DNA from: Candidatus Heimdallarchaeota archaeon
Lineage (GTDB): Archaea; Asgardarchaeota; Heimdallarchaeia; JABLTI01
NCBI GenBank assembly: GCA_019056785.1
Contig: DXJV01000074.1
Coordinates: forward strand, 1-13,998
DNA length: 13,998 nucleotides
Reading direction: 5' to 3'
The position numbers were made by a program, and so were the translations under genes. Below the pieces are notes generated by a model. That model ran no database searches. It was not told the origin of the DNA and worked only from the letters and a program-made list of their open reading frames with translations. Below, piece after piece: positions 1-13,998 of this stretch (positions are counted from its first letter, which is position 1; each line of letters opens with the position of its first letter).

Positions 1-114
1 GCAATGTTAATACTGTCCTTTGTTGGTGCCAGCGCCTTTGGCATCAAAACCGCAGTCGCAGGCCGAAACTCCGGCGGCTTCGATAACGAATATGGTGACG
101 GCTCAGGGGGATAA
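1..114 (+). CDS. Small putative secreted peptide (5' end probably truncated by the window edge)
   Basis: Frame 1 reads AMLILSFVGASAFGIKTAVAGRNSGGFDNEYGDGSGG*, stop TAA at 112-114. A hydrophobic stretch is followed by an A-V-A signal-peptidase-like site. It is followed by a hairpin and T-tract. Not in the ORF track because it is short. Confidence 0.6.
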   Translation, partial: AMLILSFVGASAFGIKTAVAGRNSGGFDNEYGDGSGG

Positions 115-148
115 ACCCCTAGCCAACTCATATCTTTTCTTTTTTTTT
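100..148 (+). terminator. Hairpin plus T-tract terminator after the small peptide ORF
   Basis: ggct(c)agggg-gataaa-cccctagcc stem at 100-124, then ttttcttttttttt at 135-148. Confidence 0.6.
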
Positions 149-150
149 AA

Positions 151-1893
151 TCATATTTTCCATAAATGTGCTTCAAATGAGTAAAGCTCATCCAAAGGAA
201 CGTACCGAAGAATTTTTTGTCTCACAGTGAATGTTTCAACCTCAAAACCCCGCTCAACAATAAAGTCAGAAAGCATTTTTGCTATTTTATGGTTACTATC
301 AAGGCCCATAACCCTGACAAGCATCCCATCAAATGTGATGTTATACCCTATCCAACTGAATATCGCCAATTGATCTATCAATTTATTGAACTCCGCTGTT
401 TCATTATCACCCTTTATCTTTATAATTAAAAGATCCTTTAACGAAATCACTGACGGCGTTAATACAAGCCTGAAATTAATGAGATCCTTTTCAATGGCCT
501 CATTCCTAAGTTTATTCATAAATGACAGAAAATTTTCGATTTGATTAAAGTCAATGTCATTTTCTTTTAGAAATTCTTGTAGCTCTATACCAAAACCGGA
601 ATAAAGCGAAGGATTTGTTAGGCTGTGTGAGCGGTAAATTGAGATAAATTTTAAGAGTCTTTTTTCATTAAAGGTGAACTTGTGTGGAAGTTCTTCTTGC
701 AAAAAACTATTATTCCATGTTACAAGCTTGATACATTCCTTTTTTCCTTCCAATAATTCCTGAAAACTCTCTATTGTAGGTTTAAAATTCTTTTCAACAA
801 GAGCAGTCATAAAAATTCGATCTTTGAGAGGTTTAATTTCAAAGTAATCGAGAAAGCCTTGGTTTTGTCTTTTTTCCATGCGCTTTTCCAGAGAATTTGC
901 CAAGACGTGGGGGCAAAGCATTAAAGCATAAAAATATCGAGGAGAAACGGGAGAACCTTGGTAAATAATATCAATGTAAGGATTTTCAAGAAGATCTTTT
1001 TCAATAATCTCAGTTGTTTGACGCTTCGATTCTTTTATTTTGATAATGATTGTGTAATAATGTAATCCTAGTTTGTAAAAATTCTTTTCAACCCAAAATT
1101 TTGCATTATGAATATTGGCAAGTTTGACCAATTCTTTTGAAATAAGTGTATAATCGAGATCAAGCAATTGTTCTAGGCTTGATAGAGTAGCACTTATCCC
1201 TTGTTGCAAAATACCTTTTAAAACTTTCAAAGTAATTTTTCGCATTCTAATAGGAGCAATTATTTGCTCAGGTTTGAAACTTAAATAATCATTAAATTGT
1301 TCTAAAATTTCCAATTCTTTGTTAACTATCTCATCAAAATCATTAACAAAAAAGTGAAATGTGTCTAAAATTAACTTAAAAGGAACTTTTTTTGAAGTGA
1401 TTGACACCGAGAGAAAATAGAGAATTTCCAAGAAAGATTTTTTGTTAACCTCAATTCTTTCTTCAGCTTCAAAATATATGAATCGATAGCGAATATTATA
1501 TGCGCGAGAATCAAATTCCCTTCCAAGGTAATTCTGTTGCATTTTACTAAGAGCAACGACATTTAGAATATAGTGTGACAAAGAAAAACTCGGATGGAAA
1601 AGTAACCAATCCTCCATAAAAAAGGCAAGGGCCTCACGAATTAAAACATGTTCCCAGAGGGTTTTTTGGTATGTTTCCGGTGAAAGATCATTAAACCATT
1701 GGCCAAAAGTTATTTTTTTTTTTGTACGAATGACGCCATATGTTGGCCCGAAAGTTGGAGCCTCACCCAAGGTTATTTCAACACTATCTAAATTGCGTTG
1801 TAAGTCCCAATCTGTTTCTTGCTGAATTTCAGCAATTAATGTTTGTAAATGAGACCTAATCTGCTTGGGTGTGAGAGGCTGCTCAAGTTTCAT
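151..1893 (-). CDS. Large Lrp/AsnC-like winged-helix transcriptional regulator with tandem wHTH + RAM/ACT-like modules and an N-terminal extra domain
   Basis: Long ORF; ATG at 1893 (MKLEQPL) is preferred over TTG at 1917. HTH-like TLKVLKGILQQGISATLSSLEQLLDLDYTLISKELVKL is followed by the Lrp-type linker NFYKLGLHYYTIIIKI. A second, degenerate module begins at FTFNEKRLLKFI. Confidence 0.6.
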   Translation of the reverse strand: MKLEQPLTPKQIRSHLQTLIAEIQQETDWDLQRNLDSVEITLGEAPTFGPTYGVIRTKKKITFGQWFNDLSPETYQKTLWEHVLIREALAFFMEDWLLFHPSFSLSHYILNVVALSKMQQNYLGREFDSRAYNIRYRFIYFEAEERIEVNKKSFLEILYFLSVSITSKKVPFKLILDTFHFFVNDFDEIVNKELEILEQFNDYLSFKPEQIIAPIRMRKITLKVLKGILQQGISATLSSLEQLLDLDYTLISKELVKLANIHNAKFWVEKNFYKLGLHYYTIIIKIKESKRQTTEIIEKDLLENPYIDIIYQGSPVSPRYFYALMLCPHVLANSLEKRMEKRQNQGFLDYFEIKPLKDRIFMTALVEKNFKPTIESFQELLEGKKECIKLVTWNNSFLQEELPHKFTFNEKRLLKFISIYRSHSLTNPSLYSGFGIELQEFLKENDIDFNQIENFLSFMNKLRNEAIEKDLINFRLVLTPSVISLKDLLIIKIKGDNETAEFNKLIDQLAIFSWIGYNITFDGMLVRVMGLDSNHKIAKMLSDFIVERGFEVETFTVRQKILRYVPLDELYSFEAHLWKI

Positions 1894-2016
1894 GCTTTGC
1901 ACACTAACTAATAACAAATAAGTAGCTATAAAAAAACTCTCTCTTATATCTTATGGAAAAAGAGCAGAATGAACACATTAGAAATGTTTTTATTTTAGTA
2001 TGTCTAAAATATAATT

Positions 2017-2168
2017 AATCCGTCAGAATTTCTTTGACGGATTCCCTCTCTCCCCACAAATAGACGTTTGTTATTTTTCCAATGAACGTCTAAAATCCCT
2101 AAAATTTCCTTTTCCTGGACGGCTGGGATTCTTCCCCCGTCCAGTTTTAATTCCCCCAAGTGGAGAGA
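2017..2168 (+). ncRNA. Putative structured non-coding RNA (three hairpins plus an enclosing helix)
   Basis: H1 2017-2043 (11 bp including a G-U pair), H2 2061-2092 (12 bp including 2 G-U pairs), H3 2115-2144 (8+4 bp). tctctcc(cc)ac at 2047-2057 pairs with gtggagaga at 2160-2168. The G-U pairs form only on the + strand. A TATA-like tttttatt lies at 1987-1994. Confidence 0.5.
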
Positions 2169-2262
2169 AGGTTTACACATCTCTTCGTAATAGAGTGATA
2201 TATACAGGTAAAAACAGATAGTGTGATTTGACAAATACCCAAAGAATCAGTTTAAACAATAT

Positions 2263-2280
2263 TAAAAAAAAGGGAAAAAA
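2263..2280 (-). terminator. Oligo-T terminator downstream of hsp20
   Basis: The + strand has A-tracts interrupted by ggg, giving T-tracts on the - strand just past the hsp20 stop codon. Confidence 0.5.
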
Positions 2281-2291
2281 GGAGGAGAGGA

Positions 2292-2885
2292 TTATTCTAT
2301 TTTCACTTCAAACTCATCCTTGTCTTTTGATGGTTCCTTTCTTTCAAAGACTATTTCTAAGATACCATTCTTCAAGGAAGCTTTTGCAGTTTTTGGCTTT
2401 ATCTTAACAGACAACTCTTTCTCAGCTTCCAGCTCTTTGCCATTTCTTAAAGCTTTGATTGTTACTTTGTCCTCAGTTGCGGTGATCTTTAGGTCTTCTT
2501 TTTCCACGCCGGGTAACTCCATAATTACTCGTACTGCTTTGTCTTCAATAAATGCGTCAATTAATTGCTCGTCTTCGGGTTGACCAATCATTTGTTCTGC
2601 TGTTCCAAACCCGAAATTCCGTGGGTCGATATTTCCATACTCCTTTACTACTGGCGTTCCATCAGGTCCAATAGTTACAATTCGACCATAATAATAGGGA
2701 CCGAATTTCTTAGTTACCACTTTCCCCTCCTCATTTCCTGCAAACATATTCATGAATTTGTCCATATACTGTTTTATATTTACGAATGGATCGAAATTAA
2801 AGAAGTCTTCATCGAACCAATTAAAGAACGGATAATCATTTCTTTCATCTTTTCTTTCGTTGTCTTTTCTATTTCTCCAGGTCAT
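2292..2885 (-). CDS. hsp20: Small heat shock protein, archaeal Hsp20/alpha-crystallin family
   Basis: Archaeal Hsp20 signature GPYYYG..VTIGPDGTPVVKEYGN, alpha-crystallin core ELPGVEKEDLK...ASLKNGILEI, C-terminal V-K-I (IXI-type) motif. SD GAGGTGA at 2892-2898. Confidence 0.95.
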   Translation of the reverse strand: MTWRNRKDNERKDERNDYPFFNWFDEDFFNFDPFVNIKQYMDKFMNMFAGNEEGKVVTKKFGPYYYGRIVTIGPDGTPVVKEYGNIDPRNFGFGTAEQMIGQPEDEQLIDAFIEDKAVRVIMELPGVEKEDLKITATEDKVTIKALRNGKELEAEKELSVKIKPKTAKASLKNGILEIVFERKEPSKDKDEFEVKIE

Positions 2886-2976
2886 TTTCCATCACCTCTG
2901 GATTATAGGAATAATCCCTCACTTTTTTGTGAATTACTCACTAAAAAGTTAACATTAAAACATTCGTCTAAACAAA

Positions 2977-2992
2977 TATATAAATCCTTCGG
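2977..2992 (-). promoter_or_regulatory. BRE-TATA promoter of hsp20
   Basis: The - strand reads ccgaagga-TTTATATA, which predicts a transcription start near 2954. Confidence 0.6.
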
Positions 2993-3026
2993 TTTAAAAG
3001 TAAAAAAAGAAAAGGGGGAGGAACAC

Positions 3027-4007
3027 TCAACGCAACACGACTTCAATGATATCTTGATCCTCAACGACATGCTCTAAGCCAACTTTTTGTCCATCGAACT
3101 CAACAGAAGAGCCCCAGACACGAGCGAAACGAAAGCGAGTAAGAAAACTACTATGAATTTTTTGGATTGTGTCTTTTATTGTCGCGCCGCGATGTAAAAC
3201 AATTGGTTCATTGAGCCGTGGTTTTTCTCGGGGCGGTTTTGTATAGACTCTGATAATATCTAAGAGATTAAAAAGTGACTTTTTCAGCTCTTCTAGAGAA
3301 GCAGCATTATTTGCCGCAGTGGGAAATACAGGCCAGTCTACCTTTTGAAGTAGTTTTTGGTAAGCCTTTTTCGAACCCGGTAGATCGCCTTTTGTGGCAA
3401 TTACCGCCAATTTATATTTCGACTTGCCGTCTATGAAAATCTTCGCTTCTTCTAATTGATGAATAAGGAAGGTCAATTGTCGATCGATGTCCATTGTTAA
3501 ATCAATCACCATTAGAATGGCATCACAGGTTCGTGCAACACGTTTGATCTGCTTTGCAATAGTCCAATCATCTTTGAAGTCTAAGAATCCCGGTAAATCA
3601 ACAATTTGGAAAGTCACTCCTTGGTATGTACAAGCCCCTGCTTGTCCGATGGTTGTAGTATTAAGATAATTCCCTACTGCAACATCTGTATTTGTTATTG
3701 CATTCATAAGAGTACTTTTACCCACATTAGATAGACCAAAAAGTGCGAGACGCCCGACACCTGACTTTGGGATCTCAAAAGGATCAAAGGTTCGTCCCTT
3801 TACTTTTGGTTTTTTCAGAACTTCAGCTTTCTTTTCTTCAAGCCATTTAATGAGATTTTTATAAGGGCCCCAATCATCCAATTTTTTGCTATGGATTTCC
3901 TCGATTGTTGCATCTGCAGCTTTAATAAATTCCTTACCTTCGACTAATCGCAAACGATTTGCTATTTTATAGAGGAAATAACGATATTTTGTATAACGAT
4001 TTCCCAT
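3027..4007 (-). CDS. DRG-like OBG-family GTPase with C-terminal TGS domain
   Basis: G1 GLSNVGKS, G2 YLNTT, G3 DLPG, G4 TKGD. TGS domain IIRVYTKP...FARVWGSS..FDGQKVGLEHVVEDQDIIEV. SD GAGGTGA at 4014-4020. Confidence 0.9.
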   Translation of the reverse strand: MGNRYTKYRYFLYKIANRLRLVEGKEFIKAADATIEEIHSKKLDDWGPYKNLIKWLEEKKAEVLKKPKVKGRTFDPFEIPKSGVGRLALFGLSNVGKSTLMNAITNTDVAVGNYLNTTTIGQAGACTYQGVTFQIVDLPGFLDFKDDWTIAKQIKRVARTCDAILMVIDLTMDIDRQLTFLIHQLEEAKIFIDGKSKYKLAVIATKGDLPGSKKAYQKLLQKVDWPVFPTAANNAASLEELKKSLFNLLDIIRVYTKPPREKPRLNEPIVLHRGATIKDTIQKIHSSFLTRFRFARVWGSSVEFDGQKVGLEHVVEDQDIIEVVLR

Positions 4008-4123
4008 TAATTTTCACCTCGGTTTTCATTTTCAATCTTTTACATAGTGTTAATTTTTCCACACAATTCATCACTCAAACCAAGTAAAGAAAATGATTAG
4101 AAAAAGCAATAGGAAGTCACTTT

Positions 4124-4269
4124 GAACCTTTTCTCAACACACAAAAGTTAGCCTCGAGAAAAACCAGTAAACCTACGCTTCGCTAATCACTTTCTTCTAA
4201 TGATTGCGAGCGAGATCCCCTCGCACCAAGTCAAGAGGTACGGCTAATAAACTGCAAGGTTCGGTTCAC
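4124..4269 (-). ncRNA. Putative structured RNA (standalone sRNA or leader of the DRG gene)
   Basis: Nested helices 4124-4130/4256-4262, 4148-4153/4242-4247 and 4171-4174/4236-4239 enclose hairpins at 4176-4212 and 4205-4225. BRE-TATA gaaaaagtc-TTTATTA lies on the - strand at 4292-4307, and a U-tract follows at about 4101-4105. Confidence 0.5.
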
Positions 4270-4426
4270 ATTTTAATTAGTTACAATTCACTAATAAAGA
4301 CTTTTTCTTAAATAGAAAAATAATTCACAATCTTCTGAATGTTAAAATAACAATACAGAATTTCAAACATTCATTGTTCAGTATTAAGATTTAAAATCGA
4401 GGATTATCTTTTATTACTCGATTTAA

Positions 4427-5455
4427 ATGCCTTCTAAAAAAGAAACTACTGTTTTATTCATTTGGAAAGTTCGAGAAGAGCTTCAAAATTATTTGCAGAA
4501 CCACTTGTCCAAAAAAAACATCACCTTAATTTTTCCGGAGGAAAATGACCAGCAAATTTTCCTTGAAAATGCCGCAGATGCAAATATTATTGTTGGTTGG
4601 CGGCCGACAGAAGAATTACTAAAAAGAGCTCAAAAACTCGAGTTATTTATCAATCCGGGCGTTGGTGTTCAGCATCTTTTACCTTTATTTCAAAGAGTTG
4701 CTATGGAGCGAGAGGTTGTCCTTTGCAATGGGCATGGGAACACCTATTTTACCGCCCAACATGCTGTTGCATTACTCCTCTCATTGATGAATAAAATTGT
4801 CCCCCACCACAACTGGATGCAACAAGGTTACTGGCGAAAAGGAGATGCTGATGCGAAGACAGTTCCCCTTCGAAAACGGGAGGTAGGGCTTCTTGGGTAT
4901 GGCGCTGTAAATACTAAAGTACATCGATTCCTTGCGGGGTTTGATGTTAATTTCCATGTATTAAAGAAAAACTGGAAACGTAAACGCATATCAACATTGC
5001 CAACGAAAGTTAAGAAATATTCTTTTCAGGATTTAACGGCTTTTTTAATTGCCATTGATATTCTTATTGTAGCAGTGCCATTAACTAGTTTAACACAAGG
5101 ATTAATTGCCAAGAAAGAATTTGCGCTCCTTGGCCCAAATGCTCTCGTTGTTACTGTTGCACGAGGAGAAGTTATCGATGAAAAGAGTTTTTATGAAGCA
5201 CTTAAAAACAAAACCATTGCTGGAGCAGCGATTGATGTGTGGTATAATTACCACCCTGAGCCAAATGCCAAAGGTCGAAAATTTCCTTCCAAATATCCTT
5301 TTTACAAACTGGATAATGTTGTACTTTCTCCCCATCGGGGGGCCTCTCCAATGGATGATTTAGAAAGATGGAATGAAGTTATCGAAAATATTAAACGATA
5401 CACTTCCGGGGATAGAAACTTCCTTAACGTCGTCAATCTCAAAGATGAATATTAA
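4427..5455 (+). CDS. D-isomer specific 2-hydroxyacid dehydrogenase (NAD-binding)
   Basis: Rossmann motif VGLLGYGAVN, AVPLTSLTQGLI, catalytic Arg in VARG, GAAIDVW, and catalytic His in NVVLSPHRG. Confidence 0.9.
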   Translation: MPSKKETTVLFIWKVREELQNYLQNHLSKKNITLIFPEENDQQIFLENAADANIIVGWRPTEELLKRAQKLELFINPGVGVQHLLPLFQRVAMEREVVLCNGHGNTYFTAQHAVALLLSLMNKIVPHHNWMQQGYWRKGDADAKTVPLRKREVGLLGYGAVNTKVHRFLAGFDVNFHVLKKNWKRKRISTLPTKVKKYSFQDLTAFLIAIDILIVAVPLTSLTQGLIAKKEFALLGPNALVVTVARGEVIDEKSFYEALKNKTIAGAAIDVWYNYHPEPNAKGRKFPSKYPFYKLDNVVLSPHRGASPMDDLERWNEVIENIKRYTSGDRNFLNVVNLKDEY

Positions 5456-5494
5456 AAAAAGAAAAGTTGGATTGAGTTTAAATTAAGCAAGAGC

Positions 5495-6217
5495 TTATTT
5501 CCAGCTTTTAAATTCGCGAACTTCTGCAACCTTATCTTTGACGATTTTCGGGACTTTCTTCTCTTTCAAATCTTTCAAAGTTATTTTTTTGCTGAAATTA
5601 TAATTTCGACCCTTATATGAGACAGTTATTTGATCTTCAATTTTCACCGTGGGGGTCATCCCAGCTTCTACCGGTTGCGCTTTCGGAGCTTTGGGTTTAG
5701 GTTTAGGTTTTGCAACAACTTTCTTGGAAGGAGCCTTCTTTTGAGTGCCGGCAGCACTACCTACTTTTTTGATTTGCAAGGTTTGTCGTTTCTTCTTTTT
5801 CGCAGAAATCGTTCGTTGTTGAGTTTTTTCAACATCAAATTGTGTTGGAATGGCTTGAATAAATCCTTCTTGTCCTGGGCGATTTGTGATAATGGCATAA
5901 CCTTTTTCTGTACGAATGAGAGCGCCTTTAGTCATTACTTTTCTTCGAGTAAATTCTTTATTTGCAGGATTAGTTTCAACGTCGAGAATCCGGACTTTTT
6001 CAGATTTTTTAGTTTCCGGGTCAGTTAAGTTACAATAATCATATCGATAGGCTCGAAGTTTGAAATTACCACCCATGGTTCGGATTTTCTTGACTCGAGG
6101 TTCACCTATGATTGTTTGTGCTTCTGGTCGTCCGAGTTCAGCTTTTCGTTTTTCGTGGTGCTTTTTCAGTCGCGAGCCACTTTTTGTACGTTTGCTTAGG
6201 CCTTGCCATCGTGCCAT
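5495..6217 (-). CDS. rps8e: 30S ribosomal protein S8e (eS8) with long basic C-terminal extension
   Basis: MARWQGLSKRTKSGSR...KRKAELGR...RTMGGNFKLR...NPAN....RRKVMTKGALI...ITNRPGQEGFIQA is the archaeal eS8 signature. The true start is ATG at 6217, not the upstream GTG used by the ORF track. Confidence 0.95.
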   Translation of the reverse strand: MARWQGLSKRTKSGSRLKKHHEKRKAELGRPEAQTIIGEPRVKKIRTMGGNFKLRAYRYDYCNLTDPETKKSEKVRILDVETNPANKEFTRRKVMTKGALIRTEKGYAIITNRPGQEGFIQAIPTQFDVEKTQQRTISAKKKKRQTLQIKKVGSAAGTQKKAPSKKVVAKPKPKPKAPKAQPVEAGMTPTVKIEDQITVSYKGRNYNFSKKITLKDLKEKKVPKIVKDKVAEVREFKSWK

Positions 6218-6269
6218 TTTTACAACCACTAATAATTCTTTTTTCTTATTCTTTCGCACTTCAAATAGC

Positions 6270-6284
6270 TTTAAAACCTTTGCG
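6270..6284 (-). promoter_or_regulatory. BRE-TATA promoter of rps8e
   Basis: The - strand reads cgcaaagg-TTTTAAA, about 55 nt upstream of the ATG. Confidence 0.55.
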
Positions 6285-6384
6285 ATTATTTCTGTAGTCG
6301 CTCTTTCTAGTTTTTAAAGGAGGTTCTTCAGTTTCCATCCCTCAATTCAATTAATTTCCCACGATAATTTTTTATCAATAACGA

Positions 6385-6825
6385 ATGACTTTTTTAGGAG
6401 GAGGAGATATTAAGAAACAGAAAAAACCGAGAATTTCTCAGGTGGAAAAAACAACATTGTCAGAAAAGCGCACAATAGATTATAATATCCAAAAATTGGC
6501 AGAATCCCTTATTGCTCGTGACCGGAAAAAAGCGCTCTCAATTATCCGTTCACGATTAAATAAGCCATTCGAAAGCAACACCCAACATTTTGTTTGGAAA
6601 GGATGGGAACGCGCACTTGCTCGCCAAGAAAATAATGCACTTATTTTTCAAATGTTAAATGGCATCGAATTTCCAACCATTAAGAAAATCTTCCATGATA
6701 TGAAAAGGAAGAAGACAGAGATTCTGCTCCGAGACCACACACAAACCGCGCTCGCAAAAGAATATCTCCCCACATGGATCTCCCTTCTTGAGATTTATTG
6801 CAACATTTACCAAGATAAACAATGA
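6385..6825 (+). CDS. Hypothetical alpha-helical protein upstream of the origin and cdc6
   Basis: 146 aa ORF filling the gap, with helical amphipathic pattern, followed by a T-tract at 6827-6836. No family recognised; start codon uncertain. Confidence 0.65.
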   Translation: MTFLGGGDIKKQKKPRISQVEKTTLSEKRTIDYNIQKLAESLIARDRKKALSIIRSRLNKPFESNTQHFVWKGWERALARQENNALIFQMLNGIEFPTIKKIFHDMKRKKTEILLRDHTQTALAKEYLPTWISLLEIYCNIYQDKQ

Positions 6826-6866
6826 ATTCTTTTTTTATTCAGCTTACTCACTAATGTTTCCAAAGA

Positions 6867-6887
6867 GTTCCACTTGAAAAAGAGGTC
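6867..6887 (+). promoter_or_regulatory. ORB-like origin recognition box 1
   Basis: gTTCCActtGAAAaAGaGGTC matches the archaeal ORB pattern TTCCAnnnGAAA plus a G-containing tail, and is 16/21 identical to box 2. Confidence 0.75.
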
Positions 6888-6931
6888 AGTAAATTTTAAA
6901 TATGAATACCGTTATAAGAAAAATGACAAGA

Positions 6932-6952
6932 ATTCCAGTAGAAATAGCGGTC
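6932..6952 (+). promoter_or_regulatory. ORB-like origin recognition box 2
   Basis: aTTCCAgtaGAAAtAGcGGTC, a direct repeat of box 1 located 65 bp downstream and directly upstream of cdc6. Confidence 0.75.
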
Positions 6953-7038
6953 TTTCCACTATTTACTGAAATATATAATCAAGTCTCTAAAGAAACGCAA
7001 GAACGATTAAGAAACCGTAGGAGATAAGAAGAAAATAA

Positions 7039-8274
7039 ATGTCAGATCACCCACTCGACGCAATATTCGACAGATTCATTTCTAGCCCGAGTATTTTTAA
7101 GAATCACGAAGTACTGCGACCAAGCCATATCCCAGATAAACTCCCCCACAGGGATTATGAGATACAATTTTTGGGAAAAGCCCTCGGAAGTGCTTTGAGG
7201 AACAATCGTCCTAGCAATATTTTCCTCTATGGGAAAACGGGAACCGGAAAAACCATTGTCTCAAAATACGTGACGAAATATCTACAAGAGCGAGCAAACT
7301 CAATCGGAAAGAATATCATTGTGTCTCTTCTCAATTGCGTGGAGATTGACACAGACTACCGAGTGTTAGCTCGATTATGTGATCTCATTGGAGAACCAGT
7401 GCCATTTACTGGCCTTCCTACAGACGAGGTTTTTCAACGTTTTAAGGCAAAGTTGGACTCGAAAAAACAATTACTAATCGTCGTATTTGACGAATTAGAT
7501 AAACTTCACCAAAAAAGCGGAGATAATGTCCTATATCAGCTAACAAGAATCAATACAGACCTAAAAAAAGCTCAAGTTTCTTTAGTTTGTATCACAAACG
7601 ACCTTTCTTTCAAAGAAACACTCGACCCAAGGGTGCGGTCCAGTCTTTCGGAAGAAGAATTGGTCTTTAAACCATATAACAGCTTACAACTTGAGGATAT
7701 CCTTGCAGAAAGAGCGAAAGAAGGCTTTCATGAGGGCGTCTTAACGGAGGGAGTGATAAGCCTTTGCGCAGCCTTAGCGGCACAAGAACATGGGGATGCA
7801 AGACGTGCATTAGATCTCTTACGTGTAGCGGCTGAAATCGCAGAAAGGGAAAACGAATCGAAAGTCTTACAGTCGCACGTCCGCAAAGCTTCTAAGCAAA
7901 TCGAAAAAGATACGATTCAAGAGGCACTAATCTCCTTGCCGGTTCAGACTAAGCTCGTTCTTTGGGCTGTGTATGTTCTTGAAAAAAGTACACTTAAGGT
8001 AATTACAACTGGTGACATTTACAAAGTCTATCTCGAACTTTGCAAAACAACTGGTTTGGATCCCATAACACCTCGCAGGGCCAACTCCTTATTAAATGAA
8101 CTATCAATGCTGGGGGTTGTGAATACAAAAGTTGTCAGTATGGGCCGTTACGGCCGTACAACAAAAGTATCGCTGTCAGTTTCCCCAAGACAGACCCGGA
8201 ATATTCTTTGCGAAGATTTCTACATAAAGAAAGTTTCAGACTTTAACGCTCAAACTTTGCTTGGAAAAGACTAA
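7039..8274 (+). CDS. cdc6: Orc1/Cdc6 replication initiator (Orc1-1-like)
   Basis: LPHRDYEI, Walker A GKTGTGKT, Walker B FDELD, LDPRVRSSL, HGDARRALDLLR, C-terminal wHTH with wing GRYGRT. Confidence 0.97.
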   Translation: MSDHPLDAIFDRFISSPSIFKNHEVLRPSHIPDKLPHRDYEIQFLGKALGSALRNNRPSNIFLYGKTGTGKTIVSKYVTKYLQERANSIGKNIIVSLLNCVEIDTDYRVLARLCDLIGEPVPFTGLPTDEVFQRFKAKLDSKKQLLIVVFDELDKLHQKSGDNVLYQLTRINTDLKKAQVSLVCITNDLSFKETLDPRVRSSLSEEELVFKPYNSLQLEDILAERAKEGFHEGVLTEGVISLCAALAAQEHGDARRALDLLRVAAEIAERENESKVLQSHVRKASKQIEKDTIQEALISLPVQTKLVLWAVYVLEKSTLKVITTGDIYKVYLELCKTTGLDPITPRRANSLLNELSMLGVVNTKVVSMGRYGRTTKVSLSVSPRQTRNILCEDFYIKKVSDFNAQTLLGKD

Positions 8275-8289
8275 GGATTATTGTTCCCC

Positions 8290-8318
8290 TTTCTTTTTTC
8301 TTTTTCTGTTTTTTATTT
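8290..8318 (+). terminator. Oligo-T terminator after cdc6
   Basis: Several T runs (ttcttttttctttttctgttttttattt) immediately after the stop codon. Confidence 0.55.
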
Positions 8319-8394
8319 GAAAAAAACGAATACTTTCAGACATCTCTCTTCGGACAAGCGTTATTAATTGTAAAAAAAAGAAAATTAAACAGAA

Positions 8395-8406
8395 TTTCAC
8401 TTGGAA
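8395..8406 (-). promoter_or_regulatory. Inverted ORB core downstream of cdc6
   Basis: The - strand reads TTCCAagtGAAA, the same core as boxes 1 and 2 but without the G tail, inside a very AT-rich 281-bp spacer. Confidence 0.4.
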
Positions 8407-8555
8407 AAAAATAAGAAAACGAAGAAAGACCTCCGGAAAAGAATAAAAAGTAACAAACGATTGATATTATATGCTGGAATCGATATTATTATGCTTACGA
8501 AAAGATTAAATTAGTACTGCTGCTTTCTCTCTGTACGCGAACTAAAAAATGAAAA

Positions 8556-9146
8556 ATGAATGGTGTAGAAGTCTTGAGTGAGTTTGACCCAAATCTCGAA
8601 TTACAACGCATTGTCTTTGACTTTGAAGAAAAACCAGTGTTAATTAAGTGCCTGGTAGACAATGCAAGGATAAATATTGGTGGGGCAACTATCAAGTTAA
8701 TTAAGGGAGCGGAATTCGAAGTTCCACTTTGGCTTGCTCGCCTTCTAGTTGAAGAAGAGCAAGCAGAAATCAAGAACATGAAATCTTTTGACATTCCCTA
8801 TATGCAAACCATTCTTTGGGATGAAGGAAAGTCACAAACACCAATCGAACTTGACCCAGATTTCTATCCGGTGGTCTCTCTCCAGATTGAAGAATTAGCT
8901 AAAAAGGCAGAAACAGACCCTTATGCCCTACGAGATCGGGAACGCATGGAAGCACTCCTCAAAGACATTATTAGTAAAAGACGATTCAAGATAATCAAAC
9001 TCTCTCAAAAAGTGGGGGACCCTTCTCCTTTTATAAAACATCTTACACCAGAAGAACTTTGGTTGTTTAAGAAACTACGAGAGCAACTTCGAGAGTGGGA
9101 AGAATCATTACTAGATTGCAGTAAAAACAATCCCTGTTTCGGATGA
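8556..9146 (+). CDS. GINS complex subunit Gins23 (Psf2/Psf3-like, B-A domain order)
   Basis: B-domain motif KGAEFEVPLWLARLL followed by a helical A-domain (LDPDFY...RRFKII...LTPEELWLF). Lies directly upstream of mcm, as in the conserved gins23-mcm operon. Confidence 0.88.
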   Translation: MNGVEVLSEFDPNLELQRIVFDFEEKPVLIKCLVDNARINIGGATIKLIKGAEFEVPLWLARLLVEEEQAEIKNMKSFDIPYMQTILWDEGKSQTPIELDPDFYPVVSLQIEELAKKAETDPYALRDRERMEALLKDIISKRRFKIIKLSQKVGDPSPFIKHLTPEELWLFKKLREQLREWEESLLDCSKNNPCFG

Positions 9147-9228
9147 ATTTCCGATTACAAAAAAAGGTAAAATTCGAACAAGAGAAAACTCTTACGAAAA
9201 ATAGCAGTAAAGAAAAAGGTTGAGAAAA

Positions 9229-11298
9229 ATGGTTTCTGATACAACCGACCCAGTTGCGGCGTATAATGAATTCATCCGAGAATTTCGAGATGAAGAAGGC
9301 AATTTCAAGTACCGACAAAAAATACAGGAAATGACAGTCCAGGGCGGCATTTCGTTAACGGTAGATTTTAATGATGTCATCAAATTTAATCCTGAACTAG
9401 CTCGAAAAACAATTGATGAACCAAAAGAATTCCTCGAGGCAGGAAACCGCGCAGTTGCTGAAGTGGTGGAGATTGAAGATTCAGATTATGCATTTACCAC
9501 TCGAGACTTTTTCCTTCGCTTTTATAATCTGGCAGAAAGTGAAACAATCCCACTTCGAAGCATTAGATCTGAACATGTAGGCAAATTGATAATGTTAAAT
9601 GGGATTATTACTCGAGCAACAGTAGTAAAACCATTATTAGTGGAAGGGTTCTTCCAATGTTTAAATTGTAATGAAATAATGATTAAAGCACAAGAAGAAA
9701 GGCGGTATAACCCTCCTCATCACTGTGAAAACCCCGGTTGTGGGAGAGCTGGCCCATTCAAACTTTTGATTGAAGAATCCAAATTTATTGATTGGCAAAA
9801 AGTCACCATTCAAGAACGACCGGAGGATCTGCCACCCGGGCAGATGCCACGTTCAGTAACTGTAATGCTAACAAACGATCTTGTTGATACTGTCCGACCT
9901 GGAGATCGAGTTTCTGTGATAGGTGTCTTGCGCTCCGCACCTGATTTCTCACAAAAAAGCTCGGGAAAATTGGCAACTTTTCATGTAGCAATGGATGCTA
10001 ATAACATTGTTCCAGAGGAACAAGAGTTTGACACAATCGAAATTACGGAAGAAGAAGAAGCAAAAATACTCGAGTTGTCAAGAGACCCTTGGATACACAC
10101 AAAAATATTCGAATCAATTGCGCCCTCAATTTATGGAAACGAGGAGATAAAGAAATCAATTGCTCTCCTTCTTTTTGGCGGCATCCCAAAAGTTTTACCA
10201 GACGGTTTGAAGATACGGGGAGAAAGCAATATGCTTATGATTGGTGACCCTGGAACCGCCAAGAGTCAGATATTACGATATGTTGCTACTTTGGCTCCTC
10301 GAGCACTTTATACCTCAGGAAAAGGAACCTCTGCTGCAGGATTAACAGTAGCAGTTTTACGGGATAGCGACACAGGCGAATTCACCCTTGAAGCAGGAGC
10401 ACTCGTCTTAGCCGATAGAGGGATTTGCTGTATTGATGAAATTGATAAAATGCGAAAAGAAGACCGCAGCAGTATTCATGAAGCTTTGGAACAAAGAACG
10501 GTCTCAGTTGCAAAAGCAGGTATTGTTGCCACATTAAATGCCCGCTGTTCTATAATTGCAGCTGCAAATCCGAAATTCGGTCGGTACATTACCTCAAGAA
10601 GCGCAGCAGAAAACATTAATTTACCTGTCACTATCCTCTCGAGATTTGATCTCATTTGGATTGTACGTGACGAACCAAAAACAGAATCTGATCAAATTAA
10701 AGCACAGCATATTTTACGCCTACACACTGCAGGAGTAGCAGAAAAAGAACCTCCGATTGACAAAGACCTTCTAAGAAAATACATAAGCTATGCCAAATTG
10801 AATTCTCATCCTCGTTTGGGTGAAGAAGCGGCAAAAAGACTAGAAGAGTTTTATCTAGAAATGCGAAAAGCCGGCGAAGCAAGTGACTCTCCCATTGCTA
10901 TTACTGCCCGTCAGTTAGAATCACTAATACGGCTGACAGAGTCGCATGCAAGAATGGCATTACGCAATGAAGCATCAATTGAAGATGCAGAAGCAGCAAT
11001 TTCTCTCCTCAAAGAATCACTCCGGCAAGTAGGAATTGACCCAGAAACCGGAAAAATAGATATAGATGTCGTAATGGTAGGCACATCGTCTTCTACAAGA
11101 TCGAAAATTGAAACTCTAATGGATATTATAAGCGAATTGGAAGCCGAAAATCAAAATAAAGCGGTACCAATGGAAAAAATCATCGAAAAGGCTGCAGAAT
11201 TCGGTATGAAAAGAGACTTTGTCGAGAGAAACATTGAACGAATGCGACAAGACGGCATGCTGTTCCAACCACGAGCAGGATTCATCAAGAAAACATGA
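9229..11298 (+). CDS. mcm: MCM replicative helicase
   Basis: Zinc finger CLNC-x18-CENPGC, Walker A GDPGTAKSQ, Walker B IDEIDKM, arginine finger SRFD, sensor-2 TARQLESLIRL, C-terminal wHTH, no intein. ATG at 9229 preferred as start. Confidence 0.98.
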   Translation: MVSDTTDPVAAYNEFIREFRDEEGNFKYRQKIQEMTVQGGISLTVDFNDVIKFNPELARKTIDEPKEFLEAGNRAVAEVVEIEDSDYAFTTRDFFLRFYNLAESETIPLRSIRSEHVGKLIMLNGIITRATVVKPLLVEGFFQCLNCNEIMIKAQEERRYNPPHHCENPGCGRAGPFKLLIEESKFIDWQKVTIQERPEDLPPGQMPRSVTVMLTNDLVDTVRPGDRVSVIGVLRSAPDFSQKSSGKLATFHVAMDANNIVPEEQEFDTIEITEEEEAKILELSRDPWIHTKIFESIAPSIYGNEEIKKSIALLLFGGIPKVLPDGLKIRGESNMLMIGDPGTAKSQILRYVATLAPRALYTSGKGTSAAGLTVAVLRDSDTGEFTLEAGALVLADRGICCIDEIDKMRKEDRSSIHEALEQRTVSVAKAGIVATLNARCSIIAAANPKFGRYITSRSAAENINLPVTILSRFDLIWIVRDEPKTESDQIKAQHILRLHTAGVAEKEPPIDKDLLRKYISYAKLNSHPRLGEEAAKRLEEFYLEMRKAGEASDSPIAITARQLESLIRLTESHARMALRNEASIEDAEAAISLLKESLRQVGIDPETGKIDIDVVMVGTSSSTRSKIETLMDIISELEAENQNKAVPMEKIIEKAAEFGMKRDFVERNIERMRQDGMLFQPRAGFIKKT

Positions 11299-11389
11299 GA
11301 AGATTATTAGTTTATATGGGAAATTCTCAGAATAAAAGATGAGAAAAAGTAGTAATTTTCAGAACGCGTAATTTTAAGGAAAAAATACA

Positions 11390-13564
11390 ATGAAACTCTC
11401 AGAATTAGACTTACCCTCAGAAGCAATTTCGCTATTGGAAAAACGAGGATTGGAACAATTATATCCGCCACAAGAAGAAGCAATCAAAAGGGGGTTATTA
11501 GATGGCGAAAGTATTGTCTTGGCTATTCCTACTGCTTCGGGAAAAACCCTTGTCGCAGAGCTGGCAATGCTAAAGGCTATTCTCGATTATGGAGGAAAAG
11601 CGCTCTACCTTGTGCCCTTAAAAGCTCTCGCATCCGAAAAATATGAAGATTTTAAAGAATTTGAAACCCTTGGAATAAAAGTTATTCAATCAACAGGCGA
11701 TTTTGATTCCGGCGATTATTATCTTAAAAACTACGACCTGATAATCTGTACAAACGAAAAAGCCGACTCGTTATTGCGCCATAAAATTGATTGGGTTAAT
11801 AACTTGAAAATCATCGTTGCAGATGAGGTTCATCTCATAGATGACGCTTCAAGAGGGCCAACACTCGAGGTTGTTTTAGCACGACTAAAGAAAATGCTTC
11901 CAGCGGCACAAGTTCTAGCACTTTCTGCAACGATTTATAATGCAGATGAAATTGCAGAATGGCTAGATGCAGAATTAATACAAAGCGATTGGCGGCCAGT
12001 CAAGCTTACAGAAGGAGTCTATTTTGATGGGAAAGTGACGTTCATAGATGGCACAACAAAAACCATCCCAATAATCAATAAAAAGTACCCGGAGGTAAAT
12101 CTTGCATTTGAGACGATAAAAAATAGCGGGCAAGCACTGGTCTTTGCAAACACGCGAGCAAGCGCCCAAGCAGCAGCAGAACGGGTGGGGCAATCAGTTA
12201 GTAAATTATTGAAACCAGAAGAACGGGAAACACTTGAAGAACTTGCTGATAGAATAGTAACACTGGGTGAAAAAACGAGTTTAGCAGAACGACTGGCAAA
12301 AGCAATCCAAAAAGGAGTAGCATTTCACCACGCAGGTTTGAAGCCGGAACACCGGAAATTAATCGAGAATTATTTTAAAAGTAATCAAATAAAATGCGTC
12401 TGTGCAACACCAACTCTTGCAGCAGGCGTAAACTTGCCAGCAAGACGGGTAATTATTTTGTCAATGAGCAGATACGAAGTGGGGCTGGGCTCACAACCAA
12501 TAAAAGTCCTTGAATATAAACAACAAGCCGGGAGAGCCGGACGGCCGAAATTTGACAAAGAAGGAGAAGCCATTATTGTTGCAAAAAAAGCACAGAATGT
12601 AAGACGGTATTTGGAAAACTATTGCTTGGGGGAACCCGAGATGATCTGGTCAAAATTAGCAAGTGAAAGTGCTCTTCGTTCACATGTACTTGCAGCAATA
12701 GCAATTGGCTATGTTAGAACAATTAAAGATCTGACAAGATTTATACGTGAAACTTTTTATGGTTATCAAAATGATCTTGGAACAACACAATTCCAGATAA
12801 AAAATGTGCTCAAATTCCTTATCGAAGAGGGAATGCTGCAACATGATGAAAGTGGGAATATACGAACAACTCGTTTTGGCCTTCGTGTGAGCCAACTCTA
12901 TATTGACCCCTTGTCGGCGGTTATTTTAAGGAACGGCTTACAGAAAGCAAATGAAATAGAGAATCTTTTGCCGGAATTGGCTTATTTCCAGTTAATTGCT
13001 GCAACACCTGACTTGCGAAACCTCTATTTACGGCAAAAAGACCAGCAAGAATTGCAAAAAATGTTAATAGATTACACAGAAGACTTTCTGGTTGAAATCC
13101 CTGAACAATGGGACCCGGACTTCGAGTTTTTCCTAATGCAAATAAAATCAGCACTATTGTTAAAATATTGGATCGACGAGAAACCAGAAGATACACTTAT
13201 TACTCGATTCAATATCGGAAGTGGCGATATTCTATATCTAACTGATAATGCAAAATGGTTGCTCTATGCAGCAGTCGAAATTGCTCGATTGTTTGGGTTT
13301 AAACGCGTAATAAAAACTTTGAACGAATTACATATTCGAGTAGCACACGGCATTAAGAAGGAGCTGGTGCCACTGGTAAAGCTCAAAGGTATCGGAAGGG
13401 TTCGAGCAAGGATACTTTATAATAATGGCTATAAAACCTTGGCAGCAATTAGGAAAGCAGAGCCGAGAGAACTGGCACGGCTTCCAACTATTGGCCCTGA
13501 AATTGTAAGGAGTATTAAGGAACAACTCAAAACTCCAATGCAAGACACGAAACTGGCCGTATAA
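11390..13564 (+). CDS. hel308: Hel308/Hjm Ski2-like SF2 DNA helicase
   Basis: Q motif LYPPQ, PTASGKT, DEVH, SAT, FHHAGL, TPTLAAGVNLPARRV, QQAGRAGRP, RVSQLYIDP, C-terminal HhH GIGRVRAR. Confidence 0.96.
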   Translation: MKLSELDLPSEAISLLEKRGLEQLYPPQEEAIKRGLLDGESIVLAIPTASGKTLVAELAMLKAILDYGGKALYLVPLKALASEKYEDFKEFETLGIKVIQSTGDFDSGDYYLKNYDLIICTNEKADSLLRHKIDWVNNLKIIVADEVHLIDDASRGPTLEVVLARLKKMLPAAQVLALSATIYNADEIAEWLDAELIQSDWRPVKLTEGVYFDGKVTFIDGTTKTIPIINKKYPEVNLAFETIKNSGQALVFANTRASAQAAAERVGQSVSKLLKPEERETLEELADRIVTLGEKTSLAERLAKAIQKGVAFHHAGLKPEHRKLIENYFKSNQIKCVCATPTLAAGVNLPARRVIILSMSRYEVGLGSQPIKVLEYKQQAGRAGRPKFDKEGEAIIVAKKAQNVRRYLENYCLGEPEMIWSKLASESALRSHVLAAIAIGYVRTIKDLTRFIRETFYGYQNDLGTTQFQIKNVLKFLIEEGMLQHDESGNIRTTRFGLRVSQLYIDPLSAVILRNGLQKANEIENLLPELAYFQLIAATPDLRNLYLRQKDQQELQKMLIDYTEDFLVEIPEQWDPDFEFFLMQIKSALLLKYWIDEKPEDTLITRFNIGSGDILYLTDNAKWLLYAAVEIARLFGFKRVIKTLNELHIRVAHGIKKELVPLVKLKGIGRVRARILYNNGYKTLAAIRKAEPRELARLPTIGPEIVRSIKEQLKTPMQDTKLAV

Positions 13565-13678
13565 GATGAAAGGACATTGGGCTGGAAAGCGAATGTTCTC
13601 TTAAGGGTAAATACTTTAGTAAGAAAAATTTTTAGGAAAGGCCTAACTGTTCTATGGTACCAAATTGGTGGGAAGAAT

Positions 13679-13998
13679 TTGAAGGAGCTCGACCAACAAA
13701 GAACAACTGCGTTTTTCCAACAACAATTTAGGGGGTTTGGACAAGAAATCAAGAAATGGTTCCAGCAAAAAGATTGGCAAGACATAGGATTCAAATGGAG
13801 TTTCTTCATTTTCTTAATAGCAGTTGGCGTTTTAATCCGCCTATTGTTTGCATATTCTTTCCGTGTCAATTATGCTGTCTCTAATTTAGAAATTGTTTGG
13901 AATAGAGTCATTATGCTAAATCCCAATAATGTCCCTCTTGAAGGGTATATGGATTTTGATTATTACTATGTTTCTTGGGTAAAAGGATGGTACGAAGA
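13679..13998 (+). CDS. Membrane protein, probable GT-C fold glycosyltransferase (GT87/DUF2029-like), 3' partial
   Basis: Frame is open to the window end. TTG at 13679 follows SD-like ggtggg. MKELDQ...WSFFIFLIAVGVLIRLLFAYSF (transmembrane helix) is followed by a loop with YMDFDYYY..W, typical of the first extracellular loop of GT-C enzymes. Confidence 0.55.
   Translation, partial: MKELDQQRTTAFFQQQFRGFGQEIKKWFQQKDWQDIGFKWSFFIFLIAVGVLIRLLFAYSFRVNYAVSNLEIVWNRVIMLNPNNVPLEGYMDFDYYYVSWVKGWYE

Follow-up and report, generated by a model that had tools for sequence, protein, structure and literature searches.

A mini-protein gene paired with a zincin-like, double-Lrp protein in one Heimdallarchaeia family: a credible candidate for peptide signalling in archaea

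Introduction

The stretch of Candidatus Heimdallarchaeota DNA analyzed here (the window; 13,998 nt, positions 1–13998 of contig C76 of genome G000) opens with the end of a very small gene, here called PEP, that converges on the gene for a large regulator-like protein, here called BIG. A preliminary description of the window had proposed that the small gene encodes an exported peptide sensed by the neighboring protein. Is this a signalling pair, or does the proximity of the two genes reflect some other relationship? In the literature searched, Bacillota and their phages have gene-encoded peptide signalling that acts through a cytoplasmic receptor-regulator, with none described in archaea, and our searches recovered no description of the PEP/BIG pair. 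The evidence set out below makes the pair a credible candidate for peptide signalling in archaea.

A 48-residue peptide gene at a contig end

1–114, forward strand: 3' part of PEP, codons 12–48 and stop codon of a 48-aa peptide gene
106–148, forward strand: PEP 3' end signals, a GGGG/CCCC hairpin at 106–119 around the stop codon and an oligo-T tract, TTTTCTTTTTTTTT, at 135–148

The frame at 1–114 reads AMLILSFVGASAFGIKTAVA, then GRNSGGFDNEYGDGSGG, and ends with a stop codon at 112–114; it is open at its 5' side because the window begins at the end of an assembly contig. The same 105–150 nt recur on three other contigs, where C5 ends, where C10 begins, and at C66:4–150. On these sister contigs the complete ORF encodes 48 aa with the N-terminus MKKISPK, and no longer in-frame ORF lies upstream. 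This is the short ORF with a basic n-region that had been expected, rather than a frame running on for hundreds of codons, and these complete ORFs rule out that PEP merely anchors a large protein in the membrane by its C-terminus. The end of contig C5, from the same assembly, carries the first 11 PEP codons, a GGAG ribosome-binding site, and a TATA-like box (TTTTAATAG); its join to C76 is backed by a gene order (NUDIX-GNAT-PEP/BIG/sRNA/HSP20) conserved in relatives. The preliminary description had also given PEP its own terminator. The hairpin over the stop codon and the T tract (T4-C-T9) agree with this, and the element is retained on C66 and also in the copy on C10, which is decayed; a bacterial-type terminator scan left the PEP 3' end unflagged. 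Oligo-T tracts are the usual termination signal in archaea.

PEP is a real coding gene. Its relatives are frames of 43–50 aa whose ATG, GTG, or TTG starts share one alignment column, and dN/dS values of 0.22–0.44 overall (0.2–0.56 for the tail, with one saturated two-member cluster yielding no value) indicate purifying selection. Both the start codons and the dN/dS values oppose a reading of PEP as a non-coding repeat. The product consists of the basic tip MKKISPK, 19 hydrophobic residues (I8–I26; KD19 2.40), and a Gly-rich acidic tail, and the closest ortholog differs only within the aromatic/acidic core of that tail. When the peptide served as query, feature matching in the ESM Atlas returned unnamed clusters only, all below 0.8.

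The site at which PEP might be processed differs from the one first suggested. Cleavage had been placed after A-V-A (A29-V30-A31), but this is doubtful because Pro directly follows, at +1, in most relatives; it is not a conserved signal-peptidase site. Small residues at −3/−1 are instead kept family-wide at A21-S22-A23, which aligns with AGG, SGG, TGG, or AGS in other members, and by alignment a predicted cleavage at this small-x-small motif, around residue 23, fits better than one after A-V-A. It may also be that PEP is never cleaved, and that a single-pass membrane mini-protein with its N-terminus inside recruits, sequesters, or modulates BIG at the membrane through a conserved cytoplasmic MKK-x-N-P-K tip. 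The 19-residue hydrophobic stretch is long enough for a permanent membrane anchor, the tip (MKK[ILV]NPK) is unusually conserved across all clades for a signal-peptide n-region, and the Pro after the A-x-A motif in most members points the same way. However, an uncleaved PEP would offer BIG only some seven cytoplasmic residues, the same in all clades, which leaves unexplained the distinct tails of the three to five pairs per genome described below, and the conserved small residues at −3/−1 suit a cleavage site; we regard this alternative as improbable.

Two further readings of the peptide were dropped. The class III (archaeal type IV pilin-like) motif [KR]-[GAS] is missing, with N/S-P-K preceding the hydrophobic stretch and no G/A/S at −1, and no modifying enzymes that would suit a RiPP precursor lie nearby.

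The convergent 580-residue protein

151–1893, reverse strand: BIG gene, converging on PEP; the regulator-like, cytoplasmic product has 580 aa
1258–1893, reverse strand: N-terminal domain of BIG, residues 1–212, zincin-like fold, AF2 pLDDT 92.9
154–1251, reverse strand: C-terminal part of BIG, residues ~215–580, two tandem Lrp/AsnC modules (winged helix-turn-helix plus RAM)

The stop codon of BIG (TGA, 151–153) lies 36 bp from that of PEP, exactly the spacing first reported. BIG has 136 representatives worldwide, all unnamed, and its hydrophobicity peaks at a KD19 of 1.38, too low for a membrane-spanning segment. It had been called a winged helix-turn-helix regulator; its AlphaFold2 model (pLDDT 89, pTM 0.82) upholds this to the extent that it matches tandem Lrp/AsnC winged-helix proteins, while Pfam returned no family at E 0.01 or better, the HTH_AsnC-type and AsnC_trans_reg models being unmatched.

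The fold of the N-terminal domain appears zincin-like. The top VIA-align rows were zincins (thermolysin, Z 7.1; DPP III; M1 aminopeptidases; BepA; selecase), with matches covering ~180 of 215 residues at moderate Z of 5–7.1, and ESM Atlas returned YgjP, SprT, WLM, and M48 proteins (TM 0.31–0.38 by the query; Atlas TM 0.31–0.49 overall). Foldseek against the PDB with this domain alone gave nothing at E 0.001 or better, and a PDB sequence profile gave no meaningful match. The HExxH motif is missing from all 26 aligned BIG members, in which the helix carries [RK]-E-[AS]; since the metal-binding histidines are absent throughout, this domain is not a protease. Active zincins hold peptide substrates in this fold, and the catalytically dead version in BIG could be peptide-binding.

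For the C-terminal part, Foldseek returned NirDL (4ch7, E 1e-6) and, at probability 1.0, Lrp/AsnC transcription factors. The best structural match is thus an Lrp-fold enzyme, which makes DNA binding by BIG uncertain. BIG might accordingly be an enzyme or chaperone of the NirDL/AhbAB kind that handles the pre-peptide before export, rather than a DNA-binding regulator; both the top rank of the siroheme decarboxylase NirDL and the failure of the Pfam HTH models to reach threshold would agree with this. However, any fused double-Lrp protein is expected to match NirDL, and profile and sequence matches lead to regulators: the weak tail of the BIG profile reaches double-Lrp proteins carrying HTH_AsnC-type families, and LrpA (1i1g) is matched at E 0.004. 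With HExxH absent and no modifying-enzyme motif seen, an enzymatic or chaperone role appears very unlikely.

Linkage, distribution, and co-diversification

All 30 full-length BIG genes, from 12 genomes of one Heimdallarchaeia family, have a PEP gene 21–1072 nt away, and this linkage spans paralogous BIG clades with just 19–26% identity. Searches of 29 further genomes of the class recovered no BIG gene, and for PEP gave two chance-level matches only. PEP and BIG are a conserved two-gene module, found only in one Heimdall-group Asgard family. Two generic double-Lrp proteins from the weak tail of the profile have no peptide-like ORF adjacent, so the link appears specific to BIG, as far as two cases can indicate.

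The two genes have also diversified together. There are three to five paralogous pairs with distinct tails per genome, each of nine BIG clusters has its own peptide-tail class and gene arrangement, and the Mantel r of 0.84 was reached in none of 2000 permutations. The earlier proposal that a small ORF would sit beside each regulator homolog and co-vary with it is borne out: every assessable homolog has beside it a small ORF for a membrane-targeted product, and tail class follows clade. Inheritance of the pair as a unit can also yield such co-diversification.

Gene arrangement bears on a different explanation, in which BIG acts as a transcription factor dedicated to PEP (and to the small RNA described below) and PEP is not its ligand. 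PEP would then have a surface, antimicrobial, or stress role of its own, in the membrane or outside the cell, and BIG would respond to a different cue, such as an amino acid bound by its RAM domains; the RAM domains of Lrp/AsnC proteins normally bind amino acids. In the B clades PEP is divergent from BIG across a common intergenic region of 280–375 nt, the classic layout of regulator and target, and orphan copies of PEP lie far from any BIG gene and in unrelated contexts; the genome analyzed here contains one identical orphan copy and one decayed copy (C10). In the A clades, however, the genes converge, 21–63 nt apart, which is no such layout, and neither the dead peptidase-like domain nor the clade-specific tails are accounted for. 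We consider a role of PEP as target only to be rather unlikely. The 283-aa protein adjoining the orphan copy has no Pfam family and is unrelated to BIG (hhalign probability 0.3).

Complex prediction and a proposed mechanism

Modelling of the peptide with the regulator, a check raised in the preliminary description, gave weak support for a complex: the median score was 0.39 (runs of 0.39, 0.56, and 0.07) against 0.00 for the best of three controls, with a partner pLDDT of at least 34 and contact agreement of at least 45%. In calibration, solved complexes reached the mark in 58 of 80 cases and mismatches in 2 of 110, but at scores of 0.60 or under there were only 7 of the 80 solved complexes together with both mismatches. 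The PEP-BIG pass is weak for this reason, and in its score range a pass is more likely false than true unless the prior is strong. Weakly positive as it is, the prediction counts against PEP being only a target of BIG.

The reading we prefer is that an exported PEP tail is sensed by BIG, which changes transcription nearby; we give this mechanism as a whole a probability of about 0.4. The basic tip and hydrophobic segment would direct the 48-aa pre-peptide to the Sec pathway, and PEP would probably be cut after A21-S22-A23, freeing a tail of ~25 residues whose aromatic/acidic core (GGFDNEYGDGSGG) is specific to the clade. Because BIG is cytoplasmic, signalling would need both release and re-import of the peptide. 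The tail, or a trimmed form of it, could be taken up again by one of many Opp-type peptide importers, and the genome encodes at least nine OppA-type binding proteins. Inside the cell, the tail may bind the zincin-like domain of BIG, whose two Lrp-type modules would then alter transcription nearby, the divergent small RNA and the PEP gene itself being candidate targets. A more ambitious version, which we put forward as speculative and doubtful, is a three-part Asgard cell-to-cell circuit of exported peptide, disabled-peptidase/double-Lrp receptor, and switched small RNA, with three to five private channels per genome. Such a circuit would give Archaea their first peptide quorum-sensing-like system, set in the lineage closest to eukaryotes and made of parts unrelated to those of bacteria.

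Comparison with known systems

The closest parallels are the RRNPP systems of Bacillota and their phages (Rap-Phr, NprR-NprX, PlcR-PapR, AimR-AimP). There, as here, a pro-peptide gene of ~40–60 codons adjoins the gene of a cytoplasmic receptor-regulator, the role proposed for BIG; the peptide begins with an export signal and ends in a specific part, as predicted for PEP; and several paralogous pairs with pair-specific peptides occur per genome alongside Opp-type importers. However, BIG has neither a TPR domain (no TPR fold appeared among its fold-search matches) nor an Xre-type HTH, and instead combines a zincin-like domain with two Lrp/AsnC modules; its host is an Asgard archaeon. In the Rgg/SHP pairs of streptococci, peptide and regulator genes diverge in groups I and II and converge in group III (PMC13361665). 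Likewise, PEP is divergent in clade B and convergent in clade A, and both peptides are short and combine a basic tip with a hydrophobic body. SHPs, though, have ~20–35 aa and signal through a hydrophobic C-terminus, whereas PEP has a hydrophilic Gly/Pro/acidic tail after its hydrophobic segment, and the Rgg receptor fold is unrelated to BIG.

BIG itself shows two sets of partial resemblances. Its C-terminal 365 residues contain a winged helix and RAM twice, as in Lrp/AsnC proteins and the fused double-Lrp proteins (NirDL/AhbAB), but it adds a 212-residue zincin-like domain and has diverged in sequence beyond the reach of Pfam thresholds. The joining of a small zincin-like domain to HTH modules recalls the IrrE/ImmA-type zincin-HTH fusions, and the domain itself recalls minimal zincins (YgjP, SprT, WLM, M48, selecase), but metal-binding histidines are lacking in BIG (26/26). 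IrrE/ImmA proteins combine a zincin domain with an HTH and cleave repressors; they are not known to act as peptide sensors.

With its several paralogous pairs and pair-specific tails, the Heimdall-group family appears to follow a bacterial logic built from other parts, a dead zincin and a double Lrp. If the preferred mechanism is true, it would provide the closest archaeal relatives of eukaryotes with a communication system and would assign a function to ~130 large proteins and ~120 mini-protein clusters, all so far unnamed. Each component is small and well delimited: the tail has 25 residues, the domain 212, and the promoter region, which comes with a small RNA, ~120 bp. Direct in vitro testing is therefore feasible, a route that stands open although Heimdall-group organisms are hard to grow.

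A structured small RNA upstream of BIG

1894–2010, no strand assigned: promoter region shared by BIG and the small RNA, with a conserved TAGAAAnnTTTTTAT box before the RNA
2011–2175, forward strand: gene of a structured small RNA, in divergent orientation to BIG

A new finding here is a structured small RNA that seven genomes encode upstream of clade-A BIG, on the strand opposite to it. Compensatory changes occur in two of its hairpins, and a covariance model gave one strong match in each of the seven genomes, 0.1–1.8 kb upstream of clade-A BIG; weaker matches (G000:C60, G009:C45, G006:C142) do not lie beside BIG genes. BLAST of the RNA against its own genome found this copy only, and Rfam over positions 1–2400 gave no relevant match. 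The TAGAAAnnTTTTTAT box was recognized in a by-eye alignment over seven genomes. The small RNA is possibly an output of the PEP-BIG module.

Inverted repeats and shared words turned up in a search for operators, but none was robust. Among the words were TTGCACA, close to where PEP and BIG start, and AAAAATGCACA, which precedes PEP by ~110 nt in four genomes.

The peptide gene at the contig edge

Two convergent genes occupy the start of the window:

1–114 (+), 3′ part of a 48-aa peptide gene (PEP)
151–1893 (−), BIG, a 580-aa regulator-like protein

The short ORF and its spacing are as the preliminary description had them: the PEP stop codon (112–114, + strand) is followed by 36 bp and then the TGA stop (151–153) of the opposite-strand 580-aa ORF. 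The window is the whole of G000:C76:1–13998, and because position 1 is a contig end, and for no other reason, the PEP frame is open at its 5′ side. The same 105–150 nt recur in the source genome where contig C5 ends, where C10 starts and at C66:4–150 (97–100% identity), and a further copy lies inside C10 (77%). The gene completed from the sister copies has 48 codons and the N-terminus MKKISPK, with a GGAG box 8–13 nt and a TATA-like box (TTTTAATAG) about 55 nt 5′ of its start. Upstream extension in C5 and C10 thus ends in a short ORF with this start, as had been expected, and the complete 48-codon gene rules out the alternative of a large protein for which the frame would be the C-terminal anchor. 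Between the convergent stops (115–150), an oligo-T tract is found on the PEP strand only; the BIG strand lacks one, and BIG transcripts may therefore run antisense through PEP.

C5 and C10 end in the 5′ half of PEP, and C76 and C66 begin with the 3′ half; there are therefore two identical copies, unresolved by the assembler. This exact repeat accounts for breaks in the assembly at four contig ends. The C5 end appears to join the window, because the order NUDIX–GNAT–PEP, opposite-strand BIG, small RNA, HSP20 recurs in relatives; a decayed copy in C10, whose 5′ flank is common to C5 and whose 3′ flank is common to C76, further supports this join. By elimination, the second copy (G000:C10:1–138 (−) with C66:4–150 (+); loci L003 and L002) is an orphan, with the ribosomal L1/L10 operon on one side and, on the other, an unrelated 283-aa gene that lacks a Pfam family; its DNA is identical across the gene and 97% identical over the first 148 nt, including the 3′ flank. 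In the decayed third copy (G000:C10:6392–6520 (−), locus L005 about 1380–1740), one C missing from a CCCC run shifts the frame after MKKIS, and the tail is GGWEDEYGDGNLG. Its 3′ flank retains a remnant of the BIG 3′ end, so the whole PEP–BIG end must once have been duplicated there. Two further pairs are paralogous:

G000:C5:15385–17596 (locus L043), BIG–PEP pair, divergent layout
G000:C98:131873–134112 (locus L042), BIG–PEP pair, divergent layout

Their tails end DTGLW and GDDGQ, and only about 4 kb separate the C5 pair from the PEP of the window's pair.

Conservation and linkage of PEP and BIG

Among 40 related genomes searched, PEP is present in all 10 that belong to the window's genus as well as in the family's one other genus, with 2–5 matches each; the remaining 29, from elsewhere in the class, yielded two chance-level matches only, both inside long ORFs. 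PEP frames span 43–50 aa, and their ATG, GTG and TTG starts share one alignment column. They follow a common plan: MKK[ILV]NPK precedes a hydrophobic run of about 15 residues, after which come two small residues (GG, SA or GS), a short amphipathic segment and a Gly/Pro/acidic tail frequently ending GG. Pairwise comparisons inside orthologous clusters gave dN/dS of 0.22–0.44 for the whole peptide and 0.2–0.56 for the tail, one saturated two-member cluster having yielded no value. On this evidence PEP is a genuine and conserved gene. In public databases, PEP-like proteins form 122 clusters, none with a Pfam family; all named clusters are "hypothetical" and from Heimdall/Asgard MAGs, except one labelled Thorarchaeota.

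BIG homologs occur in 11/11 related genomes of the family, the same 11 as PEP, and in 0/29 other genomes of the class. When 30 loci were scanned with profiles of both, every full-length BIG gene (30/30) had a PEP 21–1072 nt away, bearing out the expectation of a small ORF beside the regulator's homologs. This linkage spans paralogous BIG clades of only 19–26% mutual identity, and therefore reflects more than gene order common to close relatives. In clade A, which includes the window, PEP is convergent, 21–63 nt downstream of BIG, with a second, upstream PEP in some cases; in clade B it is mostly divergent, 280–1072 nt upstream, and in one subclade co-directional, 105 nt upstream. The converse linkage fails, since some PEP copies are orphans in unrelated contexts. 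Each of nine BIG clusters has its own PEP tail class: GG[FW][DE]xE[FYW] in the window's cluster and, for example, GDPT..P.PP.DDGGG or DDTG[IL][FWY] in others. Between the window's PEP and its closest ortholog the signal part is identical, and the sole differences fall in the tail's aromatic/acidic core. BIG and PEP distances are correlated (Mantel r 0.84; 0/2000 permutations as high), a correlation that co-inheritance alone could yield. At locus L032 (G010:C45:35607–39963, in a related genome), two BIG–PEP units stand in tandem, each BIG 35% identical to the window's and the peptides nearly identical, which indicates a recent duplication of the whole unit. PEP and BIG very probably form a functional module; the way it works we infer.

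Possible peptide cleavage and the predicted BIG fold

A-V-A had been proposed as a signal peptidase I site, a proposal that the relatives do not support. Proline at +1 blocks this enzyme in bacteria and eukaryotes; the residue is glycine in the window's PEP and its closest orthologs, but most family members read A-[IV]-[AS]-Pro. A small-x-small motif at residues 21–23 (A-S-A here; AGG, SGG, TGG or AGS in relatives) is a better conserved candidate site, and a cut there would free a tail of about 25 residues. With its 19 residues (KD19 2.40), the hydrophobic stretch could be a permanent membrane anchor. PEP as a membrane mini-protein partner of BIG is a doubtful reading.

A Pfam search of BIG gave no match, and the protein has no signal peptide and no stretch hydrophobic enough to span a membrane. 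Its AlphaFold2 model (26-sequence alignment; pLDDT 89, pTM 0.82) predicts two winged-helix + RAM modules at residues about 215–580. Foldseek matched this part to NirDL (E 1e-6) and to Lrp/AsnC factors (probability 1.0); LrpA was matched by profile (E 0.004), and the weak tail of the profile search comprises double-Lrp proteins bearing HTH_AsnC-type. That BIG is a non-regulatory protein of Lrp fold seems improbable. Residues 1–212 modelled alone reached pLDDT 92.9; an exhaustive structural search returned thermolysin (Z 7.1 over 182 residues), then DPP III, M1 aminopeptidases, BepA and selecase, and the named ESM Atlas matches were YgjP, SprT, WLM and M48 (TM 0.31–0.38 by query). These scores are moderate and their theme is uniform, suggesting a zincin-like domain. 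No BIG member has HExxH, the helix bearing [RK]-E-[AS] instead; if the domain is a zincin, its metal site has been lost. The family is small (136 representatives among 1.84 billion proteins), and only one relative carries a record name, as a hypothetical protein from a Candidatus Heimdallarchaeota archaeon.

One complex of BIG and PEP, both entered as alignments, was predicted alongside three controls. This check, proposed in the preliminary description, passes the mark, but weakly: the median score is 0.39 (runs 0.39, 0.56 and 0.07) and the best control 0.00; partner pLDDT was 34 or more, contact agreement was 45% or more, and no interface was reported. In calibration the mark was reached by 58/80 solved complexes and 2/110 mismatched pairs, with scores of 0.60 or under in only 7 of those 80 and in both mismatches. 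The prediction thus lends weak support to binding.

Possible modes of action

We favour a peptide ligand/receptor circuit, at a probability of about 0.4, in which the PEP tail would be the ligand and BIG a receptor with a disabled peptide-binding fold. We do so because BIG is predicted to bear such a disabled enzyme fold, because each clade has tails of its own, which are under selection, because each genome has several private pairs, because the source genome encodes many Opp-type importers, and because both layouts resemble those of Rgg/SHP systems. The latter show convergent and divergent arrangements (PMC13361665), which clade A (convergent) and clade B (mostly divergent) mirror. Membership of the RRNPP family is rejected since a TPR receptor is absent; by analogy, the pair may nonetheless work like an RRNPP system. 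Our literature search found no paper describing it.

A structured small RNA lies beyond BIG:

2011–2175 (+), small RNA, divergent from BIG, with compensatory changes in two hairpins among homologs

A covariance model found exactly one strong match per genome in seven genomes (in the window and at loci L030, L032, L033, L034, L035 and L040), each multi-hairpin and situated 0.1–1.8 kb upstream of a clade-A BIG gene, on the strand opposite to it; one subclade has other genes inserted between the two. Given this constant position, the small RNA may be a BIG target and is a natural candidate output. It represents one orthologous locus in related genomes, and the evidence is therefore weaker than for the PEP–BIG link. 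BIG as a plain regulator with PEP as its target is a less likely reading than the ligand/receptor circuit, though a likelier one than the membrane partnership. A conserved AAAAATGCACA word stands about 110 nt 5′ of the PEP start (L004 about 1355–1375; also L030, L033 and L035), partly palindromic in two genomes (TGCAC-N-GTGCA). TTGCACA is present at window positions about 1897–1903 as well, where BIG starts, and these words may constitute an operator.

Follow-up and report, generated by a model that had tools for sequence, protein, structure and literature searches.

The window, that is, the whole stretch of DNA analysed here (13,998 nucleotides of contig DXJV01000074.1), belongs to a Candidatus Heimdallarchaeota genome (GCA_019056785.1) of 2.87 Mb that has 38.6 % G+C and is 82.5 % complete. 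Genes on the contig include those for ribosomal protein S8e, Orc1/Cdc6, a DRG-type GTPase and an Hsp20-like protein (Pfam). The locus of interest is a gap of 374 nt separating two genes on the − strand (151–1917 and 2292–2885), and it holds three hairpins behind a promoter, predicted to form one small RNA (sRNA). A near-identical locus is present in GCA_021498085.1, and the sequencing runs listed for positions 1700–3200 of the window are all DNA metagenomes, from marine and hydrothermal sediments, with no RNA run among them. The copy in the window is termed type A to distinguish it from paralogs (types B, C, and D), and its features are as follows:

151–1917, − strand: divergent neighbour (P0001) of 580–588 aa, likely start ATG at 1893–1895, 5' end facing the sRNA.
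1980–1994, + strand: promoter, consisting of the TATA box TTTTTATT (1987–1994), which is invariant in orthologs, and a purine-rich, BRE-like AGAAAT ahead of it.
2017–2043, + strand: H1, the 5' terminal hairpin; the RNA is predicted to start at about 2017.
2044–2060, + strand: linker 1, C-rich, unpaired, and invariant in type A orthologs, CCCUCUCUCCCCACAAAU (family-wide CCUCUCUCCCC).
2061–2092, + strand: H2, an internal hairpin found in type A only (absent or different in the paralogs).
2093–2114, + strand: linker 2, AAAAUCCCUAAAAUUUCCUUUUCC, the 5' part of a shared 3' module, defined by alignments and matches of model R2.
2115–2144, + strand: H3, the 3' hairpin, CUGGACGG...CCGUCCAG, which forms the core of the shared module and is likely a terminator hairpin.
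2145–2175, + strand: U tract (2145–2148) and semi-conserved tail UUUUAAUUC...GG...(U)AGGUUU, defined by conservation across types and with the close relative L153.
2292–2885, − strand: convergent Hsp20-like gene outside the RNA unit (Pfam HSP20, E 1.8e-8), 3' end facing the sRNA.

Folding returned three strong hairpins at the very coordinates at which the initial annotation had placed them, and all three stems are continuous helices in MFE as well as consensus folds. On the + strand, positions 2010–2175 reach −58.6 kcal/mol as compared to −30.3 ± 3.2 kcal/mol for dinucleotide shuffles (z −8.9; none of 200 shuffles was as good), and the − strand also folds better than its shuffled controls (z −6.2). 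A U5 run lies within the H2 loop of the window species and could end some transcripts early.

Comparison with orthologs points to RNA helices. BLAST retrieved the intergenic stretch at 71–81 % nucleotide identity from six genomes (five congeneric, one from a sister genus), and two closer relatives were reached via homologs of the neighbouring protein. In the alignment of model R1, which comprises 10 type A sequences, 95.1 % of the helix cells are standard pairs and 13 of the 30 pairs show double compensatory changes. None of 500 shuffles of this alignment matches the observed pairing and covariation values, a statistic that overstates independence because the relatives are few and closely related, and sliding the 3' partners by 1–3 columns lowers the paired cells to 37–51 %. 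In H1, 91.6 % of the cells are paired and six of the nine modelled pairs have undergone double changes, with G.U pairs on the + strand; its stem reads CCGUCA/UGACGG in the window as opposed to CCGACAAAA/UUUUGUUGG in relatives. H2 is similarly plastic (93.8 % of cells paired, double changes at five of 10 pairs): AGACGUU/AACGUCU in the window is replaced elsewhere by AAACACCU/GGGUGUUU, CAUCUAU/AUAGAUG, GUAUCAAUUCU/AGAAUUGAUAC, AAACACC/GGUGUUU, or other sequences, and the stem sequence is wholly swapped in three genomes (G009, G005, and G011). H3 is nearly invariant inside type A and covaries across the paralogs, where 7 of 12 pairs show double changes and the stem reads GGACGG/CCGUCC, GACGGGGGC/GCCCCUGUC (with G.U pairs), or GAGAGA/UCUCUC depending on the type. 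Judged by these alignments, H1, H2, and H3 are all kept by compensatory changes on the + strand, and with helices that exceed both shuffled and slid controls the locus behaves as a structured non-coding RNA gene generally does. The initial annotation had suggested looking for homologs beside related regulators with compensatory changes, and these were found; the opposite outcome, sequence kept without compensation, is not what the stems display, as they change while pairing stays.

Other parts of the original description fared less well. A GACG:CGUC core had been ascribed to every stem, which stands for H3, whereas the cores of H1 and H2 are species-specific and give way to other sequences in relatives. 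The proposed long-range helix closing H2 and H3 into a junction (2045–2057/2160–2171) is formed by the window (−15.1 kcal/mol) and its nearest relative (−14.1 kcal/mol) only and is lost in the other eight of the 10 aligned sequences, including the close species L153 (−3.5 to −8.9 kcal/mol); it was thus rejected as a conserved feature. With neither the GACG units nor the closing helix conserved, the idea of repeated GACG units as a design principle had to be dropped.

Which strand carries the RNA is not settled by energy alone, because the − strand folds well too. Over the 10 orthologs, however, the helices read on the + strand contain 32 G.U cells versus five A.C cells, on account of which the proportion of paired helix cells falls to 85.8 % if the element is read on the − strand, in line with the earlier argument that G-U pairs favour the + strand. 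We accordingly take the sRNA strand to be +, a call made from pairing patterns. A − strand reading of the element, be it an RNA or a 76-aa ORF (2004–2234), could appeal to the good fold of that strand, to a TATA-like TATATAT near 2200, and to a 42 %-identical counterpart of the ORF in one relative; against the lower pairing, a conserved TATA box and spacing that indicate the + strand, and the location of the TATA-like site in a poorly conserved spacer, it is hardly credible. The ORF itself was rejected as a gene, as it is absent from other orthologs and the indels are not multiples of three.

The promoter is strongly constrained as well. A motif gaaatg-tttttatt some 25 nt before H1 had been noticed from the start, and it proved to be real and conserved: in all type A orthologs, TTTTTA(T/A) lies 21–23 nt 5' of the AAUCC that opens H1, while the sequence of the intervening spacer is unconserved, and paralog types B and C have a TATA box of their own at the same distance. 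Archaeal promoters are marked by such a TATA box at fixed spacing, which here predicts a start at about 2017; the conserved position at transcription-start distance indicates that the unit has a promoter of its own. A second TATA-like run (2006–2015) occurs in this species only. Comparison with L153, whose neighbouring protein is 61 % identical to that of the window, delimits the constrained region, as identity amounts to 92.5 % in the promoter and 96.5 % in the RNA body (2017–2156) versus 67 % in the upstream flank and 41 % in the downstream spacer. The gene 3' of the sRNA varies in identity and orientation among orthologous loci of different species, and since it varies, the sRNA is no leader of a conserved gene.

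On the other side, the divergent neighbour is retained. Its sequence matched no Pfam family, phmmer retrieved no solved structure, and a weak match to LrpA (E 0.13) was all that a profile search returned. An AlphaFold model built with nine homologs (pLDDT 85.8) was more informative: the top Foldseek hit is NirDL (E 7e-7), a fusion of two Lrp/AsnC-like modules, about 20 Lrp/AsnC regulators follow at a probability of 1.0, and structural neighbours in the ESM Atlas carry HTH_AsnC/HTH_24. According to the model, the C-terminal two thirds of the protein fold as tandem Lrp/AsnC-like modules, with the winged HTH and the RAM alpha-beta sandwich expected of this class. In every orthologous locus whose flank is long enough, a homolog is encoded upstream of the RNA in divergent orientation, being directly adjacent in six loci and about 0.8–1.8 kb away, inserted genes included, in three genomes (G003, G005, and G007). 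The protein evolves much faster than the RNA (29–44 % identity as compared to 71–81 % at the nucleotide level). The early description of a discrete + strand sRNA divergent from a regulator gene is supported by the conserved promoter, the covarying helices, and this Lrp/AsnC-like gene, and it is plausible that the divergent protein may control the sRNA promoter.

The same neighbourhood raises the question whether the hairpins might instead be palindromic DNA operators for the Lrp/AsnC-like protein. That the unit adjoins the gene of a predicted, probable DNA-binding protein and that the inverted repeats are intergenic would suit such a role, which we nonetheless regard as very improbable. The stems vary with pairing kept (the 13 double-changed pairs), loop lengths vary as well, and the conserved linkers are non-palindromic; a conserved half-site at fixed spacing, as expected for Lrp/AsnC operators, was thus not found. 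Moreover, the asymmetry in G.U pairs between the strands would be meaningless for duplex DNA, paralogs of the same architecture reside beside unrelated genes, and the elements are situated 3' of a conserved TATA box at transcription-start distance.

Between the hairpins lie the segments whose sequence is most strictly kept. A UCCC motif had been reported after each hairpin, and those following H1 (GAUUCCCUCUCUCCCC) and H2 (AAAAUCCCUA) are indeed invariant in type A, whereas the sequence after H3 is variable (UUGCUUGCUU, AAAUCUUUC). Linker 1 is predicted to be unpaired in seven of nine folded orthologs (partial copies included) and is common to paralog types B, C, and D as AUCCCAUAAACCUCUCUCCCC; by its sequence, it qualifies as the conserved unpaired C-rich segment that defines sRNAs with a C-rich seed. 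Within linker 2, CCUUUUCC is found in all 12 aligned type A–C copies and is slightly variable in weaker copies of the module. Altogether, the invariant pyrimidine-rich UCCCUCUCUCCCC and AAUCCCUA...UUUCCUUUUCC are predicted to stay unpaired between the hairpins. Downstream, H3 is followed by U3–U5 in all types, and GUUU(U)AAUU is conserved across types. Tight conservation with L153 stops near 2156, and in two contigs of one MAG the unit is common up to CACUAGGYUUA before the sequences diverge; the 3' end of the RNA is predicted to fall somewhere in 2148–2176.

The genome harbours at least three sRNA paralogs. Model R2, which covers the 3' module, detects three copies there, and each of them belongs to an sRNA-type unit that has a promoter and a 5' hairpin. 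The paralogs surfaced during a scan for complements of linker 1 on contigs C60 and C93, where GGGGAGAGAGG upstream of AUG had the appearance of targets; these sites were rejected, as they are the opposite strand of paralogous sRNA genes. One of the two other paralogs resides beside genes for a PrsW protease and a response regulator, the other beside AMMECR1. The architecture common to the family starts with a TATA box, a spacer of about 22 nt, and a 5' hairpin, which is different in each type and shows covariation among members of one type (e. g., GAGGUUUGG/CCAAACCUC versus GAGGUUAUGGU/ACCAUAACCUC). It continues with the unpaired AUCCCAUAAACCUCUCUCCCC, of which CCUCUCUCCCC is shared by all types and which in type A is represented by AUCCCUCUCUCCCCACAUAAAC and followed by the extra hairpin H2, and ends with an A-rich spacer, (C/U)UCCCUUUUCC, H3, and GUUU(U)AAUU or another U-rich tail.

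Matches of model R2 were obtained in 10 of 11 other genomes of the same family (1–7 each), in one of 71 genomes from other Heimdallarchaeia families (G044), and in none of 149 genomes in a phylum-wide sample of other Asgard archaea. The two matches of G044 are on contigs of 4–6 kb, which may be misbinned. Rfam 15 yielded no match at gathering scores over the whole window, and a relaxed search of 1950–2250 (E up to 10) gave at best 21.5 bits against a threshold of 60, in agreement with the earlier statement that no RNA family could be recognised. A pattern search of metagenomes (CTCTCTCCCC N35–65 TTTCCTTTTCC) returned low-complexity chance hits among the 80 matches listed, none of which fits model R1 at the pattern site, and full-text literature searches retrieved no description of sRNAs from Heimdallarchaeia. 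By these searches, the family is previously undescribed and lineage-specific, the window carries type A of at least 3–4 paralog types, and the sRNA is found only within one Heimdallarchaeia family. Taking promoter, covariation, and paralogs together, we put the probability at roughly 90 % that the locus encodes a structured sRNA of a new family, about 135–160 nt in length and predicted to be an independent transcription unit.

The 3' module is not confined to sRNA genes. In four relatives (G005, G006, G007, and G009), copies without the 5' hairpin and linker 1 come immediately after the stop codons of genes on the same strand, with the TATA box and SD of the next gene behind them. The genes ahead of these modules encode FG-GAP/TSP3 and LVIVD-repeat surface proteins, a MarR-like protein, and a GNAT acetyltransferase, and each array of alternating ORFs and modules is headed by an sRNA-type unit whose module subtype matches that of the mRNAs. 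Because copies also follow mRNA stop codons in relatives, H3 and its flanks look like a shared 3'-end module, presumably a terminator; the layout of hairpin plus U tract, read here from sequence, is that of such an element. In the window's genome, CCCTCT, TCCCTT, and CCCTTTT are about 2-fold commoner in sense than in antisense orientation 3' of stop codons, a modest enrichment that would fail correction for testing all 6-mers, and C is mildly enriched before U tracts (22.8 % versus 17.2 %). These enrichments of k-mers and of C near 3' ends are at most suggestive.

It might be argued that the unit has no function in trans at all and is a genomic repeat or terminator cassette (linker 2, H3, and tail; similar to a MITE or a recombination site) that happens to lie behind a promoter, its transcript being a by-product. 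The module indeed occurs 2–7 times per genome with near-identical copies within a locus, and trails unrelated same-strand ORFs in arrays, and two contigs of one MAG break inside the unit. Yet type A is single-copy and keeps its place next to the same protein gene in different species, the promoter, H1, linker 1, and H2 lie outside the module and are strongly constrained with compensatory changes, and all three copies of this genome are of the sRNA type, which together make a mere cassette improbable.

As to how the RNA acts, in the reading that we favour, though with slightly less than even confidence, H3 with its U tract would be the terminator that sets the 3' end, the hairpins at either end would stabilise or protect the RNA, and the unpaired C-rich segment would act in trans, most likely by pairing with purine-rich (GGAG/GGGA, SD-like) stretches of mRNAs. 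The analogy for pairing is provided by bacterial UCCC-motif sRNAs and by paralogs that share a seed, for instance Qrr. An enrichment of G at −15 to −8 shows that SD sequences are in use in this organism. Genome-wide duplex scans of this genome with linker 1, linker 2, and the paralog seeds gave no excess over reversed or shuffled seeds, and sites complementary to the type A C-rich segments are not enriched at its start codons. The best start region (on C47) is simply G-rich, with 16 % of shuffled type A seeds pairing equally well, and the complement of linker 1 (GGGGAGAGAGG) differs from the SD consensus of this genome (GGAGGUGA-like). Two further candidates were rejected, namely the complement of the conserved stretch (GAGAGAGGUUUAUGGG) as a generic SD-plus-start, since the SD is found at −15 to −8 and not at −7, and duplexes of the whole sRNA with start regions of window genes, which were long-loop artefacts only. 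Linker 2, being also present on mRNA 3' ends, may be part of the terminator rather than a seed.

Protein titration and pairing with G-rich SD sequences had both been raised in the initial annotation, and the conserved unpaired C/U-rich segments suit either. For a seed, the unpaired stretch of about 40 nt, near-unchanged in types B–D, would be long, and it fits a protein or RNP as partner equally. The same sRNA gene may hence be read as a protein decoy, in which the unpaired UCCC/CCCU and CCUUUUCC would bind and titrate a pyrimidine-specific RNA-binding protein and the sRNA would compete with mRNAs bearing the same 3' module. This protein could be an Sm-like protein or one with KH domains, for instance the 3'-end/termination factor aCPSF1. 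In poly(C)-binding proteins, KH domains recognise C/U-rich tetranucleotides, and the aCPSF1 of archaea reportedly has two KH domains that bind terminator U tracts. Decoy action fits because the stretch is near-invariant over types B–D and species, with only the hairpins varying, and because the module of linker 2 and H3 recurs on mRNA 3' ends in relatives, headed by sRNAs of the matching subtype; the sense excess of the three k-mers 3' of stops and the lack of a base-pairing target in the genome scans are also in its favour. The modest size of the k-mer enrichment, the small difference in C before U tracts, and the mere two UCCC motifs conserved in type A, far below sponges of the Csr/Rsm type, weigh against it. 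On balance, we hold titration to be less likely than not, if nearly as likely as pairing. An extended version, for which we would allow only an outside chance, holds that a 3'-end or termination machinery peculiar to this lineage (e. g., the KH domains of aCPSF1) recognises the unpaired stretch together with H3, and that the paralogous sRNAs, which share the module with the mRNAs of adjacent surface-protein gene arrays, are decoys tuning termination or 3'-end processing of those mRNAs.

Regulatory RNAs of Asgard archaea are almost unexplored. The family described here is supported by covariation; its promoter is defined, it has several paralogs per genome, and its unpaired pyrimidine-rich core is invariant. 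It provides a concrete set of RNAs to seek in metatranscriptomes or enrichment cultures of Heimdallarchaeia and is a candidate for a new Rfam family, while the 3' module common to mRNAs gives a clue to the way in which transcripts of this lineage end. As the RNA is confined to one archaeal family, its impact is moderate unless it can be tied to 3'-end formation or translation control. If the extended decoy reading were true, an RNA-based layer of control over transcription termination would exist in the closest archaeal relatives of eukaryotes.

Several known systems resemble the element in one respect or another. The arrays of ORFs and modules are reminiscent of integrons in layout only: each ORF appears to have its own promoter, and attC core sites (RYYYAAC...GTTRRRY) were not evident by eye in the module-only copies. 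Archaeal H/ACA and C/D box guide sRNAs are of similar size, H/ACA RNAs can have as many as three hairpins, and the sequence CCCCACA places an ACA triplet after linker 1. An H/ACA guide was rejected, as the stems are continuous with no pseudouridylation pocket, K-turn/K-loop, or tandem G.A, the ACA is placed 14 nt after H1 and not directly 3' of the stem, and Rfam gave no match; a C/D box sRNA was rejected as well, since 2017–2175 contains neither RUGAUGA nor CUGA. Like the CsrB/RsmZ sponges, the RNA exposes repeated short motifs in a multi-hairpin structure, but these are UCCC/CCUUUUCC in linkers, as opposed to GGA in loops, and number only 2–3 copies per RNA.

Parallels are also found among base-pairing sRNAs of bacteria. 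The C-rich-motif sRNAs (RsaE and other "UCCC motif" sRNAs of Staphylococcus, RoxS of Bacillus), in which the C-rich motif pairs with G-rich SD regions, are likewise stand-alone RNAs of 100–160 nt with unpaired UCCC or other C-rich segments between or on stable hairpins and a 3' end formed by a hairpin and U tract. The archaeal RNA differs from them in sequence and model (Rfam scans revealed no similarity), in its archaeal promoter (TATA/BRE), and in that the scans found no specific target. With Vibrio Qrr1–5 and with OmrA/B it shares the organisation into several unlinked paralogs per genome that combine a long invariant unpaired region and a terminator with differing 5' hairpins, whereas the sequences are unrelated; to our knowledge, no Hfq-type chaperone system has been established for this archaeal lineage. 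For the 3' module, finally, the nearest counterparts are archaeal terminators, that is, U tracts assisted by aCPSF1/FttA, as H3 runs into U3–U5 and the module of the relatives is placed between a stop codon and the next promoter. Described archaeal terminators are mostly plain U tracts; we know of no terminator module of about 70 nt described so far, and literature searches for one shared by mRNAs and sRNAs retrieved no description. Unlike those terminators, the module described here is conserved over about 70 nt, has a fixed CUCCCUUUUCC upstream of a hairpin that covaries, and is found in mRNAs and sRNAs alike.

In addition to the type A sRNA (window 2017 to ~2150-2175, plus strand), the window's own genome encodes two paralogous sRNAs, which represent types B and C:

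Contig C60, 58700-58860 (locus L154, 3997-4151), minus strand: paralogous sRNA gene
Contig C93, 15014-15145 (locus L155, 4015-4145), minus strand: paralogous sRNA gene

Each is preceded by a TATA box, and they have in common the CCUCUCUCCCC stretch and the 3′ module (linker 2, hairpin H3 and a U-rich tail); their 5′ hairpins differ. The genes beside them are unrelated: one lies next to a PrsW protease and a response regulator and the other adjoins AMMECR1 and a Mut7-C RNase. In type B genes, an inverted repeat is furthermore conserved ~50 nt upstream of the TATA box:

L188, ~9230-9260, minus strand; L190, ~5300-5330, minus strand; L169; L166: TTCCGC(N)AAAAAA(N)CGGAA

This element may be a site for a regulator, or it may terminate the gene that lies in front of it.

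The RNA also occurs on two short contigs of the MAG HMA_bin2.96:

L013, 1-147: sRNA unit
L016, 4120-4267: sRNA unit

Both contigs start 17 nt upstream of the CCCUCUCUCCCC stretch, share the RNA as far as CACUAGGYUUA and diverge beyond it. They thus stem either from two copies of the gene or from two different strains. Misbinning of these contigs is possible, since the MAG itself is assigned to a different family.

Within the window, the loop of hairpin H2 contains a U5 run (2078-2082, UUAUUUUUCC), for which U4-U5 is found in other species; partial termination by the archaeal RNA polymerase at this run might yield a shorter species of ~65 nt. Downstream lies the end of the convergent Hsp20-like gene:

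Window 2260-2291, read on the minus strand: C/U-rich run ending in U8, AUCCUCUCCUCCUUUUUUCCCUUUUUUUU

This run is probably the terminator of that gene. Its base composition resembles that of the sRNA linkers.

The divergent neighbouring gene (window 151-1917, minus strand) encodes a 588-aa protein that belongs to no Pfam family. Its residues ~220-588 were modelled as two Lrp/AsnC-like modules (wHTH and RAM), which most resemble NirDL, and the N-terminal 200 residues are predicted to be helical with a small sheet. In the related genome G010, two paralogs of this protein are encoded in tandem (L011, 3580-5346 and 5954-7789).

In four other relatives, the 3′ module recurs within same-strand gene arrays:

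L187 (G006, contig C77, 75500-86500); L188 (G005, C94); L189 (G007, C238); L190 (G009, C14): arrays with repeated module

Every array is headed by an sRNA-type unit, and behind each gene stands a module of ~70 nt that is near-identical from copy to copy and consists of CUCCCUUUUCC, a hairpin and a U-rich tail. Among the gene products are FG-GAP/TSP3 and LVIVD surface proteins, a MarR-like protein and a GNAT acetyltransferase. Two LVIVD-repeat genes in L189 (~4310-4330 and ~5765-5785) begin with UUAUGGGAUUGAAA, which is perfectly complementary over 10 nt to AAUCCCAUAA of the type C sRNA at the head of the same array; the third such gene, in L187, lacks it. This match could reflect a local target or chance. 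The gene-module layout of the arrays is reminiscent of integron cassettes, but each array gene apparently has its own promoter.

Follow-up and report, generated by a model that had tools for sequence, protein, structure and literature searches.

Comparative sequence analysis indicates that the RNA flagged on the minus strand of the window (the whole stretch of 13,998 nt of Candidatus Heimdallarchaeota DNA analysed here) is a real conserved leader located ahead of the gene of a ribosome-associated GTPase in Asgard archaea. With a probability of roughly 0.5, it represents the 5′ leader of the mRNA of a short DRG-like GTPase and serves as a cis-regulatory sensor of translation, that is, a ribosome-dependent leader or attenuator in which stalling on a mini-ORF would raise the level of the GTPase.

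The conserved unit comprises about 111 nt (positions 4269-4159, minus strand). Its end is placed near 4159 and not at 4100, since the first U-run (4163-4159) follows the closing helix of the structure, and collinear homology between the loci stops at this first U-run. BLAST, a pattern search and an RNA model each returned a single copy of the element in its own genome. The RNA model detected exactly one full-length copy per genome in 26 of the 83 genomes of the class; at 23 of these 26 loci the GTPase gene lies downstream in the same orientation, and the genes on the other, upstream side of the element vary. Scanning the regions upstream of the GTPase gene yielded more copies from family f3, from further genera of family f2 and from Loki-type genomes. 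In total about 47 copies were found, three of them from metagenomes, and as these sequences are related, statistics computed from them overstate the significance. The hosts belong to three Heimdall-type families (termed f1, f2 and f3) and include some Loki-type genomes, and in these the element lies ahead of one short DRG-like GTPase paralog, in the same orientation. A closed genome of 4.3 Mb (G142) is among the carriers. In a single genome (G038), an inserted gene separates the element from the GTPase gene. The leader is absent from the genes of the canonical DRG and of the YGR210-like GTPase of the same genome. A MITE or other dispersed repeat was rejected, since the element occurs as one copy in its own genome and as one copy per relative genome.

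Searches against Rfam 15 gave no match at the gathering score in the window or in eight homologous loci, and the best sub-threshold match was a chance one to SNORA13 (E = 0.37). ARAGORN detected neither a tRNA nor a tmRNA. A tmRNA-like RNA carrying a tag ORF was also rejected: the reading frame described below has a conserved AUG, and a conserved CCA end was not seen. Inspection by eye did not reveal the conserved boxes of C/D or H/ACA RNAs; the motif CUGA...UGAUGA occurs in two copies of family f2 and is not conserved.

The BRE-TATA promoter and the transcript start near 4269 proposed in the initial annotation were borne out by comparison between loci. The promoter (GAAAAAGTCTTTATTA, 4307-4292, minus strand) has an equivalent in about 40 homologous loci, consisting of an A-rich BRE and a TTTATA box at fixed distance, and its leave-one-out score with a position weight matrix (PWM) has a median of 10 bits. 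The spacing from the TATA box, which is shared by the homologous loci, predicts G4269 as transcript start and leaves approximately 4-12 nt ahead of the mini-ORF. A PWM scan between the U-run and the GTPase gene found no second promoter comparable to that of the leader, the best promoter-like site in this region having a median of 2.8 bits versus 10 bits. The assignment to the minus strand likewise stood: shuffling tests gave z = -2.16 for positions 4100-4275 and z = -2.20 for 4159-4269, compared with z = -0.30 for the plus strand, and the G-U pairs of the closing helix P1 suit the minus strand only.

It had been stated that no ORF spans the RNA, which does not agree with the comparative data. 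In the window, a mini-ORF consisting of UUG, seven sense codons and UGA (LQFISRTS*) extends from 4257 to 4231 on the minus strand and has homologous ORFs at the other loci; GUG at 4269 belongs to the same frame, and counted from there the ORF would comprise 12 codons. Every copy has a start codon near the predicted 5′ end, followed by 6-8 sense codons and a stop codon. The frame is open in all 37 unique homologous sequences: stops number zero in frame 0, compared with 7 and 10 in the two alternative frames, and none of 2000 shuffles reached zero. AUG serves as start codon in 39 of 40 copies, the UUG of the window being the exception, and the stop codon alternates between UGA, UAA and UAG at one fixed place. 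The ORF has a length of eight codons in 32 copies and of seven in eight copies, and length changes therefore come in threes. Between the stop codon and the first hairpin, P2, lies a spacer of exactly 6 nt (4230-4225 in the window) in 46 of 47 elements; the one exception, L054, has 5 nt. The three metagenome matches were picked by the pattern of the hairpins P2 and P3 alone, and the geometry of the mini-ORF was identical in all three.

At the level of the encoded peptide, no shared motif and no regulatory codons were found, and the clades differ (MKPYLRAE, MSLLNRTI, MSIPVLCV, MDTHSQTL). A three-base periodicity of substitutions was not significant (55/60/67 over the tree, 11/17/19 in close pairs). 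Synonymous changes are modestly enriched, with 19 synonymous versus 21 non-synonymous codon changes and 27% synonymous expected. As the periodicity and the dN/dS-type counts were not significant, they are not used as support. A C at position -12 from the stop codon is conserved whatever amino acid is encoded. The observation that UGG never occurs at the stop position is not significant on its own by a rough estimate.

Following the stop codon and the 6-nt spacer, the element continues in the order P2, P3, a purine-rich junction, the 3′ strand of P1 and the U-run, and the helices P1, P2 and P3 are predicted to form a three-way junction closed by P1. The 5′ strand of P1 (GUGAACC, 4269-4263), which includes the predicted start G4269, pairs with GGUUUAC (4173-4167), so that the 3′ strand of P1 is complementary to the region of the 5′ end and start codon. 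P1 covaries between the families, with GUGGAC/GUCCAC in f1, AACAAUG/CAUUGUU in f2 and AAAUGACC/GGUCAUUU in f3. P2 (GCGAG-GGGAU-CUCGC, 4224-4210) carries a GNRA-like loop (GGGA + N) and is almost invariant, with compensatory variants GCGAA/UUCGC and CCGAG/CUCGG as well as GCGCU/AGCGC in a subclade of f3. P3 (CGCAAUCAUU / AGAAGAA / AGUGAUUAGCG, 4208-4181) has a covarying stem and holds insertions of about 150 nt in family f3 and in Loki-type copies. The junction J3/1 (AAGCGUA, 4180-4174) is conserved, its variants being UAGCG...UAG in f1 and GNGUAG in f2 and f3. The two central hairpins had been recognised beforehand; P3 was described correctly as AAUCAUU-AGAAGAA-AGUGAUU and covaries, and P2, which covaries too, is conserved in the register GCGAG-GGGAU-CUCGC and not as UGCGAG...CUCGCA. 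The second repeat of the tandem CUCG(C), CUCGC, is peculiar to the window. A likeness of P2 and J3/1 to the sarcin-ricin loop was considered and dropped, as the structural context differs and the genome contains no look-alike.

For the specified helices, 85% of cells are paired, compared with 36-45% when the partners are slid, and the covariation score is 0.437 versus at most 0.118. For family f2, aligned with MAFFT without fitting, the paired proportion is 82.8% versus 34-48% and the score 0.188 versus at most 0.085. RNAalifold run unaided on both alignments recovers P2 only, P1 and P3 being helices specified by the analyst.

The first U-run (UUUUU, 4163-4159) may be a place where the archaeal polymerase terminates or pauses. 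In 37 of 40 elements, four or more consecutive T begin 6-26 nt past the junction motif, against a background of 43% within 30 nt. A simple terminator scan reported no terminator, and P1 is a long-range helix rather than a compact hairpin; archaeal intrinsic termination is thought to require an oligo-U tract only, in which case P1 may play no part in it. The U-tract near 4100 of the initial annotation lies inside another part of the predicted fold, segment Y.

Segment Y (GCUUUUUCUAAUCAUU, 4107-4092) is complementary to segment X (4191-4174), which consists of the 3′ strand of P3 and J3/1, and it therefore competes with the 5′ strand of P3. The X:Y pairing belongs to the minimum-energy state of the full leader of 265 nt, with -76.5 kcal/mol compared with -62.8 kcal/mol when P1 is enforced, and X:Y duplexes reach z = -5.4. 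X and Y vary together, as in GAAGUAG with UUACUUC and GGAGUAG with CUACUCU. Cognate X:Y pairs have a mean of -14.0 kcal/mol versus -11.4 kcal/mol for non-cognate pairs and are better in 31 of 40 elements. The predicted fold hence contains mutually exclusive helices, one of which overlaps the start of the ORF: P1 covers the start region, and P3 and X:Y share a strand. The proposed switch-like character survives in this altered form, the competing helices being P3 versus X:Y, and P1 competing with a ribosome on the start region. The pairing of CUCGCA with GCGAAGCG, from which the switch had originally been derived, ignores the compensatory change of P2 in one subclade. An alternative pairing of the 3′ strand of P2 with a downstream GCGAG/AGCG was rejected, since the f3 subclade with P2 GCGCU/AGCGC retains the old downstream motif and the pairing therefore does not covary.

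Segment Z (GGCUAA at 4153-4148 and AAGGUUC at 4130-4124) is complementary to the body of the mini-ORF and to the 5′ end. In eight sequences of family f1, such outer-helix complements have -11.7 kcal/mol for cognate versus -7.3 kcal/mol for non-cognate pairs, a weak and family-restricted signal. Among the pairings between 5′ and 3′ ends, the conserved one is the closing helix GUGAACC/GGUUUAC; GAACCUU/AAGGUUC and UUAGCC/GGCUAA are present, with weak support restricted to f1. Further downstream, a possible anti-Shine-Dalgarno segment (4095-4076) overlaps Y and is tentatively assigned from single-sequence folds, in which it pairs with AAACCGAGGUGAAAAU. Masking of the Shine-Dalgarno sequence, whether by a C/U-rich ORF or by a segment adjacent to Y, was not consistent or significant across species. 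It appears in some lineages, represented by the window and by L013-15, L032/33 and L027/31.

The gene downstream (4007-3027, minus strand) encodes a protein of 326 amino acids with the Pfam domains MMR_HSR1 and TGS, arranged as an N-terminal helical region, a G domain and a TGS domain. Its best solved relatives are Rbg1 and Rbg2 of yeast. The motifs G1 (GKS) and G3 (DLPG) are present, and TKGD is found at G4. The S5D2L/MMR_HSR1_Xtn insertion, which is present in this genome's canonical DRG, is absent, and the protein reaches no NCBIfam equivalog. Judged by these sequence features, the label that suits it best is short DRG-like paralog. The gene is preceded by the Shine-Dalgarno sequence GAGGUGA (4020-4014), and a strong one is found 5-8 nt ahead of the start codon in all orthologous loci, wherefore the mRNA must have a 5′ UTR. 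DRG proteins have been reported to relieve stalled ribosomes (bioRxiv 10.1101/2024.04.20.590341; 10.1101/2020.07.06.190082).

We propose the following mechanism for a ribosome-dependent leader. A ribosome would translate the mini-ORF while RNA polymerase transcribes the approximately 70 nt from the stop codon to the U-run. During fast translation, the ribosome would be gone or would rest at the stop codon, directly against P2 but leaving this hairpin unmelted. With the start region then free, P1 could close the junction just behind the polymerase, and termination or pausing at the U-run would follow, the terminated product being a short RNA of about 105-115 nt. A ribosome that moves slowly or stalls at the first codons would block P1 and the polymerase would read through; Y could then pair with X, locking the leader open, and the GTPase mRNA would be made. 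In family f1, the 5′ strand of P1 lies upstream of the start codon, so that P1 would be blocked only by a ribosome that is initiating or has barely begun the ORF. The direction of control is a proposal, and control may act on transcription or on translation of the GTPase. As GTPases of the DRG/Rbg1 type are reported to relieve stalling, the circuit would constitute a homeostatic loop in which stalled ribosomes induce a stall-relieving factor.

The initial annotation had offered a standalone RNA of about 150 nt and a leader as alternatives. The leader is better supported, by the synteny at 23 of 26 loci, by the covariation of X and Y and by the lack of a second promoter, and neither the size of 150 nt nor an end at 4100 has support from homology. 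It appears very unlikely that the transcript is a nested structured RNA that covers 4269-4100, its end being the U-tract near 4100. The outer helices do exist in the window, relatives of family f1 have loosely analogous complements just past the first U-run, and the stretch of 176 nt folds with the z-score of -2.16 given above; against this stand the end of collinear homology at the first U-run, the failure to find the outer helices in f2 or f3 (p = 0.13 over all families) and the position of the U-tract (4104-4100) inside segment Y. A shorter standalone gene, whose product would be a stable RNA of about 110 nt ending at the first U-run and acting in trans, is also considered unlikely. Such an RNA could be a small RNA, or the neighbouring GTPase could use it as partner or substrate (binding it, for example, by its TGS domain), and it may encode a micropeptide of eight residues; the synteny would then reflect a shared function and not a shared transcript. 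The strong promoter of its own, the paired 5′ and 3′ ends followed by a U-run in 37 of 40 elements, and the separation of element and GTPase gene in G038 fit this reading. It also has a bacterial precedent, rnTrpL being an example of a short RNA that derives from an attenuator and can act in trans (PMC7968998). However, the conserved segment Y past the U-run varies with X, a second promoter was not found before the GTPase gene, the GTPase always has a Shine-Dalgarno sequence and needs a transcription start upstream, and the sequence of the peptide differs between clades.

It is likewise improbable that the element is a riboswitch-like or protein-binding leader, in which the three-way junction with its invariant P2 loop and its conserved J3/1 would bind a small molecule (for example a guanine nucleotide) or, in an autoregulatory manner, the GTPase itself, and thereby toggle between P3 and X:Y. 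The mini-ORF would then be a constrained single-stranded linker, with translation absent or incidental. This reading is consistent with the near-invariance of P2 and J3/1 while P3 is free to vary, with an aptamer-like core followed by an alternative pairing as possible expression platform, and with the lack of codon periodicity and the C at -12 from the stop, which is kept regardless of the amino acid. Yet the frame is open in frame 0 only, the start codon is kept even outside P1 in family f1, all three stop codons are used at a constant position, and length changes occur in threes. Furthermore, no Rfam family matches, and a search for hairpins resembling P2 found none elsewhere in the genome (in which the rRNA may be unassembled), so that mimicry of another RNA is unsupported.

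Several known systems can be compared with a ribosome-sensing leader of this kind. Short leader ORFs are found at inducible resistance genes such as cat and cmlA. In Listeria monocytogenes, the hflXr paralog is controlled by the small-ORF attenuator rli80 (PMC6310831). In both cases the GTPase is ribosome-associated, belongs to the Obg/HflX group and is the second, specialised paralog, the housekeeping paralog having no leader. In both, the short RNA ahead of it combines a promoter of its own with a small ORF, a U-run and helices that exclude each other. Unlike rli80, which is bacterial and has 14 codons, an RLR arrest motif and a compact terminator hairpin, the element has an archaeal host, 7-8 codons and no conserved motif; very few nucleotides precede its ORF, and its U-run comes after a helix that closes a three-way junction. 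The two show no homology in sequence or structure. A very short leader ORF is also shared with the toiL uORF of topAI-yjhQP in E. coli, which senses stalling (PMC12121999), and with ermC, for which attenuation via a short leader ORF is named in PMC6310831; in those systems stalling remodels a helix involving the ORF. There, a ribosome-binding site is unmasked or Rho is involved, whereas here the Shine-Dalgarno sequence showed no consistent masking and a factor-dependent step would need archaeal machinery. In mycobacteria, short ORFs that are leaderless and encode polycysteine serve as attenuators (bioRxiv 10.1101/834739) and resemble the element in having a regulatory mini-ORF at or near the 5′ end of the transcript; in contrast to their runs of Cys codons, which sense cysteine, no codon is repeated or conserved here. 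Three-way-junction riboswitches likewise combine a conserved junction core with a downstream alternative pairing, but the element matches no family of Rfam 15 and has a conserved reading frame as one of its junction arms.

For bacteria, control through leader ORFs is textbook knowledge, and uORFs occur widely among eukaryotes. To our knowledge, there is no well-characterised ribosome-sensing leader in archaea, and our literature search found no description of one, nor of the Asgard element. The element may therefore be the first ribosome-dependent leader-peptide attenuator described in Archaea, in which a frame of eight codons, placed ahead of a hairpin at exactly one distance of ribosome entry (6 nt), would report the speed or stalling of translation and set the level of a DRG-like stall-relief GTPase in a feedback loop for translational stress; we advance this full reading tentatively, at somewhat less than even odds. 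The element constitutes a well-defined RNA family with about 47 members and is a candidate for the RNA family databases. Its strict geometry of a very short leader, 7-8 codons, a 6-nt spacer and a hairpin provides a testable design rule. If confirmed, the mechanism would mean that transcription-translation coupling is used for attenuation in Asgard archaea. The leader would also identify the regulated GTPase, a paralog of the DRG/Rbg1 family that is specific to the lineage, as a translation factor induced by stress, and would provide a handle on its function. If true, a stress feedback loop of this kind would exist in the closest prokaryotic relatives of eukaryotes, in which control by uORFs is the rule.

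The conserved element on the minus strand is preceded by a BRE/TATA sequence (GAAAAAGTCTTTATTA, 4307-4292), and about 22 nt further on GUGAACCGAACCUUG... follows from 4269. BLAST comparison with relatives revealed a conserved core around GCGAGGGGATCTCGC, and the homologues share a TATA box at a constant distance, a 5' end pairing near the 3' end, and a T-run. The unit that is collinear across homologues comprises about 110 nt (4269-4159) and is closed by helix P1, in which GUGAACC (4269-4263) pairs with GGUUUAC (4173-4167), while a U-run (4163-4159) forms its 3' end. These boundaries agree with the promoter and the start near 4269 proposed in the initial annotation; the end near 4100 that it had suggested lies downstream of the conserved unit. 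The strand was also correctly assigned, as folding of 4100-4275 gave a z-score of -2.16 against its own shuffles for the minus strand compared to -0.30 for the plus strand. ARAGORN found nothing in the stretch, and the Rfam scan that had been recommended yielded no matches at the gathering threshold; relaxed cutoffs added chance matches only. As a single occurrence in its own 2.87-Mb genome assembly, the element is not a mobile repeat, a possibility that had been raised earlier. DNA sequencing runs containing the stretch came from hydrothermal-vent and marine-sediment metagenomes.

A covariance model trained on eight copies was run over the 83 genomes of the class and detected a single full-length copy in each of 26 genomes, all belonging to families f1 and f2. 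Genes upstream of the element vary among these loci, and in 23 of the 26 the next downstream gene on the same strand, 107-180 nt away, is an orthologue of the GTPase gene at 3027-4007 (-). The encoded protein combines an Obg-type G domain with a TGS domain, reaches no equivalog in NCBIfam, and has yeast Rbg1 and Rbg2 as its closest solved relatives. It is short and lacks the MMR_HSR1_Xtn insertion, which is present in the canonical DRG of the same genome (389 aa; L057:1492-2661 (-), contig C31). Together with a YGR210-like Obg-type GTPase (L059:1480-2685 (-), contig C11), the genome thus encodes three TGS-bearing GTPases, and the leader precedes the short one only; no such leader was found at the canonical DRG or the YGR210-like gene. 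Upstream regions were also fetched for GTPase orthologues lacking covariance-model matches, and these contained the element in additional f2 genera as well as in family f3, where hairpin P3 carries an insertion of about 150 nt. A phylum-wide protein search detected the short paralog in two more families, and the element is located upstream of it in three Loki-type genomes (L063, L068, L069).

Several individual loci deserve mention. In L026 (genome G038, contig C4), an oppositely oriented inserted gene separates the element (3187-3303) from the GTPase at 5691, a natural variant which could reveal whether the short RNA works alone. Genome G044 (f2) carries two short-GTPase copies (contigs C55 and C2), one of them 72% identical to the f1-type protein of the window; this could reflect bin contamination or gene transfer. 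In L055 (family f4), a weak GTPase match is preceded by a gene with an actin-like end (...KMWVTRKEYNDSGPKAVYRCI, then stop), fitting an Asgard host.

The secondary structure is supported by covariation. In the model-fitted alignment, 85% of cells were paired versus 36-45% in slid controls, with a covariation score of 0.437 versus at most 0.118, and the observed values were reached in none of 500 shuffles. An unfitted MAFFT alignment of 15 f2 copies gave 82.8% versus 34-48% and 0.188 versus at most 0.085. RNAalifold alone recovered only hairpin P2, and P1 and P3 are therefore helices that we specified and afterwards tested. The P2 and P3 hairpins of the initial annotation are retained, and its nested outer helices, extending to 4153-4148 and 4130-4124, do exist, with loose analogues confined to family f1; the CUCGCA/GCGAAGCG switch it had envisaged does not track the P2 covariation seen in f3. 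P2 is nearly invariant, with the compensatory variants GCGAA/UUCGC, CCGAG/CUCGG and, throughout one f3 subclade, GCGCU/AGCGC. In families f2 and f3, P1 includes the start codon and first codons of a short reading frame (AACAAUGN with NCAUUGUU; AAAUGACC with GGUCAUUU), and in f1 it sits immediately 5' of this start codon. In 37 of 40 copies, the P1 3' strand is followed by a T-run of at least 4, which lies 6-26 nt from the junction motif (background rate 43%).

This reading frame, which had been missed before (UUG 4257 to UGA 4231 in the window), is present in all copies whose 5' part is intact: from the 5' end to P2 they run through a start codon, 6-8 sense codons and a stop codon. The stop codon lies exactly 6 nt upstream of P2 in 46 of 47 copies (5 nt in L054). 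AUG is the start codon in 39 of 40; the exception is the window, where UUG is in frame with a predicted 5'-terminal GUG (4269). Judging from the TATA spacing, only about 4-12 nt precede the start codon, so the mRNA would be nearly leaderless. All three stop codons are used (UGA 16, UAA 13, UAG 11), and the 40 tabulated frames comprise 8 codons (32 copies) or 7 (8 copies). L054 and L063 have 6; length therefore changes in threes. Among 37 unique sequences, this frame contains no internal stops, compared to 7 and 10 in the other frames and a mean of 8.3 after shuffling (zero in 0 of 2000 trials). Three metagenome matches selected purely by the P2+P3 pattern share the geometry; a fourth was rejected as a chance match in GC-rich DNA. 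The peptides vary between clades, substitutions show no significant three-periodicity, synonymous changes are only modestly enriched, and position -12 relative to the stop holds a C that is kept at the nucleotide level, not as an amino acid. Selection clearly maintains the frame open and in register, and we infer that it is translated.

About 40-60 nt beyond the U-run, a segment Y (4107-4092, -) is complementary to X, the P3 3' strand plus junction motif, so that P3 and the X:Y duplex are mutually exclusive. Duplex z-scores average -1.7 (extreme -5.4), and both strands co-vary: GAUUAG occurs with CUAGUU or CUAAUC, GUUUAG with CUAAAU, GAAGUAG with UUACUUC, and GGAGUAG with CUACUCU. Cognate pairs average -14.0 kcal/mol versus -11.4 kcal/mol for non-cognate pairs and have the higher stability in 31 of 40 cases (Wilcoxon p = 8e-5, a generous value since the sequences are related). 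For the full 265-nt leader of the window, folding gave -76.5 kcal/mol for the X:Y state versus -62.8 kcal/mol with P1 enforced. Selection for a partner located past the U-run would imply the existence of read-through transcripts. A position weight matrix derived from leader promoters scored held-out ones at a median of 10 bits; the best site between U-run and GTPase reached 2.8 bits, with no consistent position. All the GTPases retain a strong Shine-Dalgarno sequence and therefore need a 5' UTR. In the fold with P1 enforced, the first U-run and next bases (4131-4163, -; UUUUUCUCGA) can form a local hairpin with UUGAGAAAA, located about 20 nt downstream, and this hairpin could conceal the U-run in read-through transcripts.

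In a further Asgard family (f20), three genomes (L065, L066, L067) encode the short DRG-like GTPase without this leader. Directly upstream lies an ORF that spans about 80-98 aa and has a separate Shine-Dalgarno sequence (L065:266-562 (+), same place in the others); its product lacks a Pfam match and could be a partner of the GTPase. Some 110 nt of sequence with an inverted repeat (ACTATACTTTGGCCGGATTATGATTCAA ... CATAATC ... TTTATATCAGGTGT) is conserved among the three (L065:~20-120, L066:~280-400, L067:~30-130) and may be another structured RNA.

Sequence comparison shows the parts of the element in their order and at fixed spacing, together with covariation and helix competition. The following mechanism is proposed. 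A ribosome would load on the 5'-proximal start while the RNA emerges, and P1 could form only if the start region is free of it. A fast ribosome would already have finished or would stand at the stop codon, its entry channel abutting P2, a position which we estimate from published ribosome footprints and which the 6-nt spacer fits. P1 would then close right behind the polymerase at the U-run, leading to termination or pausing. A slow or stalled ribosome would block P1 and permit read-through, after which Y would capture X and the GTPase mRNA would be completed. Weak points are that P1 lies 5' of the start codon in f1 and that masking of the GTPase Shine-Dalgarno sequence is not consistent among the loci compared.

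DRG/Rbg1 proteins have been reported to relieve stalled ribosomes (10.1101/2024.04.20.590341; 10.1101/2020.07.06.190082), and leader and GTPase would thus form a feedback loop. The nearest precedent is found in Listeria: the rli80 small-ORF attenuator controls hflXr, a ribosome-associated GTPase gene that is a specialised paralog, but not the housekeeping copy (PMC6310831). Stalling is likewise sensed by the toiL uORF (PMC12121999). We found neither a literature description of the element nor a matching Rfam family, and the element constitutes a new RNA family. Should the mechanism be correct, it would extend a regulatory principle familiar from bacteria by a new variant in archaea.
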